Shown here piece by piece: positions 1-64,000 of a stretch of 64,000 nt of DNA. The notes beneath the pieces are model-generated. The model did not search any database. It saw only the letters and a program-made list of their open reading frames with translations, and was not told the DNA's origin. The stretch covers positions 190,934 through 254,933 of the forward strand of contig MFIU01000001.1 in NCBI GenBank assembly GCA_001778985.1, read 5' to 3'. Each line of letters begins with the position of its first letter. The stretch's first letter is position 1. This DNA comes from Candidatus Giovannonibacteria bacterium RIFOXYD1_FULL_48_21. Its GTDB lineage: Bacteria > Patescibacteriota > Minisyncoccia > JACPKW01 > UBA11713. The position numbers were made by a program, and so were the translations under genes.

Positions 1-1
1 C

Positions 2-553
2 CATATCCGCCTGGGCGTTCGCTCTTATGATATGTTTGACGAGCGAAGGTACGCCCTCACGGTTTTGCAAACGATTTTGGGCGGGAATTGGTCCTCGCGC
101 TTGTTCATGGAACTGCGGGAGAAGCTCGGACTCACTTATTACGTCAGGGCTTTTCAGGAGCAGTACACCGATACGGGCTATCTTATGGCCGCGGCTGGCG
201 TTCCCCACGAAAAACTGCCGGAAACGGCCCGAAAAATTGTGGAGATTTTGCGTTTGTTTCGGACGAAAGGCGTTTCGGAAAAGGAGATTAAATTTGCAAA
301 AGAGTACATCCGCGGCTCCATGGCGCTCGCCTTCGAATCCACGGATGAGGTGGCGACTTTCCTCGCTTCCCAGGAGCTTTTCTATAAAAAAATTCTCACC
401 CCTCCGGAGGTCTTGGCCAAGATTGAGCGGGTTCAAAGAGATGATATCATGAAGATAGCTCGCGACATTTTCCGGCCGGAGAAAGTCAATCTCGCGGCCA
501 TCGGTCCGCATGACAATATCCAGGCATATGAGAAAATTTTAGCTAAATTATAA
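2..553 (+). CDS. M16 (pitrilysin/insulinase) family zinc peptidase, C-terminal part; start lies upstream of the window
   Basis: Open frame from the window edge; the translation resembles the C-terminal inactive half-domain of M16 peptidases. Confidence 0.55.
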   Translation, partial: HIRLGVRSYDMFDERRYALTVLQTILGGNWSSRLFMELREKLGLTYYVRAFQEQYTDTGYLMAAAGVPHEKLPETARKIVEILRLFRTKGVSEKEIKFAKEYIRGSMALAFESTDEVATFLASQELFYKKILTPPEVLAKIERVQRDDIMKIARDIFRPEKVNLAAIGPHDNIQAYEKILAKL

Positions 554-558
554 GCATA

Positions 559-1596
559 ATGGACCAGCAAAAAATAACCATTGACATTTCGACCTCGACG
601 CTCCTACGCTTTTTACTGCTGGCCGTCTTGTTTTGGCTGTTTTATCAGCTGCGGGAAGTGATCGCCATTCTATTAGCCTCGGTGGTGATCGCTTCGGCGG
701 TAGAGCCAGCGGCCCATTGGTTTTCGAGCTATAAAATTCCACGCTTGTTGGGAGTGTTATTTGTATATTTGGTGGCTTTTGCCGTTCTGGGTTTGGTTTT
801 TTACCTGGTACTGCCGCCCCTGGTTTCGGATTTGGCCGGATTTCTTTCAGATTTGCCCAGCTACCTTGAAAAAAGTTTTGAGCCCACCAATATTTTGTTT
901 TTTCTGCCCCAGCTTCCGACCGGTTTTTCCGCGGTCTTGCGCGAGGCTGTCTTGAATCTGGAGCTTATTTCGCCGGGCACGGCCGCCGACTTATTCAGCA
1001 CCGCCGCCGCGATTTTCGGAGGCGCCCTTTCTTTTTTCTTGATTATCGTCATCTCCTTTTATCTTTCTGTGCAGGAGCATGGCATCGAGAATTTTTTGAG
1101 AATCGTGACGCCGCGCGAGTACGAAGGCTACATTTTGGATCTCTGGACGAGAAGCCGCCGGAAGATAGGCTGGTGGCTCCAGGGGCAATTTCTTTTGGGA
1201 ATTTTGGTCGGGGTCTTGGTGTTTTTGGGCCTCACGATTCTGGGAGTCAACTACGCGCTTCTGCTCGCGATTCTGACCGCGATTTTCGAGGTTATTCCGG
1301 TCTTCGGGCCGGTGATCGCCGCGATTCCCGCGGTCGGGATCGCTCTTTTGCAAAAGCCGATTTTAGGCTTGGCGGTTTTAATTCTTTACGTAATCGTCCA
1401 GCAGTTTGAAAACCATCTGATTTATCCTTTGGTGGTCAGCAAGACTATCGGCATCCCGCCGCTTCTGGTGATTTTGTCGCTCGTCATCGGCGGAACCCTC
1501 GCTGGTTTTTTCGGTCTCTTATTGGCGGTTCCAGTGGCCACGGTTTTGATGGAATTTATAAACGACCTCGCCCGCAAAAAAGAGATTCAGCTTTGA
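559..1596 (+). CDS. AI-2E family transporter (PerM/UPF0118-like permease)
   Basis: 345 aa, multi-TM; its conserved hydrophobic core is typical of AI-2E transporters. Confidence 0.7.
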   Translation: MDQQKITIDISTSTLLRFLLLAVLFWLFYQLREVIAILLASVVIASAVEPAAHWFSSYKIPRLLGVLFVYLVAFAVLGLVFYLVLPPLVSDLAGFLSDLPSYLEKSFEPTNILFFLPQLPTGFSAVLREAVLNLELISPGTAADLFSTAAAIFGGALSFFLIIVISFYLSVQEHGIENFLRIVTPREYEGYILDLWTRSRRKIGWWLQGQFLLGILVGVLVFLGLTILGVNYALLLAILTAIFEVIPVFGPVIAAIPAVGIALLQKPILGLAVLILYVIVQQFENHLIYPLVVSKTIGIPPLLVILSLVIGGTLAGFFGLLLAVPVATVLMEFINDLARKKEIQL

Positions 1597-1599
1597 GGG

Positions 1600-3132
1600 A
1601 TGTCAAAATTCTATATAACCACTCCCATCTATTATGTGAATGCCCCACCTCACCTGGGGCATGCTATTACGAGCGTTCTGGCTGACATCGTCGCCCGCTA
1701 CCATCGTCTTTCAGGAAAAGAGGTTTTTTTTCTGACCGGAACCGATGAGCACGGTGCTAAAATTTTACGCGCTTCCGAAAAGGCCGGGCGCGAAGTTTCA
1801 TCGTTCGTTGTCGAGATAAGAGAAAGTTTTAGAAATTTATCTCCAGCGCTCAATCTTTCCAACGATGATTTTATTTATACCCCCGACAAGAAACGCCACT
1901 GGCCCGGAGCCCAGAAGCTTTGGCAAAAACTTAAAGAAGCAGGTGATATCTATAAAGGAAAATATAAAGGACTTTACTGCGTAGGGCACGAAGCTTTTGT
2001 TACCGAGAAAGATTTGGTGGGCGGAAAATGCGCCGACCATGATGAAAAACCGCAATTGATTGAAGAGGAGAACTATTTTTTTAGACTTTCTAAATATACA
2101 GCCGAGATTAAGAGGCGAATCGAATCCAAGGAACTTTTAATCTTGCCAGAAAGCCGCCGAAACGAAGTTTTGGCTTTAATGGGAGAGGGGCTGAAAGATG
2201 TAAGTTTTTCCAGGCCTAGCCAGGATATTTCGTGGGGCATTCCGGTTCCGGGAGACGAAAGTCAGACCATGTATGTCTGGTGCGACGCGCTTTCTAACTA
2301 TATTTCAGCTCTTGGTTATGGAAGCGAAGACGAAACTAAATTTTTGAAATTCTGGCCGGCAGATATTCATTTCATTGGTAAAGATATCTTGCGTTTTCAT
2401 GCCGCCATCTGGCCCGGAATGCTGTTATCTGCCGGGCTTCTTTTACCGAGAGAACTGGTGGTCACGGGAATGATTCAGGTTGGCGGCCGCAAGATGTCCA
2501 AGACCTTGGGGAATGTGGCTGACCCTTTCGAGCTGGTGGAGCATTTCGGCGCCGACGCGGTTCGTTACTATTTATCGCGCGAGGTGCCGGTTTTCGACGA
2601 CGGCGATTTTACCCAAGAAAAATTTTCTCAAGCCTACGAAGGAAATCTCGTGAACGGACTCGGCAATTATGTGCAGAGAATTTCGACCATGGTTCGGAAT
2701 TATTTCGATTCGCGCTTAGAGAAGCCGGCCGAGGAAGAAATTTTGAAAGCGCCTCTGAAGAAGGGCGAAGTTGAGTATGTTTCCGTTCCGTATTTCATCG
2801 AGAAGATAGTTTTTCCTGAATACAAAAAAACTATGGATAATCTGGAGTTGAATCGGGCGAGCGACGCCGTCTTCGGACTTTTGAAAGAACTAGACGGCTA
2901 TGTCCAACATTACGAGCCCTTCCATCTGATCGAAACCGACAAAGAAAAAACCAGAGTAGTTCTATGGAACCTGGCTTATGGCGCGGTTTCGCTGGCCTGG
3001 TTTCTGGCTCCGTTTCTTCCCCAAACCTCCGATAAAATTTTTGATATTTTCGGGGTCGTCGGAAAGCCGCAGAGCGAGTGGAACACTTTTGTCGTGAAAG
3101 AGCATAAGGCGCTCTTTCCTCGCAAATTGTGA
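1600..3132 (+). CDS. metG: Methionyl-tRNA synthetase
   Basis: Class I HIGH-type motif (PHLGHA) and KMSKT motif; Met-tRNA synthetase-like N-terminus. Confidence 0.92.
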   Translation: MSKFYITTPIYYVNAPPHLGHAITSVLADIVARYHRLSGKEVFFLTGTDEHGAKILRASEKAGREVSSFVVEIRESFRNLSPALNLSNDDFIYTPDKKRHWPGAQKLWQKLKEAGDIYKGKYKGLYCVGHEAFVTEKDLVGGKCADHDEKPQLIEEENYFFRLSKYTAEIKRRIESKELLILPESRRNEVLALMGEGLKDVSFSRPSQDISWGIPVPGDESQTMYVWCDALSNYISALGYGSEDETKFLKFWPADIHFIGKDILRFHAAIWPGMLLSAGLLLPRELVVTGMIQVGGRKMSKTLGNVADPFELVEHFGADAVRYYLSREVPVFDDGDFTQEKFSQAYEGNLVNGLGNYVQRISTMVRNYFDSRLEKPAEEEILKAPLKKGEVEYVSVPYFIEKIVFPEYKKTMDNLELNRASDAVFGLLKELDGYVQHYEPFHLIETDKEKTRVVLWNLAYGAVSLAWFLAPFLPQTSDKIFDIFGVVGKPQSEWNTFVVKEHKALFPRKL

Positions 3133-3953
3133 AATTGTTCGATGTTCATACCCATGTCCAGTTCGCGGCTTTTAAGGATGATTGGCACGAGGTTATAAAG
3201 CGCGCGCTCGACGATAAGGTCTGGCTGATTAACGTCGGAACGCAGAAAAACACGTCGGCCGAGGCAATCGAAATTTCGAAACATTACTCCGAGGGAATAT
3301 ATGCCACGGTAGGGCTCCACCCCATTCATACCGAAAAATCATATCATGACAAACAAGAGCTCGGCGGCACTGGAGGTTTCGAAAGCCGCCGAGAGGATTT
3401 CGATTATGAATACTATAAAAAACTCGCTCAACATCCTAACGTTGTTGCCGTCGGCGAGTGCGGGTTGGATTATTATCGCTTCGGCGAAGAAACGAAAAAG
3501 AAACAGAGAGGAGCTTTTGAAAAACAAATTCAGCTTGCCGAAGAGATTGGAAAGCCGCTCATGATTCACTGCCGCAACGCATTTGATGACTTGGTTTCAA
3601 TTCTTGAATCCAAAATCTTGAATCTTGAATCTCCTGGCGTGGTCCATTTTTTCTCCGGCACGAAAGAAGACGCCAAAAAATTGATGGACTTGGGATTTTC
3701 TTTCTCTTTCGGCGGGGTTTTGACTTTTACGCATGACTACGACGAAGTGGTTCGATATACGGCACTCGATAGAATTTTGCTTGAAACTGACGCGCCTTAC
3801 GTCGCGCCGGTGCCGTATCGCGGCAAACGCAACGAGCCGAGCTATATCGTTGAAGTCGCCAAAAAAATCGCCGAGCTGAAAAAGATAAATTTAGAAGAAG
3901 TTGCCCGAATTACTTTTCAAAACGCCGAAAGGATTTTCTTGAAAAAAAGCTAG
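3129..3953 (+). CDS. tatD: TatD family metal-dependent DNase/hydrolase
   Basis: HTH..H N-terminal motif (DVHTHV) and conserved TatD core; GTG start overlaps the metG stop (GTGA). Confidence 0.8.
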   Translation: MKLFDVHTHVQFAAFKDDWHEVIKRALDDKVWLINVGTQKNTSAEAIEISKHYSEGIYATVGLHPIHTEKSYHDKQELGGTGGFESRREDFDYEYYKKLAQHPNVVAVGECGLDYYRFGEETKKKQRGAFEKQIQLAEEIGKPLMIHCRNAFDDLVSILESKILNLESPGVVHFFSGTKEDAKKLMDLGFSFSFGGVLTFTHDYDEVVRYTALDRILLETDAPYVAPVPYRGKRNEPSYIVEVAKKIAELKKINLEEVARITFQNAERIFLKKS

Positions 3954-3973
3954 GAAAATCGTAAAATTTTGGA

Positions 3974-6715
3974 ATGGCGGGTTTTTCGAGAATTGAGAAA
4001 AAATGGAACGCTCTCTGGAGAAAGACCGGGGTTTTTGAGCCAGAGTTAGGGCGTGCGAAAAAGCCCTTTTATAACTTGATGATGTTTCCGTACCCTTCGG
4101 CCGAGGGGCTCCATGTCGGGAATATGTACGCTTTTGTGGGCTCGGATATTTATGGGCGCTTTCAGCGGATGCGTGGCAATGACGTTTTTGAGCCGATTGG
4201 CTTGGACGGCTTTGGGATTCATTCTGAAAACTATGCTTTGAAAGTAAAAAGGCATCCCGCCAAGCAGGCGAAAATTTCCGAGAAAAATTTTTACCGCCAA
4301 CTCGGGATGATTGGTAACGGCTTTGCCTGGAAGGAGAAACTCGAAACCTATGACCCCGAATACTACAAATGGACCCAGTGGATTTTTGTCCAGATGTTTA
4401 AAAAGGGATTAGCGTATCGCAAGAAACAGGCGGTCAACTGGTGTCCTGACTGCAAAACCGTTTTGGCGGATGAACAAGTCGTTTCGGGAGAGTGCGAACG
4501 TTGCGAATCGAAGGTAATTAAAAAAGAACTCGAGCAGTGGTTTTTCAGAATCACGAATTACGCCGAGCGGCTTTTGAAGGATTTGGAAAAAATCGACTGG
4601 TCGGAAAAGGTGAAAATCGCCCAGAGAAATTGGATTGGACGCTCGGAAGGAGTGGAAATAGAATTCAAAATTCAAAATTCAAATCTCAAAATTAAGGTAT
4701 TTACTACTCGACCGGATACGCTTTTTGGTGCGACTTATATGGTTCTGTCGCCGGAGCACGAGCTGATAGGAAAGCTGGAATCAAGAATTAAAAATTACCA
4801 AGAAGTCAAAAAATATATTCAAAAAGCGAGAACACCTGCGGAGGACAAAGAAAAAACTGGAGTGGAGTTGAAAGGAATTAAAGCTGTAAATCCGGCAAAC
4901 AAAGAGGAAATCCCAATCTGGGTCGCTGATTATGTTTTGGGCGGCGTGGGCACCGGCGCCATTATGGCCGTTCCGGCGCACGATGAGCGCGATTTTGAGT
5001 TCGCGAAGAAGTTCAAACTACCGATTAAACCAGTGATTCGGCGGGCAGATATACCCATACGCAGCGTTCTTATGGGATTTGATAATATTCACAGCGAAGA
5101 GTTGGTCTCTTTGGGGATTAAGGAAGTTTGGCCGGCGGACAAAAATCATAAGTATATTGAGATTCCAGAAAATTCTTTGCCTGCCTTTGAGAAATTAATT
5201 CGAGAGAAAATGACGCCAGGATTTTGGAATGAATATATTACCCATCAACGTGTAATTTTTATTTTCAAGGATAAAAACGGCCTGGTGGAACGTTTGGAAC
5301 TAACACCAGGAACTGACAATAAAATTAATCGCCTCTCCGCTATTTATAATAATGAGCCGGAGCCCAAAGGGAGCGTTTGGAATTGGCTACCAGATGTACC
5401 TTTTTATAAAGAGCTTTTTATTCACACTGAACGAGGTATATTAATTAACTCTGCTAAATTTAGCGGCATGGATTCCGAGGAAGCGAAATGGGAAATCACG
5501 AAATTTGTAGGCGGCGAGAGAAAAGTTCAATATCGCCTGCGGGACTGGCTGATTTCGAGGCAGAGATATTGGGGCCCGCCGATTCCGATGATTTTTTGCG
5601 AAAAATGTAATTGGCAGCCGGTGCCGGAGCAAGATTTGCCGGTGAAGCTTCCTTATTTAAAGGACTGGCGGCCGAAGGGGACAGGTGTTTCGCCTTTGGC
5701 GTCAGAGTCCAAGTTTTACAAGGTTAAGTGCCCAAAATGTAATGGCGAAGCTCGGAGGGAAACCGATGTTTCCGATACTTTTTTGGACTCGGCGTGGTAT
5801 TTTTTCAGATATCTTGACGTGAAAAATAAAAAAGAGATTTTTTCAAAAGCGCTTGCAAGGAAGTGGCTTCCGGTGGATATGTACATCGGCGGGGCAGAGC
5901 ACGCGGTTTTGCATCTTTTGTATGTGCGGTTTATCACCAAAGTTTTTGCGGATTTGGGTTTAGTTGGTTTTCGCGAGCCTTCCAAGAAATTCCGCGCGCA
6001 CGGGCTTTTGATCAAAGATGGGGCGAAGATGTCAAAGTCCCGCGGCAATGTGGTGAGTCCCGATACTTACATTAAAAAATTCGGCGCGGATGCTTTACGG
6101 ATGTATTTGATGTTTTTGGGGCCCTTTGACCAGGGTGGGGATTTTCGCGATTCCGGTATACTCGGGATAACTCGATTTTTGGCGCGCGTGCAAAAATTTG
6201 AGAAAAAACTTGCGAGTACTTCCAAAGAAGGGCTGGCCGAGAATTCCGAACGGATAGTGCACCAAAGCATTAAAAAAATAACCGAAGATATCGAAAGTCT
6301 TCGCTATAATACCGCGGTTTCACAGCTGATGATTCTTTCGAATAAGCTGGAAGAACTTCCCAAAGTGCCTTGGGCGGCTTGGGAAGTTTTTCTGAAACTT
6401 CTCGCGCCCTTCGCGCCTTATATTTCAGAAGAGCTTTATCAGAAATTCGGCAAGAATAAGAGTTTTCGCAAACAAAATTCGGTTCATCTTCAATCTTGGC
6501 CGAAATATAACGCGAAGAAAATAAAGGAAGATGTATTTTTACTAGTGGTGCAGGTTAACGGCAAGGTCCGCGCGACGATTCAGGCGCCGGTCGGAATTTC
6601 GGAGAAGGACGCGGAACGGATTGCGCTTGCGAACGAAAACGTGAAAAAATATTTGTTGCCCGGTCTGCGTAAAACCATTTTTGTTCCGGATAAATTGATA
6701 AATTTTGTAGTATGA
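3974..6715 (+). CDS. leuS: Leucyl-tRNA synthetase
   Basis: HVGN (HIGH) motif, KMSKS motif, editing-domain regions; 913 aa. Confidence 0.93.
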   Translation: MAGFSRIEKKWNALWRKTGVFEPELGRAKKPFYNLMMFPYPSAEGLHVGNMYAFVGSDIYGRFQRMRGNDVFEPIGLDGFGIHSENYALKVKRHPAKQAKISEKNFYRQLGMIGNGFAWKEKLETYDPEYYKWTQWIFVQMFKKGLAYRKKQAVNWCPDCKTVLADEQVVSGECERCESKVIKKELEQWFFRITNYAERLLKDLEKIDWSEKVKIAQRNWIGRSEGVEIEFKIQNSNLKIKVFTTRPDTLFGATYMVLSPEHELIGKLESRIKNYQEVKKYIQKARTPAEDKEKTGVELKGIKAVNPANKEEIPIWVADYVLGGVGTGAIMAVPAHDERDFEFAKKFKLPIKPVIRRADIPIRSVLMGFDNIHSEELVSLGIKEVWPADKNHKYIEIPENSLPAFEKLIREKMTPGFWNEYITHQRVIFIFKDKNGLVERLELTPGTDNKINRLSAIYNNEPEPKGSVWNWLPDVPFYKELFIHTERGILINSAKFSGMDSEEAKWEITKFVGGERKVQYRLRDWLISRQRYWGPPIPMIFCEKCNWQPVPEQDLPVKLPYLKDWRPKGTGVSPLASESKFYKVKCPKCNGEARRETDVSDTFLDSAWYFFRYLDVKNKKEIFSKALARKWLPVDMYIGGAEHAVLHLLYVRFITKVFADLGLVGFREPSKKFRAHGLLIKDGAKMSKSRGNVVSPDTYIKKFGADALRMYLMFLGPFDQGGDFRDSGILGITRFLARVQKFEKKLASTSKEGLAENSERIVHQSIKKITEDIESLRYNTAVSQLMILSNKLEELPKVPWAAWEVFLKLLAPFAPYISEELYQKFGKNKSFRKQNSVHLQSWPKYNAKKIKEDVFLLVVQVNGKVRATIQAPVGISEKDAERIALANENVKKYLLPGLRKTIFVPDKLINFVV

Positions 6716-6784
6716 ATCCCGTTAGAAATTCAGCGGGGATCATTAGTCGCGGTGAATGTTTATTGGTTAAATTTCTAACGGGAT
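6716..6784. repeat. Perfect 15-bp inverted repeat (ATCCCGTTAGAAATT ... AATTTCTAACGGGAT) with a 39-nt spacer; lies between the leuS stop and the next start codon
   Basis: Read directly from the sequence; the right arm ends in the AT of the ATG at 6783. Confidence 0.8.
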
Positions 6785-7475
6785 GAAAGCCATAATTCCC
6801 TGTGCCGGGGAGGGGGTACGGATGCGCCCGCTTACTTTGGAAAAGCCCAAACAGCTTTTGGAAATCGCCGGCAGGCCGATTTTAGTTCGTATTTTTGAAA
6901 ATCTTCCCGATGAAATTGGCGAGGTGGTTTTAGTCGTTGGATATATGGGCGATAAAATCCGGGATTATTTTGGAGACAAATTCCTAGGAAGAAAAATTCG
7001 CTACGTGGAGCAAAAAGAAAAACTCGGAACGGCTGACGCGCTTTGGAGCTGCCGCGATATTTTGGGCGAGGAGCGCTTTTTGATGCTCTACGGCGACGAT
7101 ATTTTGGATAAAGAAAGCATTGAGAGATGTTTGACTCACGACTTGGCGCTCTTGGTTAAAGAAGTTGGTGACCCTCGGAGGTTCGGCGTGGTGGTGGCGG
7201 ATGAAAGAGGCAGAGTGATTGATATTGTAGAAAAGCCGGAAGTCCCTCTTTCCAGTTTGGCTTCCACGGGAGTTAAAGTACTGGACGGCAGGATTTTTGA
7301 CTATCCCGCGCGCCAGCACCCGAATGGCGAGTATTATATAACTGATTCCTTGGCACAACTCATAAAAAACCATGATATTTTTGTGGAGCATGCCAAGTTT
7401 TGGTTTTCCATCGCCACCCCGGAGGATTTAAAAAAAGTTAATGAAAGTTTTAAAATTTTCAGCGAAAAATATTGA
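6783..7475 (+). CDS. Sugar-phosphate nucleotidyltransferase (NTP_transferase domain)
   Basis: N-terminal GxGxR-like motif (PCAGEGVRMRPLT) typical of sugar-1-phosphate nucleotidyltransferases. Confidence 0.7.
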   Translation: MKAIIPCAGEGVRMRPLTLEKPKQLLEIAGRPILVRIFENLPDEIGEVVLVVGYMGDKIRDYFGDKFLGRKIRYVEQKEKLGTADALWSCRDILGEERFLMLYGDDILDKESIERCLTHDLALLVKEVGDPRRFGVVVADERGRVIDIVEKPEVPLSSLASTGVKVLDGRIFDYPARQHPNGEYYITDSLAQLIKNHDIFVEHAKFWFSIATPEDLKKVNESFKIFSEKY

Positions 7476-7941
7476 AGAGGCTGTCCGAGTTTTGAAAAAA
7501 GGCGGCGTGGTTGAGATTCCGACAGACACGGTAGATGGTTTGGTTTGCGATTACTACAACAAAGCCGCCGAGGAAGAGATATTCCGGCTTAAGAAGCGCC
7601 CGAGAGAAAAAATTCTTTCGATTTTTGTGAGTTCGATTGATGAGGTTAAAAAAATTGTTCCGGTGAGCGAGAATCAGGAAAAATTTTTAAGAAAGATCTG
7701 GCCAGGTAAGGTTACGGCAGTTCTTAAAAAAGATGTCGGCGGGTTTAGGATTCCAAATGATGAATTTGTCCTCGAGGTTTTGAAAAAATTCGGCGGGCCT
7801 TTATTGCAGACCTCGGCCAATATTTCAGGCGAACCGCCTGCCGGAGGAACGCCGTCAACCGTCGTGGATTTGACTAAGTGGCCATTCAAAATCCTCCGCC
7901 AAGGCGCAGTTTCAGAAAAGGAATTAAATGAGCTATATTGA
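7441..7941 (+). CDS. tsaC: L-threonylcarbamoyladenylate synthase (YrdC/TsaC family)
   Basis: YrdC-domain-like sequence (GGVVEIPTDTVDGLVCD ... LLQTSANISGEP). Confidence 0.65.
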   Translation: MKVLKFSAKNIEEAVRVLKKGGVVEIPTDTVDGLVCDYYNKAAEEEIFRLKKRPREKILSIFVSSIDEVKKIVPVSENQEKFLRKIWPGKVTAVLKKDVGGFRIPNDEFVLEVLKKFGGPLLQTSANISGEPPAGGTPSTVVDLTKWPFKILRQGAVSEKELNELY

Positions 7942-9119
7942 GTGATATGAAAGACCGGGAAATAGAAAAATTAATTAAAGCGGAAGAGAAACGCCAGAAG
8001 CGGGTGATTAATTTAATTCCCTCGGAAAATTATGTTTCTCAAGACGTGCTTCGGGCGCTGGGCTCGGTGCTGAATAATAAATATTCCGAAGGGTATCCCG
8101 GGAAGCGTTATTACGGCGGAAATGTCATTATCGACAAAGTAGAAAACCTTTGCCGCAAGCGAGCTCTTAAACTTTTCAAATTAAAACCGGAGGAATGGCA
8201 CGTAAACGTGCAGCCGCTTTCGGGGAGCCCGGCGAATCTCGCGGTCTACGCGGCCTTGGTGCCGCTGGGCGGAAAAATCATGGGCTTGACGCTCTCCTCG
8301 GGCGGGCATCTTACCCACGGACAGAAAGGTTCTGTAACCGGAAAAATTTGGACGCAGGTGCCCTACGCGGTTGACCCCAAAACAGAGACGCTTGATTACG
8401 ATGCTCTCCAGAAACTCGCGATACAAGAAAAACCAAATATAGTCGTGGCTGGCTATACGGCTTACCCGCGATTTGTTGATTGGAAAAAATTCAAAGAGAT
8501 AGCAAATGCTTCCGGCGCCATACTTATGGTCGACATGTCTCATATGGCGGGGCTCATTGCCGGCGGAGTATATCCGAGTCCGTTTCCGTACGCGGATGTG
8601 GTGACTACCACAACGCATAAAACTCTCCGCGGCCCGCGCGCCGCGATTATTTTTGCGAAAAAGGACGCGCGAGAATTTGATAAAAAAATCGACAAAGCGA
8701 TTATCCCCGGGCTCCAGGGTGGGCCGCATGAAAACCAAATCGCGGCGGTCGCGGTTTGTCTCAAGGAAGCCATGAATCCCGCGTTTAAAAAGTATGTTAA
8801 GCAAATTATAAAAAACGCGAAAGTATTGGCACTGAGCTTGTCGAAGTGTGGCTGGCGGGTTATTTCGGGGGGCACGGATTCGCATCTGCTTCTGGTAGAC
8901 ACCTGGATGGACGGCAAGGGAATTTCAGGCAAGGATGCCGAAGCCGCTCTTGAAAAAGCCGATATTATCGTAAATAAAAATACGATTCCCGGAGACCAGC
9001 GAAGCCCGCTTGACCCATCCGGCATTCGCCTCGGCACCCCGGCCGTGACCACGCAAGGAATGAAAGAACGCGACATGAAAAAAATCGCCGAAAGAATTCA
9101 TAAGATTTTGTCGCGATGA
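7938..9119 (+). CDS. glyA: Serine hydroxymethyltransferase
   Basis: LIPSENYVS, YSEGYPGKRYYGG, and the PLP-Lys region (TTTTHKTLRGPR). Confidence 0.95.
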   Translation: MSDMKDREIEKLIKAEEKRQKRVINLIPSENYVSQDVLRALGSVLNNKYSEGYPGKRYYGGNVIIDKVENLCRKRALKLFKLKPEEWHVNVQPLSGSPANLAVYAALVPLGGKIMGLTLSSGGHLTHGQKGSVTGKIWTQVPYAVDPKTETLDYDALQKLAIQEKPNIVVAGYTAYPRFVDWKKFKEIANASGAILMVDMSHMAGLIAGGVYPSPFPYADVVTTTTHKTLRGPRAAIIFAKKDAREFDKKIDKAIIPGLQGGPHENQIAAVAVCLKEAMNPAFKKYVKQIIKNAKVLALSLSKCGWRVISGGTDSHLLLVDTWMDGKGISGKDAEAALEKADIIVNKNTIPGDQRSPLDPSGIRLGTPAVTTQGMKERDMKKIAERIHKILSR

Positions 9120-9964
9120 TTGTTGACGGCAAAGCGCTTGCGGAGAAAATAAAAGCCGAATTGAAAGCGGATGTTTCGAAGCTAAACAAAAAAATTCGAC
9201 TGGCGGTGGTTAAAATCAGCTCGGATGCCGCGACTGAAAAATTTTTGGAGCAGAAAAGGAAATTCGCAGAGGCGATTGGAGTGGATGTCAGAATTTATGA
9301 AATACATCCGGATATCTCCACGAATAAACTCCGCGAGAAAGTTTCAGAGATTGTGCATATCAAAGAAAACAACGGGGTCATAGTTCAGCTTCCTTTGCCG
9401 CCGCAGATAAACACGCAATATATTCTGGACGCGATAGTTCCGGAAAAAGACCCGGACATGCTTTCTTCTAAAAGCTGGGGAGCGTTTGCGGCCGGATCCG
9501 CCCGCCGGCGGACAAAGATTCTGCCGCCGGTTGCGGGAGCGGTTAAAGCCGTATTTGATGAGCATAAAGTCGAGATTCGCGATAGAAACGCAGTAGTGAT
9601 AGGCGCCGGCCGCCTGGTGGGCAAGCCCCTCGCGACCTGGCTTTTGAACGCCGGGGCCACGGTTTCCGTGATTCACAGGGGCACCAAGAATCCGGAAGAA
9701 TATACTCGAAAAGCCGATATTATTATTTCCGGAGTTGGAAAACCGAAATTGATAACTCCTGTGATGGTGAAAGACGGGGTGGTGGCGATTGATTGCGGCA
9801 CTTCGGAGTCCCCGCCTGGGGCGGGGCAGGCCTCCAGGCAGGTGGTCGGAGATATTGACCCTGGAGTTTCAGAGAAAGCTTCTCTTTTCGCGCCGGTTCC
9901 GGGCGGGGTCGGCCCGGTTACGGTCGCGATGCTGTTTAAAAATCTAGTTGAGCTGTCAAAATGA
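9116..9964 (+). CDS. folD: Bifunctional methylene-THF dehydrogenase / methenyl-THF cyclohydrolase
   Basis: Typical FolD N-terminus (IDGKALAEKIK) and dinucleotide-binding region. Confidence 0.9.
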   Translation: MIVDGKALAEKIKAELKADVSKLNKKIRLAVVKISSDAATEKFLEQKRKFAEAIGVDVRIYEIHPDISTNKLREKVSEIVHIKENNGVIVQLPLPPQINTQYILDAIVPEKDPDMLSSKSWGAFAAGSARRRTKILPPVAGAVKAVFDEHKVEIRDRNAVVIGAGRLVGKPLATWLLNAGATVSVIHRGTKNPEEYTRKADIIISGVGKPKLITPVMVKDGVVAIDCGTSESPPGAGQASRQVVGDIDPGVSEKASLFAPVPGGVGPVTVAMLFKNLVELSK

Positions 9965-10428
9965 ATTATCTGGATTTGTTGATTATTTTTCTCGCGAAAT
10001 ATCTCGGCTGGGCGCTTGGAATTCTGGCGGTTTTTATTTTTTTAAAAAATAGGCGTCTTCTTTTGGAATCCTTCCTCTCGGCCGCGGTTGCGCGTTTCGG
10101 GATTACGGACCTTATCCGCTATTTTTACAATAGGCCGCGGCCATTTGAAGTTGGAGATTTCACTCCTTTGATTTCGCATGAATACGGCTATTCTTTTCCA
10201 TCTGGGCACGCCGCTTTTTTCTTCGCGCTCGCGACTGCGATATTTTTATACAACCGCCGCTGGGGCGCGGTGTTTTTCATCGGCGCTATTTTAATCAGCC
10301 TCGGCCGCGTTTGGGCTGGCGTTCATTGGTACTCGGACATTTTAGGAGGCGCGATTGTCGGTATTTTGACGAGTATTTTAGTTAATTTTCTTGTCAGAAA
10401 ATTTCAAAGGCCCGGGTCAAGTGTCTGA
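9961..10428 (+). CDS. PAP2 family phosphatase (undecaprenyl-diphosphatase-like), membrane
   Basis: All three PAP2 motifs present: KxxxxxxRP (YFYNRPRPF), PSGH, RxxxxxHxxxD (RVWAGVHWYSD). Confidence 0.8.
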   Translation: MNYLDLLIIFLAKYLGWALGILAVFIFLKNRRLLLESFLSAAVARFGITDLIRYFYNRPRPFEVGDFTPLISHEYGYSFPSGHAAFFFALATAIFLYNRRWGAVFFIGAILISLGRVWAGVHWYSDILGGAIVGILTSILVNFLVRKFQRPGSSV

Positions 10429-10704
10429 CCGCGGGCCTTGAGGTTGGTAAGGAACATCCGGTATAGATTTTATAAATTCATTATATTTTATTTCTTCAAG
10501 TTCCCTCCTAAGTAGTGCCTCAATGTGTCCAATGGCTTCTCCGGAGAGCCGCACCAGATATGACTTTCTGTCATTTCCACCTTGACGCGCTTTATTGAAT
10601 TCCGCGAGAATTTCTTCGAGCATGGCCCGCACGTCAACCGACTTTTTTCTGCGGCCGCCGAGATGCAGGTATAGCGCAAAACGTCTCCACCATAAAAAAG
10701 TCAT
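10417..10704 (-). CDS. Hypothetical small protein; weak HisE/MazG-like resemblance; real start probably the internal Met at about 10623
   Basis: ORF only; convergent with the PAP2 gene; no confident motif. Confidence 0.3.
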   Translation of the reverse strand: MTFLWWRRFALYLHLGGRRKKSVDVRAMLEEILAEFNKARQGGNDRKSYLVRLSGEAIGHIEALLRRELEEIKYNEFIKSIPDVPYQPQGPRSDT

Positions 10705-10743
10705 TTTATCCTCCTTTAATCTTTAAATTTTTTAAATTGCTGT

Positions 10744-10830
10744 TGGTGCCGCGGGAGGGGGTCGAACCCTCATGAGCTTTCGCTCGCAGGATTTTGAGTC
10801 CTGTGCGTCTGCCAGTTCCGCCACCGCGGC
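10744..10830 (-). tRNA. tRNA-Leu(CAA) with a long variable arm and encoded CCA
   Basis: Hand-folded cloverleaf: acceptor GCCGCGG/CCGCGGC, anticodon loop CTCAAAA, T-loop TTCGACC. Confidence 0.85.
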
Positions 10831-10837
10831 ATATTAT

Positions 10838-11074
10838 TTATTTTAATTGATCTAGAAATTTTCTTCCTTGCCCACTTTTAAGAAATTTTTCTCTTTTGCG
10901 TGCTTCCTCGTATGAAGCACAATTTTCAACAAGTACAGTTTCAAATGTTGCGTACGGTTTCGTAGTCAAATTATATCCTTCGTTGTGCTGTTTTAATCTT
11001 CTCGCGAAATTATTGGTAATTCCTACATATCTGTAGTTGTGTTTCATACTTTTAATTACATATACATGCACCAT
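10838..11074 (-). CDS. Small GIY-YIG nuclease family protein (paralog 1)
   Basis: VYVIKS...YVGIT...RL..HN GIY-YIG signature; 78 aa; stop lies 7 nt from the tRNA-Leu 5' end. Confidence 0.8.
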   Translation of the reverse strand: MVHVYVIKSMKHNYRYVGITNNFARRLKQHNEGYNLTTKPYATFETVLVENCASYEEARKREKFLKSGQGRKFLDQLK

Positions 11075-11185
11075 AGGATTTTGAGCTTGCCCGCCTTAGG
11101 CGGGTCGTGCGCGGTCGCCAGAGGCGACTAAATCTGCCAGTTCCGCTTTACCCGCCAGAGGCGGGCACCGCGGCCCGTCTCGTCT
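11075..11185 (-). pseudogene. Degenerate duplicate of the tRNA-Leu(CAA) 5' half (GCCGCGGTG..GCGGAACTGGCAGA..CTCAAAATCCT), interrupted by three 15-nt GC hairpins; ends exactly at the GIY-YIG ATG
   Basis: About 34 nt of ordered identity to nt 1-43 of the downstream tRNA; inserted hairpins CCCGCCTCTGGCGGG, GTCGCCTCTGGCGAC and CCCGCCTAAGGCGGG. Confidence 0.7.
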
Positions 11186-11270
11186 CGCCTCGTCGAGACA
11201 AGCAATACCTCGAATTTAAAAGTTTTTTAGCTTATTGTCAATTTGATTAATTTTTTATACGATTTTATAT

Positions 11271-12170
11271 ATGGCGGAATTTGGAGAACCCAGAAGAAGT
11301 TCAAGTATTTTCTTTATCGAACTTGACCGCATCAAGCCCAATTCCATGCAGCCCCGCACCGAATTCGATGAGGGGCGGCTTTCTGAACTCGCGGAATCAA
11401 TCCGGCAGTATGGGGTGCTGCAGCCGCTGGTGGTTCTCCGCCAGGAGAAGGCCACACCCACCGGCGTTGTCGCTGAATATGAGCTTATTGCCGGCGAGCG
11501 CCGTTTGCGCGCGGCCCGCTTAGCGGGCCTTCGCGAGGTGCCGGTTATCATCCGGCAGGAGTCCGCGGACAAAATTAAACTTGAGCTCGCCTTGGTGGAA
11601 AACGTCCAGCGGGAGGATTTAAACGTGGTTGACCGCGCCCAGGCCTTCCGCCGGTTGAATGAAGAATTCGGTCTTGGTCACAGGGATATCGGCGCGAGAA
11701 TCGGAAAATCGCGCGAATACGTTTCAAACTCGCTGCGTCTTTTGTCCCTTCCTTCCGAACTCCAGGCCTCGTTGCGGGACGGACGCATAACCGAAAGCCA
11801 CGCCCGGCTGTTGCTGACTTTGCAGTCTCAACCCCAGGAACAAAAAGCGCTCATGGACGATATTATTTTCAGAGGGCTTAACGTTCGCGAAACCGAACGC
11901 CTCACCAAAGAGCTTACCGCCGGAGTTAAAAAAGAAATCAAAAATCTTGACCCGGAAACAAAGACTTTGGAAGAAAAGCTCGCCGCGGCCCTGGGGGCTC
12001 GCGTCTATATTTCAAAAAATGAATCAGGCGGCCGGGTTTCGATTGAATTTTTTTCGCCGGAAGAATTAAGGGCTTTTGTGGAACGCTTCGAGCCCGAACC
12101 TATGAGCCCAGAAGGACAAGTGGTTTTGGCCGAGGTTCGGCCGGAAGACTTGGAAGAGTTTACGATCTGA
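11271..12170 (+). CDS. parB: ParB/Spo0J family partition protein
   Basis: ParB N-terminal box (GVLQPLVV, LIAGERRLRAARLAGL) and HTH region. Confidence 0.85.
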   Translation: MAEFGEPRRSSSIFFIELDRIKPNSMQPRTEFDEGRLSELAESIRQYGVLQPLVVLRQEKATPTGVVAEYELIAGERRLRAARLAGLREVPVIIRQESADKIKLELALVENVQREDLNVVDRAQAFRRLNEEFGLGHRDIGARIGKSREYVSNSLRLLSLPSELQASLRDGRITESHARLLLTLQSQPQEQKALMDDIIFRGLNVRETERLTKELTAGVKKEIKNLDPETKTLEEKLAAALGARVYISKNESGGRVSIEFFSPEELRAFVERFEPEPMSPEGQVVLAEVRPEDLEEFTI

Positions 12171-13884
12171 CCTCGGTGGTAACTTTTTTAACCCCCGCTA
12201 TTTTTTCGAGCTTCGGCTTGATTTTTTCAATCTCAGCCTTGTTTTTAGGGATGAACCTTACACGGATGGGCGCTTCTTCGTTGCCGGAGCGGGCCGATAT
12301 TAAAGTCTGAATGTTGATGCGGTTCTTGGCGAAGATTGAAGTGATGTCTTTGATAAAGCCCACCCGACTTTTTCCGTAAATTTTTACTTCCACCAGTTTT
12401 TCTTCAGGTTCCAGAAAAGTTCTCTTTGGCGAAATCCGGAGCGCCCTTCGAATTCTGTTTTTAGCCAGATTGGTTTTAACCAACGAGAGCCATTCCGGCG
12501 AAGGCCTTTTGTTTTTTTGGGTGATTATTTCTACCACTTCTCCCGACTGGAGTTCCCGCTCGAAAGCGACCATCCGTCCGTCTACTTTGGCGCCAGACGC
12601 GCGGTTGCCGATCTCCGAATGGATATGATAAGCGAAGTCCAGAGGAGTGGCGCCCTTGGGCAGGTCGATTACGTCGCCCTTCGGCGTTAAGACGAAAATT
12701 CGGTCTTGGAAAAAATCTATCTTGAACGCTTCGAGAAGTTCTTCGGAAGAAGAGCGCTCTTTTTTGAATTCCTTGTGCCAGTCGTGAAGTTGGCGAATCC
12801 AATTAAATTTCTGGCCCAGGATTTTTAAACCTTCTTTCGGTTTTCCGGCCTCGCTCCAGGCCCAATGGGCCGCAATGCCCGCTTCGGCCTCGCGGTGCAT
12901 CTGGGGAGTCCGAATCTGGAATTCCACCATGGTCCTGGCTTTGGTAAAAACGCTGGTGTGGAGCGATTGGTAGCCGTTCGGCTTGGGGAGAGCGATGTAA
13001 TCCTTGAATTTTCCAGGGACCGGTTTCCATAGTTTGTGGATTATGCCCACCGCGGCGTAGCAGTCCTTAATGTCGGGTACGATGATTCTTAAAGCTATCA
13101 AGTCTGCCAGATGCGTCCAGTCGCCGTCGTATCGCTTCAATTTTTGCCAGATGGAATAAAGGTGCTTGGCGCGGTAAGAGAGTTCGAGCGGTCTGATATT
13201 TTCTTTTAAAAGTTCTGCTTCGACCTGCGGCGCGATTTTCTTGAGGTAGCGTTCCCGCTCCGGCGCGATTTTTTTAACTTCGGAGGAAATCCTTTCGTAC
13301 TCCTGGGGGTAGAGGTATTTCATCGATAAATCTTCCAGCTGGGCTTTGACATTCCACATCCCCAAGCGTTCGGCCAGCGGGGCGTAGAGCGAGAGCGTTT
13401 CTCCGGCAATCCGTTCCCGCTTTTCCGGAGCAAGCCAGTCGGCAGTTTCCATATTATGGAGGCGGTCCGCGAGCTTGATGATTACCACCCGGATATCTTC
13501 GGCTACCGCCATGAACATTTTTCTGACCGACTCCAAGGCGCGGTCGGTGCCGGAGGCTTTAACTTTCTCCACCTTGGTGACCGCGTCCACCAAAAAGGCG
13601 ATTTCTTCTCCGAATTTTTTTCTAATCTCTGCGAGGGAGGTCGGGGTAGTTTCGGCCACGTCGTGCAGAAGCCCGGCCGCGATTGTGGCCCGATCCATTT
13701 TTAACTTAGCCAGTTTTAGCGAGACGGCGGCGGAATGAGTGAGGTAATCCTCGCCGGAGAGTCTTTTTTCGCCCGCGTGGATTTGGGCGGCGAAATCAAA
13801 AACCTTTTTCAAAAATTCTCTGTCTTTGACGGCGAGATTTAGGGAACTTAGTTCGCGTTCGTAATTCTCCCAACCCATAGTCAT
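12160..13884 (-). CDS. rel: Bifunctional (p)ppGpp synthetase/hydrolase, RelA/SpoT family
   Basis: HD hydrolase domain (LLHDVAE), synthetase domain and TGS region; the MTMGW start overlaps the topA stop (ATGA). Confidence 0.85.
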   Translation of the reverse strand: MTMGWENYERELSSLNLAVKDREFLKKVFDFAAQIHAGEKRLSGEDYLTHSAAVSLKLAKLKMDRATIAAGLLHDVAETTPTSLAEIRKKFGEEIAFLVDAVTKVEKVKASGTDRALESVRKMFMAVAEDIRVVIIKLADRLHNMETADWLAPEKRERIAGETLSLYAPLAERLGMWNVKAQLEDLSMKYLYPQEYERISSEVKKIAPERERYLKKIAPQVEAELLKENIRPLELSYRAKHLYSIWQKLKRYDGDWTHLADLIALRIIVPDIKDCYAAVGIIHKLWKPVPGKFKDYIALPKPNGYQSLHTSVFTKARTMVEFQIRTPQMHREAEAGIAAHWAWSEAGKPKEGLKILGQKFNWIRQLHDWHKEFKKERSSSEELLEAFKIDFFQDRIFVLTPKGDVIDLPKGATPLDFAYHIHSEIGNRASGAKVDGRMVAFERELQSGEVVEIITQKNKRPSPEWLSLVKTNLAKNRIRRALRISPKRTFLEPEEKLVEVKIYGKSRVGFIKDITSIFAKNRINIQTLISARSGNEEAPIRVRFIPKNKAEIEKIKPKLEKIAGVKKVTTEVRS

Positions 13885-16001
13885 GGTGCGGGCTTGGGGG
13901 GTAATTCTTTGGCTTGAAAGTCGCAGGATTTGGAGGAACATTTTATTCCGTTCTTAACCTCAACGAGGGGTGAGGAGCATTGGGGGCAGGTCTGACCGTT
14001 TGGTTTGGGCCAAGAGGCAAAGTCGCACTTGGGCCAGCGGGAACAGCCGTAGAAAATTTTTCCGCGCCGGGTAGAGCGCTCCACGATTTCGCCCTCATGG
14101 CATTTTAGGCAAGTTAAGTTTAACGACACCGGCGGCAGGGGCTTGGTGTTTTTGCATTCCGGAAATCCGGAGCAGGCTAAAAATCGTCCGAAACGCCCCC
14201 GCTTTATCACCATCGGTTTTCCGCATTTCTCGCAGAGCTCATCGGTGGCTTCTTGGAAATCCCGCTTCTCGACGCTTTCATATTTTTCCGCGAGATGCCG
14301 GGAGAAGGGGCCGTAGAATTCTCTGATGATTTTCTGCCAGGAAATTTCGCCGGAAGCCACTTCGTCCAGCTCCTCCTCCATTTTGGCCGTAAACTGGATG
14401 TCCACGATTTCCGGAAAATGTTCGACCAGCATGTCGTTGACGATGAAGCCGATTTCCGTCGGAACCAGGCGCTTTTTATCGTTGCGCTGGACGTAGCCCC
14501 GTTCCTGAATCGTGGCGATAATCGGAGCATAAGTGGAAGGCCGGCCGATTCCGTATTTCTCAAGTATTTTTACCAGGCTCGCTTCGGTCCAGCGGGGCGG
14601 CGGCTCGGTAAAATGCTCGAGGGGCGTTATTTCCCGCAGATTCAATTTTGTCCCGGGTTCGAGCTTGGGCAGCTGGACTTCCAAAAATTTTGATGGATAG
14701 ATTTTAAGAAAACCGTCGAATTTCATCGCCTGCCCGGTAGCCCGAAAGGTATAATTGCCGGCTTTAATGTCCGCCGTGGTGGTGTCGAAAAGCGATGGCG
14801 GCATCTGGGAAGCTGAAAATCTCCGCCAAATCAGCTCGTAGAGTTTCAGCTGCCGCCGGTTCAAGAAATTTTTTATTGATTCCGGGGTTCTCGCTGGATC
14901 GGTGGGACGGATTGCTTCGTGGGCCTCTTGGGCGCCTTTAGTTTTGGTTTTGAAAATGCGGGGCGTTTTTAAGGCGTATTTTTCTCCTTGTTCTTTAATC
15001 AGAAATTCTCTGGCGGCCGCGAGAGCATCCTGGGAAAGATTCAAAGAGTCCGTACGCATGTAGGTGATGAGTCCCACCGGACCTTCGCCAAGTTCAATTC
15101 CCTCATAGAGCTGTTGGGCTAAGAGCATGGTTTGTTTAGCGGTGAAGCCAAGGCGCCGGAAAGCTTCTTGCTGCAGGGTGGAGGTGGTGAAAGGCGCCGG
15201 GGGGTTTTTGACCATTTCTTTTTTTTCAGAGTTTTCCACCAGCCAGTCTTTTCCCGCGAGTCGGGCCAGAATTTCTTCCGCCGCCTGCTTATTTTTGATG
15301 GCAAATTTGTCTAGCGTTTCGCCGTCTTTTTTTATCAAGACAGCTTCAAATTCTTTTCCGGTCTTTTTTTCAGTTTCGAGTTTAGCCAAGATGGTCCAAT
15401 ACTCTTGGGGCTGGAAGCTCTGAATTTCCCGCTCGCGCTCGACAATCAGCCGAACCGCCACGGATTGGACTCGGCCGGCCGAGAGGCCGCGGTAGATTTT
15501 TTTCCACAAAAAAGGAGAAAGCTTGTAGCCGACCAGGCGGTCAAGGATTCTTCGTGCCTGCTGGGCATCCACCAATTTCATGTCCATCTCTCGCGGATTC
15601 TTAAGCGCTTCCTCAATGGCCCGCTTGGTGATTTCGTGAAAAACAATTCTCTCCGTTTTTGGAATTTGGTTTTTGGAATTTGGTTTCTCCAGGTCCAGGG
15701 CCTCGGTCAGGTGCCAGGCGATGGCCTCGCCTTCCCGGTCTTCATCCGTGGCGAGAATGATTTTGTCCGCCTTCTGGACTTCTTTCTTTAGGGTGTTTAC
15801 GTTTTTTCGGGCCCGGGTGGGAATGACGTACTTCGGCTTAAAATCTTTATTTTCGTCGATGCCCAGCGAAGATTTGGGAAGATCGCGGATGTGTCCGTAG
15901 GAAGAAAGAACCTTAAAATCTCCAGGAACAAAACTGGAGATGGTGCGCGCTTTGGTGGGCGACTCTACGATTATTAATTTCACCCCGTTAGAATTTTTCA
16001 T
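13881..16001 (-). CDS. topA: DNA topoisomerase I
   Basis: TOPRIM N-terminus (KLIIVESPTKARTI), active-site region and C-terminal Cys4 zinc ribbons. Confidence 0.95.
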   Translation of the reverse strand: MKNSNGVKLIIVESPTKARTISSFVPGDFKVLSSYGHIRDLPKSSLGIDENKDFKPKYVIPTRARKNVNTLKKEVQKADKIILATDEDREGEAIAWHLTEALDLEKPNSKNQIPKTERIVFHEITKRAIEEALKNPREMDMKLVDAQQARRILDRLVGYKLSPFLWKKIYRGLSAGRVQSVAVRLIVEREREIQSFQPQEYWTILAKLETEKKTGKEFEAVLIKKDGETLDKFAIKNKQAAEEILARLAGKDWLVENSEKKEMVKNPPAPFTTSTLQQEAFRRLGFTAKQTMLLAQQLYEGIELGEGPVGLITYMRTDSLNLSQDALAAAREFLIKEQGEKYALKTPRIFKTKTKGAQEAHEAIRPTDPARTPESIKNFLNRRQLKLYELIWRRFSASQMPPSLFDTTTADIKAGNYTFRATGQAMKFDGFLKIYPSKFLEVQLPKLEPGTKLNLREITPLEHFTEPPPRWTEASLVKILEKYGIGRPSTYAPIIATIQERGYVQRNDKKRLVPTEIGFIVNDMLVEHFPEIVDIQFTAKMEEELDEVASGEISWQKIIREFYGPFSRHLAEKYESVEKRDFQEATDELCEKCGKPMVIKRGRFGRFLACSGFPECKNTKPLPPVSLNLTCLKCHEGEIVERSTRRGKIFYGCSRWPKCDFASWPKPNGQTCPQCSSPLVEVKNGIKCSSKSCDFQAKELPPKPAP

Positions 16002-16095
16002 AAATTTTCCCCTTGATCATAGCCGAAAGCCGCGAGGCGAGTTCGCTTCTTAAAAAATATAATGGACACAATCTCGGTTGAAATTCTAACGGGGT
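15982..16095. repeat. Perfect 15-bp inverted repeat (ACCCCGTTAGAATTT ... AAATTCTAACGGGGT) with an 84-nt spacer; spans the topA start codon and the dprA-topA intergenic region
   Basis: Read directly; the core CCCGTTAGAA is shared with the 6716-6784 repeat. Confidence 0.8.
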
Positions 16096-16956
16096 TCATA
16101 TAGATTTGTGCCAAAGTCCGCCCTTTTGTTTTACTAAATTTTTTAGTTCGAGTTCCATCAATTTTTGACTCAAAAGCGAAGGTTTTAATTTGAGCTCGAG
16201 AATAATTTCATCCGCGCTTTTAGGTTCCTCGAGATATTGAAGCAAAGTTTGGGCGAATTCGTCCAGCTTGTCAAGCCCGGCGTTTTTTTCTTTGGGTACT
16301 TTCCCTATAAGATAGAGCGCGTCCTCGGGGCTTAAAATCGGGTGCGCTCCTTCTCTCAAGAGGCGGTTTGAGCCTATGAAATTCGAACGCGAGATGTCCG
16401 CCGGCACAACCGCCACTTCGCGTCCGGCCTCGAGGGCCAATCGCGCCGTAATCAAGGCGCCTGATTTCTCCGGAGCTTCTATTACAATAATTAGCTGCGA
16501 GAGCCCGGCGATTATCCGATTTCTTTCCGGAAAAGTGAAATATTGCCCCTTGGTTTCCGGAGGATATTCCGTTATCAAAGCGCCGCCCTTTTGGACAATG
16601 GAATTCGCGAGAGGTAAGTTTATTTTAGGCCAAACATTATCCAAGCCCGAACCCAAAACCGCCCAGGTTACGCCTTCGCCCGCCAGCGCTCCTTCGTGCG
16701 CGCTCGAATCTATTCCGAGCGCGAGACCCGACACCACCAAAACTCCTTCCCGAGCCAGAGTTTCGGCTATTTTGAAAGCCGTTTCTTTGCCGTAGGAAGT
16801 CGCGCGCCTCGTTCCCACGATCGCCACTTTGGGAGCACTCGACTGAAGATTTCCTCTTATATAAAGACCCTTGGGCGGCCAAGGAGTTTCGAGAAGCTCT
16901 TTCGGAAAATTCTCTGTGTCTTTCTTCACAAAATAAATTTCTTCCCTCGCTTCCAT
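16096..16956 (-). CDS. dprA: DNA processing protein DprA (Smf)
   Basis: Rossmann-like DprA core (VAIVGTRRATSYG...VVSGLALGIDSSAH). Confidence 0.85.
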   Translation of the reverse strand: MEAREEIYFVKKDTENFPKELLETPWPPKGLYIRGNLQSSAPKVAIVGTRRATSYGKETAFKIAETLAREGVLVVSGLALGIDSSAHEGALAGEGVTWAVLGSGLDNVWPKINLPLANSIVQKGGALITEYPPETKGQYFTFPERNRIIAGLSQLIIVIEAPEKSGALITARLALEAGREVAVVPADISRSNFIGSNRLLREGAHPILSPEDALYLIGKVPKEKNAGLDKLDEFAQTLLQYLEEPKSADEIILELKLKPSLLSQKLMELELKNLVKQKGGLWHKSI

Positions 16957-17062
16957 ATTTTTTAACTATACTTCAATTAAAATTTAAGGTAAAATTTTGG
17001 GCATGAAATGGATTGGAATAAGCGGAGTTGATTTTGTGAAAGAATTTTGCTAAACTTAAAAA

Positions 17063-17257
17063 ATGGCAAAGGACTGGACAAAGATTTGGGAAAAATACAA
17101 AGGGCTTTGGGTGGCTTTGGATGAGGATGAGGAAACGGTATTGGGGGCAGGGAAGACCGTGCGTGAGGCCTTGGAGGAAGCAAAGAAAAAGACTGACAAA
17201 ACGCCTTATTTAACTCGGATGCCAGAAAAGCTCGTCGCTTATGTCGGCGTTCTATGA
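17063..17257 (+). CDS. Small DUF5678-like protein (64 aa)
   Basis: WVAL.DE..VLGAG.T..EALEEA pattern; overlaps the next ORF by 4 nt (ATGA). Confidence 0.5.
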   Translation: MAKDWTKIWEKYKGLWVALDEDEETVLGAGKTVREALEEAKKKTDKTPYLTRMPEKLVAYVGVL

Positions 17258-17655
17258 AGTTCAGATATGCCCGATATGGTTCGATACTTCGACCGGTCAT
17301 ACCGATAAAAGTTAAGAATGGCGGTAATGAAATTGGTTATCACGTTCTCGTAGATTCAGGAGCGGATCTATGTTTGTTTGACGAGGAGATCGGGCAAACT
17401 TTGGGCATCGATGTGCGAAGCGGAAGGGCGCAAGAAGTTTTTGGCGTTGGAGGTAAAACCTCGGCGTATTATCTTCACAGGGTACAAGTAGAAATCGGTG
17501 GTCATGAATATGATATTGAAGCCGGATTTATGCAGAATGTGGCCGGTCATATTATGACTTATGGCATAGTTGGCCAGAAGGGATTCTTTGATATCTTTGT
17601 TGTAAAATTTGATCTTACTAAGGAGGAAATAGAGCTGAAAGAACGGAGAAGATAA
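17254..17655 (+). CDS. Retropepsin-like (clan AA) aspartic protease
   Basis: Catalytic D-S-G-A motif (HVLVDSGADLCLF) followed by a hydrophobic-hydrophobic-Gly region; 133 aa. Confidence 0.6.
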   Translation: MKFRYARYGSILRPVIPIKVKNGGNEIGYHVLVDSGADLCLFDEEIGQTLGIDVRSGRAQEVFGVGGKTSAYYLHRVQVEIGGHEYDIEAGFMQNVAGHIMTYGIVGQKGFFDIFVVKFDLTKEEIELKERRR

Positions 17656-17708
17656 TTTTTAGAGTGAACCCCTTTTCTTTTTTTGGGAAATATATATAAT
17701 GTAGAAAC

Positions 17709-19568
17709 ATGAAGCTTATTTCAAAGAATATCATTGTAGCTTTTCTTATTTTGATGCTCCTGGCCGGGGCGTATTCGGTTTTGCAGGAAAACCTCCGCTC
17801 CCAGGACGAATTATCCCTTTCCGAACTCGTCAAAAAGATTAACGCCGGCGAGGTTGGGAGCATTGTCGTCAGGGGAGACGAGCTTGAGGTAACCTTGAAA
17901 AACGACGCGGTTTTCCTTGCTAAAAAGGAAGCCGAGAGTTCGCTTTCTGAAACCTTGGCCAACTACAGCGTTTCCAAAGAAGCGCTGGGCCAGGTTTCAG
18001 TTGAAGTAAAAAATCCCTCGGGCTTTTTATTCTGGCTCGCGGCCCTCCTGCCGTTTCTGCTTCCGTTTCTGCTGATCGCGCTTTTTTTCTGGCTAGCGGC
18101 CCGGCAGGTACAGAGGGCGAATATTCAAGCTTTCACCTTCGGGCAATCCAGAGCCCGCGTGGTTCAGCCTGATTCCAAAAAAGAAAGGGTTACTTTTCGG
18201 GACGTGGCCGGAGTTAAAGAAGCCAAAGAAGAGCTCGTTGAGATTGTGGAATTTCTGCGCGCCCCAAAGAAATTTTTAGATATCGGCGCCAGGATTCCCA
18301 AAGGGGTTTTATTGATGGGAGCTCCGGGCACGGGAAAAACGCTTTTAGCGCGAGCGGTGGCGGGGGAGGCCAACGTTCCGTTCTTTCATATCTCGGGTTC
18401 TGAATTCGTGGAGATGTTCGTGGGAGTCGGGGCTTCGCGAGTCCGCGATTTGTTCAAAATGGCTAAGCGCTCCGCGCCGGCGATTGTATTCATCGATGAG
18501 ATTGACGCGGTCGGGCGTCATCGCGGCGCGGGACTTGGCGGCGGACATGACGAGCGGGAGCAGACCTTGAACCAAATTCTGGTTGAGATGGACGGCTTTG
18601 AGCCGCACGAGTCCGTGATTGTGATGGCTGGCACCAATCGTCCGGATGTTCTGGACCCCGCGCTTCTGCGTCCCGGAAGATTTGACCGCAGGGTGATTCT
18701 CGACCTTCCGGATATTAACGACCGCGAAGAGATTTTAAAACTTCACGCTTTGAAAAAACCTTTAGGCAAGGAAATAAGCCTTAGGCTCATTGCCGAGCGC
18801 ACCCCGGGTTTTTCCGGAGCGGATTTGGCGAACTTGATGAATGAGGCCGCGATTCTGGCGGCGAGAGAAAACCGGAAAACAGTAAGCCAGCTGGATTTAA
18901 CCCGCTCTATCGAGAAAGTCCTCCTGGGTCCTGAGCGGAAAAGCCACATCCTTTCGCAGAAAGAAAAAGAAATTTCAGCTTATCACGAGGCCGGGCACGC
19001 CCTGGTGGCCGCAGTTTTACCTAATGCTGACCCCGTCCACAAAATTACAATTGTGGCCCGCGGCCGGGCGGCCGGCTACACTCTGAAACTTCCCTCTGAA
19101 GACCGCCATCTCTACTCTCGGCCGAATTTTTTGGATGAGCTGGCCGCCGCGCTCGGCGGTTACGCTTCGGAGAAACTGGTTTTCGGAGAACTTACCACCG
19201 GCTCGGCCGATGATATTCGCAAGGCCACAATGATTGTGCGGGATTTGGTAACAAGATACGGCATGTCTGAGAAAATCGGGCCCATAACCCTCGGCGAGAG
19301 AGATGAACTTGTGTTTCTGGGTAAGGAGCTCGGAATCGAGAAAAATTATTCCGAAGAAACGGGCCGGCTGATTGATTCTGAAATGAAGCGCTTCATGAAA
19401 AACGCGTTTTCGCGCGCCCTGGGAATCTTGAGAAAATACCGAAAGGTGCTCAACGCTCTCGCCGGACGTTTGATTGAAAACGAGACCATCGAGCGCGAGG
19501 AGTTCGAAGCGATTTTGAGCTCTTTCGGTCTGAAGCAAATCCTGCTCGCGCCTGTAGCTCAACGGTAG
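17709..19568 (+). CDS. ftsH: ATP-dependent zinc metalloprotease FtsH
   Basis: N-terminal TM helices, Walker A (GPPGTGKT), SRH region and HEAGH zinc motif; the 3' end overlaps tRNA-Ile by about 20 nt. Confidence 0.95.
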
Positions 19569-19622
19569 AGCACGGAGCTTATACCTCCGCGGTTCTAGGT
19601 TCAAATCCTAGCAGGCGCACCA
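19548..19622 (+). tRNA. tRNA-Ile(UAU) (anticodon TAT) with encoded CCA
   Basis: Cloverleaf: acceptor GCGCCTG/CAGGCGC, anticodon stem CGGAG/CTCCG, loop CTTATAC, T-loop TTCAAAT. Confidence 0.8.
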
Positions 19623-19694
19623 AAACTTGACTTTAGACACGCTCAAAAAATTGCGAAAGCCCTCGAGATAAGTGTTGATGATTTAATCAAATAA
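19599..19694 (+). pseudogene. Remnant of the C-terminal half of an XRE-family HTH protein (..KLDFRHAQKIAKALEISVDDLIK*) with no start codon, directly after the tRNA
   Basis: The translation matches the helix 4-5 consensus of Cro/C1 HTH; the frame is closed by TAG at 19596 with no ATG. Confidence 0.5.
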
Positions 19695-19698
19695 TTTT

Positions 19699-20355
19699 AT
19701 GGGATTTTTCAATTTTTCGAAATATAACGATATGGAAAAGGCCATGCTCGATATGTATTCCCAAATGTTGAGTATGCGGGGCATTCCATCTTCTGAGGCG
19801 AAAAAGCTAACAGAGGATATGCTCGATCAGGCAATCGAGGAATCTAAAAAAGATGGGACTTACAATCTCCCTCAAAATTTGGGCGATATCATTTTTGGAG
19901 ACGTGGGTACAGATAATCTAACTATCAAAAAAATTGCAGAGAGTATTCGACAGAAATTACCTTACAAAAAAGAAGAGGGTGTTCGAGATCAAGATGTTCG
20001 GTGGTGGTGGAATTTGAATGATATTGAGCGTCGAATGATGCTGAAACAAGATGACGCCGCTCGCATGACACTAATTCTCCACGAACTCGAAAATAGTACC
20101 GAGCCATCTAAAGAAAAGGCATTCGACACCGCAACTATAAAGGTGCGGAAATTTCATCCTATCTACGGCGACCCCAAAGATACCGCCCATACTAAAGGCG
20201 AAGATCGACCATTGCCTTATGAACTAAAAGACAGGATCAATATCTATATTGAAAAGAGGGCAAAAGAGAGTTCTGGAAATTATAAAGCAGAAATTGAGAA
20301 AGCAACTACTTTCAACGCGCTCGTTAGAAAAGAAATTCGAGCGGGGAAACTTTAA
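19699..20355 (+). CDS. Hypothetical protein (218 aa), AT-rich
   Basis: ORF only; no recognisable motif. Confidence 0.4.
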   Translation: MGFFNFSKYNDMEKAMLDMYSQMLSMRGIPSSEAKKLTEDMLDQAIEESKKDGTYNLPQNLGDIIFGDVGTDNLTIKKIAESIRQKLPYKKEEGVRDQDVRWWWNLNDIERRMMLKQDDAARMTLILHELENSTEPSKEKAFDTATIKVRKFHPIYGDPKDTAHTKGEDRPLPYELKDRINIYIEKRAKESSGNYKAEIEKATTFNALVRKEIRAGKL

Positions 20356-20370
20356 TAATTAGTAAAATTT

Positions 20371-20772
20371 ATGCAACAAGGTCTTATAGTAAAACCAGAT
20401 ATAGAAGAGGAGGATTTGAATAGATTGGTTCAGGTGGTGTATAAAAATGGGTGCACTTATATATCAGTTGTTACCCCGCATAATGAATCGACCCGTCTGA
20501 CAGCTAGAGTGGAGAGGGCAGAGGGGTTTAATCGTGTGGAAATTGATATGCGTAGTTGTAATTGGAATATCAGTGAGGCGGGACAAGGGGTTTTTATTAA
20601 ATTAGCAGAAGATTGGCCGGAGGATATAAAAAACGCGTATTGTGGTAAAAGTATCATGCGGGTTTATATAAAACATGATGACGAAAAAATGTGGGGAGTA
20701 GGATTATGGTTGATGTACATGTTAAAAGTTTTAGCAAAAGGCGAGAATCTGGAGGAAGTAAAATTATCCTAA
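20371..20772 (+). CDS. Hypothetical protein (133 aa)
   Basis: ORF only; 16 nt downstream of the previous gene. Confidence 0.4.
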   Translation: MQQGLIVKPDIEEEDLNRLVQVVYKNGCTYISVVTPHNESTRLTARVERAEGFNRVEIDMRSCNWNISEAGQGVFIKLAEDWPEDIKNAYCGKSIMRVYIKHDDEKMWGVGLWLMYMLKVLAKGENLEEVKLS

Positions 20773-20793
20773 AAGTTTTGAAAGGAATAATGA

Positions 20794-22422
20794 TTGGTTT
20801 TAAATTTGATGGCGAAAAAATTTTGGCCTCCCGCGAGGGCGCGGTTGTATAATTACACTATGGCCTACCCCTATCTCCACTTGGCGCATGCGCCGGAATT
20901 GAAAGGAAAAGACTGGATAATTTTTAGGTTTCTAGAAATTTTTCCCGGAGGAATCGCGTGGCTGACGCTTGTGGGGATGGTTTTAGTTTCGTGGCTCGCT
21001 CCGGTCGCGGGGGCGATTTTTATAATTCTTTTTGATTTATATTGGCTTATAAAAACCATCTATCTTTCAATTCATCTTCGCGGAAATTGGAAGAGATTGC
21101 GGCATAATTTAAAGATTGATTGGAAAGAGCGCGTCCAAAAATTATGCTGGGAGCACGTCTGGCAGGTGGTCATTCTGCCCTTTTATAAAGAGTCTTATGA
21201 AGTGATAGAAAGTTCATTCCAAGCTCTCGTTAAATCAGATTGGCCCAAAGAGCGGATGATTTTAGTTCTGGCCAGGGAAGAGAAAGGAGGCGAGGGAACG
21301 CGCGAGACAATTTGGAAAATCCGCGAAAAATACAAAAATCAGTTTCCGCATTTTCTGGAAACCAAACATCCCGTAAACCTCGAAGGCGAGATTCCCGGCA
21401 AAGGCTCCAATGCCGCTTGGGCCGGACGCGAAGTAAAAAAATATATTGATAAACTCAATGTTCCTTACGGCGATATTCTTGTTTCGTCCCTGGATATCGA
21501 CACCCAGGTTCCTGAGCAATATTTTTTGGTCTTGGCCTATCATTTTCTGACGGTGGAAAATCCGCATCGGACCGCTTACCAGCCGGTTCCGGTCTACAAC
21601 AATAATATTTGGGAAGCGCCATCTTTCTCGCGCGTGGTCGCGAACTCCGGAACTTTCTGGCAAATGATGCAGCAGGAGCGTCCGGAAAGGCTGGCAACTT
21701 TCTCTTCGCACTCCATGAGTTTTAAGGCGCTCGTCGAGCTCGATTTTTGGCAGAGAAACATGGTTTCCGAAGATTCAAGAATTTTCTGGCAGGGATTTCT
21801 CTATTATAAAGGCGATTACAAATCTCAACCTATCGCTTATCCGGTCTGGATGGACGCGCCCATTGGCAGAAATCTCTGGGAAACCGCGCAAAGTGTCTAT
21901 AAACAGCAGAGGCGCTGGGCCTGGGGCGTGGAGAATTTTCCGTACACTCTTTTCGGATTTTTGAAAATTCCTGAAATTCCCTTGCGAAAAAAACTTTATT
22001 TCACCCTGATTATGTTTGAGGGGCTTTGGTCTTGGTCCACGAACGCGATTTTGATGTTTTTCTTGGGCTGGCTTCCTTTGATTCTTGGGGGCGAAGCTTT
22101 TAACTCAACTATTCTCTCCTACAATCTGCCGCGCGCGACGAGACTGATTATGACCTTAGCCATGGTCGGGATTATAACTTCCATCGTAATTTCGACTTCG
22201 CTTCTGCCGCCCCGTCCGGAGAAGACGCCTCGCCGAAAATATCTTTACATGATTTTGCAGTGGCTTTTGATGCCCGTGACTCTAATTTTCTTCGGCGCGA
22301 TTCCGGCGCTCGACGCCCAAACCCGCTTAATGCTCGGCAAGTACATGGGTTTCTGGGTGACGCCTAAATATAGAAAGACTCCGGAGTTTATTCGAAATGA
22401 AGCGATGCGGACTGCGCGCTGA
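20794..22422 (+). CDS. Membrane-embedded processive family-2 glycosyltransferase (cellulose/chitin-synthase-like)
   Basis: D..D (SLDIDTQ), ED (SEDSRIFWQ) and QQRRW motifs, flanked by multiple TM segments. Confidence 0.55.
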   Translation: MVLNLMAKKFWPPARARLYNYTMAYPYLHLAHAPELKGKDWIIFRFLEIFPGGIAWLTLVGMVLVSWLAPVAGAIFIILFDLYWLIKTIYLSIHLRGNWKRLRHNLKIDWKERVQKLCWEHVWQVVILPFYKESYEVIESSFQALVKSDWPKERMILVLAREEKGGEGTRETIWKIREKYKNQFPHFLETKHPVNLEGEIPGKGSNAAWAGREVKKYIDKLNVPYGDILVSSLDIDTQVPEQYFLVLAYHFLTVENPHRTAYQPVPVYNNNIWEAPSFSRVVANSGTFWQMMQQERPERLATFSSHSMSFKALVELDFWQRNMVSEDSRIFWQGFLYYKGDYKSQPIAYPVWMDAPIGRNLWETAQSVYKQQRRWAWGVENFPYTLFGFLKIPEIPLRKKLYFTLIMFEGLWSWSTNAILMFFLGWLPLILGGEAFNSTILSYNLPRATRLIMTLAMVGIITSIVISTSLLPPRPEKTPRRKYLYMILQWLLMPVTLIFFGAIPALDAQTRLMLGKYMGFWVTPKYRKTPEFIRNEAMRTAR

Positions 22423-24535
22423 CGCGCCGTGCCAACTCGGGATATTTTTGAATCGAATTCGCTTCAATTATTTTCCTGGCTTCTTCTCTGGCGGCTTCCA
22501 CCATTTTGATATTTTTTAAAGCTTCCATGCCGACGTCAGAGATGCCCCATTGTTTTTGGCCGGTTAGTTCGCCTGGGCCGCGAAGCTCTAGGTCATATTC
22601 CGCAAGCTCGAATCCGGACTTGGCTTCCAAAAGCGCTTGAAGCCGCGCCTTTGTTTTTTGCGAATTTGATTCCGTGAACAAGAAGCAATAGGGCTGATGT
22701 TCCGAGCGCATCACGCGTCCCCGAAGCTGGTGCAGTTGCGCGAGACCGAAGCGTTCGGCGCCTTCAATCAAAATAATTGTTGCGTTCGGGACATCCACGC
22801 CGACCTCGATGACGGAAGTCGCCACCAAAAGCTGGATTTTTCCCTCCCGAAATTCTTTCATTATTTTTTCTTTTTCTTTGGGTTTGAGCTTTCCGTGGAG
22901 CATCGCGACCTTAAACTCCGGGAAAATATTTTCCGAAAGAGTTTTATATTCTTTTTTTACGGCGCGCATCTCTGGAAGTCCGACTTCCCGGAGAAGTCGG
23001 ACTTCCTCGGATTCAATCCGCGGGCAGAGAACGTAGGCCTGGCGCCCGAATGAAATTTTTTTCCGGACGTGCTCGTAGGCATGTTTTCGTTTCTCGGGGG
23101 CGATAATCTCGGTAATTATTTTTTTTCTTCCAGCTGGCATCTCGTCCAAAAGCGTTAAATCCAAATCTCCGTAAATTGTAAGCGCCAAAGTTCGAGGGAT
23201 TGGGGTCGCAGTCATGGACAAAAGATGGGGAATCTGCCCGCCGGCAGGCAGGTTTTCTTCGTGACCTTTTTGCGTCAATTTCAAGCGCTGATTTATGCCA
23301 AAGCGATGCTGTTCGTCCACGATCACCAGCGCCAGTTTTTTGAATTTTATTTTTTCCTGAATCAAAGAATGGGTGCCGATTAAAATTTGAATCTCACCCG
23401 ATGCTAACCATTTCAAGAGGGGAGCGCGCGCAATGTGAGTCGGTTTCCCGGCGAAAGCTTTGGAGGGATATTTTAAAAATTCTGAAGAGGTAGCCAAGCC
23501 TATTTTTATATTCAACTGCTTAAAACGGCGGATGAATTCTTCAAAATGCTGGCGCGCCAAAACCTCGGTCGGCGCCATGTAGGCCACCTGAAAATTGTTC
23601 TGGACGGCGGCAAAACTCGCCACGGCCGCGACCGCGGTTTTTCCGGAACCGACATCTCCTTCCAAGAGTCTGGACATCGGCTTCGCTCGGCCCAGATCTT
23701 CGAGAATATGTTCGCTGGCTCGTTTTTGGGCGCCGGTCAGTTCGAAAGGGAAGGCTTTTACGAAATCTTTAATTTTTTCCGGCTCAATGGCTATCTGATA
23801 CGAAGGATGTTCATCGCGTTTTTTGCGCCAGGCTTGCCGGATTAGCTGGATTATGAAAATTTCTTCAAAGGCGAAGCGCTTTCTGGCGGCCTCGGCCCAT
23901 TTCAAATTCCGCGGGAAGTGAATTTCTTTTATGGCCGATTTTAAGGAGGGGAGATTGTATTTTTTTAAAATTTCTTCCGGAATGGAGTCTTTTAGGGAAG
24001 TCGGACTTCCACTTGGAAGTCCGACTTCCAAGTGGTCCAAAATTCGTTTTATTGCAAAGCGGAGCCAGCGCGAAGTGAGGCCCCGCGTCTCCGGGTAAAT
24101 TGGTACAAGTATTCCAGACTCATTCGCGGTTATCTCTCCTGCTTCAAACACGGGATTCATCATGGAAAGCCCGTTTTTATCTCGTTTTATGGTTCCAGTG
24201 AAAGTGTAGTCGGTATTGGGTTTTAAGATATTAACCATATATGGCTGGTTGAACCAGACAATTTTTAAAGAGCCGGTGCCGTCAGAAATCAAAGTCTGGG
24301 CAAGGCTGATTTTTTTGCGAAAGGTTTTTTTGGCTTCGGTTTTAATCACACGGCCGTGCACCGAGGCCCGTTCGCCCGCGACTAAATCCGCGACAGCTTT
24401 TCTGCCGGCAAACCCTTCGTATCTTACGGGAAAATGCCACAATAAATCACGGACTATTTGGAGTCCGAACTTTTTTAAAATTAGAATTTGTCTCTCGGTC
24501 AGGCGAAAATAATTCGAGAGCGGGGAGTCGAGCAT
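22388..24535 (-). CDS. recG: ATP-dependent DNA helicase RecG
   Basis: Wedge/OB N-terminus, helicase motifs I (GDVGSGKT), II (DEQH) and VI (QLRGRV); contains two in-frame REP-like doublets. Confidence 0.9.
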   Translation of the reverse strand: MLDSPLSNYFRLTERQILILKKFGLQIVRDLLWHFPVRYEGFAGRKAVADLVAGERASVHGRVIKTEAKKTFRKKISLAQTLISDGTGSLKIVWFNQPYMVNILKPNTDYTFTGTIKRDKNGLSMMNPVFEAGEITANESGILVPIYPETRGLTSRWLRFAIKRILDHLEVGLPSGSPTSLKDSIPEEILKKYNLPSLKSAIKEIHFPRNLKWAEAARKRFAFEEIFIIQLIRQAWRKKRDEHPSYQIAIEPEKIKDFVKAFPFELTGAQKRASEHILEDLGRAKPMSRLLEGDVGSGKTAVAAVASFAAVQNNFQVAYMAPTEVLARQHFEEFIRRFKQLNIKIGLATSSEFLKYPSKAFAGKPTHIARAPLLKWLASGEIQILIGTHSLIQEKIKFKKLALVIVDEQHRFGINQRLKLTQKGHEENLPAGGQIPHLLSMTATPIPRTLALTIYGDLDLTLLDEMPAGRKKIITEIIAPEKRKHAYEHVRKKISFGRQAYVLCPRIESEEVRLLREVGLPEMRAVKKEYKTLSENIFPEFKVAMLHGKLKPKEKEKIMKEFREGKIQLLVATSVIEVGVDVPNATIILIEGAERFGLAQLHQLRGRVMRSEHQPYCFLFTESNSQKTKARLQALLEAKSGFELAEYDLELRGPGELTGQKQWGISDVGMEALKNIKMVEAAREEARKIIEANSIQKYPELARRVSAQSASLHFE
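22974..23006. repeat. REP-like palindrome doublet (GGAAGTCCGACTTCC ..7nt.. GAAGTCGGACTTCC) in frame inside recG; encodes EEVRLLREVGLPE
   Basis: Read directly; the same 13-15-nt palindrome recurs at 23996, 40198, 40926 and 40988. Confidence 0.8.
23996..24035. repeat. REP-like palindrome doublet (GGAAGTCGGACTTCC + 27-nt perfect palindrome CCACTTGGAAGTCCGACTTCCAAGTGG) in frame inside recG; encodes LEVGLPSGSPTS
   Basis: Read directly. Confidence 0.8.
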
Positions 24536-24556
24536 GAGATTATTTTACACTTTTGC

Positions 24557-24627
24557 GCCCTCGAGAGGAATTGAACCTCTATCACAAGCTCCGCAAGCTT
24601 GCATTCTGTCCGTTGAACTACGAGGGC
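24557..24627 (-). tRNA. tRNA-Arg with anticodon GCG (unusual), no encoded CCA
   Basis: Cloverleaf: acceptor GCCCTCG/CGAGGGC, anticodon stem CAAGC/GCTTG, loop TTGCGGA, T-arm AGAGG-TTCAATT-CCTCT; G10-U25 in the D stem. Confidence 0.6.
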
Positions 24628-24902
24628 AAATTAATAAGTTTTGGAAGTGCGCGTTTGATGTAATTTATATCAATAATTTTTCGATTTTCATCCATTTCAT
24701 AGAAAATTCGATAAGCTCCTACCCGACGGCGCCACTCGTTTTCTTTATCTTTCATCTTGGCGATATCTCCAGAATAAGGATTTACGGCCAGTTCTTGAAA
24801 AGCAAGGAAAACCCGTTCCGCGTCTTTTTTCGGAATCTTTCTGAGGAATTTTCTGGAAGACTTACTTATTATTAATTTCCAACTCACGCTGCAGTTCCTC
24901 AA
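24618..24902 (-). CDS. relE: RelE/ParE family type II toxin
   Basis: C-terminal R..VG.YRI.Y..D..N....I..I..R pattern typical of RelE/ParE; the stop TAG lies inside the tRNA-Arg acceptor stem; start is probably the internal GTG/ATG. Confidence 0.65.
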   Translation of the reverse strand: MRNCSVSWKLIISKSSRKFLRKIPKKDAERVFLAFQELAVNPYSGDIAKMKDKENEWRRRVGAYRIFYEMDENRKIIDINYIKRALPKLINLPS

Positions 24903-25095
24903 GAGTTACATATTCGCCTCGTGCAATTTCACGGCGTCCTCTTTCAACGGCTTTTTTTTCTGCCGTGGTCGACTTGAAGGTTCTGGCAGATTTTATCTTT
25001 CTCTGCCATTCCAAAAACTCCTCGTAGGTCTTTCTGGAAATAGCTATGAGTTTTTCGTTCTGATTAACTCCTCTAGGAATGGTAATTATTGGCAT
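24862..25095 (-). CDS. Putative type II antitoxin, partner of the RelE-like toxin
   Basis: 77 aa, directly upstream of and overlapping the toxin; C-terminus acidic and helical. Confidence 0.45.
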   Translation of the reverse strand: MPIITIPRGVNQNEKLIAISRKTYEEFLEWQRKIKSARTFKSTTAEKKAVERGRREIARGEYVTLEELQRELEINNK

Positions 25096-25107
25096 AGATA
25101 TACTCTA

Positions 25108-25578
25108 TCAAAACCTGAAAAATCGCGCAATCGTGTCGAAGAGCGATTCTTCAATTTCCTTCTCCTCCAGGAATTTTATCAAATGCTCGCGGACTTCGTT
25201 GGGGTCGGCTTGGCCGAGCGGAATCGAAATCTGCGGCTGAAAAGTTTTTTTTGAAATCAGATATAATTCGCGAACGTGCGGCGGGTCGTAGTTAATCCAG
25301 AAAAATTGCAAATTATCGTAAGGGTAAAGTTTGTCTTCGACTTTAATCCCGCGCGAGGTTATGGCGAAGTTTACGATTTTCGGCTGTTTCACCCCGTACA
25401 TCGCGACCGTGAAACCGCCCAAGAGAACCAGAATCGCGAAAAGAAAATTTTTAAGCAAAATCGCCAGGATTAGAAAGCCGAAAGCGATAATTCCCACGGC
25501 CCAGTACCAGTCCGGCGTTTTTTCCCGCAATTCGTGCTCCGGCGCCTCCCAGGACATTAAAACCAAAAATTCAGCCAT
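25108..25578 (-). CDS. Hypothetical membrane protein (2 TM)
   Basis: ORF plus hydrophobic segments. Confidence 0.4.
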   Translation of the reverse strand: MAEFLVLMSWEAPEHELREKTPDWYWAVGIIAFGFLILAILLKNFLFAILVLLGGFTVAMYGVKQPKIVNFAITSRGIKVEDKLYPYDNLQFFWINYDPPHVRELYLISKKTFQPQISIPLGQADPNEVREHLIKFLEEKEIEESLFDTIARFFRF

Positions 25579-26018
25579 TACTTAAAGTATATCAGATTGC
25601 CGACTTGAATTCCTTTTTCCCGGGCCCTGCCGCCGCTGATTTCGAGAACATAGCGGACTGGGCCGGGCGGAGAGAAAGTTTTCGGAAAAGATTGGGGGGA
25701 AAGTTCCGGCTCGACCCCGATGACTTTCAGGTTTTCGTCAATCCAGACGATGTCAATCGCGAATTTCATGTCCTTCATCCAGAAAGAATAAAAATCCGGC
25801 TTTTCAAAAACAAAAAGCATCCCTTCATTTTCTCCGAGCGAGTTTCTGCCGGAAAGACCTCTGGTATATTCATGAGGTTCGTCCGCGACCTCGACCAAAA
25901 ACTCGGCTTCGTTGATTTTTATGAATTTCGTTTCAGACCCTTTCGGATAATTATAAAGAAATCCCGCGACCAGAAGAAAGAGCAGGAGAGCAAAAATTAA
26001 AATTATGGCGGGTTTCAT
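25578..26018 (-). CDS. DUF192 domain protein (exported, signal/TM N-terminus)
   Basis: MLFVFEKP...FWMKDM.F.IDIVWID pattern characteristic of DUF192 (COG1430). Confidence 0.55.
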   Translation of the reverse strand: MKPAIILIFALLLFLLVAGFLYNYPKGSETKFIKINEAEFLVEVADEPHEYTRGLSGRNSLGENEGMLFVFEKPDFYSFWMKDMKFAIDIVWIDENLKVIGVEPELSPQSFPKTFSPPGPVRYVLEISGGRAREKGIQVGNLIYFK

Positions 26019-26209
26019 TTTTGCGGGCCGCCCGAGTTAAATGCTCGGACAATACAAGCATTGTAAGGCTTCTCTGGCGGTTTTGTCACGTTTCAATTTG
26101 AGGCTCTATCGACCCAGAACGGTGTAGGTCGGTCTAGAACCAACTTTGAGCAAACCGTTACAGCGTTTTTTGAAAATTAACCTTTTGAGGTGGGGATCGG
26201 GGCTTGCTT

Positions 26210-26833
26210 CTATCCTAATCGTTGTTGATCGTTTAATGTAATAAGCTTCCAAGCATCCATTTCTTTTTCGCATAATGTCAGCGAGGTATTGTTGAGAAGG
26301 GTGAAATAAAAAAAGTTTCTAAAAATCTCATAGGATAGCTGATCGTCGAGCATCATGGTCGCAATAACCATTTTTATAAGATATTCATGAGATACCGCCA
26401 AAATATTTTTGGCAGGAAGCTCGGAAACGTATTTTATAAAAAGTTTGGCACGTTTTTTTATATCAAGAAAGTTTTCTTCATCGCTGTAATGCCAATTCGG
26501 ATCGGTATTATTTCTCTCTTTTAGTAGATCGAAAACTTTTTCAACTTCCGGATCTTTTAATAATTTGCCCTCGATTTCACTCGGCCACTTCTTTTCTCCC
26601 AGAAGAGTGGTTTCTTGAACGTCTTTATTAATTTTCCTAGCAATTATTTCTGCGGTTTCTTTTGTTCGCTTATGCGGACTGGCGATCATTACGTCAATTG
26701 AAACATGGGCGATTCGCTCGGCTAGTTCCTGGGCTTGCTTGCGTCCCAGTTCGGTTAGTTGGTCATTAAAACTTACTACGCTTTTTTGTAGATTGCTATT
26801 TGTTTCTCCGTGGCGCACAAAATATAGTTTCAT
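26210..26833 (-). CDS. Histidine phosphatase family protein (phosphoglycerate-mutase-like)
   Basis: RHGE(T) catalytic motif at the N-terminus (LYFVRHGETNSN). Confidence 0.65.
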   Translation of the reverse strand: MKLYFVRHGETNSNLQKSVVSFNDQLTELGRKQAQELAERIAHVSIDVMIASPHKRTKETAEIIARKINKDVQETTLLGEKKWPSEIEGKLLKDPEVEKVFDLLKERNNTDPNWHYSDEENFLDIKKRAKLFIKYVSELPAKNILAVSHEYLIKMVIATMMLDDQLSYEIFRNFFYFTLLNNTSLTLCEKEMDAWKLITLNDQQRLG

Positions 26834-26889
26834 AAGATTTATTATTCGATTTTAACAGTTTTCGGTCCCTCGATAAAAAATGCTGTCTG

Positions 26890-26977
26890 CGGTAGGGGTG
26901 AGATTCGAACTCACGGTGCCATTTCTGACACAGCAGTTTTCAAGACTGCCGCCTTAAACCACTCGGCCACCCTACCG
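26890..26977 (-). tRNA. tRNA-Ser(UGA) with a long variable arm, no encoded CCA
   Basis: Cloverleaf: acceptor GGTAGGG/CCCTACC, anticodon stem GCAGT/ACTGC, loop CTTGAAA, T-loop TTCGAAT. Confidence 0.85.
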
Positions 26978-27235
26978 TTACTCTTTTAACGAGTCTGTTA
27001 ATCTCGATAATAAATGTCTTTTTTCGGTATATTTTTCTTTCAATTCTTTTTCTCTTTTGAAAGCATCATATTTACTTGTAAATGCTTCGTAATATATAAG
27101 CTTCCAAGGCCTCCCCCTTTTAGTTGAACTTACGCCTCCACTGTTATGTTCTACTAATCTTTTTTTGAGATCACCGGTACAACCTATATATTTTGTACCT
27201 GTGATACTGCTTTTAAGGAGATAGACGTAATGCAT
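26978..27235 (-). CDS. Small GIY-YIG nuclease family protein (paralog 2); the ORF track extends it to a TTG at 27244
   Basis: HYVYLLKS..YIGCT.DL.KRL.EHN signature; the stop codon abuts the 5' end of tRNA-Ser(UGA). Confidence 0.8.
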   Translation of the reverse strand: MHYVYLLKSSITGTKYIGCTGDLKKRLVEHNSGGVSSTKRGRPWKLIYYEAFTSKYDAFKREKELKEKYTEKRHLLSRLTDSLKE

Positions 27236-27292
27236 TTTATTCAACCACTCCCTCGGCCGTAGCCCGGCCTACGGGCGAGGCTGCCACCCCAC
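27236..27292 (-). pseudogene. Degenerate duplicate of the 5' about 20 nt of tRNA-Ser(UGA) (GGTGGGGTGGC..CCGAGGGAGTGGTTGAAT) interrupted by a GC hairpin; ends at the GIY-YIG start
   Basis: Ordered identity to the tRNA acceptor/D-arm; inserted palindrome CCGTAGGCCGGGCTACGG. Confidence 0.55.
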
Positions 27293-27294
27293 CT

Positions 27295-27531
27295 TCATCG
27301 GCCGTATTTTTTTAGGCGGTAAGCGTCCGAGTGGTCTATCAGGTTTTCTTTATCGGCTCTGTCTATTATTTTGTTTAGCTCTTTTTTTGACAAACCAGAT
27401 GGTCGCAAAGTTTCTGGCTTGGCCATCTTAAAAAGCTCTTTCTTTTCTTTTGGGCCTAACTTCAATCCCTTGACTAAACCCTTAAGTTCTTTACTTGATT
27501 TGATATGACTTTTTTCGTCAAACAGTCCCAT
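27295..27531 (-). CDS. Hypothetical Lys-rich small protein (78 aa)
   Basis: ORF only. Confidence 0.35.
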   Translation of the reverse strand: MGLFDEKSHIKSSKELKGLVKGLKLGPKEKKELFKMAKPETLRPSGLSKKELNKIIDRADKENLIDHSDAYRLKKYGR

Positions 27532-27544
27532 GTTGTTATTTTAG

Positions 27545-27802
27545 TTATTTCTTAATAAAAGGCAATCGGATTAATTTCTTAAAGGCCTCTCCAGATTTAT
27601 AAGATTTGATCTCGATCTCTCTTTTTCTGGCAGACGTTTTGTCGGTCATGAATTCTTTATAAATTAGTTGCCACTGGCGGTAAGCTTTTGTGGAACGAAC
27701 CTTCCCAGCATTGTGAGACCTTAGTCTTTTATCCAGGTTTCCCGTGTATCCAATGTAGTGGCGCTGGAAATTTATACTTTTTAGGATATAGACCTCATAC
27801 AT
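27545..27802 (-). CDS. Small GIY-YIG nuclease family protein (paralog 3)
   Basis: YEVYILKS..YIGYT.NL.KRL.SHN signature; 85 aa. Confidence 0.8.
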   Translation of the reverse strand: MYEVYILKSINFQRHYIGYTGNLDKRLRSHNAGKVRSTKAYRQWQLIYKEFMTDKTSARKREIEIKSYKSGEAFKKLIRLPFIKK

Positions 27803-27874
27803 TTTTTAAGTATTTTCCCCGCTTGCTACTTTAAATATTTTAATCAAGGTAAGCGGGGTCACGCCTTCCGTGAA

Positions 27875-28363
27875 TTATTTTTTATTATTGTTCAGGCGTG
27901 AATCCACCATTTTAATTTCTTCGTCAATGCCGTCTATCAATTCGTAATTTTGAACTTCGTCGGAGCCTATCCAGGCATGGTCAATACTTTCGGGGTTTAA
28001 CGTAACCTCTCCGGATTTGAACGGCGCGTAAAAGCTCAAAGTCACAACGGGAGTTTTGTCGGGACGAATGAAAGTCATATCCAAGAGATAATCTATCTTT
28101 CCGACTTCTAATCCGACTTCCTCTTTAAGCTCTCTGCGAAGCGTCTTCTCCAGAGCGTTATACCAAACGCCGTGCTCATTGGCCTTTTCGCCTGCGTAAT
28201 CGTCCACCGTCATCCCGCCTCCGGGCACGGTCCAGAAACCCGGCCAGGCTTTTTTGTTTAAGGCGCGGCGCGTGATTAAAAACTTGCTATCTTTATGTAT
28301 GATGCAAGTCGCGACGATGCGATGCAGTTCTTTGTTGTTCGGAAGTTCCATACTACGGGGCAA
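27875..28363 (-). CDS. NUDIX hydrolase
   Basis: Nudix box (G.GG....E.....L.RELKEEVGL). Confidence 0.75.
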   Translation of the reverse strand: MPRSMELPNNKELHRIVATCIIHKDSKFLITRRALNKKAWPGFWTVPGGGMTVDDYAGEKANEHGVWYNALEKTLRRELKEEVGLEVGKIDYLLDMTFIRPDKTPVVTLSFYAPFKSGEVTLNPESIDHAWIGSDEVQNYELIDGIDEEIKMVDSRLNNNKK

Positions 28364-28589
28364 GAAGTTTTTTGATTTCTGAAATATTTTCCAGGGTCAC
28401 GAAAAGAGAATTCAGATAAGGCTGGAGCTGGAGAAAGCCGATTACCAGAATGGCGACCACGAGAAGTATTTTTGAAATTGAATAAATTCTCCGCCAGGTT
28501 AAATCGCGGCGCAGTTTTTGCAAAATCTCAAGCGATTTTTGCGAAGCCTCTAAATTTTTCTCCAAAAGCTCTTTAATTTTTTCGTCCAT
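28353..28589 (-). CDS. Hypothetical small membrane protein
   Basis: ORF plus one TM segment. Confidence 0.3.
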   Translation of the reverse strand: MDEKIKELLEKNLEASQKSLEILQKLRRDLTWRRIYSISKILLVVAILVIGFLQLQPYLNSLFVTLENISEIKKLLAP

Positions 28590-28660
28590 ACCTTGAGTTT
28601 AACATATTTATTGTTTATACTTTATTTGATTAATTTGGAGGAGTGGCTCGTCGGAATGAC

Positions 28661-28749
28661 GGTGGGTTGGCCGAGCGGCTTAAGGCAACGGATTGCTAAT
28701 CCGTGGGGGCGAAAGCCCCACAGAGGTTCGAATCCTCTACCCACCGCCA
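28661..28749 (+). tRNA. tRNA-Ser(GCU) with a long variable arm and encoded CCA
   Basis: Cloverleaf: acceptor GGTGGGT/ACCCACC, anticodon stem ACGGA/TCCGT, loop TTGCTAA, T-loop TTCGAAT. Confidence 0.85.
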
Positions 28750-28769
28750 GTTAGGAAATAAAGTCATTG

Positions 28770-28885
28770 GCTCGCCCGCTACCTGCCCGTCCGGCAGGCG
28801 GGCGCGGGCTCGCCAGCCCTGCCTGCGGCAGGCAGGCGTTTTTCGGGGAAATTTTCCGCCATAGGCGGATCTGCCTATGGCATGA
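28770..28885 (+). terminator. Cluster of GC-rich hairpins after tRNA-Ser(GCU): CCTGCC-CGTCC-GGCAGG; CCTGCCTGC-GGCAGGCAGG followed by TTTTT (likely intrinsic terminator); GCCATAGGC-GGATCT-GCCTATGGC
   Basis: Read directly; a T-run follows the second hairpin. Confidence 0.55.
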
Positions 28886-29034
28886 CAAGCCGTTTTGAAT
28901 TCAGTAAAGCCAGAGTTCAATAGTAGATTTGATAAGACAAACTTATTGTTTATAAATATATTTAAAAACGGTTTTTTGTTAAGATGAAGCAAGGAGATAC
29001 GAAATAATTTATTAATAGCACAAGAAGAATTGAA

Positions 29035-29220
29035 TTGATGAAAGAAAACATTATTAACAACATTAAATTTATTGTTTTTGGAACATTGGTAGTTGTAGAG
29101 ATTCTTATTTTTTTGGTCATAGCGCTTTCTTTAGAGGGGGAATTACTTATTTTGTTTACTATTGGGATAATTTTAATACCTATTTTAATCTGGTTAGGAA
29201 ATATCAAAACAAAACTATGA
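29035..29220 (+). CDS. Hypothetical small membrane protein (61 aa, 2 TM), very AT-rich
   Basis: ORF plus hydrophobicity. Confidence 0.3.
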   Translation: MMKENIINNIKFIVFGTLVVVEILIFLVIALSLEGELLILFTIGIILIPILIWLGNIKTKL

Positions 29221-29331
29221 AAGAAGAAATTAAGTAAATAAAAGGATTGGAAGAATTAGCCGCCAGAGAAAAAAGATGTAATACTCGCAAGGTTGATAGT
29301 AATTAAGTCTAAAGGGAGATGAAAAATACTT

Positions 29332-29517
29332 ATGAAAACTCTTAAATGTGACCTGTGCGAAGTAACGGCGAAGGGCGAAACATTCGAAGAATGGATGGAG
29401 GCACTGAAGCCACATTATATGCAAGCGCACGCAGATGTGATGAACAATCCAAAAAACGGAAAGAAAGAAATGGAGAAATGGATGGCTGAAAACAAGGCGC
29501 GGTTTGATGCTGCCTAA
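29332..29517 (+). CDS. Small DUF1059-like protein (61 aa)
   Basis: MKT.KC..C......GET.EE....A..H....H pattern resembling DUF1059. Confidence 0.35.
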   Translation: MKTLKCDLCEVTAKGETFEEWMEALKPHYMQAHADVMNNPKNGKKEMEKWMAENKARFDAA

Positions 29518-29616
29518 AAATACACAAAAAATCAGTTCTAAAATTATCGTGTGTAGTATAGAATCTGCCGCCAAAGAGAAACTTAACATTATTACTAATA
29601 AAAGATGATTTAAAAT

Positions 29617-30009
29617 ATGAGAAACTTACTAACAACTGGAGAAGCATTCTTGAAGGCGCTGACCGCTCGTGATTTTAAACGAATGGGGACTTTCTTGGTC
29701 CCGGATGTAAAGTTCCGCGCCCTTCTCCCGCCAGGCTCATTTGAGTGGAACGGCCCCGCCGCTGTAATCGAGAATCTTTCCAGTTGGTTTGGATCCGCGG
29801 AGGATTTTGAAGTGCTTGACTCTCAAATTGAAGAAGTAAATGGCCGTCTGCGACTCGCATACAAGTTTCGGCTCCGTCCCCATCCGTTTAAACCCGGCTC
29901 GGGGTGGCATGTCATCGAGCAGCAACTGTTTTGTGACGGAGGAGCCGAGGCACTTATTGGCATTGATTTACTTTGTTCCGGTTTTCTTCCCGAAATCGAG
30001 AATAAGTAA
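29617..30009 (+). CDS. Hypothetical NTF2/SnoaL-like fold protein
   Basis: ORF; weak pattern similarity to NTF2-like superfamily; GC-richer than its surroundings. Confidence 0.3.
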   Translation: MRNLLTTGEAFLKALTARDFKRMGTFLVPDVKFRALLPPGSFEWNGPAAVIENLSSWFGSAEDFEVLDSQIEEVNGRLRLAYKFRLRPHPFKPGSGWHVIEQQLFCDGGAEALIGIDLLCSGFLPEIENK

Positions 30010-30287
30010 GGCCTCTCTCTTTTATAGATTTGAATCAAATTTAGCTTCCGCGGCGTTATACTGATATCCATGACCAGAAACCCATTCATCAATGCTTTCG
30101 CGGCGCCCGTGATGGGCTATTTTTTTCTACCAGCCGTTCCAGCTTTATTTTGACGGAGAGAAGAAAAACGCCGCAAATCTTTTTCTAAAAACCCTCGGTA
30201 TTTTCGCTGGAATAACCATCCTATTGCTTATTTTCATATTCATGTTAAACTCGTTTTGAATAATTCATCAAAAGAAAGGAGCGGGAG

Positions 30288-30989
30288 ATGAAAAGCAATG
30301 ACGAGCTCTTTGGAGTTAAGCAGAAATTGAGGGTCGCCGCGGAATGCGCGTTTTTACAGCAGAGACATCGTCAGGCCTATCATAGTTTTTTAAAAACAGG
30401 ATTGCCCGACGAAGTTGAAAAGGCGATAAAGACTTGCCTCTTGGCCGACGTTTCGGAAGGGGTCGTGTATCATATCATAGACGCGGCTTGGAAGATGGCG
30501 CTCCAACGCCACGAGGCGCGGAAGGAAGTTTTTGTGGCCGCAAGCCTCACTCGCGCGCGGAGCACTCTTCCTTACGTCAAGTTCGCCATCAAGTTTGTCC
30601 GCGGACAGGGATACCGCGTGCTCTCGGAGCACAACGGGGCCGACCATCCGCTTAAAACTTTTCTCGAACAAGTCGGCAATCCGGAAACATACAATCATAA
30701 CCTCTTCCGCGACACCGACAACACGTGGATTAAAAAGTGCGGGTTATTTATAGCAGACCTCACCGACCCGAGCCACGGCGTGGGAGGAGAGTGGGAAAAC
30801 TGCCGCTTGAAGCCGGAGCTGGGCTCGTTTTTGACCCCCATGCTCGGCATTTCCCTGGCAGACACCAAGGTTTCCGCCTATGTCGATGGAATTAGAGAGG
30901 AAGAAAAGTCGTTCATCTGGTTTCGTTCTTACCGCGATGAGGATGATTTAGCCGGAATTCTTTCGGAATTTTTGGAAAAGTTCGGCTAG
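30288..30989 (+). CDS. Hypothetical protein with a C-terminal nucleoside 2-deoxyribosyltransferase-like (Rossmann) domain
   Basis: KEVFVAASL (beta1) ... GLFIADLTDPSHGVGGEWENC resembles the NDT catalytic-Glu region (D..D...D.GTAFEIG). Confidence 0.3.
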   Translation: MKSNDELFGVKQKLRVAAECAFLQQRHRQAYHSFLKTGLPDEVEKAIKTCLLADVSEGVVYHIIDAAWKMALQRHEARKEVFVAASLTRARSTLPYVKFAIKFVRGQGYRVLSEHNGADHPLKTFLEQVGNPETYNHNLFRDTDNTWIKKCGLFIADLTDPSHGVGGEWENCRLKPELGSFLTPMLGISLADTKVSAYVDGIREEEKSFIWFRSYRDEDDLAGILSEFLEKFG

Positions 30990-31013
30990 ATTTCGGCAAG
31001 TGCTTACTCACTG

Positions 31014-31050
31014 TTTTGAAGGGGCCGGTTCGTTTTACGAACCGGCTTTC
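31014..31050. terminator. Bidirectional intrinsic terminator: GCCGGTTCG-TTTTA-CGAACCGGC followed by TTTCTTTTTT
   Basis: 9-bp GC stem plus T-run, between convergent genes. Confidence 0.75.
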
Positions 31051-31054
31051 TTTT

Positions 31055-31711
31055 TTATCCTCTCGCTACCACCAGACCGATGACCGCTTTGGCTCCGGAG
31101 GATTTTAGAACGCGCGCCGCTTCGGAAAGCGTGGCGCCGGTGGTAGAGATGTCGTCCACCAAAAGCACGGTTTTGTTTTTGACGCGTTCCGGAAACTTTA
31201 CCCCGAAGGAATCGTAAACGTTCAAGACTCTTTCCCGGCCGGAGAGCGCGGTCTGCGAGGGCGTGGCTTTTATTTTTTTCAGAAGGCCGGCGTCAAAGGG
31301 GATTTTCGTTTCGGCGGACAATTTTTCCGCGAGAAGCGCGGCTTGGTTGTAGCCGCGGTCCAATTCTTTTCTGAGATGGAGGGGAATGGGCAGTATTACG
31401 GTTTTTTCAGAAAAAGAAGAAAGATAGGGCTTTATCAAATCATGAAGAATCTTGGTAAGGGGACTCGCGAGCCCGTAAGTGCCGTGGTATTTGAAGCGGC
31501 GAAGTGCCTCTCTTAAAATTTTATCCTCGTATGAACCCCAGCTGAAAAGCCGGTCCAAAAAGGGCAGGGAAGATTTTTCTCTGAAATTTTTTCTAGATTT
31601 CGCCAGGCAGTTTTTGCACAAGAGTTCGCCTTCCTGGCGGCAGCCCAAGCAGCGTTGGGGGAATAAAACCTCGAGGAATCTATTTAAAACCGTGTGGATA
31701 AGCCGCCGCAT
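31055..31711 (-). CDS. comFC: ComF family protein (ComFC; zinc ribbon plus phosphoribosyltransferase domain)
   Basis: N-terminal CxxC..CxxC and PRTase motif (VLLVDDISTTGATL). Confidence 0.8.
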   Translation of the reverse strand: MRRLIHTVLNRFLEVLFPQRCLGCRQEGELLCKNCLAKSRKNFREKSSLPFLDRLFSWGSYEDKILREALRRFKYHGTYGLASPLTKILHDLIKPYLSSFSEKTVILPIPLHLRKELDRGYNQAALLAEKLSAETKIPFDAGLLKKIKATPSQTALSGRERVLNVYDSFGVKFPERVKNKTVLLVDDISTTGATLSEAARVLKSSGAKAVIGLVVARG

Positions 31712-31751
31712 ATGTTATTATTATGATATAATATAAAGGAAGCTCTAGGGC

Positions 31752-32873
31752 ATGGATTTACCTTTGTTTAAAAAGTACAGCGAAAAGGGATTAGCTCTTT
31801 TCAAAAGACAGACGAGCGTCGTCGGCATTGATTTGGGTTCGTCGAGCCTGAAGATTGTTCAGCTTCGCAAGGAGAAAGAGCGAGCAGTACTCGAAACCTA
31901 CGGCGAGATTTCCACCGGACCTTACGCTGGTTCGCCCGTGGGAAAAAGCGTGCGTCTCTTGGACAAGAAAGTTGTGGAGATGCTGACGGACTTGCTCCGC
32001 GAGGCCAATGCCAAGGCCGTCCAAGCCGTGGTTTCCATTCCGCTCCGTTCGAGTTTCATCCGAATGATTTCGATGCCTCTGATGTCCGAGAAAGAGCTGG
32101 CGGAAGCCATCCCCTTCGAGGCCAGAAAATATATTCCGGTTCCGGCCAGCGAAGTGGTCATCGACTGGTGGCTTTTGCCGGAAGGGATAAGCTCCGAAGG
32201 AAAAGACAGCGAAGGCTTTATCAAAGAGCGGAAGTTTGCGGAAGTCTTGCTGGTGGCGATTCACCGCGAAGCCATCGAGAAATATAAGCGCATTTTTCAG
32301 GAAGCTAAGCTCGAAGTGAATTCTTTTGAAATCGAAGTTTTCAGCCAAGTGCGCTCGATTCTTGGCCGCGAGATTCAGCCGGTTTTGATGGTGGATTTCG
32401 GCGCGCAGGCTACCCGGTTCGTGGTGGTGGATTACGGCATCGTGCGCTTGGCGCACACCGTGGAGCGCGGTTCTCTGGAGCTGACCGACGCCCTCTCGCG
32501 TTCTCTGGGGGTGGATTTCGAAAGAGCCGAGCGCTTAAAACAGGACATCGGTTTCTCGCCGCGGCCGGAGCATAAAGAGACCGCGAACGTGATTGAGCCG
32601 CTCTTGGACCATATTTTTTCGGAAGGGCTGAGAGTGGTGACAGAATATCACCGCCGTTCCGAGCGGCCGATTAAAAAAGTTTGGCTCACTGGAGGCGGCT
32701 CGCTCTTGAAGGGACTGGTTGATTTTTCCATAAACAAGTTTGGACTCGAGGCCAGGCTCGCCGAACCGTTTTCAAAAACCGAATATCCGGCCTTTTTGGA
32801 AGAAAATTTGAAAGAGATCGGACCGATTTTCGCCACGGCCCTGGGAAGTGCGCTTAGAGCTTTGCAAGAATAG
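31752..32873 (+). CDS. pilM: Type IV pilus assembly protein PilM
   Basis: Actin-like ATPase fold motifs (VGIDLGSSSLKIV), 373 aa. Confidence 0.85.
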   Translation: MDLPLFKKYSEKGLALFKRQTSVVGIDLGSSSLKIVQLRKEKERAVLETYGEISTGPYAGSPVGKSVRLLDKKVVEMLTDLLREANAKAVQAVVSIPLRSSFIRMISMPLMSEKELAEAIPFEARKYIPVPASEVVIDWWLLPEGISSEGKDSEGFIKERKFAEVLLVAIHREAIEKYKRIFQEAKLEVNSFEIEVFSQVRSILGREIQPVLMVDFGAQATRFVVVDYGIVRLAHTVERGSLELTDALSRSLGVDFERAERLKQDIGFSPRPEHKETANVIEPLLDHIFSEGLRVVTEYHRRSERPIKKVWLTGGGSLLKGLVDFSINKFGLEARLAEPFSKTEYPAFLEENLKEIGPIFATALGSALRALQE

Positions 32874-32890
32874 ATTAAAATTTAATTATC

Positions 32891-33439
32891 ATGGCAGAAC
32901 CATCCTTTATACCAAAAAGTCTTCCCCAACGCCTCGCCCAAGCGCGGGAACCCTTGGGAACTTTTCTGTTTTTGGGAGTTTTGGTTTTCGTGATTTCGCT
33001 TTTGGCGCTCGGCGGCTTATTTTTCTACGAGCGCTTGCTTTCCAGCCAGATTACGGACCTCGTAAAATCGCTGGAGCGTCTGAAGGCCGACTTTGACGCG
33101 GACTCCATAAACGAACTCGCCCGCGTTTCAGAGTCAATCCAGACCGCCCAAGAGGTCCTGTTCAGTCACCGCCGCGTTTCCAACGTGTTCATGCTTCTGG
33201 AGTCAAGCACCCTGCCGGAGGTCAGGTTTTCAAAGTTTTCTTTCGACGCGGCTTCCAACCAGCTTACCCTCGCGGCCGAAGCCAAAAGTTACACGGCCCT
33301 CGCCCACCAGACCGAAATTTTTAAGAAATCCTCCGGCGTATCAAAAACATCTTTGTCGAGTTTTTCCCTGACTCCTGCCGGAGGCGTTGATTATGAGGTC
33401 GACCTTACTTTTAATCCCGCTTTGGTTCTCGCACGCTGA
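32891..33439 (+). CDS. pilN: PilN-like pilus assembly protein
   Basis: N-terminal TM plus coiled periplasmic region; positioned after pilM. Confidence 0.6.
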   Translation: MAEPSFIPKSLPQRLAQAREPLGTFLFLGVLVFVISLLALGGLFFYERLLSSQITDLVKSLERLKADFDADSINELARVSESIQTAQEVLFSHRRVSNVFMLLESSTLPEVRFSKFSFDAASNQLTLAAEAKSYTALAHQTEIFKKSSGVSKTSLSSFSLTPAGGVDYEVDLTFNPALVLAR

Positions 33440-33987
33440 TGGGACGGAATTTTTTAGGCCTGGTTCTGATTGTGGCGGCGGCCGGGGTGAGCGCTTTCTG
33501 GGCTTATCCCTTATGGCTGGAGGTAGGCGAATTGGGCGGGACGAAAGAGGAGCTGACTCGAACCGTGAACCAAGTTAAAGACTTGGCGCGTCGGCGGGAC
33601 GATCTTTTGGCCAGTTACAATTCCATTCCCCGCCAGGATTTGGAAAGTTTGGAAGAATTTTTTCCGAGCAGTCCGGAGGCCGGACTGCTCTTGGTTAACC
33701 TCGAGAGTCTCGCCCGGGGCTCGGGGCTTTTGCTCAAAACCATCGCCGTGAGCGAAGGCGGAGAGCTTCAAGTTCAGCCGGCGGACCAGCCCCAGGAGAA
33801 AGTTTCGAGCTTGCCTTTTCAGATTTCAGTTTCCGGTTCGTACGCCGCTTTTCGTTCTTTTCTGGCCGCCTTGGAGTCTTCGCGCCGCCTTATTGAGCTC
33901 GACCAAATTTCCTTCGACTCCGGCAAGGCCGGAACAAAAGAGTCTTACGAGTTTACGATTCAGGCTCACACTTATTGGAGAAAATAA
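33439..33987 (+). CDS. pilO: PilO-like pilus assembly protein
   Basis: N-terminal TM, coiled-coil, C-terminal alpha/beta domain; operon position. Confidence 0.55.
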   Translation: MGRNFLGLVLIVAAAGVSAFWAYPLWLEVGELGGTKEELTRTVNQVKDLARRRDDLLASYNSIPRQDLESLEEFFPSSPEAGLLLVNLESLARGSGLLLKTIAVSEGGELQVQPADQPQEKVSSLPFQISVSGSYAAFRSFLAALESSRRLIELDQISFDSGKAGTKESYEFTIQAHTYWRK

Positions 33988-34292
33988 ATGGCATGGGTAT
34001 TTCCAAACAAAACATTCTTACCGTAATCCTGTTTTTGGCTTTGTTCGGCATCGCCTATATTTGGTACACTTCTTTCTTTTCCAAGCCTCAGGAGGAAGAG
34101 GAAAGTCAGTCCACTCCAGCCGCAACACTTTCAACCCCCGATGAATTTCTCGCACTTTTGTTTCTTTTGGAACAGACAAAAATCGACCTGGAATTTTTTC
34201 AGAGCGAGAGTTTTAAAGAACTTAAGGGCGGGATTAAGCTGCCGCCTCTGCCAGCCGAGCGGGGACGGGTAAATCCTTTCGCACCTTTTTAA
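33975..34292 (+). CDS. Small PilP-like / pilus assembly membrane protein
   Basis: N-terminal TM, C-terminal RVNPFAP (PilP-type R-[DN]-P-F motif); operon position. Confidence 0.4.
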   Translation: MEKINGMGISKQNILTVILFLALFGIAYIWYTSFFSKPQEEEESQSTPAATLSTPDEFLALLFLLEQTKIDLEFFQSESFKELKGGIKLPPLPAERGRVNPFAPF

Positions 34293-34299
34293 AACTGGC

Positions 34300-36009
34300 A
34301 TGTCCGACACGCGTTTTGCGGATTTGCTTTTGCAAAAAGGTCTTATCACCAGGGATAAGTTTGAGAGCGCCCGAGGGGAAGCCGAACGCACCGGCCTTCT
34401 CCTTGAAGAAATTTTAGAAAACCAGGGGCTAAGTTCGGCCCAGATTCTCGAAGCCAAAACCAAGGCGACCGGCATCCCGGCCAAAAGTCTCGAGGGCGGC
34501 CGGGTGCCTTTCGATATCCTGCGCTACGTTCCGGAGGATTCCGCCCGCAACTACAGATTTGTGCCGCTTGGCATGAAAGAAGGGGTTTTGGAAATCGGCA
34601 TGCTTGACCCTTCGGACTTGGACGCCCGCGAAGCTCTCCAATTCATCGCCTCGCGCTTGAACCTGCCTTTCCGGGTTTATCTTATTTCCGCGGCGGATTT
34701 TAAACGTGTTTTGGAAGAATACAAAGGTTTGGGCGGAGAGGTTACCCGGGTTCTGGGCGAGCTGGAAATGGCGCTAAGCGAGGGAGGTCCTGTTCCGGAA
34801 GAATTGGCCGTTGAATCAAAGCTCGTCGAGGAAGCTCCCATTACCAAGATGGTCGCGGTTATTTTGAAACACGCCACCGAAGGCAAGGCTTCGGACGTCC
34901 ATATCGAGCCTTCCCGCGACAAACTCCGGGTGAGGTTTAGGGTGGATGGAATTTTACACACGAGTTTGATTTTGCCTCTGAAAGTGCACGAGGCCATAAT
35001 TTCCCGCATCAAGATTTTGACAAACATGCAGTTAGACGAAAAGAGAAAGCCGCAGGACGGCAGATTTTCCGCCCGGATTGAAAGCCGGGAAATAGACTTT
35101 CGCGTTTCCAGCTTCCCGACCACTTTCGGCGAGAAGATGGCGATTAGGATTTTGGATCCGGAAACCGGAGTGAAAAGCCTGGAAGCGCTGGGGCTCGATG
35201 GCCGGAATCTCGAGGCCATCCAAGCGGGCCTGAAGCGTCCCTACGGCATGATTTTGCTCACTGGTCCGACCGGCTCCGGAAAAACCACCACCCTTTACGC
35301 CATGCTCCAGACTTTGAATAAAGAGCGCTACAATATCGTCAGCTTGGAGGACCCCATTGAATACAATATAGAAGGCGTCAACCAATCGCAGGTCCGGCCA
35401 GAGATAAATTACGATTTTGCTTCAGGGCTCCGTTCCATCCTAAGGCAGGACCCTGATATAATTATGGTAGGCGAGATTCGCGACCGCGAAACCGCCGGCC
35501 TCGCGATTCACGCGGCCTTGACCGGCCATATTGTTCTTTCCACCCTGCACACCAATTCCGCCATCGGGGTCATTCCGAGGCTTATCGATATGGGAGTTGA
35601 CCCCTTCCTGATTGCTCCTACCCTTACCCTTGCCATCGGTCAGCGTCTGGTGCGAACCCTCTGCCCGGATTCCAAGAAAAAAGTGTCCCTGGTCGGTAGT
35701 GTTAGGGAAAAAATAGACGAGGAGTTTAAAGACATGTCGGAATCGGAAAAAAGACAGGTTAAATTTCCGAAAGAAATTTATCAAGCCTTGCCCTCGGCCT
35801 CTTGTCCCAAGGGCACCTCCGGCCGCATCGGCGTTTTCGAAGTTTTATCCATGACGCCCCAGCTTGAGAAGATTATTTTGAAAGTTCCGACCGAGACGGA
35901 AATTAGCGCGGAGGCCCGGCGCCAGGGTATGATAACCATGAGGGAGGACGGGATTTTAAAAGTGCTCTCCGGCCGGGTCGGCCTGGAGGAGCTCTCTGAA
36001 GTAACTTGA
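34300..36009 (+). CDS. pilB: Type IV pilus assembly ATPase PilB (GspE family)
   Basis: N-terminal MshEN-like domain, Walker A (LTGPTGSGKTTT), Asp/His boxes, tetracysteine. Confidence 0.92.
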   Translation: MSDTRFADLLLQKGLITRDKFESARGEAERTGLLLEEILENQGLSSAQILEAKTKATGIPAKSLEGGRVPFDILRYVPEDSARNYRFVPLGMKEGVLEIGMLDPSDLDAREALQFIASRLNLPFRVYLISAADFKRVLEEYKGLGGEVTRVLGELEMALSEGGPVPEELAVESKLVEEAPITKMVAVILKHATEGKASDVHIEPSRDKLRVRFRVDGILHTSLILPLKVHEAIISRIKILTNMQLDEKRKPQDGRFSARIESREIDFRVSSFPTTFGEKMAIRILDPETGVKSLEALGLDGRNLEAIQAGLKRPYGMILLTGPTGSGKTTTLYAMLQTLNKERYNIVSLEDPIEYNIEGVNQSQVRPEINYDFASGLRSILRQDPDIIMVGEIRDRETAGLAIHAALTGHIVLSTLHTNSAIGVIPRLIDMGVDPFLIAPTLTLAIGQRLVRTLCPDSKKKVSLVGSVREKIDEEFKDMSESEKRQVKFPKEIYQALPSASCPKGTSGRIGVFEVLSMTPQLEKIILKVPTETEISAEARRQGMITMREDGILKVLSGRVGLEELSEVT

Positions 36010-36022
36010 TGCGAACGCGAAT

Positions 36023-36403
36023 ATGAACAAAAAGATTTTGATAATTGACGACGACGAATTTTTGCTGGATATGTACTCTTTGAAGTTTCGGGAAGCCGGT
36101 TTTCAAGTGGAAGTGGGCCGGAGCGGAGAAGAGGCGCTGAATCTGGTGCGCCAGGGCTTGAAGCCGGAAGTGGTTTTGCTGGACATCGTGATGCCCACGA
36201 TTGACGGCTTTGAATTTCTGCGGCTCGTGAAAAAAGAAAATCTCCTGCAAGGAGCGCTGGTGGTGATTTTGTCCAACTTGGGCCAGCGGGAAGATATCGA
36301 GAAAGGCTTGGCTTTGGGAGCTAACGACTATATCGTGAAAGCTCACTCCACCCCCTCCGAAGTGCTTCGAAAAATTGAAACCCTCTTAGAGAAGAAAGCA
36401 TGA
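36023..36403 (+). CDS. Stand-alone response-regulator receiver domain protein (CheY-like)
   Basis: DD..D...K receiver signature (IIDDDEFL...LLDIVMP...K). Confidence 0.85.
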   Translation: MNKKILIIDDDEFLLDMYSLKFREAGFQVEVGRSGEEALNLVRQGLKPEVVLLDIVMPTIDGFEFLRLVKKENLLQGALVVILSNLGQREDIEKGLALGANDYIVKAHSTPSEVLRKIETLLEKKA

Positions 36404-37482
36404 GTCCTCTCAAGGATTACGAAGCGGAGCTGAAAGAGCTTATTGGAGCCGTGCTCCGCGAGCAGGCCTCCGACCTCCATATCTCGGCTGGACGCCACCC
36501 CACTTTACGGATTGCCGGCCGCTTGACGCCCTTGGTGAAAACGCAGGTTTTGACTCCCCAAGACACCGAGGGTTTCATCTTCGCCATGCTGGATGACCAA
36601 AAACGCTCTAAGCTCATCTCTGAACGGGAGCTGGATTTTTCTTACAATTTTGAAACGAAGGCCCGCTTTCGGGTGAACGCCTATTTTGAGCGCGGCTTTC
36701 TGGCCGTGGCGCTTCGGTTTGTGCCAGTGGAGATTAAGAGCTTAAAGGATTTGAACCTGCCGGATATTCTTTTGAACTTCGTAAGAAAAAAACAGGGATT
36801 TTTTCTGGTAGCGGGTCCGACCGGACACGGCAAATCCACCACCCTGGCCTCGCTTCTCAACGCCGTCAATCAGGAAAGATTTGAACACCTGCTTACGATT
36901 GAGGATCCGATCGAGTTTCTTTTCACTCCGGACAAATCTATTATCGACCAGCGCGAGGTCGGTTTTGACACCAAAGATTTTCACCGCTCTCTTCGCTCCA
37001 TGTTTCGGCAGGACGTCAACGTGGCCATGATCGGCGAGATGCGGGACCAGGAGACCATGTCCACGGCGGTGACCGCGGCCGAAACCGGGCATCTTATTCT
37101 TTCTTCCCTGCACACCAATAACGCCGCCCAAACCATTGACCGGATTATTGATTCTTTCCCGCCGGGTCAGCAAAATCAGATTCGCTCCCAGCTCGCCTCC
37201 ACTCTCTTGGGTATTTTCTCCCAAAGGCTTTTACCCCGTATTTCCGGGGGCTTGGTGCCGGCCTACGAGCTTTTAATCGCGACCACGGCCGTTCGGAATT
37301 TGATTCGGGAGGGGAAAAATCACGAACTTGATTTGGTGATTGAGACTTCGGCCGAGCTCGGCATGATAACTTTGAATCAATCCCTCCTCAACTTGGTCCA
37401 GCAGGACGAGATAACTTTTGAGACCGCGCTCGCTTACTCCATCGACCCTAAGAATTTAGAAACTTTATTGGGCCGAAGATGA
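36400..37482 (+). CDS. pilT: Twitching-motility ATPase PilT
   Basis: Walker A (AGPTGHGKSTT), PilT-type core, 360 aa. Confidence 0.92.
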   Translation: MSPLKDYEAELKELIGAVLREQASDLHISAGRHPTLRIAGRLTPLVKTQVLTPQDTEGFIFAMLDDQKRSKLISERELDFSYNFETKARFRVNAYFERGFLAVALRFVPVEIKSLKDLNLPDILLNFVRKKQGFFLVAGPTGHGKSTTLASLLNAVNQERFEHLLTIEDPIEFLFTPDKSIIDQREVGFDTKDFHRSLRSMFRQDVNVAMIGEMRDQETMSTAVTAAETGHLILSSLHTNNAAQTIDRIIDSFPPGQQNQIRSQLASTLLGIFSQRLLPRISGGLVPAYELLIATTAVRNLIREGKNHELDLVIETSAELGMITLNQSLLNLVQQDEITFETALAYSIDPKNLETLLGRR

Positions 37483-37485
37483 AAA

Positions 37486-38697
37486 ATGTCTCTTTATAAC
37501 TATCAAGCCAGAACTCCTGAGGGCGAGGTGAGGGCCGGCACGATCGAATCCCCGAGTTTGGACCTGGCGGTCTCCGCGCTCCAGCGCCGTTCTTTAGTCA
37601 TTGTTTCTCTGACTCCGGCCGAGGAAAAAGTTCCGTGGTACCGCCGGGAGGTTTTACGTTTCGGCGGCATTAAGTTGCGGGACATCGTGATTCTTTCAAG
37701 ACAGCTTGCCATTCTCTTCGAAGCCAAAGTTCCTATCGTTGATTCTCTTAAAATTTTAGCCGCCGAGAGTTTGAAACCTAAACTTCGTCAGGCTCTGGGC
37801 GAGATTTCCACGGACATTCAAGGCGGTTTTTCCATCACCCAGGCCCTCGCGAAACGCCCCGATATTTTTTCAGAATTCTACGTCAATATGGTGCGCTCCG
37901 GCGAAGAGTCCGGCAAGCTGGAAGAAGTGTTTTTGTATCTCGCCGATTATCTGGAGCGAAGTTATGAACTTTTGTCCAAAGCTCGAAACGCCTTGATTTA
38001 CCCCGCTTTCGTGCTGGTTGTTTTTGTGGGAGTGATGGCCGGAATGCTGGTGGGTGTAATTCCGCAGATTTCCGTGATTCTCATCGAGGCCGGGGCCGAT
38101 GTGCCGATTTACACCCAAATTATCATCGCGCTTTCTGATTTTTTGCGGCGTTTTGGAGTTTTGATTTTGATCGCCGCGGGGCTTGGCGGCATTTTTCTCT
38201 GGCGTTACTCCCAGACCGAGGCCGGGCGCTTGTCTCTTTCGCGCTTGGTGCTGGATTTGCCCTGGGTTGGGAATTTGGTTAGAAAATTCTACGTCGCGCG
38301 TTTCGTGGACAACCTCGAAACTCTAATTGTGGGAGGGGTGAGCGTTTTGCGGGCGCTGGAGCTTTCGGCCGAAGTGGTCGGTAACGAAATTTTTTCAAAA
38401 ATCATCCGGGAGGCGGCCGAGGCGGTCAAAGGCGGCGCCCCCATCTCCGAGGCCCTCTCGCGCTGGGAAGACATCCCGCCTTTGGTGACGCAGATGATAA
38501 AGATAGGCGAGGAGACGGGCAAACTCGACTTTATGCTGAAAACTATGGCCCGTTTTTACCGCCGGGAGGTAGAGAACACGGTGGACAACTTGGTGGGCCT
38601 CATTGAACCTGTGATGATAATTATTTTGGGCCTGGGGGTCGGGATTTTGGTGGTATCCGTACTTTTGCCCATCTACAATATTTCCTCAACCTTTTAA
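37486..38697 (+). CDS. pilC: Type IV pilus platform protein PilC (GspF family)
   Basis: Two GspF repeats, 3 TM segments, 403 aa. Confidence 0.9.
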   Translation: MSLYNYQARTPEGEVRAGTIESPSLDLAVSALQRRSLVIVSLTPAEEKVPWYRREVLRFGGIKLRDIVILSRQLAILFEAKVPIVDSLKILAAESLKPKLRQALGEISTDIQGGFSITQALAKRPDIFSEFYVNMVRSGEESGKLEEVFLYLADYLERSYELLSKARNALIYPAFVLVVFVGVMAGMLVGVIPQISVILIEAGADVPIYTQIIIALSDFLRRFGVLILIAAGLGGIFLWRYSQTEAGRLSLSRLVLDLPWVGNLVRKFYVARFVDNLETLIVGGVSVLRALELSAEVVGNEIFSKIIREAAEAVKGGAPISEALSRWEDIPPLVTQMIKIGEETGKLDFMLKTMARFYRREVENTVDNLVGLIEPVMIIILGLGVGILVVSVLLPIYNISSTF

Positions 38698-38715
38698 TTG
38701 TTTTATAATTGAATT

Positions 38716-39168
38716 ATGAAAAAAGCCGGTTTTACTTTAATTGAACTTCTGGTGGTTATCGCGATTATAGGCATTCTGGCCTCCGTGGTTTTAGCTTCGC
38801 TGAATACGGCTAGGAAAAAAGGCAACGATGCCAAAGTCAAAGCCCAGCTCTCGGGCCTGCGGGTCGCGGCGGAGCTCTATTGGGATTCCGCAGGCAATTA
38901 CGGAATCACAACTAATGCCTGCAGTGGCGGTGTTGGAAATATGTTTGCCGATACTGCGTCGAACATGGCAACATATGTCGATGGCGCCAACTACCCTGCT
39001 GGGACCACGATAACTTGCCGCGCCATAGCTGCTCCAGCTTCCTACGCGGTTTCCGCTAATTTAAGCGATGCCAACGCGGCCGCGGTTGACAACTGGTGCG
39101 TGGACTCGACCGGCGTTTCCAAAGCTATCGCTAGTTACCTGGCAAGCGGAGACACCACCTGCAACTAA
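38716..39168 (+). CDS. Type IV pilin (prepilin-type N-terminal cleavage/methylation domain), paralog 1
   Basis: GFTLIELLVVIAIIGILA class III signal; C-terminal Cys pair. Confidence 0.9.
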   Translation: MKKAGFTLIELLVVIAIIGILASVVLASLNTARKKGNDAKVKAQLSGLRVAAELYWDSAGNYGITTNACSGGVGNMFADTASNMATYVDGANYPAGTTITCRAIAAPASYAVSANLSDANAAAVDNWCVDSTGVSKAIASYLASGDTTCN

Positions 39169-39266
39169 ACTCTTATCCACACTGAAAAATTATTCCGTCC
39201 GGCAACGGGGTATAATAATAGTATTAGAAAAAGAAGGTCGTTTTACTCTTAGACATTAATGTTTTT

Positions 39267-39725
39267 ATGAATATTTTTAGGAAGAAAGCAGGTTTTACCC
39301 TTATTGAACTTCTGGTGGTTATCGCGATTATTGGCATTCTGGCCTCCGTGGTTTTAGCTTCGCTGAATACGGCCCGAAAGCGCGGGAACGACGCCAAAGT
39401 CAAGGCCCAGCTCTCTGGACTTCGCGTGGCCGCGGAATTGTATTTTGATTCCAACGGCGGCTATGGCGCCACCACCGATGTTTGCAGTGTTGGAATGTTC
39501 CCAGATACCGCGTCGAACATGGCCACCTATGTTGACACGGCGAACTATCCTGCTGGGACTACAATAGACTGCCACGCAGTCACTTCCCCGTCTGCCGCCT
39601 ACGCTGTTTCAGCTACTTTGAGTGATGCTAACCCGGCTACAGCCGACGTCTGGTGCGTGGATTCAACCGGCGCCTCCAAAGCTATCGGTGATCGTCTAAC
39701 CACCGCCGGAGACGTTACCTGCTAG
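39267..39725 (+). CDS. Type IV pilin, paralog 2
   Basis: GFTLIELLVVIAIIGILA; 5' 160 nt about 90% identical to paralog 1. Confidence 0.9.
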   Translation: MNIFRKKAGFTLIELLVVIAIIGILASVVLASLNTARKRGNDAKVKAQLSGLRVAAELYFDSNGGYGATTDVCSVGMFPDTASNMATYVDTANYPAGTTIDCHAVTSPSAAYAVSATLSDANPATADVWCVDSTGASKAIGDRLTTAGDVTC

Positions 39726-40195
39726 TGAGAAAGGGTTTTACTTTAATTGAACTCCTGGTGGTAATTGCCGTTATTGGAATTATTGCCGCCATTATAGTTG
39801 TCGCGCTTGGCGGCGCCAGAAATCGCTCTCAAGACGCCAAGGTCAAGGTTCAGGTGTCCGGAGCCAAAAACGCGGCTGAAATTTATTTCAATTCCTCGGG
39901 CGGCTACGGCGCCGCCAATGTTTCCGTCGTTTCGGGAGGAGCATCCTGCGCCGGCGCTATGTTCACGGACGCAAATTCCAGCATGGCCGCGTACGCTGAC
40001 TCTGATAATTATCCCGGAGGAGCCGGGTTGGTCTGCGTTCAGAATTCCAGCGCTTTTGCCTTCGCGGCCTCTCTTTCAATTTCCGGCGAGTACTGGTGCG
40101 CGGACTCCAGCGGCAACCCAGGCAAAATCACGATTTCTAACCCCGCGAGCGTAGTCACCTCTGATGACACCTGCTCCGAACTCGACGCCAGATGA
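39725..40195 (+). CDS. Type IV pilin, paralog 3
   Basis: GFTLIELLVVIAVIGIIA prepilin signal. Confidence 0.9.
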   Translation: MRKGFTLIELLVVIAVIGIIAAIIVVALGGARNRSQDAKVKVQVSGAKNAAEIYFNSSGGYGAANVSVVSGGASCAGAMFTDANSSMAAYADSDNYPGGAGLVCVQNSSAFAFAASLSISGEYWCADSSGNPGKITISNPASVVTSDDTCSELDAR

Positions 40196-40197
40196 GT

Positions 40198-40218
40198 TAT
40201 CGAAGTCCGACTTCGATA
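40198..40218. repeat. REP-like 21-nt perfect palindrome TATCGAAGTCCGACTTCGATA between the convergent pilin and RAYT genes
   Basis: Read directly. Confidence 0.85.
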
Positions 40219-40219
40219 G

Positions 40220-40909
40220 TTATTCTATTATCACCTCTTTGTCCATCTCCTTATAATTTTCTGAACGGAGCCATTCGGTAATATTGGCTTGATATTGTTT
40301 GGGGCCTCCAAAAGATTCATCAAGCAGACCCATATCCAATAATTCTGGGAAATTCATTTTTCCAAGGTAATCCTGGTGACTTGACCATCGGTATGATGCT
40401 AAAAAGTCTAAAGCTTTTTCTGGATTTTTAATGCCGTTTATTTTCCACTCTGGCTCAATCGCCTCGAGCGGGTTTAGATGAATATAGTAGGGGAGATAAA
40501 TAAAATGTCGCTCATTTTTTAATCTCGCGGCTTTATATTTTCCTTGAAAAAGCGGCCCCACCCTCTGATACTTTTTATTAAAATAATTTGTGTATCCGGC
40601 CCCAACCTTTCTCATAAACTCCGTGATTCCATTTCCTGCTATCTGTTCAAGCAGCAAGTGGTAGTGATTTGACATCAGCGCAAACGCCAACACCCTAACT
40701 AATTTCTTACGCGGATATTGAAGTCGGATTTCGATAGATTTTATATCGAAAAAATAGCCTATATTGGTGGCTGAGCTTGAATCATTGAAAAGAGTTAAGC
40801 TATAAACAAATCTTAAGCGGTCACGATCGTTAAGAAAAATGTTCCTTTTTTCCACACCACGATTATAAACGTGATAAATTTTACCGGTGGCAGGTTTTTC
40901 TCTTGGCAT
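40220..40909 (-). mobile_element. REP-associated tyrosine transposase (RAYT / IS200-like HUH Y1 transposase), 229 aa
   Basis: HUH motif (HYHLLLEQ), IHLNPL and RWSSHQDY regions resembling E. coli RayT/YafM; flanked by REP-like palindromes. Confidence 0.7.
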
Positions 40910-40925
40910 ATCTTTAATTCTATTC

Positions 40926-40943
40926 TATCGAAGTCGGACTTCC
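40926..40943. repeat. REP-like half-palindrome TATCGAAGTCGGACTTCC upstream of the RAYT gene
   Basis: Read directly. Confidence 0.8.
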
Positions 40944-40980
40944 AAATGCTTGTTGGGACTTTTCTTTATAGAATAAATAA

Positions 40981-41751
40981 GTGGATTCTATCGAAATCGG
41001 ACTTCTAGTTTTCTTTTTTGGGCTTGCCGTCGGTAGTTTTCTTAACGTAATAATTTTTCGGCATAATACTGGCGAGAAAGTTATTGCCGGACGTTCTAGA
41101 TGTTTCGCCTGCGGGAAGACGCTTCGTTGGCATGAGCTTATTCCGGTTTTAAGTTTTTGCATCCAGAAGGGACGTTGCCGGGACTGCCGCAGTAAAATTT
41201 CCTGGCAGTACCCGGCCGTGGAAATTCTGACTGGACTTCTCTTTTTGTTTTTTTATCTTAAGTGGCGTATAGCGTATAGCCTGCCTGCCGGCGAGGCAGG
41301 CGCCGGGCAGGATTTGATAATTCTACTCTGGTGGTTTTCGATTGCGGCGCTTTTGGTCCTGCTCACCGTCTATGACCTCAAGCATAAAATTCTTCCGGAT
41401 AGATTCAATTACGCCTTTCTAGCTTTAAGCTTTTTTAATATCTTTAATGATTTCGCCGCCCTAACTTTCCTTTTAAGTCTTGGGCCGGCTTTTTTCCTGT
41501 TTTTGCTGTGGTTCATTTCAAGGGGCCGCTGGATGGGTTTGGGCGACGCCAAGCTTATGGCGGCGGGCGGCATTTTTTTGGGTCACATTCAAAGTTTGGT
41601 TGCTCTGGTCTTGAGTTTCTGGATTGGGGCGGCCGTTGGGATTTTCTTGCTTTTCCTGAACCCGAATATTAAACTTAAAAGTGAGATTCCTTTCGGGCCG
41701 TTTCTCGCGCTCGGAATAATCTTGGCTTTTTTCTTTTCTCCCTATGGCTAA
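40981..41751 (+). CDS. pilD: Prepilin peptidase (type IV leader peptidase / N-methyltransferase, A24 family)
   Basis: GSFLNV, zinc-binding CxxC...CxxC, catalytic Asp regions (GLGDAKLMAAGG); start uncertain (GTG at 40981). Confidence 0.85.
   Translation: MDSIEIGLLVFFFGLAVGSFLNVIIFRHNTGEKVIAGRSRCFACGKTLRWHELIPVLSFCIQKGRCRDCRSKISWQYPAVEILTGLLFLFFYLKWRIAYSLPAGEAGAGQDLIILLWWFSIAALLVLLTVYDLKHKILPDRFNYAFLALSFFNIFNDFAALTFLLSLGPAFFLFLLWFISRGRWMGLGDAKLMAAGGIFLGHIQSLVALVLSFWIGAAVGIFLLFLNPNIKLKSEIPFGPFLALGIILAFFFSPYG
40988..41008. repeat. Degenerate REP-like palindrome CTATCGAAATCGGACTTCTAG; encodes the first codons (SIEIGLL) of pilD
   Basis: Read directly. Confidence 0.7.
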
Positions 41752-42133
41752 AAAAGTGAATTCCAGGCTGGGAAAAACGACTATTTTTTGGGCGGGAGTG
41801 GGTATTCTTCTAGCCGCCATATTTATTTTTTCTTTCTATCCTTCCAGGAAAGGGTTAACGCTGATTATTGATTACGGTGGAGGCGACATAAGAACTTTCA
41901 AGACGAGTTATCAGGACGGCCTCACGGCCTGGGATATGCTTCAGCAGGCGAATGCAAACTATCAGATTGTTCTTGAACCGGAGACAGATTTTCGTCCGAA
42001 GGCTATCGGCGAGTTTAAAAACGGCACCGGAGGCAAACATTGGGTTTTATATAAAAACGGCCGGCGACAGGAAGCCAGTCCTATCCAGACCGATCTTTCC
42101 AGCGGAGAGATAATTCGTTTTAGATTTGAATAG
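41744..42133 (+). CDS. DUF4430-like domain protein with an N-terminal TM
   Basis: C-terminal HWVLYKNG....SP....L..GEIIRFRF resembles DUF4430. Confidence 0.45.
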   Translation: MAKKVNSRLGKTTIFWAGVGILLAAIFIFSFYPSRKGLTLIIDYGGGDIRTFKTSYQDGLTAWDMLQQANANYQIVLEPETDFRPKAIGEFKNGTGGKHWVLYKNGRRQEASPIQTDLSSGEIIRFRFE

Positions 42134-42693
42134 TGCGCGGGTTCACCTTACTCGAACTTATAATCACCCTCGCCATTTTCACGATTGTGGCCGGCATTTT
42201 ATTGGCCGATTATCCGCGTTTCGCCGCCCGGATCAACCTCCGCCGCTCCGCCCAGGAGATTGCGCTCTCGATCCGCGAGGCTCAATTCTCGGCTTTCGCG
42301 GTGAGGGGATTTCAGAGCGGCGGGCAGACGATTTTCAAATCCTGGGGGATTAATTTCAACAAAAGCGTTTCGGACAAAGAATATACTTTGTTCGTGGATG
42401 CCAATGGGGATTTTGAGTATGACCCGCCGCCGGCCGCGCCGAACGAACTTGTCAAAAAATTTCAAGTTGCCGGAACTTCCAAAATCGTAAGCCTTTGCGC
42501 CGGGCTTAAAACCGCGATCCCGGACACCTGCAGTCTCAACCGGCTCGATATAATTTATCAGCGCCCCAACCCGGATACCATCCTGAAAGGCAACGGCAGC
42601 GTGTATTCGGATTTGGAGATAATTATTCGGTCCCCGGACGGGCTCCAGAGGACCATCGTGGTTTGGTCAACCGGCCAGATATCCGTAGAGTGA
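42133..42693 (+). CDS. Minor pilin / pseudopilin (GspH/FimT-like)
   Basis: GFTLLELIITLAIFTIVAG prepilin N-terminus. Confidence 0.75.
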   Translation: MRGFTLLELIITLAIFTIVAGILLADYPRFAARINLRRSAQEIALSIREAQFSAFAVRGFQSGGQTIFKSWGINFNKSVSDKEYTLFVDANGDFEYDPPPAAPNELVKKFQVAGTSKIVSLCAGLKTAIPDTCSLNRLDIIYQRPNPDTILKGNGSVYSDLEIIIRSPDGLQRTIVVWSTGQISVE

Positions 42694-42695
42694 TT

Positions 42696-43187
42696 ATGAA
42701 GGGTTTTTCTCTTCTGGAAACAATTGTCGCCATCTCGATACTGACGCTCGCCCTTTTGGGGCCGCTGGCGCTGGCCGCTTTCGCGCTCCGCTCCGCCAGC
42801 TTGTCTGAAAATCAAGTCATCGCTTTTAATTTGGCGGAAGAGGGGATGGAGTTTGTCATAAATAAAAGGGATTCCAACATTTTCGCTGGCGCCGGAAACT
42901 GGCTCGAGGGCCTGACCAACTGCCAGTCTGCCAACGGCTGTTTTGTTGATGTTACCAATAATTCAGTGCAGAGATGTTCTGCGAATTGCCCTTTTCTGAA
43001 ACGCAATTCATCTTCCGGGTTGTACAACTATGCTTCCGGTCCTGATACTATTTTCCGGAGAAGAACGGTGCTTGAAAATGTGGGCTCAAACCAGGACGAA
43101 CGCAAAGTCAAGGTGAGCGTTTCTTGGGCGGAACGCTTCGGGAACCGCTCTTTTACCTTGGAACATAATATTTTTAAGAAGAGATGA
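42696..43187 (+). CDS. Minor pilin (PilV/GspI-like); the ORF track starts earlier, at 42663
   Basis: KGFSLLETIVAISILTLALLG prepilin N-terminus. Confidence 0.7.
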   Translation: MKGFSLLETIVAISILTLALLGPLALAAFALRSASLSENQVIAFNLAEEGMEFVINKRDSNIFAGAGNWLEGLTNCQSANGCFVDVTNNSVQRCSANCPFLKRNSSSGLYNYASGPDTIFRRRTVLENVGSNQDERKVKVSVSWAERFGNRSFTLEHNIFKKR

Positions 43188-43188
43188 T

Positions 43189-43769
43189 ATGAAACGCGAA
43201 GCAGGTTTTACGTTGTTGGAAATGCTGGTATCTTTGGCGGTTTTTTCAGTCGCGCTTTTAATAATTATGGTTACTCTTTTTTCCGTCTTTAACGCCCAGC
43301 GAAAAGCCATCGCGATTCAAAACGCCCAAGACAATCTGCGTTTCGCTTTTGAACATATGACCAAGGAGATTCGGGTCGGCCGCGTTTTTCACTGCGGCAT
43401 TTCCGGCACGCTGACCCAGCCTCAAGATTGCCCCAACGGTTCAACTCCTTCTTCTTTCAGTTTTAAAAATGACGTCGGCCAGACCGTGACTTATCAAGTT
43501 ATTTCCAATCAGCTGGTAAAATCCTCCACCGCCTCCCGGCCCTGCGACAATAGTCCGCCTACGCTCGCGGACTGCCAGAAAATCACGGCGCCGGAAGTGG
43601 TGATAGTGGATCGAGTTGCTTTTTACGTTGACGGTTCGGCCGCTTTTGATGGCAAGCAGGATAGGGTAACGATTGTGCTGGAAGGCCAGGTGCGGGATCC
43701 GCGGGGGATAGGCACCGCCGAGCTTAATCTTCAGACTACGGTTTCCAAAAGAAGTTTAGTCGACCAGCC

Positions 43770-43773
<4 letters not shown>
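43189..43773 (+). CDS. Minor pilin (PilW/GspJ-like)
   Basis: AGFTLLEMLVSLAVFSVALL prepilin N-terminus. Confidence 0.7.
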
Positions 43774-46856
<3,083 letters not shown>

Positions 46857-46881
<25 letters not shown>

Positions 46882-47507
46882 AAATCTCAAAGCATATTCA
46901 TTCGTGTTTACTGGTAGAGGACGAGAGCAAAACGATTTTGATTGACCCGGGGAATTATACTTTTGAAGAGAAGGGGCTTGATATTGGGAAATTAGAAAAG
47001 CTGGACTTTCTTTTGATAACCCATGAGCATCCCGACCACATGCACATGCCTTTGATTAAAGAAATATTGGAGAAATTTCCACAAGCCCAAATTATAAGCA
47101 ACAATTCCGTCAAAAAAATTTTAGAAGAAAGAGGGATAAACGCAACCGAAAATGTTGAACATTCAATGTTCAACATTTTGAAAGCACCGCACGAGCTTTT
47201 GCTCGGAGGCCGCACGGCGGAAAATACCTTGTTTAATATCTCGCAAAAATTAACTCATCCCGGGGACTCTCTTAAATTTGATAAGACCTGCGAGATTTTG
47301 GCGCTTCCCATTCAGGCGCCGTGGGGAAGCTTTGTCGCCTCGGTGGAAAAAGCGGCTCTTTTAAAGCCGAAAATCGTCATTCCAATTCACGACTGGCATT
47401 GGAAGGACGCCGCCCGCCGGAGAATGTACGATATGGCGAGCCAATATCTGTCAGAAAAAGACATTGATTTTCGCGGCCTCGAAACTGGCGAAGAAATATC
47501 GCTATGA
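46857..47507 (+). CDS. MBL-fold metallo-hydrolase
   Basis: HxHxDH motif (THEHPDHMH). Confidence 0.55.
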
Positions 47508-47516
47508 TATATCATA

Positions 47517-49235
47517 GTGGTTGAGTTTATGAATCAAGAGACTAAAATTTGTCAAAATTGTAAAAGCGAATTCGTAATAGAACCCGAGGATTTCAAGTTC
47601 TACGAAAAAATGCAGGTGCCTCCGCCGACATTTTGTCCGGAGTGCAGGTTTCAGCGGAGGTTGATGTTTAGAAACGAACGGAGTTTATACAAACGAAAAT
47701 GTGATTTGTGCGGGAAAGAAATTATAACCGCTTATTCTCCGGATAAACCCTACAAAGTTTATTGCAATCCCTGCTGGTGGTCTGATAATTGGGACGTTTT
47801 AGGATATGGGCAGGAGTATAACCCCTCTAGAACTTTTTTCGAACAATTTCGCGCCCTTCAGTTTAAGGTGCCCTATCCAAATCTTATAATGGATCATCCC
47901 ACCTTGATAAATAGCGAATATACCAATCATAGTGGCCATCTGAAGAATTGTTATTTAATCTATAACGCAGATATCTGTGAAAATGTTCATTATGCAGAGA
48001 TTTTAGCAAATGATAAAGATAGTATGGATTCGACCATGCTTGGCGAGTCCGAACTCTGCTATCAAAATATAAATTGCGGACATTGTTATAAAACTTTTTT
48101 CTCGGAAGACTGCAACGATTGTGTAGAAGTGTATTTTTCAAAGGCCTGCATTGGATGTAGTAAATGTTTTGGCTGCATCAACTTAAGGAACAAGCAATAC
48201 CATATTTTTAACAAGCCCTACACTAAAGAAGAATATGAACAAAAACTGAAAGAATTTCTGCTCGATTCTCATACGGGTATCGAGAATCTGAAAAAGGAAG
48301 CAATTAAGTTCTGGCAGTCCATCCCTCATAAATTTATGCATGAGCGTCACAACGTGAATGTTTCGGGAGATTATGTTTTTGTTTCCAAAAATGCGAAGGA
48401 TATGTATCAGGTCCGCGGCATAGAAGATGGCAAGTACTGCCAATGGATTACTACGCAACCAGTGAAAGATGTTTATGATTATACAGAATGGGGGAATAAT
48501 GCCCAAAGGATTTATGAATGCATAACGGTTGGGGAATTTGTTGATAATGTGAAGTTTTCCTACTTCGGCGCCTTTAAACATTCTATGAATGTGGAATATT
48601 CAAGCGGTTGTATTTCATCTTCTGATATATTTGGGTGTATTGGAGTTCGGAAAAAGCAGTACTGTATTTTAAATAAGCAGTATACGAAGGAGGGTTATAT
48701 AAAATTGCGTGAACGGATTATTAAAGATATGGACGAGAGACCTTATGTAGATTCAAAGGGGCGAGTATTCAAATACGGAGAATTTTTTCCGTATGATTTA
48801 AGTTTATTTGATTATAACGAGTCTAGCGCCGATCAATATTTCTATCCCTTGTCCAAAGAGAAGGTTTTGGAAAGAGGATGGCGGTGGTATGAGGGGAAGC
48901 CGGGGGAGTATAAAATTACGATGAAGAAAGAGGATATTCCGGACAGCATTAATGATGTTCAAGATAGCATTGTGGACGAAGTTATAGAATGCGCGGAGTG
49001 CCAGAGGCCATATCGCATTATTGATAGGGAACTAGCTTTGCTGAGGCGCTTTGGCCTGCCAATTCCCAGAAAATGCCCGAACTGCCGCCACAAGGAACGC
49101 TTAACTAGGATAAACCCGCCACGTTTATGGGACAGAAAATGCGACCGTTGCGGCGCTGATATTAAAACCAGTTATGCTCCCGAGCGTCCCGAAAAGATTT
49201 ATTGCGCGAAATGTTATCAAGAGGAATTTGTATGA
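47517..49235 (+). CDS. Large Cys-rich protein: duplicated double zinc-ribbon modules at both termini and internal Cys-containing repeats; function unknown
   Basis: N-terminus FCPECRFQRRL...KCDLCGKEI..YSPDKPYKVYCNPCWW parallels C-terminus KCPNCRHKERL...KCDRCGADI..YAPERPEKIYCAKCYQ; internal repeats FGCINLRNKQYHIFNKPYTKEEY / FGCIGVRKKQYCILNKQYTKEGY. Confidence 0.5.
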   Translation: MVEFMNQETKICQNCKSEFVIEPEDFKFYEKMQVPPPTFCPECRFQRRLMFRNERSLYKRKCDLCGKEIITAYSPDKPYKVYCNPCWWSDNWDVLGYGQEYNPSRTFFEQFRALQFKVPYPNLIMDHPTLINSEYTNHSGHLKNCYLIYNADICENVHYAEILANDKDSMDSTMLGESELCYQNINCGHCYKTFFSEDCNDCVEVYFSKACIGCSKCFGCINLRNKQYHIFNKPYTKEEYEQKLKEFLLDSHTGIENLKKEAIKFWQSIPHKFMHERHNVNVSGDYVFVSKNAKDMYQVRGIEDGKYCQWITTQPVKDVYDYTEWGNNAQRIYECITVGEFVDNVKFSYFGAFKHSMNVEYSSGCISSSDIFGCIGVRKKQYCILNKQYTKEGYIKLRERIIKDMDERPYVDSKGRVFKYGEFFPYDLSLFDYNESSADQYFYPLSKEKVLERGWRWYEGKPGEYKITMKKEDIPDSINDVQDSIVDEVIECAECQRPYRIIDRELALLRRFGLPIPRKCPNCRHKERLTRINPPRLWDRKCDRCGADIKTSYAPERPEKIYCAKCYQEEFV

Positions 49236-49522
49236 TTACCCCAGAAGACATAAAAAAATTAGCCGAATTGGCGAGGATTCATTTGACGGAAAAAGAAGAA
49301 AAAAGTTTGGAGAAAGACCTCAAGAGCATCTTGAGCTATGTGGAGAAGTTGAAGGAGGTGGATGTTTCCGGGGTTCACGAAATGACGCACGCGGTCGCGG
49401 CTAAAAATGTGTTTCGCGGGGACGAACCAGGGGAAGAGGACGATGGAACTTTGCTTACCGAACAATTTCCGGAAGAAGAGAGGGGTTATTTAAAAGTTAA
49501 AGGAGTTTTCGAACGTGATTAA
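49232..49522 (+). CDS. gatC: Asp/Glu-tRNA amidotransferase subunit C
   Basis: Typical GatC (ITPEDIKKLAELARI...). The ATG overlaps the upstream stop (ATGA); the track ORF starts earlier, at 49202. Confidence 0.8.
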   Translation: MITPEDIKKLAELARIHLTEKEEKSLEKDLKSILSYVEKLKEVDVSGVHEMTHAVAAKNVFRGDEPGEEDDGTLLTEQFPEEERGYLKVKGVFERD

Positions 49523-50903
49523 AGAGACGATAGCAAAACTTGAGAAGGGAGAAATTTCCGCAAGAGAATTAGTTTCGGGATATTTAGACACAATCAAGAA
49601 AAAAGACCCGAGTTTGAACGCCTATCGGGAAGTATTTGACGACGCGATGGAAGAAGCTGAAAAAATTGATTTGAAGATAAAACACGGCGATACGCCTCGT
49701 CCGCTCGAGGGCATTCCTTTCGCGATTAAGGACAATATCTTAATCAAAGGTAAAATGGCTGGGGCGGCCTCGAAAATTCTGGAAGGATATACCGCGAGTT
49801 ACGACGCGGCTTGCATAAAGAAACTTCGCGAGGCTGGCGCGATTTTTCTCGGCAGAACAAACATGGATGAATTCGCGATGGGCTCTTCCACTGAAAACTC
49901 CGCCTACGGCGCGACCAAAAATCCTCACGATGAATCTCGCGTTCCGGGCGGCTCTTCGGGCGGCTCGGCTGTGGCTGTGGCGGCGGATATGGCCATGGCC
50001 GCTTTAGGTTCTGACACCGGCGGCTCTATCCGCCAGCCCGCGGCTTTTTGCGGCGTGGTCGGCTTAAAGCCGACTTACGGCGCGGTTTCGCGCTCCGGAC
50101 TGATTGCCATGGCTTCATCTTTGGACCAGATCGGACCGATTGCCAAGACCGTAGCTGATGCCGAGGTGGTTTTCGAAGCAATAAAAGGAAGTGACCTTCG
50201 CGACGCTACTTCTGTCCAAAATCCAAAATCCAAGTCCCAAGTTCCAAAAGTAATAGGAATACCCAAAGAGTATTTTTTGAAAGAAGGAATGGACGCCGAA
50301 GTTTTAAAGAAAGTTGAAGAAGCCATTGAATTTCTGAAAGAAAAAGGATTTGAAATCAAAGAAGTTTCTTTGCCCTATACCCAATACGCCCTCGCGGCCT
50401 ATTACATAGTGATGCCGGCCGAAGTTTCGGCGAACCTCGCTCGTTTTGACGGGATGCGCTACGGGCCTCGCGCGGAAGAAAAAAATCTTTTCGGGGTTTA
50501 CGCGAAAACACGCGAGAAGGGATTTGGTCCGGAAGTGAGGCGCCGGATTGTTCTGGGGACTTATGTTTTGTCCGCCGGATATTACGACGCTTATTACGGA
50601 CGCGCGCAGAAAGTGAGATATTTAATCCGCAAAGATTTTGAAAATGAATTTAAAAACGTGGATGTGATTTTAACGCCCACCGCTCCAACTTTACCTTTCA
50701 AAATCGGAGAAAAAACAAAAGACCCCCTTTCAATGTATCTTGAAGATATTTTCACCGTTCCCGCGAACCTTGCCGGAGTTCCGGCAATGTCCGTGCCGTT
50801 CGGTGAAGCAAGAGGCCTGCCCGTCGGCATTCAGCTCATTGCCCCGTGGTTTGAAGAGCGGCGGCTTTTTGAAGTTGGAAAAGTTTTGGAGAACGTGCTA
50901 TAG
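49515..50903 (+). CDS. gatA: Glutamyl-tRNA(Gln) amidotransferase subunit A
   Basis: Amidase signature (GGSSGGSAVAVAA), Ser-cisSer-Lys triad region. Confidence 0.93.
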   Translation: MIKETIAKLEKGEISARELVSGYLDTIKKKDPSLNAYREVFDDAMEEAEKIDLKIKHGDTPRPLEGIPFAIKDNILIKGKMAGAASKILEGYTASYDAACIKKLREAGAIFLGRTNMDEFAMGSSTENSAYGATKNPHDESRVPGGSSGGSAVAVAADMAMAALGSDTGGSIRQPAAFCGVVGLKPTYGAVSRSGLIAMASSLDQIGPIAKTVADAEVVFEAIKGSDLRDATSVQNPKSKSQVPKVIGIPKEYFLKEGMDAEVLKKVEEAIEFLKEKGFEIKEVSLPYTQYALAAYYIVMPAEVSANLARFDGMRYGPRAEEKNLFGVYAKTREKGFGPEVRRRIVLGTYVLSAGYYDAYYGRAQKVRYLIRKDFENEFKNVDVILTPTAPTLPFKIGEKTKDPLSMYLEDIFTVPANLAGVPAMSVPFGEARGLPVGIQLIAPWFEERRLFEVGKVLENVL

Positions 50904-50941
50904 TAATCCCGAATCAAAAACTCGGAAGGAGGTATTAAAAA

Positions 50942-51964
50942 ATGAGATATATGCCTGCGGAGTGGGAGGAACACAGGGCGACATGGCTCGCCTGGCCGCA
51001 CAACAAGGAGCACTGGCCAGGGATGGATTTGGAACGGATTTGGCTCACTTATGTCAGAATAATTCAGCTTTTAATCTCGTCGGGAGAGAAAGTGGGCGTT
51101 CTGGCGGATGACGCCTTGATGCAGGAACAGGCTAGGTCATTCCTCTGGAAGAGGGATGTGCCGATTGACAGCGAGATAATCCAGTTCGTCCACATTCCCA
51201 CGAACTCCTCGTGGGTCCGTGACTGGGGCCCGATTTTTGTTAGAACCATCCATGGAATTTGGGCCACAGATTGGAGGTTTAACGGGTGGGGCGGAGAATA
51301 CCCGCCGTGGGAAAAGGACGATGCAGCGCCGACAAAAATAGCCGAGGATTTAAAAATCCCCTGCCTTGATATTAGCGACATTTGCCTTGAAGGGGGCGCT
51401 ATTGAAGTCAATGGCGAGGGCACTCTTCTTACTGTGGAGGGTTGCCTAAATCATAAAAAGCGAAACCCCCGGTTAGAAAAAGAGAATCTGGAATATCTCT
51501 TTAGGGATGAGCTTGGTGTCACCAACGTTATCTGGCTTCCCCGTAAAATCGCGTCTGATCACACTGGGCACGTGGATAATATCGCCCGGTTCGTTTATAC
51601 AAACGTCATTCTTTGCGCTCTGGAGGATGACCGCCGCGATGAGAATTACGAAGCGCTTCGGGAGAATTTTCTGGCGCTTGAACGTGCTCGCGACGCGAAA
51701 GGGGAACGTTTAGTGGTTTTGCCGCTGCCCATGCCCGAGCCTGTGTATTACGAAAAGGAGCGTCTGCCCGCGAGCTACGCGAATTTTTACATCGCGAACC
51801 GCGCGGTGCTTGTTCCTACTTTTAACTGCAGTCGGGACGAGAAAGCGCTGAAGTTGATTGAGGAGTTTTTCCCTCGCCGCAGGGTTGTCGGCATTGACTG
51901 CCGCGACCTTCTCTGGGGTATGGGGACAATCCATTGCTCCGCGATGCAGCAGCCCGTAGCGTAG
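50942..51964 (+). CDS. aguA: Agmatine deiminase (porphyranase-type PAD superfamily)
   Basis: MPAEWE.H..TW..WPH N-terminus and C-terminal GGG.IHC (here GMGTIHCSAMQQP). Confidence 0.8.
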   Translation: MRYMPAEWEEHRATWLAWPHNKEHWPGMDLERIWLTYVRIIQLLISSGEKVGVLADDALMQEQARSFLWKRDVPIDSEIIQFVHIPTNSSWVRDWGPIFVRTIHGIWATDWRFNGWGGEYPPWEKDDAAPTKIAEDLKIPCLDISDICLEGGAIEVNGEGTLLTVEGCLNHKKRNPRLEKENLEYLFRDELGVTNVIWLPRKIASDHTGHVDNIARFVYTNVILCALEDDRRDENYEALRENFLALERARDAKGERLVVLPLPMPEPVYYEKERLPASYANFYIANRAVLVPTFNCSRDEKALKLIEEFFPRRRVVGIDCRDLLWGMGTIHCSAMQQPVA

Positions 51965-52059
51965 CGCCAGCTTGGATAGGCCGTTGCGCTTCTTGTTCTA
52001 AAAAAGGGAACCCCGATGGTCACACCTGACCGTCGGGGCCTTTTGTTTCTTGCCTCCTT

Positions 52060-53517
52060 TTATATTGTCTCCATTACATACTTCACCAGAAACGGCCAAG
52101 CTATGGTCGCGTCCGCCTTTATTTCAGCGGTTTTGGCATCCGGCTCGAATTTTCTCCAGGAGATGTTTTCTGAATATTTGCATCCCCCCAGGCTACCGAT
52201 ATGTTCAGGGTCCGGACATATCCGCACACCCATCGAGTACATCACCTCCGGCAGGCTTCTCCCTGTATGGATTTTCTCGATTTCTATCAGCGGCGCTATG
52301 TTTTGGACATTATTTCTGGGCCCGCCTCCGCCGATCGTGAAGATCGCCAGCTTCTTCCCGTTCCTTTTTGCCTCGAGAACGAAGTTTCGGAGAAAAAGCG
52401 TGGAGTGCTCCGCGTTCATAATCAGCCGCTCGAGTCCTTTTTCCTCTCTGTTTTGATTGTGAACGAAGAAATCATTGAACATCTCCGAGTTGGTCATGTC
52501 GGGGATATCTACTGGGATACCCTTTTCATAGGCGGATTTAAGAATGGCGCGCTGTTCCTTAAAATGCTCCGTTAAATATTCTCCGATCATGCGATTGAGC
52601 TCAATCCAGCCGATGTGTTTTAAACCATCGAGGTTTATTATAACTTCCCGGAAAATTTTCTCGACGTGGTCGAGATTGGTTTCCGGTTCGATGAGATCAG
52701 TAATGCGGTTGAGCTTAAGCGCGGCCAGAAGTTTGTCGGACATTTTTGGGTCGTGCTTAAAATGCTTAAGCCCCATACCTTCAACTAAGCCGTGCGCCTG
52801 GATGGCCCCGGTCGATGAGATAAAATCGACCATGCCAAAATCAATCATGTCGCAGATTACTAACCCCATTTTGGCCGGAGTCATCGCTCCCGATAGAGTA
52901 AGGATTGTTTTATATTCCGGATCGCGGAACATAATTCCGGCAAGCCGCGCGCCTTCTTTCATCGAGGCGCCGATTTCTCCGAAACTTCCTAAAAATTTTA
53001 TCAGAGAGGCGACGCCCGAAGTTTCCCCATCTAGGTATTCTTTCAAAGTCAGGTAAAGAATGGGAATGACCAAATATGGGTCTGCGAAAATCACGTCAGG
53101 GTAGTATCCGGTCTGCGTTTGCTTCGGCTTTGCTTTTTCAAACTGGTTGATGAAGATTGCCCGGTCCGGTTTCTTGAAGATGGCGTCTTCGTACCGCTCC
53201 GAGAAATATCCCACCACTACCGCGGTCCCGCCTTGATAGGGGGCCACGGCGTATCTTTCCGGAGTAATTAGGTCGCAAAACCATTTTTTATCAACCATTT
53301 CCTGTAAAAGTCTGCCCAGGGGACTTTCCGGCTTGCCGTCATAGATCAAAAACGGTTTAAGCGATTTTCGGCATTCTCCCGTGAGCGTATGCGCCACCTC
53401 GCCGAGCATTCTTGCGCCGAAGGAGCAAAAACGCATGCCTTCCACGACGATTTCGCCGACGGTTTGATGCTTTCGCAAATCCAGAGGTATCAGTTCTTCC
53501 AGCTTCAAGTTTTTCAT
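52060..53517 (-). CDS. Deoxyhypusine synthase family protein (possible homospermidine-synthase-like role), with an N-terminal extension of about 95 aa
   Basis: TLSGAMTPAKMGLVICDMIDFGMVDFISSTGA, IFTIGGGGPRNNV and ISWRKFEPDAKTAEIKADATIAWPFLV align with DHS conserved blocks. Confidence 0.55.
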   Translation of the reverse strand: MKNLKLEELIPLDLRKHQTVGEIVVEGMRFCSFGARMLGEVAHTLTGECRKSLKPFLIYDGKPESPLGRLLQEMVDKKWFCDLITPERYAVAPYQGGTAVVVGYFSERYEDAIFKKPDRAIFINQFEKAKPKQTQTGYYPDVIFADPYLVIPILYLTLKEYLDGETSGVASLIKFLGSFGEIGASMKEGARLAGIMFRDPEYKTILTLSGAMTPAKMGLVICDMIDFGMVDFISSTGAIQAHGLVEGMGLKHFKHDPKMSDKLLAALKLNRITDLIEPETNLDHVEKIFREVIINLDGLKHIGWIELNRMIGEYLTEHFKEQRAILKSAYEKGIPVDIPDMTNSEMFNDFFVHNQNREEKGLERLIMNAEHSTLFLRNFVLEAKRNGKKLAIFTIGGGGPRNNVQNIAPLIEIEKIHTGRSLPEVMYSMGVRICPDPEHIGSLGGCKYSENISWRKFEPDAKTAEIKADATIAWPFLVKYVMETI

Positions 53518-53693
53518 CGCTCTCTCCTTCCAAGTTAAAGAATTTTTTCTATAGTAGCATATTTTATAAAAGATAAAGACCCCTAATAAAAAGTATAATT
53601 ATTTTTCTTCCTCGAGGACTTGTTTCAGAAGCTCCGCAGTTGTAGCACATACAACTTGATTTTATTTATTTTGAGTTTACAATGCAATATATC

Positions 53694-53766
53694 GCGGGGT
53701 GGAGGAGTAGTACCTCGGGGGGCTCATAACCCCCAGGCGCCGGTGCAATTCCGGCCCCCGCAACAA
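53694..53766 (+). tRNA. Initiator tRNA-fMet(CAU)
   Basis: C1xA72 mismatch, anticodon stem GGGGG/CCCCC with loop CTCATAA; near-identical to the E. coli tRNA-fMet acceptor and anticodon arms. Confidence 0.8.
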
Positions 53767-53771
53767 AATTG

Positions 53772-53843
53772 GCCGGCGTAGCTCAGTGGCAGAGCGAGGG
53801 ACTCATAAGCCCTAGGCCGCAGGTTCAATCCCTGCCGCCGGCA
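53772..53843 (+). tRNA. tRNA with CAU anticodon (elongator Met or Ile2-lysidine type)
   Basis: Cloverleaf: acceptor GCCGGCG/CGCCGGC, loop CTCATAA, T-loop TTCAATC; A31.G39 mismatch. Confidence 0.7.
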
Positions 53844-53933
53844 CACTTCGACTCACTGTGTTCGCTCAGTGTAAACTTTTAAATAAGAGAGTCGAAGTGC
53901 CCTGAGCCTGTCGAAGGGCAACAAGTTTTATTT

Positions 53934-54011
53934 GCGGGCGTGGTGTAGCCTGGTTAACACGCCTCCCTGTCACGGAGGAGATCGTGGGTTCAAATCCCAT
54001 CGCCCGCGCCA
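53934..54011 (+). tRNA. tRNA-Asp(GUC) with encoded CCA
   Basis: Cloverleaf: acceptor GCGGGCG/CGCCCGC, anticodon stem CCTCC/GGAGG, loop CTGTCAC, T-loop TTCAAAT. Confidence 0.85.
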
Positions 54012-54022
54012 AGATTCAAACC

Positions 54023-55339
54023 CTATTCCATGTATAAACTTACAAAGGATGATTCGCTGGAAGTAGCGGTGTTTCCGGCGGCGTCAGCAGAGGTCACGAG
54101 GAAGTAATAAGTAGTGCTCGCGGTCAATCCCGATAGCGCGACGCTGTGGCTCGTCACTAGACTTGTTGAACCGGTATGCGGCGTTGTGCTTGCGATCGCG
54201 AGAGGAGTCGCGGTTGAGTACCATACTTGAGAGTCTGCGGCCTCGTTAGTGCTCCATGTGACCACAGCCGAGGTTGAAGAAGCGTTCACGCTGAGATTGG
54301 AGATAATGGGCGCGTCATCATCATCGTCATCGTCACGGTTAAAGATTCTATCGAAGCGTTCCCGCAGACGTTCGCGAAGAGATTCTTCTCTTTCGCGAAT
54401 CCTCTCTTTCTGTTCTTCAAGCCGTTCCTCGAGTCGGTCAAAACGTTCTTTCAGCTCTTCCTCTTTGCGCTCAAATTTTTCTTCAAAACGCTTTTCCAAA
54501 TCTTCCTCGTGGTCGTCATCTCTGTCTGGGGGAGTCGTGGTCGCATTATTCTCGTGCTTGATTTCAAATTTAAATTTGCCCTTTAGCTCTTTGCCCGAAG
54601 CTTCGATTGCGATTTTCAAGCCATTATCGTTTTGTTTGATGTTCGCCCTGAACTTGTCGAGCCGGGCAATATGATTTTCCGCAAGTTCGGTGAGCTCTGC
54701 GATAAGGGAGTCAATCGCGCGAACGGCCGAAGCGTTTCCTTTCGCTTCGAGCTCGGCTCTGGTCGCGCGAAGTTTTTCCAGCGCAACTTCCAGAGCTTGT
54801 CGTGCCTGTTCGATGCCCCTTGCGCTTATTTTGCCGTTCACTGCGCTGGGAGTGGAAGTTGAGGTTGGATGTGTTGAAGTGGCTCCGTTTGTCGGCGGGC
54901 TTGATGTCGCACTGACGCCAGCATTCGCGCTTACAAAAATACTCACCGCAACCCTGGCTTCATCGACGCGCTCCTGGGCGAACCTCAAACGGAGTTCGTC
55001 CTTTTTGGTATCGCTGGCGAGAACAATCCGAATTCGCTCGGAGGCGAGGTCGAGCGGAAAGAGAAAATCGCCGGGTTTCGCGCTGTCAGCCGCCGCCGCC
55101 GCCGCCGTGGCCAGAGAACTTCCCAGAAGAATAACCACGGCGGCAAGCGCCATGGCCCTTCGCTTCGCGAAAATATCGAAGAGGGGAAAGCTATAGCCGC
55201 TAAACTCTTTTTGCTTTTCGAGAGCGATTCTTTGCCGGATGAACGACCACGCCTTCGTTTTTTCTTCTGGGGTTAGCGGTTTCGGGCTCATATTTTTAAG
55301 CTTGGTCTCAATATCGAATTGATTAAATTGCTTCTCCAT
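54023..55339 (-). CDS. Putative anti-sigma factor / membrane protein with coiled-coil, poly-Asp tract and C-terminal fibronectin-III-like domain
   Basis: Overlaps and follows the ECF sigma gene; single TM (AMALAAVVILL); Arg/Glu-rich coiled region; DDDDDDD; C-terminal W..Y...YYF FN3-like pattern. Confidence 0.45.
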   Translation of the reverse strand: MEKQFNQFDIETKLKNMSPKPLTPEEKTKAWSFIRQRIALEKQKEFSGYSFPLFDIFAKRRAMALAAVVILLGSSLATAAAAAADSAKPGDFLFPLDLASERIRIVLASDTKKDELRLRFAQERVDEARVAVSIFVSANAGVSATSSPPTNGATSTHPTSTSTPSAVNGKISARGIEQARQALEVALEKLRATRAELEAKGNASAVRAIDSLIAELTELAENHIARLDKFRANIKQNDNGLKIAIEASGKELKGKFKFEIKHENNATTTPPDRDDDHEEDLEKRFEEKFERKEEELKERFDRLEERLEEQKERIREREESLRERLRERFDRIFNRDDDDDDDAPIISNLSVNASSTSAVVTWSTNEAADSQVWYSTATPLAIASTTPHTGSTSLVTSHSVALSGLTASTTYYFLVTSADAAGNTATSSESSFVSLYME

Positions 55340-55841
55340 GTTGTTCCATTAACGTTTGTAATTTTTTTATGGCGCGGTGGTGCCAGACCTTGGCTCGGCC
55401 TTCCCGGATGTTGAGCACCGAGGCGATTTCGGCGAAAGTGAGTCCGGACCAGTAGCGCAATTTTAGAAGTTCTTGATACTTTTCCGCCAGCATATTTATG
55501 TGTTTTGTCAGATAACGGTAGTCGTTTGTCTCCATTTCATAGCTCGCGCCGGGGAGATTTTCGTCCAAGGGGATGGTTTCGCGTTTGGATTGATAATAAT
55601 GGTAGAGCTTCCGCTTCGCGATGGAAAAGATAAATCCGGAAAAGGCCTCGTCGGAGCGGAACTCGAACGTTCCGAGTTCCTTCCAGAGGTCGATGAAGAT
55701 TTCCTGCGCGAGGTCGAGGGCGTCTTCGCGGGCGGACGTTCTGGAAAGAAGGTATAAAAAGAGCTTCGACGAAAAACTCTCAAAGATTTCCCGAAAAGCT
55801 TGGACGTCTCCGGTTTTCGCTTTTTGAACTAACGTTTCCAA
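55323..55841 (-). CDS. ECF-type RNA polymerase sigma-70 factor
   Basis: Region 2 (DLAQEIFIDLW) and region 4 HTH (LTFAEIASVLNIREGRAKVWHHRAIKKL). Confidence 0.8.
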   Translation of the reverse strand: METLVQKAKTGDVQAFREIFESFSSKLFLYLLSRTSAREDALDLAQEIFIDLWKELGTFEFRSDEAFSGFIFSIAKRKLYHYYQSKRETIPLDENLPGASYEMETNDYRYLTKHINMLAEKYQELLKLRYWSGLTFAEIASVLNIREGRAKVWHHRAIKKLQTLMEQHGEAI

Positions 55842-55894
55842 GTTAATGCCGGCTACTCCAATAATATGTAACTTTATATCAAAAAGGTTACAGT

Positions 55895-57037
55895 TTACCT
55901 TAATTCAGCCGCGAATTGTTCGGCGGTTTCGCGATAAAGTTTGGCTTGGATTTTGTCTACTTCTTCGCTGGTCAAAGTTCTTGAATTCGAGCGATAGACA
56001 ATTCTATAGGTATAGCTCGTTTTCTCCGGCCCGAATTTTTCCACGTTTTCGTATTTATCCAGCAATTGAACTTCTTCAACCAAATCTCCGCCCAAGTCCC
56101 TGATTAAATCAAAATAATTGTTCGAGATAAAATCATTTTTTACGATGAAGGAAATATCGCGCGTTATGGGCGGGTATTTCGACACCTCTTTAAATTTATT
56201 TCCGAGCTTGAGCTGCTTTTTTACGCGCGGGTCTTCGGACCAGAATAACCGGATATCCGGCAAGTCCATGCTCAAAATCGCTAACCTTTCGAGGCCGAAG
56301 CCAAAGGCCCAGCCGGTGTAGTTGTCCGAGTCCACCCCTAATTTTTTCAAAACATTGCCGCTCACGACGCCCGACCCAAGAACTTCTATCCATTTTTCTC
56401 CGCCAGGGAGTTGTATCTCCATTTCTATCGAAGGGTCGGTGTAGGGGAATTTGTCTTCGTTAAAGCGGTATTTGATTTTTTTGCCGAAAATCGCCTGGGC
56501 GATTTTAATTAAAATATCTTCGAGGTCCTTGATGGTGATGATTTTTTTGCTCTTTGGCGCCAGATACCAGCCGTCCATCTGATGAAAAACGTTCATGTGA
56601 TTGCGGTCGATTTCGTCTTTGCGGTAAACCTTGCCGTAGGAAAGCGAGCCGACGGCTTCGCTGTTTTTAATTTTTTCTTTTATGCGCTCGTCCCGCAAAT
56701 AGTAATACCACATTACGGTCGTGTGCGTTCGCAGAACATTATTTTCATCTGTATAGTAAGTGTCCGATTTTGAACGGACCGGATGGTCTTTCGGAAAATC
56801 AAAGAGGTCGAAACTTATATCGGCCGGGACAACTTCAGGCACTTCAATGATGTCAAAATCTTTGAAATCTTGGAGATTAATAATGCGCTCGGCAAGCTCG
56901 CGGAGGGGACTCCCGGGCGTTCGCGACAAGTCGGGCATCTTCAAAAAACGCGCCATTCTCTTCGATTCCGGGTCCTGTTTTTTCGCCAAAACTTTCAGGA
57001 TGTCTTTTTCTTCTTCGGATTCAATTTTAATTTGCAT
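55895..57037 (-). CDS. pheS: Phenylalanyl-tRNA synthetase, single-chain architecture (PheS-type catalytic core plus C-terminal FDX-ACB anticodon-binding domain; no N-terminal coiled coil)
   Basis: Class II motifs (FPYTDPSIEMEI motif 2; GWAFGFGLERLAIL motif 3); the C-terminal about 100 aa match the FDX-ACB fold pattern; no pheT in the window. Confidence 0.8.
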   Translation of the reverse strand: MQIKIESEEEKDILKVLAKKQDPESKRMARFLKMPDLSRTPGSPLRELAERIINLQDFKDFDIIEVPEVVPADISFDLFDFPKDHPVRSKSDTYYTDENNVLRTHTTVMWYYYLRDERIKEKIKNSEAVGSLSYGKVYRKDEIDRNHMNVFHQMDGWYLAPKSKKIITIKDLEDILIKIAQAIFGKKIKYRFNEDKFPYTDPSIEMEIQLPGGEKWIEVLGSGVVSGNVLKKLGVDSDNYTGWAFGFGLERLAILSMDLPDIRLFWSEDPRVKKQLKLGNKFKEVSKYPPITRDISFIVKNDFISNNYFDLIRDLGGDLVEEVQLLDKYENVEKFGPEKTSYTYRIVYRSNSRTLTSEEVDKIQAKLYRETAEQFAAELR

Positions 57038-57090
57038 TTCTTAAAATTAGCAAAAATCAGCGCTGTTTACCAGCGATGACTGGAATCGGA

Positions 57091-57115
57091 TTTTCTGTCA
57101 AGTTTTGGGGTTAGG
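57091..57115 (+). promoter_or_regulatory. Conserved promoter element TTTTCTGTCAAGTTTTGGGGTTAGG (copy 1); a -35-like TTAGGA with an 18-nt spacer to an extended -10 TGGTATGAT; upstream of the DUF4258/DUF2283 pair
   Basis: Read directly; 20/20-nt identity with copy 2 at 57679-57698. Confidence 0.55.
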
Positions 57116-57148
57116 ACTTGAACAGATTTTGTGGTATGATTTTTATAG

Positions 57149-57376
57149 GTGAGCGAGATTATATTCACTAAACACGCTCTGAGAAAACTTAAACAGAGAG
57201 GCATAAGTCGTTCAACGGTTATTAGAGCTGTTTTCAGTCCAGAGAAGTTGATTCTTGATGGAGGCAAGTATCTCTCTTATCGAAGATTTGGTCGATTATA
57301 CTTGAAGGTAATTTTTAAAAGGATGGGGAGATCAATAATTATAATTACGCAACATTTCGTGGAGAAAATAAAATGA
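57149..57376 (+). CDS. DUF4258 family protein (putative toxin-like component)
   Basis: IIFTKHALRKLKQRGIS...V...E......GGKYL.....G....V pattern of DUF4258; overlaps its partner by 4 nt. Confidence 0.55.
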   Translation: MSEIIFTKHALRKLKQRGISRSTVIRAVFSPEKLILDGGKYLSYRRFGRLYLKVIFKRMGRSIIIITQHFVEKIK

Positions 57377-57609
57377 AAGCAACTTATGATCCATTAGCAG
57401 ACGCAGTTAGTATAATTTTCAAGAGAGGAAAAGTTGCGAGAACGAAAGAAGTGAGCAGGGGAGTACTTTTGGACGTGGATAAAAATGATACGCCGCTTTA
57501 CTTAGAGATTTTAGATGCGAGCAAACGCTTTAAGAGGAGCAAAAAAGATTTAGGGAGCTTTTCCCTAGTCCCGTTTACTTATTCCAGGAGCGAGTTAGCG
57601 AGTCTCTAA
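57373..57609 (+). CDS. DUF2283 family protein (partner of DUF4258)
   Basis: YDP.ADA..I.F......T.EV..GVLLD.D.....L.LEILDAS pattern of DUF2283. Confidence 0.55.
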   Translation: MKATYDPLADAVSIIFKRGKVARTKEVSRGVLLDVDKNDTPLYLEILDASKRFKRSKKDLGSFSLVPFTYSRSELASL

Positions 57610-57611
57610 TA

Positions 57612-57660
57612 AAAAAGGCGTGGGGAGCGATGTTCTCGCCCACCCACGCGCTTTTTTCGA
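57612..57660 (+). terminator. Intrinsic terminator: GGCGTGGG...CCCACGC stem followed by TTTTTTCG
   Basis: GC stem plus T-run immediately after the DUF2283 stop. Confidence 0.6.
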
Positions 57661-57673
57661 GGAGTTAAATTAG

Positions 57674-57698
57674 ATTTTTTGTCAAGTTTTGGGGTTAG
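57674..57698 (+). promoter_or_regulatory. Conserved promoter element TTTTTTGTCAAGTTTTGGGGTTAGG (copy 2); TTAGGT with a 19-nt spacer to TGCTAAAAT; upstream of gyrB
   Basis: Read directly. Confidence 0.55.
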
Positions 57699-57759
57699 GT
57701 TTCGGCGAGGTTTTGTGCTAAAATTTGAGCATAGCTGTGGATTACTTTTGGCATAAATA

Positions 57760-59727
57760 ATGGCAAAAAAAGCGAAGAAAAATAAGGCCGCCCGGGCAGG
57801 GGGGCAAGGGGGGAACAATTCCAATAATTACACCGCCAAAGACATCTATGTTTTGGAGGGACTTGAGCCTGTCCGCAAGCGGCCCGGGATGTACATCGGG
57901 ACGACAGGAATTGACGGCCTGCATCATTTGATTTGGGAAGTCGTAGACAACTCGCTCGACGAGGCCATGTCCGGGTACGCGAAAAGTATTCTCGTAACCC
58001 TTTTGCCAAAAAATCGAGTGCGGGTCGTGGATGACGGCCGCGGGATTCCGGTTGAGACCCACAAGCAGACAAAAAAATCCGCGCTCGAAACCGTGATGAC
58101 GACTCTCCACGCCGGAGGGAAATTCGGCGGTGAGAGTTACAAAGTTTCCGGAGGTCTTCACGGCGTGGGGGTTTCGGTGGTCAACGCCCTTTCGAAATAT
58201 TTGGTCGCAGAGGTCTGCCGCGACGGAGAGAGATGGCAACAGGAATATGAACGGGGCGAACCCTTGGCCAAAGTCAAGAAAATCGGAAGCTGTAAAGGTT
58301 CAGGTACGGCGATTACTTTTGAGCCTGATTCTGAAATTTTTCGAGAAATCCGCTTTGATTTGGATACTATTCTGGAGCATCTGCGACAGCAAGCCTATTT
58401 GACTCCGGGAGTAAAAATCCAAATCAAAGATGAGCGCGAAAAAGAAGAACATTTGCACCAATTCTATACTTTTTATTTCGAATCCGGCATTCGCTCCTAT
58501 GTTACGTATTTGAACCGCGACCATAAAGCCAAGCACGATGATATTTTCTATGTTGGGAAAGAGTACGAGAAGATTCAGGTGGAGGTTGCACTTCAATATA
58601 TTGATGACCTTTCAACGCGGGAGCTCGCGTTCGCGAACAACATCTACAATCCCGAGGGCGGAACGCATCTTACCGGTTTTCGTTCAGCTCTGACGCGCGT
58701 TCTTAACGACTACGCCCGCAAAAACAGCTATCTTAAAGAAAAAGACAGCTTGACCGGAGAAGATGTCCGCGAAGGCCTGACCGCCGTGATTTCAGTGAAA
58801 ATCGTTACCGCCCAGCTTCAGTTTGAAGGCCAAACCAAGGCCAAGCTCGGAAATCCGGAAGCGCGGACCGCGGTGGAAAGCGTTTTCGGCGAAGCTTTCG
58901 CGGATTTTCTTGAACAAAATCCTTCTCAAGCCCGCGCGATTTTGGAGAAAGTCATTTTAGCTCTGGAGGCGCGAAAAGCCGCTAAGGCCGCGAAGGACAC
59001 GGTTTTGAGAAAAGGGATTTTAGAAGGATTGACTCTGCCGGGCAAACTCGCGGACTGCCAGTCGCGAAAACCCGAGGAGTCGGAGATTTTCGTGGTGGAG
59101 GGGGACAGCGCGGGTGGCTCGGCCAAGCAGGCGCGCGACCGGAGGTTCCAGGCCATTTTGCCTTTGCGCGGAAAAATTTTGAACGTGGAGCGGGCGCGTT
59201 TGGACAAAATGCTTGCTTCCAAGGAAATCAAAGCGCTTATCATCGCGCTCGGGGCGGCGATCGCGGATGAGCTCGACATCTCCAAAATCCGCTACCACAA
59301 AGTGGTGATTATGACGGACGCGGACGTGGACGGAGCGCACATCCGGACGCTTTTGCTGACTTTGTTTTACCGTTATTATCTTCCGGTCATCGAGGCGGGA
59401 TATTTATACATAGCCCAGCCGCCTTTATACCGAATTGCCAAAGGCAAAGAGGTTCGCTATGCCTATTCCGATGAAGAGAAAGCGCGGGTGGTGAAAGAAA
59501 TGAAAGAGAACGTTTCCATCCAGCGCTACAAGGGGCTCGGCGAGATGAATCCTTCCCAGCTTTGGGAAACCACTATGGATCCGGCCGTTCGGATTTTAAA
59601 ACAGGTTACGATCGGCGATGCGGCCGAAGCTTCCAAAACGTTCGAGATTTTAATGGGCGACGAAGTCGCCCCGAGAAAGTTGTTTATCCAGACCCACGCC
59701 AGAGCCGTTCAGAATTTGGATGTGTAA
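57760..59727 (+). CDS. gyrB: DNA gyrase subunit B
   Basis: GHKL ATPase N-terminus (YTAKDIYVLEGLEPVRKRPGMYIG), TOPRIM (EGDSAGG), C-terminal tail. Confidence 0.93.
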   Translation: MAKKAKKNKAARAGGQGGNNSNNYTAKDIYVLEGLEPVRKRPGMYIGTTGIDGLHHLIWEVVDNSLDEAMSGYAKSILVTLLPKNRVRVVDDGRGIPVETHKQTKKSALETVMTTLHAGGKFGGESYKVSGGLHGVGVSVVNALSKYLVAEVCRDGERWQQEYERGEPLAKVKKIGSCKGSGTAITFEPDSEIFREIRFDLDTILEHLRQQAYLTPGVKIQIKDEREKEEHLHQFYTFYFESGIRSYVTYLNRDHKAKHDDIFYVGKEYEKIQVEVALQYIDDLSTRELAFANNIYNPEGGTHLTGFRSALTRVLNDYARKNSYLKEKDSLTGEDVREGLTAVISVKIVTAQLQFEGQTKAKLGNPEARTAVESVFGEAFADFLEQNPSQARAILEKVILALEARKAAKAAKDTVLRKGILEGLTLPGKLADCQSRKPEESEIFVVEGDSAGGSAKQARDRRFQAILPLRGKILNVERARLDKMLASKEIKALIIALGAAIADELDISKIRYHKVVIMTDADVDGAHIRTLLLTLFYRYYLPVIEAGYLYIAQPPLYRIAKGKEVRYAYSDEEKARVVKEMKENVSIQRYKGLGEMNPSQLWETTMDPAVRILKQVTIGDAAEASKTFEILMGDEVAPRKLFIQTHARAVQNLDV

Positions 59728-59785
59728 ACTTGACTTTTTTGTTTTTATAGATTAATCTTTAATTTAAAGAAAGGAGGGTTCAAAG

Positions 59786-60076
59786 ATGTTTGACATTTTT
59801 AACCTGCAGAGCCTCGCGGTGGGGCTTTTCCTGGGCATCGCCTTCATGTTTTTCTTGGGATGGTTGCGAAACCGGAATGAACTCGGTGATATTCACATCG
59901 AGGTTTCTCCTAATCTGAAAGAGGTCAACATACGCCTCCCCGATTTAAAGGGTTTCAAGGGGATATCGGAAGAGGACCGACGCCGCGCCCGCCTTATTCT
60001 GGCCTCGGCAATTAACAAGCTGTCAAGGGCTATACAGAATCTGGAGAACGGATTTCGGTACGAATACACTATGTAA
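59786..60076 (+). CDS. Hypothetical membrane-anchored small protein
   Basis: ORF plus an N-terminal TM. Confidence 0.35.
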   Translation: MFDIFNLQSLAVGLFLGIAFMFFLGWLRNRNELGDIHIEVSPNLKEVNIRLPDLKGFKGISEEDRRRARLILASAINKLSRAIQNLENGFRYEYTM

Positions 60077-60103
60077 AATCAGAGCGGAGAAAGGAGAGGA
60101 AAG

Positions 60104-60391
60104 ATGGCCGAGATGAAGATCGTGGGCGACGGCGAGGTGCTTATAAGATTGGAGAGGCGCCTCGCGCCGGCAGTTCAGTTCCAGCTTGGAAGGATAATCC
60201 CCACTCCTCCCAAGGACTGCAAGGTCACGCCATGTCGGGACGAAGGATATTGCGCCTATCGCATAACCTTCAAAAAGTTCAGCGAAGGCGTGAGGCGGTA
60301 TTTAGTGTCAGTGGCTCTGGATATTGGGGACTGGACGGGGGAGACCATCCATGGCATGGGGCCAACAATTGATGCCCTAAAGGCTGCCTAG
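60104..60391 (+). CDS. Hypothetical small protein (95 aa)
   Basis: ORF only. Confidence 0.35.
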   Translation: MAEMKIVGDGEVLIRLERRLAPAVQFQLGRIIPTPPKDCKVTPCRDEGYCAYRITFKKFSEGVRRYLVSVALDIGDWTGETIHGMGPTIDALKAA

Positions 60392-60532
60392 GGCTCTGCA
60401 GGTCCAAGAAAAAAGGGAGTGGTACTTGATATCACCCCTTTTTTTATTTGACTTTTCTTTTTACTTTGCTACCCTTAATTTAAGCCCTCTGGGGCTTTTA
60501 AAAATCCCCGCCAAAGGCGGGCAAGCCCAAAA

Positions 60533-60724
60533 ATGAATCTATTTCAAAAACTTATCAATTATTTCAAGGAAACCCGGCAGGAGATGCGCCACGTCAATTG
60601 GCCCACGCGCCAAAACACGATTCGCTTCACGCTTTTGGTCGTAGGCGTTTCGGTCGCGGTGGCGGCCCTTCTGGGCCTTCTGGACATTCTTTTCCAATTT
60701 TTATTGAATAGGTTTGTTTTGTAA
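60533..60724 (+). CDS. secE: Preprotein translocase subunit SecE
   Basis: 63 aa, single C-terminal TM, position directly upstream of nusG; E..KV.WP SecE pattern (EMRHVNWPT). Confidence 0.75.
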   Translation: MNLFQKLINYFKETRQEMRHVNWPTRQNTIRFTLLVVGVSVAVAALLGLLDILFQFLLNRFVL

Positions 60725-60726
60725 TT

Positions 60727-61272
60727 ATGGCGAAGCAGACTGCGGAATTCGGAAAAAACTGGTACGCGGTGCATACTTATTCAGGATACGAGGACGCCGT
60801 AGCCAGAAATTTGAGGCAAAGAATTGAATCTTTGGGCATGGAAGATAAAATTTTTAACGTTCTGGTCCCGATTGAGAAGAAAATAAAAATCAAGGGCGGC
60901 AAGCGCCGGACCGTGGAGGAAAAAATTTATCCCGGCTATGTTTTGGTGGAGATGACGGTTACTGACGATTCCTGGTACGTGGTTCGAAACACTCCGCGGG
61001 TGACGGGCTTTGTCGGCTCCGGAACCACGCCCACTCCTCTATCCCGGGAAGAAGTGGATAATCTTTTCCGGCGGATGGGCGAGGCCGAGCCGAAATTCAG
61101 AGTGGATGTTTCGGTGGGAGACGTGGTCAGGATTACCGACGGCCCTTTCAAAGAATTTGAGGGCAAAGTGAGCGAAGTGGATGAAGAGCGTGGCAAGATT
61201 AAAGTTTTGGTTTCGATGTTCGGCCGGGAAACCCCGGTGGAGCTCGATTTCCTCCAGGTGAAAAAGCTCTAA
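60727..61272 (+). CDS. nusG: Transcription termination/antitermination factor NusG
   Basis: NGN domain ([11 protein letters not shown]) and KOW motif. Confidence 0.92.
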
Positions 61273-61274
61273 TC

Positions 61275-61700
61275 ATGGCAAAAGCAATAAAAACAATTTT
61301 GAAGCTGCAGCTTCCGGCTGGAAAAGCTACGCCGGCCCCTCCGGTGGGGACGGCCCTCGGTCCGCACGGGATTAATATCGGTGAGTTTGTCAAAAAATTC
61401 AACGACGCGACCGCCGACAAGGGCGGCGAGATTATTCCGGCTGAAATTACGATTTATGAAGACCGGACCTTCACTTTTGTCCTGAAAACTCCGCCGGCTT
61501 CGGATTTGCTCCGAAGGGCGGCCGGAGTCGAGAAAGGTTCCGGCTCGCCGCTCAAGGAAAAGGTAGGCAAAGTTACGCGTTCTCAAATTCGCGAGATTGC
61601 CGAGAAAAAAATGGAAGACCTGAACGCGAACGACATTGAAGCCGCCATAAAGATAGTGGAGGGCTCTGCCCGTTCCATGGGAATTGAGGTAGTTGATTAA
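61275..61700 (+). CDS. rplK: 50S ribosomal protein L11
   Basis: [21 protein letters not shown]11 N-terminal signature. Confidence 0.95.
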
Positions 61701-61726
61701 GCTAAATCTTTAGATAAGATTAGGAT

Positions 61727-62836
61727 ATGGCGAAACTTGGCACCCTTCCGTGCCAGATGATAAATGAAATGGTCAAAGCCGGCCATATCCAGAATGTCTT
61801 AGAACAAAACATACGTCCGGCTTCGGTGGATTTACGTCTTTCCGAGGAATTTTATCGCGTGGACGGAGTTTTTCTGCCCCGGCCCGGAGAATCCGTACGG
61901 GAAATTATCTCTAAAATGGGCGCTTCTCTTCATGATTTAAATTATCCCCTAGAAAGAGGCACGACCTACTTGGCTCGCCTGGAAGAGAGTTTAAAACTTC
62001 CTCCGGATATCTATGCTTACTGCAATCCAAAATCCAGCACAGGGAGAAACGATATTCACGTGCGGGTGATTGCCGACCGCATTTCGCGCTATGATACGGT
62101 AGCACCGGCGGGATATGCGGGTGAACTTTGGATGGCCGTTGAACCGCGTTCTTTTCCCATCAAACTTAAACCTGGAGTGTCTTTGAGCCAAATCCGTTTT
62201 TTCAACCACGATACTCGTTTTGATGAAAAAGAATTGGAATTCTTTTGTGAAAGGGATAAACTGCTCTGGTATAAAGGCAGTCCTCTTTCCTATGAGGAAA
62301 TAAAAATCAAGGATTACGACGGCTCTCTGATTCTCACGATAGATTTAAGCGGGGAGATGGCTGGCTATGAATGCCGCGGCTCAAGCAAAGTTTTAGATTT
62401 TACGGCCAAGGATAGATACCTGCCGGAAGAGTTTTTCGAACCTTTAAGAATTTCTGGCAAAACCGCCCTTCTGAAAAAGGACAGTTTCTATATTCTCCGC
62501 ACGCGGGAAGCCGTGAGGGTTCCTCTGCATTTTTCTTCGGAAATTGTTCCGATGGACGAGCGTTCCGGGGAATTTCGCACCCACTACGCGGGATTTTTCG
62601 ATCCGGGCTGGGGCTGGGGTGCGTCCGGAGAGGGCAAGGGCCGGGTAGCGGTTTTGGAAATTCGCCCCTTTTCAGACGTCATTCTTCGCGATAACCAGCC
62701 GGTGGCGAAATTTAGATTTGAGAAAATGATCGAAGCTCCCACCGCAAGTTACGACTCCCTTCCCGATTCTTCCTATAATTCTCAACGCGAAGAGATTCTG
62801 CCGCGTCTTTCCAAGCATTTCAAAGTCGCGGTATGA
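61727..62836 (+). CDS. dcd: 2'-deoxycytidine 5'-triphosphate deaminase, long form (about 370 aa)
   Basis: dCTP deaminase/dUTPase-fold N-terminus (IRPASVDLRL); length and pattern of the long DCD family. Confidence 0.65.
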   Translation: MAKLGTLPCQMINEMVKAGHIQNVLEQNIRPASVDLRLSEEFYRVDGVFLPRPGESVREIISKMGASLHDLNYPLERGTTYLARLEESLKLPPDIYAYCNPKSSTGRNDIHVRVIADRISRYDTVAPAGYAGELWMAVEPRSFPIKLKPGVSLSQIRFFNHDTRFDEKELEFFCERDKLLWYKGSPLSYEEIKIKDYDGSLILTIDLSGEMAGYECRGSSKVLDFTAKDRYLPEEFFEPLRISGKTALLKKDSFYILRTREAVRVPLHFSSEIVPMDERSGEFRTHYAGFFDPGWGWGASGEGKGRVAVLEIRPFSDVILRDNQPVAKFRFEKMIEAPTASYDSLPDSSYNSQREEILPRLSKHFKVAV

Positions 62837-63435
62837 ACCGAAAGCCGCCGTTCATTGTTTTTGAGGGCTTGGACGGGTCGGGTCATTCCACCCAGGCGGA
62901 CTTGCTTAAAAATTTTTTGGAAAAGAGAGGTCGAAAAATTCTTTTGACCAAAGAGCCGACTTTGGATAGCGCGGCCGGAAGAAAAATCAGAAAAACCCTA
63001 GAGCATAAAATAAAATTAAATCCAAAAGAGCTGCAGGATCTCTTCACCAAAGACCGGGCTCAGCACCTCAAAAAAACAATTCTTCCGGCGCTGAAACGCG
63101 GTCAATTTGTTATCTCCGACCGATATTTCTTCTCTACTTTCGCCTTTGGAGCCGCGAGCGGCGTGAATCTCCCTTATCTTATTCGGCAGAATAAAAAATT
63201 TCTGCACCCTGACATAACTTTTATTTTGGATGTAAAGCCCCAAACATCTATTTTCAGAATCGAGAAAAGGGGCAAACCCAAGGAACTTTTTGAGAAAATA
63301 GAAAAACTTTCCAAGGTGCGCGAAGTTTACCGGAGCTTTCCAAAAAAATTCAAAAATGTTTATATGATAAATGGAGAAAAGAGCATTGGCGAGGTCTTTA
63401 AACAAATTAAGAGGAGGATAATGGATTATGGATAA
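62833..63435 (+). CDS. tmk: Thymidylate kinase
   Basis: P-loop (FIVFEGLDGSGHSTQ), DRY/F motif (SDRYFFSTFAF). Confidence 0.88.
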   Translation: MNRKPPFIVFEGLDGSGHSTQADLLKNFLEKRGRKILLTKEPTLDSAAGRKIRKTLEHKIKLNPKELQDLFTKDRAQHLKKTILPALKRGQFVISDRYFFSTFAFGAASGVNLPYLIRQNKKFLHPDITFILDVKPQTSIFRIEKRGKPKELFEKIEKLSKVREVYRSFPKKFKNVYMINGEKSIGEVFKQIKRRIMDYG

Positions 63436-64000
63436 CTTACGCTACGCGCCGAATTTTTCAAGTCCGGAAGAATGGTCAGAGCGGGACCGCTACTATTTGG
63501 CGCCCTTTGTCACCAGTATGGACGGTTTGGTTTCGGTCTTGAGAAATCTGCCGCCGGAGTTGGCAGGCGCGCTTTGTTCGCGCGCGAGCCGCGCCTCAGA
63601 TTCGCTTCTGCGGGTATTGCTGAAAGAGTACATCTATCCGGTGCTGGAAGGGGAAGACAAAGAGCTCGCGGCCGAATTGGAGGAGGTGGTTGCCTTTTTT
63701 CACGCCCATGGCCTAAAATCCGTCCTTAACAACAAAAAAGCCCAGCAATTCTACGCGAAGTGGCTCGCGGCCTACGGCGATGATTCCATCGCGCAGATGG
63801 CCGGAAGTTATTTGGTCATGTGGGGTATCTCGCAGGTGAGCATGAAGTTCATCGAGGATTTTCGGATTGGCCTTGCCCCAATCGAAAAATCCACGCGCTA
63901 CGTCGATTTTTCAAAAAAAACGGGAAGCAAATATCTCTACTACACCGACCCCGATATCAAAGAAGCGGGTCTCGAGAAAGAATATACGTCGGTGATGGAT
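63429..64000 (+). CDS. thyX: FAD-dependent thymidylate synthase ThyX (3' end beyond the window)
   Basis: Open frame to the window end; ...SQVSMKF..DFRIGLAP.EKSTRYV resembles the ThyX block preceding the RHR motif. Confidence 0.55.

Follow-up and report, generated by a model that had tools for sequence, protein, structure and literature searches.

It has been reported that SegB of bacteriophage T4, a free-standing GIY-YIG homing endonuclease encoded in a tRNA cluster, recognises the tRNA T-psi-C motif and drives the inheritance of itself and of neighbouring tRNA genes (PMC2330249). Mobile ORFs (mORFs) of fungal mitochondria, found in atp6 of Allomyces and in atp6, atp9, cox2 and nad3 of Glomus, pair an endonuclease ORF with a duplicated gene terminus; the mORF in atp9 is of the GIY-YIG type, and a horizontal origin was inferred from the divergence between the two terminus copies (PMC3630166). 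Because an mORF is inserted together with the duplicate terminus, it comes to be flanked by one working gene and one displaced partial copy. REPs are short GC-rich palindromes with a 4-nt tag at one end (PMC3733652), and GC clusters and hairpin elements of mitochondria (yeast, sponge and double-hairpin) are described as spreading in AT-rich genomes (PMC4478555, PMC2800124). Here we compare with these systems a chromosomal locus of Candidatus Giovannonibacteria bacterium RIFOXYD1_FULL_48_21, in which a minimal GIY-YIG gene lies between an intact tRNA gene and a partial tRNA copy that is split by hairpins. In CPR/Patescibacteria, few uncharacterised genes are as common as those of small GIY-YIG proteins. 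We found no description of this architecture in open-access papers, among which earlier work may have been missed, and it is not mentioned in a recent survey of interrupted tRNA genes in Patescibacteria; the three-part design (nuclease ORF, intact tRNA and hairpin-split copy) appears to be undescribed.

The locus is located on the minus strand of the window, by which we mean the whole 64,000-nucleotide stretch of DNA analysed, and all features named in the initial annotation were found there at their positions. An intact tRNA-Leu(CAA) gene (10744–10830; detected by ARAGORN and by Rfam RF00005 at 54.2 bits) is the functional copy and has the same sequence type as the tRNA at the empty sites of relatives. 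A 7-nt spacer, ATAATAT (10831–10837), leads from the ORF stop codon to tRNA nt 1, and the ORF itself (10838–11074, stop included) encodes a 78-aa single-domain GIY-YIG nuclease of Pfam PF01541. Alignment to the intact tRNA showed an interrupted copy of tRNA-Leu(CAA) nt 1–43 at 11075–11174, whose blocks are in order and which ends at the ORF start, as first annotated: nt 1–9, GCCGCGGTG (11166–11174, 9/9 identical); nt 10–23, GCGGAACTGGCAGA (11133–11146, 14/14); CGCGCACGA, approximately nt 24–32 (11105–11113), which agrees at 7/9 positions with the resident CGCACAGGA; and nt 33–43, CTCAAAATCCT (11075–11085, 11/11), which abuts the ATG. The three 15-nt GC palindromes that interrupt it also proved to be as originally quoted, and each is extended by a 4-nt tail (TAAA, inverted TTTA, or CAAG) to an insert of 19 nt. 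Hairpin unit 1 is CCCGCC-TCT-GGCGGG + TAAA (11147–11165), unit 2 is inverted and reads TTTA + GTCGCC-TCT-GGCGAC (11114–11132), and unit 3 is CCCGCC-TAA-GGCGGG + CAAG (11086–11104). An additional GC hairpin, GTCTCGACGAGGCGAGAC (11182–11199), occupies the interval between the promoter and the split copy. It has no counterpart at that place in L002 (labels of this form denote related loci compared with the window element), and its 14-mer GTCTCGACGAGGCG recurs in one of the inserts that split the tRNA-Gln copy of L045. Farther upstream, a sigma-70-like promoter motif, TTGACA-17-TAAATT (11213–11241), is followed by the copy, the ORF and the tRNA, which have no other promoter-like site upstream; at empty sites (L085 type) the same motif stands immediately before the tRNA, and in L002 and L083 it stands before the split copy.

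The similarity of the upstream segment to the tRNA withstood comparison with shuffled sequence. Long-gap local alignment of the copy and the tRNA scored 52.3, against 17.8 ± 3.2 (maximum 29.8) for 2000 dinucleotide shuffles and a maximum of 34 for 1358 other tiles of the window. This alignment replaced a statistic based on the chaining of exact blocks (k≥6), which was too noisy (34 observed, null maximum 33). A permissive Rfam scan of 10600–11400 detected the intact tRNA only, with no group I intron or other RNA family. An endonuclease-bearing group I intron in the tRNA was ruled out, since Rfam showed no intron and the tRNA is uninterrupted. An integrase-type genomic island at the tRNA was also considered and rejected: the locus does have a direct repeat, but between the repeats there is no ORF other than that of the 78-aa GIY-YIG protein. 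No inverted repeats bounding the ORF, as in a giant hairpin unit, were seen in the junctions inspected.

The match of the 78-aa protein to PF01541 covered residues 2–67 with 55.5 bits (cut-off 22.6; E=7e-15). Among 30 aligned homologues, Y16, R26, H30 and E62 were invariant and Y5 was nearly so; from knowledge of the superfamily we take Y5, Y16, R26, H30 and E62 to be the GIY tyrosine, the YIG tyrosine, the arginine, the His/Tyr position and the metal-binding glutamate, respectively. An AlphaFold model (pLDDT 95) had the expected order of strand-strand-helix-strand-helix, and its best fold matches were all GIY-YIG domains, including Slx1 (TM 0.68–0.70, rmsd ~2 Å), with which the alignment was limited to the nuclease domain (69–74 columns of 250–300-residue chains). 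The closest sequence-profile matches were UPF0213 proteins, BH0048 (E=1e-7) and EF2693 (E=6e-6), and the NCBIfam model of group I intron endonucleases gave 16 bits, far under its 56-bit cut-off. Codon positions 1+2 were 78% identical among ORF orthologues compared with 53% at position 3, which indicates that the ORF is under purifying selection. The protein consists of one domain, without the separate sequence-specific DNA-binding region of I-TevI/Seg enzymes, and it ends at residue 78 with no C-terminal zinc-finger of the Slx1 type. It is a predicted single-domain nuclease nearest to UPF0213 and Slx1, and sequence-specific recognition of a tRNA gene is doubtful because a DNA-binding domain is lacking and the structure is nearer to Slx1 than to I-TevI. 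A phage origin was rejected, as only one relative was found in 2.9 million viral contigs.

We found that GIY-YIG ORFs elsewhere are likewise tRNA-adjacent and accompanied by partial copies, as the initial annotation had anticipated. A same-strand tRNA was present within 150 nt of the ORF in 62 of 80 related loci, and with 3 tmRNA genes, 3 Rfam-detected tRNAs and 2 group I intron loci the number linked to an RNA gene rose to 70 of 80, although many of the loci share phylogenetic descent and these counts are therefore not independent events. Five of the remaining 10 loci were cut by contig ends and the others still had hairpin-split tRNA fragments. Of 54 tested pairs, 32 had a partial tRNA copy beyond the ORF as seen from the tRNA (z≥6.5), and this was the 5′ part if the ORF was upstream of the tRNA and the 3′ part if the ORF was downstream; the latter mirror-image elements have the order tRNA, ORF, split 3′ fragment. 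The tmRNA loci showed the same partial-copy signature. In relatives with the ORF upstream, the gap between ORF and tRNA was 0–20 nt, and some ORFs terminated within the tRNA. The copies extended from nt 1–22 up to full length, and the duplication may take in the promoter or entire ORF+tRNA units. Some genomes had several paralogs, located at different tRNAs and forming tandem arrays. Protein clades crossed phyla and tracked tRNA isotype, not host; the family occurs in Patescibacteria, Bacteroidota, Planctomycetota, Verrucomicrobiota, Ignavibacteria, Omnitrophota and other phyla, with the reservation that taxonomic labels of MAGs may be wrong.

A second element of this family is present in the window, also on the minus strand. 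Here an intact tRNA-Ser(UGA) (26889–26976; ARAGORN) begins 1 nt after the stop codon of a GIY-YIG paralog of 85 aa from its ATG (paralog #3, 26978–27235; tblastn and ORF list), which is 100% identical to a Ca. Giovannonibacteria protein. Upstream of this ORF, a tRNA-Ser 5′ fragment, GGTGGGGTGGC ... GAGTGGTTGAA (27240–27293), is split by a long hairpin, CCTCGCCCGTAG-GCCGGG-CTACGGCCGAGG. On its own this copy scored 22.5 (z ~2), below significance; we accept it because relatives L106–L110 carry a tRNA-Ser 5′ fragment split by the same hairpin module. Another paralog (#2, 27545–27802; tblastn and ORF list) lies farther upstream in the same array without a directly adjoining tRNA, and no significant match to a tRNA copy was found beside it or beside the hairpin cluster downstream of tRNA-Ser(GCU). 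Tandem ORF arrays were also observed at L016, L022, L037 and L076. The two further paralogs, originally read as pointing to a family of elements, are present, and such a family is confirmed in relatives.

Comparison of the split copies with the adjoining tRNAs bears on which of the two came with the ORF. All 51 inserts examined were precise, with zero tRNA bases lost, and the tRNA blocks between them were exact, without scattered substitutions. Block 3 of the window copy is nevertheless that of an L007-type tRNA-Leu, unlike the corresponding stretch of the resident tRNA; in L001, L003, L004 and L005 the split copy was also unlike the adjoining tRNA, and in several genomes it resembled the tRNA of another lineage. 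These differences suggest that the split copy moves together with the ORF, instead of being a displaced native half. The polarity of the earlier model is probably reversed, with the split copy as the imported one. The first nucleotides of the working tRNA can likewise travel with the ORF, as L102/L104 (see below) and L012, where an orphan tRNA 5′ half directly follows the ORF, indicate.

The hairpin inserts were stereotyped in length and sequence across phyla and lay mostly within D- and T-loops (p=8e-5), beside a purine|pyrimidine motif. They were ~100-fold enriched within 150 nt of the ORFs, with 0.2 per kb at control tRNAs, and away from GIY-YIG loci they were rare (~0.05–0.1 per kb with all GC hairpins counted). 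Unit 2 was found at the same tRNA position in the window, L001, L002, L003, L006, L007, L084 and L094; among these orthologues tail and stem were 98.4% identical, the loop 64% and codon position 3 of the ORF 53%. For unit 3, orthologues occupied the corresponding tRNA position in L001, L007 and L084, and unit 1 had orthologues in L002, L084, L094 and L012. We distinguished 19-nt tagged, 20-nt, 30-nt double and longer tRNA-Ser type hairpins, and the hairpin class co-varied with the protein clade, not with the host (p=2e-4). The hairpin arms might be taken to derive from the neighbouring tRNA, which they match in part (GGCGG of the tRNA-Leu D-stem, GGCCGAG of tRNA-Ser), but the same CGCC core also occurs in T-loops of tRNA-Pro, His and Glu without such a sequence nearby. 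From these patterns we infer that the hairpins are functional, element-owned modules.

The empty site that the initial annotation called for in related genomes was found, with the same promoter leading straight into an intact tRNA. Empty sites (L082/87/88/89, L085/90/93, L081 and L092) and occupied ones (L083/86/91, L084 and L094) were patchy among relatives. L084 and L094 have flanks that are 100% identical for more than 1 kb, but in a patch that starts inside the copy and takes in the ORF their identity falls to ~85%. Between L102 and L104, identity covers the copy, the ORF and tRNA nt 1–15, after which the two continue into different tRNA alleles and unrelated downstream DNA; this places the breakpoint at about nt 15, within the D-loop. 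Occupied and empty alleles with exchange relative to their flanks, as in homing endonuclease systems, are present at this locus. Exchange with a breakpoint inside the tRNA can be read directly from these alignments, and the direction of transfer is a matter of inference. The tRNA linkage, the empty sites and the exchanged alleles fit a mobile, homing-type element. The neighbourhood in which RelA and ParB adjoin the copy, the ORF and tRNA-Leu(CAA) was kept in L001, L002, L007 and L012, with ParB identities of 52–72%. Synteny of the locus persists over deep divergence within the Parcubacteria, and the GIY-YIG protein has diverged to a similar extent as housekeeping proteins; this is compatible with long vertical inheritance as well as with repeated homing.

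We consider it probable that the locus is a free-standing, homing-type selfish cassette of three parts, spread by recombination, which resides at a tRNA gene and carries cognate DNA hairpins. Its parts would be a minimal GIY-YIG gene, an intact tRNA that keeps the host viable and a partial, hairpin-split tRNA copy. The cassette would have no promoter of its own, and the tRNA promoter would support transcription through the split copy. Spread between genomes would occur via recombination at tRNA genes of the same isotype, with the tRNA-derived sequence on both sides of the ORF serving as portable homology arms, and the predicted nuclease would most likely start the process by breaking tRNA-gene DNA in the D-loop (Leu clade) or the T-loop region, for which T4 SegB, with its recognition of the T-loop motif, is a precedent. 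Because the target is duplicated instead of split, the essential tRNA stays functional, just as fungal mitochondrial mobile ORFs preserve their target by supplying a new gene end. The hairpin modules would be a co-inherited functional part that acts at the DNA level, placed exactly in the conserved motifs of its D- and T-loops in the spare copy. Most likely they would serve to destroy the nuclease target there, which would contribute to self-immunity, and to break up a direct repeat through which the ORF could otherwise be lost; another possibility is that the nuclease itself binds or cuts them. Self-immunity is left unexplained by this scheme, since the intact tRNA of the occupied allele keeps unbroken D- and T-loops. 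The 98% conservation of the hairpins exceeds what mere site disruption or repeat breaking would need, which counts against the cassette reading.

It is also possible, and we put this forward tentatively, that the hairpin units are the primary agent, being miniature mobile DNAs (REP/MITE-like) mobilised in trans by an Slx1-like GIY-YIG protein that is specific for hairpins rather than for tRNA. This possibility overlaps with the cassette reading, and the units would pile up in the spare copy because D- and T-loop motifs are preferred and because the copy is the only tRNA-like DNA that tolerates insertion. Consistent with it, a common sequence context surrounds the insertion sites of the 73 oriented units (G at −3 in 46, a purine at −1 in 65 and a pyrimidine at +2 in 63), although these counts are partly confounded by shared ancestry and tRNA loop composition. 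The YARR tail of the unit recreates the left-hand motif, units are also found in tandem, and the T-loop palindrome TTCGAA is struck from both strands. Like IS200/IS605 ends, the units insert 3′ of a short motif and leave no target-site duplication; their 4-nt tails do not repeat the flanks, and insertion costs no tRNA base. A clean indel of one unit distinguishes loci that are ~97% identical, and solo units were found in the FolD coding sequence, as a 7-aa in-frame insertion not present in 9 relatives, and in the secE 5′ UTR; these units away from tRNA copies suggest that hairpin units have some mobility of their own. The correspondence of hairpin class and protein clade, a fold nearest to the branched-DNA nuclease Slx1 and the layout of palindrome plus 4-nt tag, which resembles that of tagged REPs (PMC3733652), point in the same direction. 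However, units are rare away from GIY-YIG loci, and orthologous units are fixed at the same tRNA positions over deep divergence, which looks like inheritance. To our knowledge, no GIY-YIG enzyme performs strand transfer. We consider it rather unlikely that the protein, instead of being a sequence-reading homing endonuclease, acts as a DNA nuclease with specificity for hairpins or branches and mobilises cognate 19–30-nt units. Such an enzyme would insert units 3′ of G-R-R in single-stranded or extruded loops of tRNA genes without target duplication, and the same chemistry would duplicate and occupy tRNA and tmRNA genes. If this were true, the elements would form a new minimal transposon-like class, in which a REP/RAYT or IS200/IS605 organisation is built on a GIY-YIG enzyme with cloverleaf DNA as the landing pad.

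The other readings find less room. In the model of the initial annotation, a cassette made up of the ORF and a new 5′ half of the tRNA entered the gene on the 3′ side of the anticodon stem, and the displaced native half, together with its palindromes, is a product of decay. The copy does take the place that the tRNA has at empty sites, shortly after the same promoter, the orphan 5′ half of L012 and the joining of ORF plus tRNA nt 1–15 to different remainders in L102/L104 are as this model would have them, and fungal mobile ORFs operate in this way (PMC3630166). Yet the blocks are exact, and the inserts are precise, stereotyped across phyla and placed mainly in loops, with hairpins that are clade-specific and strongly constrained, so that the decay part of the model is largely refuted. 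Moreover, the foreign-looking member is the split copy (window block 3 and the four loci named above), and copies extending from nt 22 to full length, mirror-image forms and duplications of the promoter or of whole units argue against one specific insertion point. The tRNA-linked family, the empty sites and the exchanged alleles are what stands of this model; decay, polarity and the fixed insertion point are not borne out, and in its original form we regard it as very unlikely. A domesticated host module that is inherited vertically and serves the tRNA gene, for example in tRNA repair or gene conversion, protection against integrating elements or expression control, would agree with the conserved RelA-ParB neighbourhood in four loci across the ParB divergence given above, with purifying selection on the ORF, with the conservation of split copy and hairpins and with the near absence of the family from viral contigs. 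We think it improbable in view of the patchy occupied and empty sites, the several paralogs per genome at different tRNAs and in tandem arrays, the exchanged alleles in strains with identical flanks, the protein clades that cross phyla and follow tRNA isotype, and the mismatch between split copy and adjacent tRNA in several genomes. The split fragment might instead act at the RNA level, as a structured UTR with a role in the stability or regulation of the nuclease mRNA, or in keeping the co-transcribed tRNA from being misfolded or misprocessed. Transcription from the sole promoter-like site, which precedes the copy, would make the copy a 5′ leader to the ORF; the hairpins have high thermodynamic stability, and REP hairpins of E. 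coli stabilise mRNA. Such a device is hardly to be expected, given that both unit orientations occur within one transcript, that the fragment is 3′ of the ORF in mirror-image elements, that stems with one mismatch show no sense-strand G.U excess (G.T 6, A.C 13) and that no Rfam family matched.

With this design, small GIY-YIG proteins gain a testable genomic logic, in which they are tied to tRNA and tmRNA genes in a fixed three-part arrangement. If it holds, they would belong to a selfish element of chromosomes that enters essential RNA genes and leaves them active. In the annotation of MAGs, the design would also account for many odd pseudo-fragments of tRNAs and many ORF calls that extend too far. 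The natural pairs of protein and hairpin, which exist in several classes, are candidates for a very small programmable nuclease system specific for structure or sequence, and the in-frame landing of hairpins in protein genes such as FolD may provide a marker of recent change in streamlined genomes.

Among described systems, the UPF0213/YhbQ-like proteins and Slx1 have the same catalytic core and are closest by profile and fold. Slx1, however, has an extra zinc-finger domain and acts with Slx4 on branched DNA; in the open-access literature we found no function or genomic partner assigned to UPF0213, and no link of UPF0213 or Slx1 to tRNA genes or cognate palindromes. The mitochondrial hairpin elements are also small and GC-rich, and the 30-nt double-hairpin class looks similar to them; they are organellar, however, and are not known to be linked to a particular nuclease gene or aimed at tRNA loops. 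REP/RAYT and IS200/IS605 systems share with the present elements the tagged palindromes around a cognate nuclease gene and an insertion that is precise, motif-adjacent, free of duplication and possible in either orientation. The enzyme here is a GIY-YIG protein and not an HUH/Y1 transposase, so the resemblance is architectural only; in addition, the present units are shorter than REPs (19 nt) and are concentrated in spare tRNA copies, not scattered intergenically. SegB resembles the window element in being a free-standing GIY-YIG gene among tRNA genes, and the spare copy of the present elements is broken exactly at T- and D-loop motifs, with one breakpoint in the D-loop. SegB, a phage protein of the Seg/I-TevI type, is larger than the present proteins, which are ~78-aa single domains encoded in cellular chromosomes and nearly absent from viral contigs, and no duplicated, hairpin-split tRNA copy has been reported at SegB loci. 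The mORFs share with the window element the position of the ORF between one functional and one partial copy. They differ in that the foreign terminus is the functional one, whereas here the split, non-functional copy travels with the ORF, and in that their targets are mitochondrial protein-coding genes in place of bacterial tRNA and tmRNA genes; the partial copy of the present elements is broken by conserved hairpins and not left to diverge.

On the minus strand of the window, a promoter-like site (TTGACA-17-TAAATT, 11241-11213) and a GC hairpin (11199-11182) lead into an interrupted copy of tRNA-Leu(CAA) (11174-11075), which directly precedes the ATG of a 78-aa GIY-YIG ORF (11074-10838; PF01541, E=7e-15). 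A 7-nt spacer separates this ORF from the intact tRNA-Leu(CAA) (10830-10744; called by ARAGORN, 54 bits with Rfam tRNA). The copy consists of blocks in tRNA order (nt 1-9, 9/9; nt 10-23, 14/14; a third block of 9 nt, 7/9; nt 33-43, 11/11) kept apart by three inserts, each exactly 19 nt long and composed of a 15-nt palindrome (6-bp GC stem, 3-nt loop) and a 4-nt tail (TAAA, its inverse TTTA, and CAAG). The layout described in the initial annotation was confirmed in full. The upstream similarity proved significant as well: in a local alignment permitting long gaps, the copy scored 52.3 against the tRNA, compared with 17.8 ± 3.2 (maximum 29.8) for dinucleotide shuffles and at most 34 for any other window tile. 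The hairpin at 11182-11199 contains a 14-mer, GTCTCGACGAGGCG, that recurs at L045, a distant Patescibacteria locus, within an insert of 32 nt splitting its tRNA-Gln copy; this suggests yet another hairpin class.

Two GIY-YIG paralogs on the same strand had been taken as hints of a family of such elements, and the neighborhood of one of them bears this out. The ORF at 26978-27235 stops 1 nt short of tRNA-Ser(UGA); upstream of it (27293-27240) are GGTGGGGTGGC, a long hairpin and GAGTGGTTGAA, the tRNA-Ser itself reading GGTAGGGTGGCCGAGTGGTTTAA. Taken alone, this tRNA-Ser-like segment gave no significance in the long-gap alignment test. All relatives of this paralog (60-73% identical) were located directly upstream of a tRNA-Ser (CGA, GCU or UGA), and in five related loci (L106-L110) a short tRNA-Ser 5' fragment is broken by the same module, CCTCGCCCGTAG...CTACGGCCGAGG, as beside the paralog. 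Judged from these sequences, the window carries a second element of the same kind at tRNA-Ser(UGA). A database protein identical to this paralog assigns the window to a Candidatus Giovannonibacteria genome. The other paralog (27545-27802) has no tRNA copy of its own and is preceded by a long-loop hairpin, CCCCGCTT...AAGCGGGG; an unrelated lysine-rich ORF of 78 aa (27295-27531, minus strand) lies between the two. This paralog may represent a more ancient layer in a nested array.

A profile built from 30 homologues identified 80 loci in species-representative genomes, labelled as Patescibacteria, Bacteroidota, Ignavibacteria, Planctomycetota, Verrucomicrobiota, Omnitrophota, proteobacteria and two archaea. 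We found a same-strand tRNA within 150 nt of the ORF in 62 of these loci, mostly 0-20 nt past the stop codon and at times immediately 5' of the start. Rfam added 8 loci: three tmRNA genes immediately 5' of the ORF, three tRNAs overlooked by ARAGORN or clipped at a contig end, and two group I introns. These introns, which directly adjoin the ORF on a Woesearchaeota-labelled contig (L041, 748-1102) and an Omnitrophota contig (L069, 2861-3082), probably interrupt tRNA genes of a kind that ARAGORN misses, so a single gene may host two sorts of tRNA-gene parasite. Five of the remaining 10 loci end at a contig boundary, and the other five have a hairpin-split tRNA-like 3' fragment right behind the ORF. 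In addition, 32 of 54 testable pairs had a partial copy of the neighboring tRNA on the far side of the ORF (z≥6.5); it was the 5' part where the ORF precedes the tRNA and the 3' part where it follows, and the tmRNA loci had the same signature. A three-part design linked to tRNA and tmRNA genes is conserved. Clustered at 50% identity, the family amounts to about 2,700 clusters, with hardly any members on viral contigs. Two loci, L051 and L078, have a tRNA-like 3' end (T-arm, acceptor and CCA) immediately upstream of the ORF, called neither by ARAGORN nor by Rfam at the gathering threshold; these could be unusual tmRNA or tRNA-like genes. Many gene calls of the family in public databases place the start codon too early, so that translation runs through the GC-rich split copy and yields spurious N-terminal extensions; examples are P0275 (114 aa) and numerous representatives 100-140 aa long.

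Empty sites were sought by scanning metagenome contigs with the 3' half of the window tRNA-Leu(CAA). They exist: besides occupied relatives, we recovered relatives in which the same promoter motif leads directly into an intact tRNA with neither ORF nor hairpins. In the empty-site genomes (L085/L090/L093 and L082/L087-L089), tRNA-Leu(CAA) shares its strand with FolD, PAP2 and ParB, ~2.8 kb of other genes intervening; in the window (9100-12200) and in genomes of the L002 type it is inverted and directly divergent from ParB. The occupied state goes with a rearrangement at this tRNA. Recombinational exchange was also observed. Contigs L084 and L094 have flanks 100% identical for >1 kb on each side of a differing patch, which starts within the copy (after CGCGCA), spans the ORF (~85% nucleotide identity) and ends ~35 nt past the identical tRNA. 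Among contigs encoding one identical protein, copy and tRNA alleles were shuffled between L096, L102 and L104; from the ParB flank to tRNA nt 15, copy and ORF included, L102 does not differ from L104, but past this point the two have different tRNA-Leu(CAA) alleles and unrelated downstream DNA, placing one breakpoint in the D-loop region. In a neighbor-joining tree, the proteins clustered by tRNA isotype across phyla. The RelA-ParB neighborhood is conserved in four loci (L001, L002, L007 and L012), where nuclease divergence is similar to that of housekeeping genes, and this counts against frequent transfer.

The initial annotation had proposed that a fresh 5' half arrives with the ORF while the displaced original half decays. 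The copy is not decaying. The tRNA blocks of split copies are typically perfect (54/54, 50/50), and all 51 inserts of at least 12 nt retain every tRNA nucleotide. Insert lengths are stereotyped (19 nt, n=24; 30-31 nt, n=9; 20 nt, n=5; the rest mostly multiples), and the inserts fall into four classes: a 15-nt hairpin, NNCGCC-NNN-GGCGNN, that bears a YARR tail and can point either way; a pair of 15-nt hairpins placed end to end; a 20-nt CCTGCCTGCCGGCAGGCAGG type; and the longer tRNA-Ser module. Hairpin density was 7.7 and 4.3 per kb within 150 nt of ORFs versus 0.05-0.1 per kb elsewhere in the loci (~100-fold), and 0.2 per kb near 17 control tRNAs far from any GIY-YIG ORF. On the cloverleaf, 20 of the 51 inserts mapped to the D-loop and 15 to the T-loop, and only 10 to stems versus 46% expected (p=8e-5, related loci not being independent). 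Eight orthologous elements at tRNA-Leu(CAA) have in common, at tRNA position 23, the unit TTTA-GTCGCC-NNN-GGCGAC, which is 98.4% identical in tail and stem (loop, 64%), whereas the ORF is 53% identical at codon position 3 and 78% at positions 1 and 2. Constraint is therefore stronger on the hairpin than on the protein. Hairpin class co-varied with protein similarity both within and between host groups (permutation p=2e-4), and within the window different paralog clades go with different hairpin types. Hairpin modules in the spare copy are precise, constrained and clade-specific.

The other part of the proposal stood only partially, as the split copy appears to be the companion of the ORF. The third block in the window, CGCGCACGA, agrees with the tRNA-Leu of L007 and mismatches the resident tRNA, which is of the CGCACAGGA...TCCTG type found at empty sites. 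In L001 and L003 the copy without its hairpins is closer to tRNAs of other lineages than to the adjacent one; in L004 and L005 the adjacent tRNA is a different isoacceptor altogether; and in L033, L055 and L058 the ORF retains the 3' fragment of a split tRNA-Glu, and no intact tRNA-Glu adjoins it. The split fragment is thus passed on along with the ORF. Travel is also possible for the leading nucleotides of the working tRNA, since an orphan tRNA 5' half lies behind the ORF in L012 and nt 1-15 are common to L102 and L104. Duplication takes in ~85 nt of promoter in L023 and L025, and whole ORF-tRNA units are duplicated in tandem in L076, L022 and L018.

Hairpins also occur away from such elements. 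In the FolD ORF (9116-9964, plus strand), the unit CCCGCC-TGG-GGCGGG-GCAGG (9811-9831) forms a 7-aa in-frame insertion, PPGAGQA, missing from nine relatives; in L001, another insertion occupies this place. This insertion in FolD shows that units can enter coding sequence, much as the palindromic elements of Rickettsia do. Two GC hairpins (60482-60525, plus strand), including a complete 19-nt tagged unit (CCCGCCAAAGGCGGG+CAAG, 60507-60525), are in the 5' leader of a secE-like ORF (start 60534), with neither a GIY-YIG ORF nor a tRNA nearby. Just 3' of tRNA-Ser(GCU) (28661-28749), a cluster without an ORF (28780-28885, plus strand) contains hairpins of the 20-nt (CCTGCCTGCGGCAGGCAGG) and double-15-mer (TCCGCCATAGGCGGA+TCTGCCTATGGCA) classes; no tRNA-Ser fragment was detected between them, and the cluster may be the remains of an element minus its ORF. 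A tandem tRNA-Met(CAU) pair (53693-53764 and 53772-53844, plus strand), 7 nt apart and followed by tRNA-Asp, has no associated GIY-YIG ORF or hairpin unit.

With regard to mechanism, catalytic positions are conserved among the 30 homologues, and the AlphaFold model of the 78-aa protein is confident (pLDDT 95). Among solved structures, the closest relatives are UPF0213 proteins of unknown function and the nuclease domain of the branched-DNA enzyme Slx1 (TM 0.68-0.70); the I-TevI catalytic domain is more distant (TM 0.58). The protein has no second domain fit to read a long DNA sequence. The nuclease probably breaks tRNA-gene DNA at D- or T-loop motifs, in parallel with T4 SegB, which breaks it at the T-psi-C motif (PMC2330249). 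The tRNA-derived sequence flanking the ORF would then serve as portable homology for spread via repair and would keep the essential gene intact, much as mitochondrial mobile ORFs come with a replacement gene end (PMC3630166). Hairpins would protect and stabilize the spare copy, and could themselves be sites for the enzyme. Another reading to be taken seriously, in part compatible with this homing-type one, makes the units miniature mobile elements that a hairpin-specific GIY-YIG nuclease would drive. The units show a target preference: across 73 distinct tagged units set in one orientation, purines prevailed in the left flank (G at -3 in 46, a purine at -1 in 65) and pyrimidines in the right (C/T at +2 in 63). 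The tail of a unit restores the left-flank motif, which fits the observed tandem units. In T-loops, two inverted units flank the palindrome TTCGAA, as if it had been hit once per strand, and two loci ~97% identical differ by a clean one-unit indel. We infer that the hairpins act as DNA: a single putative transcript holds units of both orientations, and one-mismatch stems showed no sense-strand excess of G.U-type pairs (G.T 6, A.C 13).

In the searchable literature we found no description of a bacterial chromosomal tRNA or tmRNA gene combined with a 78-aa nuclease and cognate hairpins splitting a spare tRNA copy. Precedents exist for each piece, namely free-standing GIY-YIG homing genes, target-end duplication and tagged palindromic repeats, and there is a genuine possibility that the hairpin system is itself novel.

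Follow-up and report, generated by a model that had tools for sequence, protein, structure and literature searches.

A translationally coupled DUF5678 and retropepsin-like protease gene pair in Candidatus Giovannonibacteria as a putative toxin-antitoxin-like accessory cassette

What role could a small relative of the retroviral proteases play in a CPR bacterium, and what does its tight coupling to a tiny partner signify? The question is raised by a locus in the window (the whole 64,000-nucleotide stretch of DNA analyzed here) from a genome of Candidatus Giovannonibacteria (CPR/Patescibacteria). ORF A (64 aa; 17063..17257, + strand) and ORF B (133 aa; 17254..17655, + strand) share the stop/start tetranucleotide ATGA (17254..17257, + strand), a putative site of termination-reinitiation coupling; both frames and their 4-nt overlap lie exactly where an earlier sequence-only reading of the region had placed them. 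Together the two genes span 593 bp and have a G+C content of 44%, versus 48-50% in the flanks. On the left, 106 nt separate ORF A from dprA (16096..16956, - strand), beyond which lies topA, and on the right, 53 nt separate ORF B from ftsH (17709..19568, + strand). Both proteins have identical counterparts in Candidatus Giovannonibacteria MAGs, in one case on a 706-kb contig, where they are annotated as "hypothetical protein," and our literature searches on DUF5678, PF13650, retropepsins in toxin-antitoxin (TA), and PDC-M08 returned no description of the pair.

The proposal that ORF B is a retropepsin-like aspartic protease was confirmed by Pfam, in which it matched PF13650 (Asp_protease_2) above the curated cut-off (E 3.7e-8; 34.4 bits, cut-off 24.3; profile positions 6-88 of 90). 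PF13975 (26.1 bits, cut-off 28.2) and PF00077 were matched below their cut-offs, and the Pfam scan returned no families beyond these three. ORF B scored well below the NCBIfam cut-offs for TIGR02281 (clan_AA_DTGA; 17.8 bits, cut-off about 58) and TIGR03698 (clan_AA_DTGF; 15.6 bits, cut-off about 57) and represents a separate subfamily. The protein, a soluble single domain, contains VLVDSGADLCLF, and its motif D34-S35-G36-A37 (17353..17364, + strand), already suspected to be catalytic, aligned with the catalytic DTGA of FIV protease, LVDSGAD pairing with LLDTGAD. D34, S35, and G36 never vary among 74 homologs, and conservation of A37 is at least 90%. The glycine-rich flap tip G64-V-G-G-K68 (17443..17457, + strand) aligned with the FIV flap GVGGGK and belongs to a beta-hairpin (residues 58-81) in the AF2 model; G64, G66, G67, and K68 are invariant in the same homologs. 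Equally invariant is V106-G107-Q108 (17569..17577, + strand), the counterpart of the retropepsin psi-psi-G-R-D/N motif, which we take to be equivalent to HIV-1 I85-G86-R87 on the basis of known retropepsin motifs rather than a tool alignment.

The AF2 model of ORF B is all-beta (pLDDT 91.2, pTM 0.83) and was matched by Foldseek to the HIV-1, FIV, and EIAV proteases at probability 1.00, with the best TM-score (0.65 over 131 columns) for APRc of Rickettsia (RC1339; PDB 5c9f/5c9d, the score being that for 5c9f). All of the sequence and fold features considered thus assign ORF B to the clan AA retropepsin-like proteases. A single-domain retropepsin needs homodimerization to build its active site, and since each 133-aa chain carries a single catalytic Asp motif, a dimer is implied by what is known of the family. 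No hydrophobic segment was found in ORF B (maximum Kyte-Doolittle value over 19 residues, 1.01), and because neither protein of the pair has one, both are predicted to be cytoplasmic. Given its invariant active-site, flap, and psi-psi-G motifs, the protease is very probably active. Whereas such free-standing enzymes had been called rare, this subfamily comprises at least 912 relatives clustered at 90% identity in metagenomes; the best 120 of them show 62-95% identity and lengths of 119-144 aa (nearly all 131-139 aa) and come from Patescibacteria wherever a source is named. Two 93-aa members of the protease's own 90% cluster (P0476/P0477) were considered as catalytic-site deletions and rejected as gene-calling artefacts, since in contig L173 the protease has its full 133 aa and the small protein is identical.

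ORF A proved to be a member of the DUF5678 family, as had been surmised, matching PF18929 above the curated cut-off (E 8.6e-9; 35.5 bits, cut-off 23.2). It consists of a folded alpha/beta core (residues 5-52) and a conserved C-terminal tail (residues 53-64) with the motif P..RMP.....YVG. In the AF2 model, whose pLDDT is 82 overall and about 63 in the tail, a helix (6-12) is followed by two strands (16-19 and 26-30), a second helix (33-43), and a final strand (49-52). ORF A has 113 close homologs. An exhaustive profile search for DUF5678 produced matches that, grouped at 50% identity, make up at least 768 clusters, and in 183 of these E is 1e-10 or lower. Almost all are free-standing proteins, 50-90 aa in length, that share the core consensus DWT..KYkG.WVAL.dDe.TV...GkT..eA and also retain a C-terminal motif, P.l.rvP.....yvG; the longer representatives comprise one PIN_3-DUF5678 fusion or read-through and otherwise mis-called N-termini. 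The fold has no convincing counterpart in the PDB, where the best Foldseek match reached only E 2.7 and a profile search gave no match, and no antitoxin, DNA-binding, or inhibitor fold was recognized by Pfam, Foldseek, or the PDB profile search. In the predicted viral structures of BFVD, its only structural neighbors are other uncharacterized DUF5678 proteins from Pandoraviruses. The domain occurs in bacteria, archaea, and giant viruses. Natural DUF5678-protease fusions, sought as proof of interaction, numbered zero among the listed protease homologs and 150 small-protein representatives, the sole fused frame being a decayed copy described below.

The partnership seen at this single locus was upheld across genomes, in which the two families occur essentially always together. 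In all 85 informative loci (those with room for an upstream ORF, drawn from a species-genome scan and from earlier loci), DUF5678 is encoded directly upstream of the protease and in the same orientation, and because the same pair recurs throughout these loci from different species genomes, the association exceeds chance. The exact ATGA (-4) overlap is present in 63 of 86 loci, and the remaining spacings range from -17 to +15 nt. The scan covered 185,579 species genomes, one per species, and confirmed 111 protease copies, a number limited by the search pattern; 80 of these copies were kept. The hosts are spread over the CPR, including Nomura-, Taylor-, Kaiser-, Yonath-, Zambryski-, and Liptonbacteria as well as Davies-, Levy-, Curtiss-, Magasanik-, Uhr-, and Andersenbacteria. 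A second, divergent CPR clade (Microgenomates) has the same two-gene architecture in other contexts, with a DUF5678 protein of 70-71 aa, a protease of 134-135 aa bearing DTGA, and a 29-nt overlap. One Curtissbacteria locus contains both clades, 2.3 kb apart. Within the 173 sequences that were fetched (1.26 Mb), we counted 105 paired matches, 2 orphan small genes, and 0 orphan proteases.

The identity matrices of the two proteins are correlated (r = 0.47, a value reached in none of 500 permutations), and dN/dS is about 0.2 for both genes, with dS saturated. These comparisons indicate that purifying selection acts on both genes and that they are inherited together. Records of the Paceibacteria type show about 60-70% identity and those of the Microgenomates/ABY1 type 50-57%, so that divergence roughly follows the class-level host labels and the module seems long established in CPR, without signs of recent spread. 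No copy of the pair was found on plasmids, in PHROGs, or on viral contigs.

The arrangement of expression signals suggests how the two products could be kept in proportion. An extended -10 element, TGcTAAACT (17048..17056, + strand), is conserved among homologous loci and ends 6 nt before the ATG of ORF A. TAnnnT lies 4-9 nt upstream of the small-gene ATG in 68 of 76 loci (9-14 in shifted controls), and the TGn extension is present in 48 of the 76 upstream regions (0-1 in controls). A -35-like hexamer, TTGATT (17028..17033, + strand), can be read 17 nt upstream of the -10 element; it is weak, TTG[AT] occurring in that zone in only 30 of 68 loci. Since the extended -10 element abuts the ATG, the mRNA is predicted to be leaderless, and a Shine-Dalgarno (SD) sequence precedes the small gene in only 6 of 76 loci. 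This feature was rejected as specific to the module, because dprA and ftsH in the window look alike in a crude scan and leaderless transcription is probably the organism's habit. Of 79 loci, 11 have an SD-like 4-mer before the protease start and 2 have a 5-mer. A protease cistron that lacks an SD sequence and begins within the ATGA overlap should depend for its translation on the small ORF, presumably through termination-reinitiation. Two further candidates were discarded: upstream of the pair there is no conserved k-mer beyond the -10 element and no enrichment of inverted repeats that would indicate an operator, and the overlap has no slippery heptamer for -1 frameshifting of the Gag-Pro kind.

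The genomic surroundings of the pair vary almost from locus to locus. The upstream neighbors fall into 63 BLAST clusters among 74 genes and the downstream neighbors into 72 among 77, which rules out a conserved third gene. Most of these neighbors are housekeeping genes (for example L5, SecY, Adk, EF-G/Tu, L21, RNase PH, copper ATPase), and a defense-island context was therefore rejected; integrases are found among the immediate neighbors only twice. TA genes and integrases (HicAB, ParE, MazEF, rve) sometimes lie nearby.

Relatives of the window locus among these ultra-small groundwater bacteria, fetched via DprA, revealed that the dprA-ftsH spacer can also be empty. In the closest such site (L088; DprA 88% identical, dprA about 89% and the ftsH 5' end 93% identical at the nucleotide level), 13 nt lead directly from the start of dprA to the promoter of ftsH, and the pair is missing. 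Pairwise alignment showed that homology with the window is lost after the dprA start codon at 16956 and regained at 17667, and the segment missing from L088 is therefore about 710 bp long (16957..17666, + strand), comprising a leader, both genes, and a trailer of about 11 nt. Two more distant relatives have empty sites as well (L090, FtsH 85% and DprA 70%; L148, FtsH 82% and DprA 62%), and another (L092) carries unrelated genes in the spacer. Sister strains have the pair in the same spacer, some with an additional NUDIX-like ORF. The sequence-only reading had credited the pair with an upstream region of its own between dprA and ftsH, which is correct except for the left part of the leader (16957..17016, + strand): this is a remnant (upstream region and first codons) of that neighboring accessory NUDIX-like ORF. 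By blastn, the window up to 17008 corresponds to positions 1-574 of L173 and the window from 17017 to L173 from 1083 onward, so that about 508 bp of L173 are missing from the window. The motif CCCTTTTCTTTTT, which is part of the empty site, was examined as a target-site duplication and dismissed, since it never flanks the pair on both sides; the window has it on the right, sister strains on the left. Neither terminal repeats nor a clean target-site duplication were found around the pair.

When the cassette decays, it is the protease that is damaged. Look-ups from the side of the small protein recovered an intact pair in four of six cases. In L170 the DUF5678 gene alone remains and the protease is absent; in L172, an in-frame fusion joins residues 8-66 of DUF5678 to residues 61-134 of the protease and removes the catalytic region, whereas in L155 the same context contains an intact pair. 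In L047 the protease ATG is replaced by ATA, and in L084 an in-frame TGA interrupts the protease. All four damage events in the 1.26 Mb of fetched loci thus affect the protease and none the small gene, an asymmetry that is based on these four events.

The unit is therefore obligate, co-inherited, translationally coupled, autonomous, and accessory. We tentatively interpret it as a TA-like module in which the protease is the effector and DUF5678 a co-made inhibitor, an explanation to which we assign slightly less than an even chance. The resemblance to a TA or protease-plus-inhibitor module, which the sequence-only reading had remarked upon, has been strengthened by the empty sites, the variable contexts, the strict translational coupling, and the protease-only decay. 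In the mechanism that we envisage, the extended -10 promoter of the cassette would yield a leaderless mRNA from which ribosomes would make the 64-aa DUF5678 protein first, and the protease would be translated, via ATGA, only by ribosomes that had just completed DUF5678. If reinitiation is its only route of translation, the protease would never be made without at least an equal amount of DUF5678. The soluble cytoplasmic retropepsin would, from knowledge of the family, homodimerize to form its active site, and DUF5678 could bind the protease and keep it inactive, most likely by placing its poorly ordered conserved tail (P..RMP.....YVG) in the substrate cleft or the dimer interface. Depletion of DUF5678 through cassette loss, stress, infection, or turnover might then free protease dimers, which would cut cellular targets and arrest growth. 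Such a cassette would be self-stabilizing and could possibly act as an abortive-infection defense.

The most specific support for this TA-like interpretation comes from the asymmetry of decay together with the lack of orphan proteases. It is further favored by the obligate pairing in about 80 species genomes and in the second, divergent clade, by the patchy distribution with same-site presence/absence polymorphism among close relatives, and by the lack of a conserved third gene. The conserved promoter, the SD-less genes, and the ATGA overlap point in the same direction, as do purifying selection and co-inheritance combined with invariant catalytic motifs. The occasional proximity of TA genes and integrases, the single PIN_3-DUF5678 fusion or read-through, and a weak resemblance of the protease to a component (PDC-M08B) of a PADLOC defense candidate are also consistent with it. 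Other observations weigh against it: DUF5678 matches none of the known folds of antitoxins, DNA-binding proteins, or inhibitors; the neighbors are housekeeping genes rather than defense islands; plasmid, phage, or viral copies were not encountered; and divergence tracks host taxonomy. Autoregulation of the classical type II kind is unsupported, because there is neither a conserved operator-like motif nor an enrichment of inverted repeats.

Comparison with known systems delimits the interpretation further. Like the type II systems HicAB, MazEF, and ParDE, the cassette has two small co-directional genes, the smaller one first, with a 4-nt overlap and coupled translation; like them, it has its own promoter, a patchy distribution over unrelated contexts, and presence/absence differences between close relatives, and its decay drops the presumed toxin and keeps the presumed antitoxin. 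The compact, coupled bicistronic organization and the accessory or mobile behavior of such systems are thus both found here, yet the latter without terminal repeats or a clean target-site duplication. A DNA-binding, autoregulating antitoxin was not found in terms of family, fold, or operator, and neither Pfam, NCBIfam, PADLOC, nor PHROGs indicated homology to a known toxin or antitoxin, the single PIN_3-DUF5678 protein being the only TA-family link of the pair. DUF5678 differs from type II antitoxins in having no detectable RHH, HTH, AbrB, Phd, or HicB-like fold, and the pair differs in having no conserved operator and no plasmid or phage copies, with toxicity and neutralization being putative here. 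To our knowledge, aspartic proteases are not a described class of toxin, and none was described as such in the literature that we searched. ImmA/ImmR (COG2856-Xre; ICEBs1 and related elements) likewise joins a small regulator gene to a protease, which is thought to cleave the regulator; that protease is a metalloenzyme rather than an aspartic one, whereas DUF5678 has no HTH and there is no cargo element to regulate.

As for the enzyme itself, ORF B shares with the retroviral proteases (HIV-1, FIV, EIAV; MEROPS family A2) the fold, the D-[ST]-G-A loop, the Gly-rich flap, a length of about 100-130 aa, and, from family knowledge, a single dimerizing domain, but it is bacterial, free-standing rather than part of a polyprotein, only about 20% identical, and has a dedicated small partner. 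The characterized bacterial retropepsin-like enzymes are located in the outer membrane (APRc), secreted (Rlo), or encoded in other operons (RimB). APRc, its best structural match, is an active, dimeric enzyme (PMC4140852). It is an autoprocessed protein embedded in the outer membrane and conserved within a single genus, whereas ORF B is soluble, predicted to be cytoplasmic without a transmembrane segment, accessory, and accompanied by a partner gene. RloA and RimB of Pseudomonas are further bacterial retropepsin-like peptidases, of which RimB is cytoplasmic (PMC12239564) and, in the summary given by that source, trims modified ribosomal protein S6; the Rlo enzymes have signal peptides and belong to operons with transglutaminase-like and ATP-grasp proteins (PMC12239564). 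Neither type of Rlo partner is found near our pair, and the family signature of ORF B (PF13650, PF13975, PF00077) is a different one. Proteases of the ORF B type distantly resemble the PADLOC component PDC-M08B (E 5.9e-6 to 3e-7), and the clade-2 protease matched the aspartyl protease PEPT_D of Sulfolobales type III CRISPR systems (E 1.5e-3), in whose loci small retropepsin-domain proteins have been reported (PMC3973734). No PADLOC model matched the small partner at E up to 1, so that the pair does not reproduce the two components of PDC-M08, and its neighborhoods differ from both in not being defense loci. The PDC systems are predictions from "guilt by embedding."

Among the alternatives, the protease could be a maturase that cuts its substrate DUF5678 in or before the C-terminal tail and thereby releases an active protein or peptide. 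Retropepsins typically process precursors, as the family does with retroviral polyproteins, and APRc autoprocesses and cleaves OmpB (PMC4140852); the order of substrate before enzyme with 1:1 coupling, the obligate pairing, and a hydrophobic C-terminal motif kept across the DUF5678 family would all suit such a relationship. We nevertheless consider it unlikely, as genes for export, modification, or a receptor are not conserved in the vicinity, both proteins are predicted to be cytoplasmic, no function can be proposed for the product, and L170 and L172 have retained DUF5678 without the protease, which would be odd for a precursor that requires maturation. Another reading, to which we likewise give a low probability, sees a non-selfish proteostasis or regulatory protease with DUF5678 as its substrate adaptor or assembly chaperone. 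The module is often found within or next to operons for translation and proteostasis (rplE at 7 loci, S7/EF-G, SecY/Adk, and L21, with ftsH in the window), although the seven rplE cases probably represent one lineage and housekeeping neighbors are expected by chance in small CPR genomes. Strong purifying selection, a divergence that follows host taxonomy, and the housekeeping-type role of the cytoplasmic retropepsin-like RimB, as PMC12239564 summarizes it, would accord with an adaptor, but the module is patchy and close relatives manage without it, the Pfam scan matches only PF13650, PF13975, and PF00077, and the loss of the protease with retention of the small gene misfits an adaptor that would be useless alone.

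The same retention bears on a reversal of the roles in the manner of type VII systems, with DUF5678 as the harmful or regulatory protein and the protease neutralizing it by cleavage. Enzymatic antitoxins are known in other TA types, a precedent that we count in favor of reversed roles together with the obligate, coupled pairing; the small gene, however, persists after loss or inactivation of the protease (L170, L172, L047, L084), the opposite of what would be expected, and coupling ensures a surplus of the small protein rather than of the protease, which makes this reading very improbable. Hardly credible is the notion that the pair was left behind by a retroelement or virus as a Gag-like protein and Pro without a cellular role. 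The retropepsin fold of the protease and the presence of DUF5678 proteins in Pandoraviruses could be cited for it, but the pair is not linked to genes for a reverse transcriptase, an integrase, or a capsid and is on no viral contig, the overlap offers no slippery site for a frameshift of the Gag-Pro type, and purifying selection acts on both genes in hundreds of lineages.

In conclusion, the locus is best described as a TA-like accessory cassette with an effector class for which there is no precedent and a partner of no known fold, its function being a matter of inference. That it represents a new TA or abortive-infection class, in which a cytoplasmic aspartic protease widespread in CPR is held inactive by a co-translated inhibitor of undescribed fold, is a bolder proposition that we regard as possible but doubtful. 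The pair is of moderate interest because it is widespread, strictly conserved, undescribed, and small enough for expression in Escherichia coli; CPR bacteria are not culturable alone. Should the TA-like interpretation be wrong, a well-defined and strictly conserved enzyme-partner pair would still remain. Should it be right, aspartic proteases would join the repertoire of toxin and abortive-infection effectors, and DUF5678, with its at least 768 clusters, would receive its first function. DUF5678 would also be a natural inhibitor or regulator, and on the bolder proposition the first natural proteinaceous inhibitor, of a retropepsin, a family whose retroviral members are drug targets. For CPR/Patescibacteria, whose tiny genomes are usually considered streamlined, the cassette would provide a handle on the dynamics of accessory genes.

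Within this lineage, the dprA-ftsH spacer (window 16957-17708) behaves as a hotspot of variable gene content. The DUF5678-protease pair is its sole content in the window and in the related locus L163, and a NUDIX-like ORF shares the spacer with the pair in five further loci (L161, L164-166, and L173), where this ORF is called at 98 aa and contains an in-frame TGA. The spacer is without any insert in L088, L090, and L148, and in L092 it is occupied by a GH1-like 407-aa gene and a 249-aa ORF (1668-4000). In L165, the small-gene 5' end was matched twice (1072 and 1187). The extra match precedes the real start by 115 nt and may represent a short tandem duplication that took in the promoter and this 5' end.

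A crude scan of the genes bordering the spacer located -10-like hexamers 6-8 nt upstream of the start codons of dprA (16957-16993, minus strand) and ftsH (17680-17708, plus strand), and the same scan revealed no obvious Shine-Dalgarno sequence before either start. This combination suggests that the genome from which the window derives commonly produces leaderless transcripts. Downstream, ARAGORN predicted a tRNA-Ile with anticodon TAT (UAU) at 19548-19622, which Rfam confirmed and which overlaps the final ~20 nt of the listed ftsH ORF. Such a tRNA is unusual among bacteria, the majority of which use a lysidine-modified CAU tRNA to read AUA. It is followed by ORFs of 218 aa (19699-20355) and 133 aa (20371-20772), neither of which returned a significant Pfam match.

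In other genomes, the pair occupied different surroundings. The gene rplE, encoding ribosomal protein L5, was found directly upstream of it in seven species genomes (L013, L025, L033, L045, L047, L048, and L054), placing the pair within the large ribosomal-protein operon; these cases probably represent a single lineage. The genes rpsG and fusA flanked the pair in L005-L007 and L012, with a ParE-like gene alongside. A Curtissbacteria contig (L085) carried two distinct pairs 2.3 kb apart (4807-5396 and 7580-8168), one encoding a DSGA protease (clade 1, as in the window) and the other a divergent DTGA protease (clade 2). Some pair-bearing contigs were derived from MAGs labeled as Bacteroidota, Chitinophagaceae, or Gammaproteobacteria (L039, L041, L055, L056, L059, L061, L065, L072, L076, L079, and L086). 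These labels outside CPR could reflect mis-binning or mislabeling, or they could reflect transfer of the pair beyond CPR; the G+C content of the contigs (35-51%) does not discriminate between the two explanations.

Four decayed copies of the pair were identified, and the damage fell in the protease every time: an in-frame DUF5678-protease fusion without the catalytic half (L172, 1463-1810), an orphan DUF5678 gene (L170, 2501-2734) beside two genes, one PLDc_2 and the other a large N6_N4 methyltransferase, a protease start codon changed from ATG to ATA (L047, ~5001), and a protease with an in-frame TGA (L084, 3934-4326), which may reflect an error, pseudogene status, or recoding.

One predicted protein of the representative library, P0418 (169 aa), combines a PIN_3 domain (residues 4-104) with an immediately following DUF5678 domain (residues 110-167), reflecting either a true fusion or read-through of adjacent genes. 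Among the viral predicted structures in BFVD, the closest neighbors of the small protein were two Pandoravirus proteins (A0A2U7UG46 and A0A2U7UD66), which matched it with an rmsd of 1.7 Å over 50 residues. Both are annotated as DUF5678, and the domain therefore extends to giant viruses.

Follow-up and report, generated by a model that had tools for sequence, protein, structure and literature searches.

Palindromic repeats lying in frame within genes have been described before. The Rickettsia palindromic elements (RPEs) are mobile palindromes of a reduced genome, where they occur in frame in many housekeeping genes and apparently in a way that the protein structure tolerates. They are not known to have a transposase. 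Di Nocera et al. (2013; PMC3733652) reported intragenic REPs of GTAG- and CGTC-tagged families, mostly inverted dimers in frame within ORFs, which are sometimes present twice per gene and preferentially found in DNA repair and replication genes (uvrA/B/D, recBCD, polA, dnaE2) and in tRNA synthetases; the authors proposed that these REPs are neutral because they are placed in loops. Among the TnpA_Y1 transposases, Quentin et al. (2018; PMC6006769) described in subclass 2.4 REP copies with GT[AG]G feet that are inserted in frame in the tnpA_REP gene itself, in the part separating the HuH motif from the Tyr motif. Their subclass 2.1 (TIRYT-like) carries a C-terminal HTH-like domain and TIRs with GGGG[AT][CG]A[CG], and no REP-like sequences were found for it.

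Here we describe palindromic inserts in the recG gene of a Giovannonibacteria (CPR) genome, within a 64-kb stretch of DNA that was analysed as a whole and that we call the window. The kind is known, both from the REP dimers that Di Nocera 2013 (PMC3733652) reported in frame inside DNA-repair genes and from the Rickettsia RPEs. What is possibly new is a core common to at least five phyla, an intragenic share in Patescibacteria that equals random expectation, and transposase motifs like those of the subclass that reportedly has no REPs. With a probability of roughly 0.75, we consider that the recG doublets (33-38 nt) derive, as miniature non-autonomous elements (REPIN/PATE-like), from the hairpins on either side of an IS200/RAYT-type single-strand DNA transposon, whose Y1/HUH transposase gene is found at 40220-40909 of the window.

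Palindromic doublets within recG

The host gene, recG (22388-24535, minus strand), encodes a 715-aa ORF that passes three NCBIfam equivalog cut-offs (NF008168 at 768.9 bits, cut-off 718; NF008165 at 726.8, cut-off 711; TIGR00643 at 663.7, cut-off 659.4). It contains the Pfam domains RecG_wedge, DEAD, Helicase_C and RecG_dom3_C, and its architecture is full-length, with the wedge domain and two RecA-like helicase domains. The AF2 model has a pLDDT of 83, and its top PDB match is 1GM5 (E = 8e-49). The gene is intact and, apart from its inserts, canonical; judging from the model, these inserts are placed in low-confidence coil loops, in agreement with the expectation of the original prediction, which had also described the sequence, the positions and the reading frame of the two doublets correctly.

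When at most one mismatch is allowed, the motif GGAAGTCSGACTTCC is found 5 times in the window, and 4 of these matches fall inside recG (22974, 22992, 23996 and 24015); chance gives 0 in 100 shuffles. The hairpin core itself is present in 8 copies over the whole 64 kb, where none to few are expected by chance, and it is confined to recG and to the surroundings and the interior of a transposase gene. No perfect inverted repeat in the window is longer than those of the two recG doublets. Doublet B (22974-23006; 33 nt, GGAAGTCCGACTTCC-CGG-AGAAGTCGGACTTCC, centre configuration C..G) has 14-nt arms and codes for aa 510-521 (EEVRLLREVGLP), where helicase domain 2 begins, directly after the CPRIE strand; its sense-strand RNA hairpin folds at -27.7 kcal/mol (z = -4.5), and residues 508-520 have a pLDDT below 50. 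Doublet A (23996-24035; GGAAGTCGGACTTCC + ACTTGGAAGTCCGACTTCCAAGT(GG), centre configuration G..C) has 16-nt arms and codes for aa 169-180 (LEVGLPSGSPTS) in the linker that follows the wedge domain; its hairpin folds at -29.7 kcal/mol (z = -6.5), and the block 171-180 has a pLDDT of 56. It includes the predicted 27-nt perfect palindrome CCACTTGGAAGTCCGACTTCCAAGTGG, located at 24009-24035 and made of 13-nt arms with one central base. The doublets are thus translated, in frame with recG, as EEVRLLREVGLPE and LEVGLPSGSPTS.

The doublets are missing from orthologues of 81-85% identity, which bears out the view that they are lineage-specific insertions. The size of each insertion was taken from a codon alignment with the orthologues L001, L002 and L004: doublet B, not found in L001 and L002, accounts for a net gain of 27 nt (9 aa) and doublet A for one of 21 nt (7 aa), fewer than the 12-13 residues that had been proposed. 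The elements measure 33 nt (B) and 38 nt (A), lengths that the net gains do not match, so that each event must also have replaced some of the ancestral loop. No target-site duplication and no clean boundary were visible in the comparison with the orthologues, and neither an Rfam family nor a terminator-like tail was found at the doublets.

Peptides of this sort are present in only 2 of 120 RecG homologues, and this rules out recG as a general hot spot. One RecG (L063) has a near-identical doublet at the same loop, where another frame is used and KSDF...KSDF is read. In L004, the diverged tandem copies are still self-complementary, which suggests compensatory change. Within the species-level cluster of our gene, all alleles have the inserts, including one that is about 1% diverged in protein, so the inserts are fixed. 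A near-identical empty-site allele, which would have set the insertion boundaries, was sought in the 90% cluster and none was found; as far as sequence comparison can date the inserts, the only bound on their age is the protein divergence of ~15% that separates this RecG from its nearest orthologue without them. The original idea of a very recent RAYT-mediated insertion therefore loses its "very recent", while the REP/REPIN-like insertion it called for agrees with the cognate RAYT-fold transposase bearing the same hairpin and with the association across 73 loci described below.

A third in-frame insert, which the original prediction had missed, lies between helicase motifs II and III and encodes ENLPAGG (aa 427-433; 23233-23253). 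This insert adds 21 nt relative to the orthologues in the codon alignment and bears the imperfect palindrome CTGCCCGCCGGCAGGCAG, which belongs to a second family (CCTGCCTRCCGGCAGGCAGG) distinct from that of the doublets. This second family is also found at 28819-28835 and 41281-41299 in the window, with 25 matches in the fetched loci. The hairpin of the third insert is weak (z = -0.87), and residues 425-431 have a pLDDT below 50 in the AF2 model.

A hairpin family and its associated transposase

The transposase gene lies 16 kb from recG (40220-40909, minus strand) and encodes a Y1/HUH tyrosine transposase of 229 aa with a RAYT-like fold. Its HUH motif is formed by H82 and H84 and its conserved tyrosine is Y142, within YIHLNP; in alignments of 19 and 110 sequences, H82 and H84 are conserved or invariant, and Y142 and N146 are invariant. 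The Pfam Y1_Tnp score (28 bits) is above the cut-off of 23. A sequence search against solved structures gave marginal matches only (ISDra2, E about 0.9), and a fold search was therefore used: among PDB entries, the AF2 model (pLDDT 88.9) comes closest to 4ER8, in which the E. coli RAYT is complexed with a REP hairpin; IS608, ISDra2 and IS200 TnpA come next. The members of the family are about 230 aa long, share the motifs NH[YF]H, FQ and Y[IV]HLNP and have a C-terminal helical extension; no HTH Pfam match was found at E <= 0.01 in the window's protein. These motifs and this length are like those of subclass 2.1 in PMC6006769, an assignment that we infer from the motifs only.

Four copies of the hairpin accompany the gene. 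One stands directly 3' of it (TATCGAAGTCCGACTTCGATA, 40198-40218; 10-nt arms, RNA fold -9.4 kcal/mol, z = -2.5), one 5' of it (TATCGAAGTCGGACTTCC, 40925-40943), and a second 5' copy with one mismatch (TATCGAAATCGGACTTC, 40988-41005) reaches into the beginning of the following ORF (40981-41751). The fourth, also with one mismatch, is a core copy inside the gene (GAAGTCGGATTTC, 40720-40732; peptide IEIRL, aa 59-63), which in the window genome is decayed and has no stable fold. The position of this in-gene hairpin, in a peripheral loop, is conserved across the transposase family. In 63 genes, its codons are fixed to the palindrome at the nucleotide level, Gly and Arg alternating exactly with the central C/G base, and it co-varies with the flanking copies; it is a candidate self-recognition site. 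Subclass 2.4 (PMC6006769) likewise has its cognate hairpin in frame inside the transposase gene and in a peripheral loop, but the copy described here lies upstream of the HuH motif (aa 58-64).

The link between hairpin and transposase was examined in 73 distinct loci that were fetched independently, through the transposase protein. The core (at most one mismatch) occurs within 300 nt upstream of the gene in 45 of 69 loci and downstream in 41 of 70 (59-65%), against a background of 6 matches in 146.6 kb (0.04 per kb), and 39 of the 73 loci have copies on both sides. The hairpin family is thus shown to be specifically associated with the transposase family. Gene and hairpins also form a discrete multi-copy unit of about 0.9 kb elsewhere: in a related genome, two loci of one 585-kb contig (L153 and L155) share a hairpin-bounded stretch of exactly 901 nt at 99.9% identity, with the same compensated core variant (GAAGTTSAACTTC) in all four hairpins and with different left flanks (AAAT and CGAG). 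A fixed orientation rule, in which the left end would match the internal copy and be opposite to the right end, was hinted at by the window and by L153, but did not hold up when 20 loci were compared.

In its Y1 HUH catalytic core (HuH and the Tyr in Y...NP), in the cognate hairpins that flank the gene in a REPtron-like arrangement, in the dispersed copies that are mostly inverted doublets and in its closest solved fold, the system resembles the REP/REPIN-RAYT pairs (E. coli TnpA_REP, PDB 4ER8; Pseudomonas REPINs). It differs from them in that the protein reaches only 33.8 bits with NCBIfam REP_Tyr_transpos (NF047646), under the RAYT cut-off of 80, and in that there is no GTAG guide; moreover, RAYTs are single-copy, vertically inherited (domesticated) genes, whereas the near-identical multi-copy unit of the related genome is IS-like. 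With IS200/IS605 elements it shares the Y1_Tnp domain and the subterminal hairpins at both ends of a ~0.9-kb unit that was duplicated intact in that genome, and with PATEs the mini-elements that are little more than end hairpins. However, at about 230 aa, with Y...NP, FQ and a C-terminal helical extension, the protein is typical of class 2 (TnpA_REP-like), and there is no tnpB; proteins of the TnpA_IS200 type have ~150 aa and the motif Y..[EN]Q, and their target is a defined tetra- or pentanucleotide.

In public genomes, more than 117 doublet loci were found, and the family is spread over more than 100 genomes of independent projects, with elements of 31-40 nt and copy numbers per genome that appear low. 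The doublets are inverted pairs (C..G or G..C) in 92 of 101 cases (p = 2e-18), so that, as in REPINs, the repeated unit consists of two inverted units with a short spacer and folds into a stable long hairpin. Copies of one genome at unrelated loci have only the doublet itself in common. The 13-nt core is common to at least five phyla, with carriers outside Patescibacteria in Chloroflexota, Cyanobacteria, Ignavibacteriales/Bacteroidota and Omnitrophota. The family is also made of short, GC-rich, imperfect and repeated palindromes like canonical REPs, but its flanks are variable (CTCTG, TTAGG, CTATC, ACTTG and others) and lack the GT[AG]G or CGTC foot that marks those repeats (PMC6006769, PMC3733652).

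Classical REPs are mostly intergenic, and the original prediction took intragenic in-frame copies to be unusual. This premise is not borne out by the precedents of PMC3733652 or by the family itself, for which an intragenic position is the norm in Patescibacteria: 42 of 59 doublets (71%) lie in long ORFs there, compared with 69% of random points, while in other phyla the doublets are mainly extragenic, with 6 of 36 (17%) inside genes. The intragenic hosts include RecG, UvrA, Mfd, TopA, FtsK, LeuRS and Mur ligases. DNA-metabolism genes make up 8 of the 14 annotated hosts, an uncontrolled figure because the longest ORFs were annotated first and such genes are long. In-frame inverted dimers in hosts of this kind recall those of Di Nocera et al., but here there is no foot tag, the 13-nt core is a different one that crosses phyla, the hosts are CPR genomes, and RecG is absent from the main text of PMC3733652. 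Searches of the literature with the palindrome sequence returned only irrelevant primer matches, and those combining RAYT or REPIN with Patescibacteria or CPR returned nothing relevant.

Origin of the doublets and competing explanations

The derivation of the recG doublets from transposon hairpins is favoured because of the association of hairpin and transposase, the multi-copy unit, the true inverted pairs at unrelated loci, the absence from orthologues and the disordered loops. The transposase of the window, or a relative elsewhere in the genome, would have mobilised the doublets as single-stranded hairpins, its presumed substrate being the single-stranded GAAGTCSGACTTC hairpin, as a candidate activity. 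The copies that persist in genes would be those for which the net length change was a multiple of three, no stop codon was introduced and the insertion fell in a permissive surface loop. The encoded peptides would be by-products, and the perfect symmetry of the arms would be preserved not by the protein but by a constraint acting on the hairpin, or else by correction templated on it. The window's own transposase gene may not be the source of the recG copies, because the arm extensions of its hairpins (ATCGAAGTC...) differ from those in recG (GGAAGTC... and ACTTGGAAGTC...). These differing extensions count against the derivation, as do the decayed in-gene hairpin, the low apparent copy numbers and the lack of a near-identical empty-site allele, of a target-site duplication and of a modulo-3 bias, for which the lengths of the intragenic doublets gave no sign.

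The stability of the hairpins could also mean that, whatever their origin, they are kept in recG as co-opted regulatory elements with a role at the nucleic-acid level, in translational pausing, in mRNA stability or in ssDNA binding by the Y1 protein. We hold this to be unlikely. Both hairpins are indeed perfect and very stable, in a gene whose protein differs by about 15% from that of the closest orthologue without inserts; the self-complementarity kept in L004, the conserved and co-varying copy inside the transposase gene and the bias of intragenic REPs to repair genes reported by Di Nocera 2013 (PMC3733652) point the same way. However, with doublets in only two of the homologues, recG does not need the hairpins, and insertion sites and host genes are heterogeneous. 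Hairpin-templated repair can preserve symmetry without function, and neither a terminator-like tail nor an Rfam family speaks for a regulatory element.

The unclear boundaries, the partly replaced ancestral loop, the net gains that differ from element length and the missing modulo-3 bias and target-site duplication would all suit a local origin without transposition, by template switching, gene conversion or quasi-palindrome correction of a chance inverted repeat. Such an origin is nevertheless quite improbable: it does not account for identical 31-38-nt elements in unrelated genes, genera and even phyla, for the strong and specific association with one transposase family or for the discrete hairpin-bounded 901-nt unit in several copies.

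The original prediction had also offered peptide-level selection for a translatable palindrome, in which EVGLP and GSPTS would be under selection as parts of the protein, for instance as flexible linkers by which RecG is tuned, and the palindromes in the DNA would be secondary. The inserts are rich in Gly, Pro and Ser and placed in linkers, and the 38-nt element of doublet A, which recurs in unrelated genes of different genera, is read as LEVGLPSGSPTS in all three intragenic occurrences that were seen (the window, L032, in FtsK, and L104). Yet the three frames are used uniformly over 102 intragenic units (38/34/30, p = 0.62), which argues against selection on the peptide, and the core has no stop codon in any of the six frames. 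The same RecG loop of L063 reads its doublet as another peptide, the in-gene Gly/Arg follows the central base of the palindrome to which the codons are fixed, and close orthologues function without the inserts; this explanation is very improbable.

Finally, an assembly or sequencing artefact, that is, a chimeric join or an adapter-derived palindrome, is effectively refuted. Some library artefacts can create perfect palindromes, and AAGTCGGA within the core may resemble the first bases of certain sequencing adapters. Yet the reading frame is intact, the family recurs in independent projects, and the identical 715-aa protein is carried by no fewer than 23 contigs (41 index blocks), which stem from different assemblers and from different samples in ENA, JGI and NCBI; this makes the misassembly considered at the outset very unlikely.

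Coding DNA and the mobile hairpins of CPR bacteria

In Patescibacteria, the hairpin family may tentatively be seen as a "coding-compatible" mobile element, since none of the six frames of its core contains a stop codon and its intragenic share matches that of random points, whereas elsewhere it behaves as a classical extragenic REP. It would then be a general, as yet unrecognised source of lineage-specific peptide insertions in conserved CPR proteins, driven by a subclass-2.1-like Y1 clade previously thought to be without REPs, whose gene carries a nucleotide-conserved, co-varying copy of the hairpin that may serve autoregulation or act as an alternative end. We offer this broader view as a conjecture that is somewhat more doubtful than probable. 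RPEs are likewise palindromes inserted in frame into genes, but they are ~100-150 bp long, encode a family-specific conserved peptide and are restricted to Rickettsia, whereas the elements described here have 31-40 nt, use all frames and come with a candidate transposase.

For recG, the outcome is reassuring: the inserts are in loops, and annotation pipelines should not flag them as errors. The partnership of hairpin and Y1 transposase is extended to a protein clade and to phyla for which the published surveys that were searched hold no report. The insertions also map, by natural experiment, which loops tolerate insertion in essential enzymes (RecG, UvrA, Mfd, TopA, FtsK, LeuRS and the Mur ligases), and they suggest in concrete and testable form how some of the many small lineage-specific insertions of CPR proteins may have come about. 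In these ultra-compact genomes, coding DNA is not closed to a REP-like element.

Palindromic inserts in RecG

The recG ORF (22388-24535, minus strand) encodes a 715-aa product that is recognized as RecG by models, domains and structure. It passes the curated cut-off in three NCBIfam RecG equivalog models, it carries the Pfam domains RecG_wedge, DEAD, Helicase_C and RecG_dom3_C, and it aligns end to end with the T. maritima RecG 1GM5, which is also the best PDB match (E = 8e-49) of its AlphaFold model (pLDDT 83). A tRNA gene (24556-24627, minus strand, Rfam 65.8 bits) lies directly upstream of the start codon, and a 94-aa ORF (24618-24902, minus strand) adjoins recG. Since the counterpart of this ORF in the fetched loci L203 and L204 is an 89-aa gene annotated as ParE_toxin (PF05016) and preceded by a 77-aa ORF, it is likely part of a toxin-antitoxin pair.

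Four copies of the 15-mer GGAAGTCSGACTTCC, where chance would give none, are arranged inside recG as two doublets (two hairpin cores side by side): site B at 22974-23006, translated in frame as EEVRLLREVGLP (aa 510-521), and site A at 23996-24035, translated as LEVGLPSGSPTS (aa 169-180). By length, they rank first and second among the perfect inverted repeats of the window, with arms of 14 nt at site B and 16 nt at site A, and their sense-strand RNA folds at -27.7 (B) and -29.7 (A) kcal/mol (z = -4.5 and -6.5). The copies, coordinates, inverted-repeat structure and in-frame reading described in the original prediction were all reproduced; a third in-frame insert, ENLPAGG (23233-23253, +21 nt), had been overlooked.

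The alignments indicate that the doublets are insertions, as had been proposed. Both segments are absent from the closest orthologues (P0002-P0005, 81-85% identity, 692-709 aa), and translated palindrome signatures occur in just 2 of 120 RecG homologues, their presence in recG being lineage-specific. Codon alignment with orthologue DNA (loci L001-L004) gives a net gain of 27 nt at site B and 21 nt at site A, with replacement of the neighboring loop codons as well, so that the addition amounts to 9 (B) and 7 (A) residues and not to the 12-13 first claimed. The worry that the inserts come from misjoined reads can be answered. The window, from a Candidatus Giovannonibacteria (Patescibacteria/CPR), encodes a RecG identical to OGF65509.1 and other entries. 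Misassembly is very unlikely: different samples and assemblers have yielded the same 715-aa RecG, on at least 23 contigs (41 index blocks) in all, and no full-length protein of its 90% cluster lacks any of the three inserts.

In the protein, site A comes after the helix behind the wedge domain, the third insert between helicase motifs II (DEQH) and III (TATP), and site B behind the CPRIE strand with which helicase domain 2 opens. Opposite site A, 1GM5 has a loop of comparable length; it has mostly gaps opposite site B and the third insert. All three are coil in the predicted model and fall in disordered loops: pLDDT is below 50 at residues 425-431 and 508-520 and averages 56 for block 171-180, the sole other stretch below 50 being the conserved loop 653-663. 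From this model, the inserts would lie in surface loops.

Other insertions are seen in RecG. All the CPR orthologues have, relative to T. maritima, a conserved, non-palindromic insertion of ~13 aa (the SEFLKYPSKAFAGKPTHIARAPLLKW region) in helicase domain 1 (aa ~350-376, about 23410-23490). At another site after the wedge domain, the locus of RecG P0018 (L004:2440-2560; P0019 is similar) has a tandem array of three palindromes whose feet are ACTTGG...CCAAGT. The cores of two have diverged (GACGTCGGGCGTC, GGGTGTTGGACACCC) and are still self-complementary, which looks like compensatory change.

The Y1/HUH transposase and its hairpins

The core GAAGTCSGACTTC also flanks a 229-aa ORF (40220-40909, minus strand), with copies at 40198-40218, 40925-40943 and 40988-41005. 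Several features identify it as a Y1/HUH transposase: it passes the cut-off of Pfam Y1_Tnp, its top NCBIfam model is REP_Tyr_transpos, though with a score under the cut-off, and HuH (H82, H84) and Y142 in YIHLNP are conserved across 110 homologues. Among solved folds, its confident model (pLDDT 88.9) comes nearest to 4ER8, a complex of a REP hairpin with the REP-associated tyrosine transposase of E. coli; IS608, ISDra2 and IS200 TnpA rank next. Its nearest relatives, P0121 and P0122 (90-95% identical), are internally deleted, the first lacking 24 residues containing the HuH motif and the second the N-terminus and 9 residues behind LFQGK; they may be inactivated alleles on short contigs. Close by, tandem paralogous genes (38714-40195 and 42139-43245) form the direct repeats D1-D5 and have an N-terminal GFTLIELLVVIAIIGIL that resembles a type IV pilin-like prepilin signal, and ORF 40981-41751 looks by eye like a putative prepilin peptidase.

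We collected 80 metagenome loci (73 distinct) via transposase protein alignment, and since they were chosen through the protein, the association with the hairpin is free of circularity. The core (≤1 mismatch) occurs within 300 nt upstream of the gene in 45 of 69 loci, within 300 nt downstream in 41 of 70, and on both sides in 39 of the 73, against a background of 6 matches in 146.6 kb. This ties the hairpin family to the Y1/HUH transposase family. The two form a discrete multi-copy unit bounded by hairpins: on the 585-kb contig Ga0315285_10000001, two loci (L153 and L155) are 99.9% identical across exactly 901 nt and unrelated beyond, the unit beginning at a hairpin and finishing 5 bases past the last of 2 downstream hairpins. 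All four hairpins of this unit carry the compensated variant GAAGTTSAACTTC. In anatomy the unit is a small single-strand transposon of IS200/REPtron-like type, its hairpins co-evolving with the enzyme.

A further copy lies within the transposase gene itself. In the window it is decayed (40720-40732, 1 mismatch, no stable fold), and the corresponding x-E-V-[G/R]-L-x is present at aa 58-64 in nearly all homologues. In the window's copy and 63 unique genes, codon choice at this motif is fixed to the palindrome: Leu is CTT in 49/51 (background share 22%), Gly GGA in 25/25 (38%), Arg CGA in 9/11 (13%), Val GTC in 32/49 (15%) and Glu GAA in 50/51 (75%), with p-values from 1e-5 to 5e-30. The Gly/Arg switch reflects the G or C at the centre of the palindrome, and the copies upstream of, inside and downstream of the gene have a lineage-specific arm extension in common in 20 loci. 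The residues encoded by the internal hairpin fall in the sole low-confidence loop of the transposase model, upstream of the HuH motif, and a length-variable loop follows the hairpin (codons ~58-64, L122-L201).

Dispersed doublets and their host genes

When one genome per species was searched for pairs of cores with 0-30 nt between them, at least 117 loci were obtained. The hosts among the matches listed are many Patescibacteria lineages, Chloroflexota, Cyanobacteria, Ignavibacteriales/Bacteroidota and Omnitrophota. The doublets are tiny inverted elements at unrelated loci: among the matches listed, 92 of 101 scorable ones are genuinely inverted, with C..G or G..C as centres (p = 2e-18), and copies in the same genome have only the doublet itself in common (31-40 nt). 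An identical 31-mer is common to Chloroflexota and Cyanobacteria, and the 38-nt site-A version is met again in a Vogelbacteria FtsK (L032) and an ORF from Paceibacterota (L104). Relatives of the window transposase adjoin doublets in 4 loci among the matches listed, including Ignavibacterium at 26% identity. In Caldilineaceae ABC1.76 (Chloroflexota; L008/L037, L061/L120), the doublet forms the middle of longer MITE-like repeats, which have inverted flanks of their own, e.g. ACACTGTTACG...CGTAACAGTGT.

As intragenic we counted doublets within frames of ≥150 codons free of stops, with ≥40 codons on either side. In CPR bacteria, intragenic copies are the rule: among the matches listed, 42 of 59 Patescibacteria doublets (71%) are in long ORFs, as compared with 69% of random points in the same loci, versus 6 of 36 (17%; random points 62-75%) in the other four groups together (Fisher p = 2e-7). 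The Patescibacteria share thus equals random expectation, though most such insertions should cause a frameshift. A Pfam match was obtained for 14 of the 20 longest host ORFs, including UvrA (twice, one doublet being opposite a gap in another UvrA), Mfd, RecG, FtsK, topoisomerase I, LeuRS, three Mur ligases, an aminotransferase, HsdR and a type ISP restriction enzyme. That RecG (L063, 52% identical) has almost the same 33-nt doublet in the site-B loop, and since it is read in another frame (KSDF...KSDF) and intermediate relatives have no doublet in this loop, the loop was hit independently in the two lineages.

Other palindromes are present in the window. The family CCTGCCTRCCGGCAGGCAGG, translated as LPAG[GR]Q or LPAGEAG, comprises the third recG insert, an intergenic copy (28818-28836) and an in-frame copy (41281-41299) in ORF 40981-41751; it has 25 matches in the 1.19 Mb of fetched loci, which are mostly from CPR, and RecG P0010 carries LPAGRQ at the site matching the third insert. 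Two more long perfect palindromes lie inside ORFs: GAGCAGTCCGGAGGCCGGACTGCTC (33666-33690, 11-nt arms, ORF 33439-33987) and the AT-rich AAAATGTTGAACATTCAATGTTCAACATTTT (47149-47179, 15-nt arms, ORF 46857-47507).

Origin of the inserts and known REP systems

All six frames of the core are free of stop codons. Peptide-level selection for a translatable palindrome, as suggested in the original prediction, is ruled out by even frame usage in 102 intragenic units among the matches listed (EV[G/R]L 30, GS[P/R]TS 34, KSDF 38; p = 0.62). Simple cut-and-paste is opposed by the absence of any visible target duplication or clean boundary at the recG inserts, by net gains of 21 and 27 nt for elements of 38 and 33 nt, and by the fact that we found no modulo-3 length bias among intragenic doublets. 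We rather propose that the doublets would be miniature end-derivatives (REPIN/PATE-like), moved in trans as single-stranded hairpins, and that the visible intragenic copies would be the survivors, those with a net length change that is a multiple of three and a permissive loop. The resident transposase has hairpins with other arm extensions (ATCGAAGTC) than the recG copies (GGAAGTC, ACTTGGAAGTC), so that the doublets may stem from another copy or from an earlier resident.

The hairpin family differs from known REPs by having no GT[AG]G or CGTC foot. REPs are normally species-specific, whereas the 13-nt core is conserved here across phyla. The premise that intragenic in-frame REPs are unusual was overstated, given the published cases. 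In the catalogue of intragenic REPs by Di Nocera et al. 2013 (PMC3733652), more than half are dimers or groups, many are in DNA synthesis/repair genes and tRNA synthetases, and some occur twice in one ORF (e.g. two REP dimers in O. terrae uvrA); the authors argued that insertion in a linker or loop may be neutral. The classic in-frame palindromic inserts are the RPEs of Rickettsia. Unlike these published REPs, the present elements have CPR hosts, in which they are not depleted from genes. The hairpin within the transposase gene is also already known in kind, as subclass 2.4 tnpA_REP genes have in-frame internal REP copies (Quentin et al. 2018, PMC6006769), but here the copy is upstream of HuH. 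The transposase motifs (NH[YF]H, FQ, Y[IV]HLNP, ~230 aa) resemble, as read from the published table, subclass 2.1, and REP-like sequences were not found near subclass 2.1/2.3 genes in that study. Our literature search found nothing relevant on the palindrome sequence itself, nor on RAYT/REPIN with CPR/Patescibacteria.

The initial observation was confirmed and its interpretation partly supported. Taken alone, the recG case is an ordinary, tolerated mobile-element scar. Its moderate interest comes from the behavior of the family in Patescibacteria, and from the hairpin that the transposase gene carries within itself.
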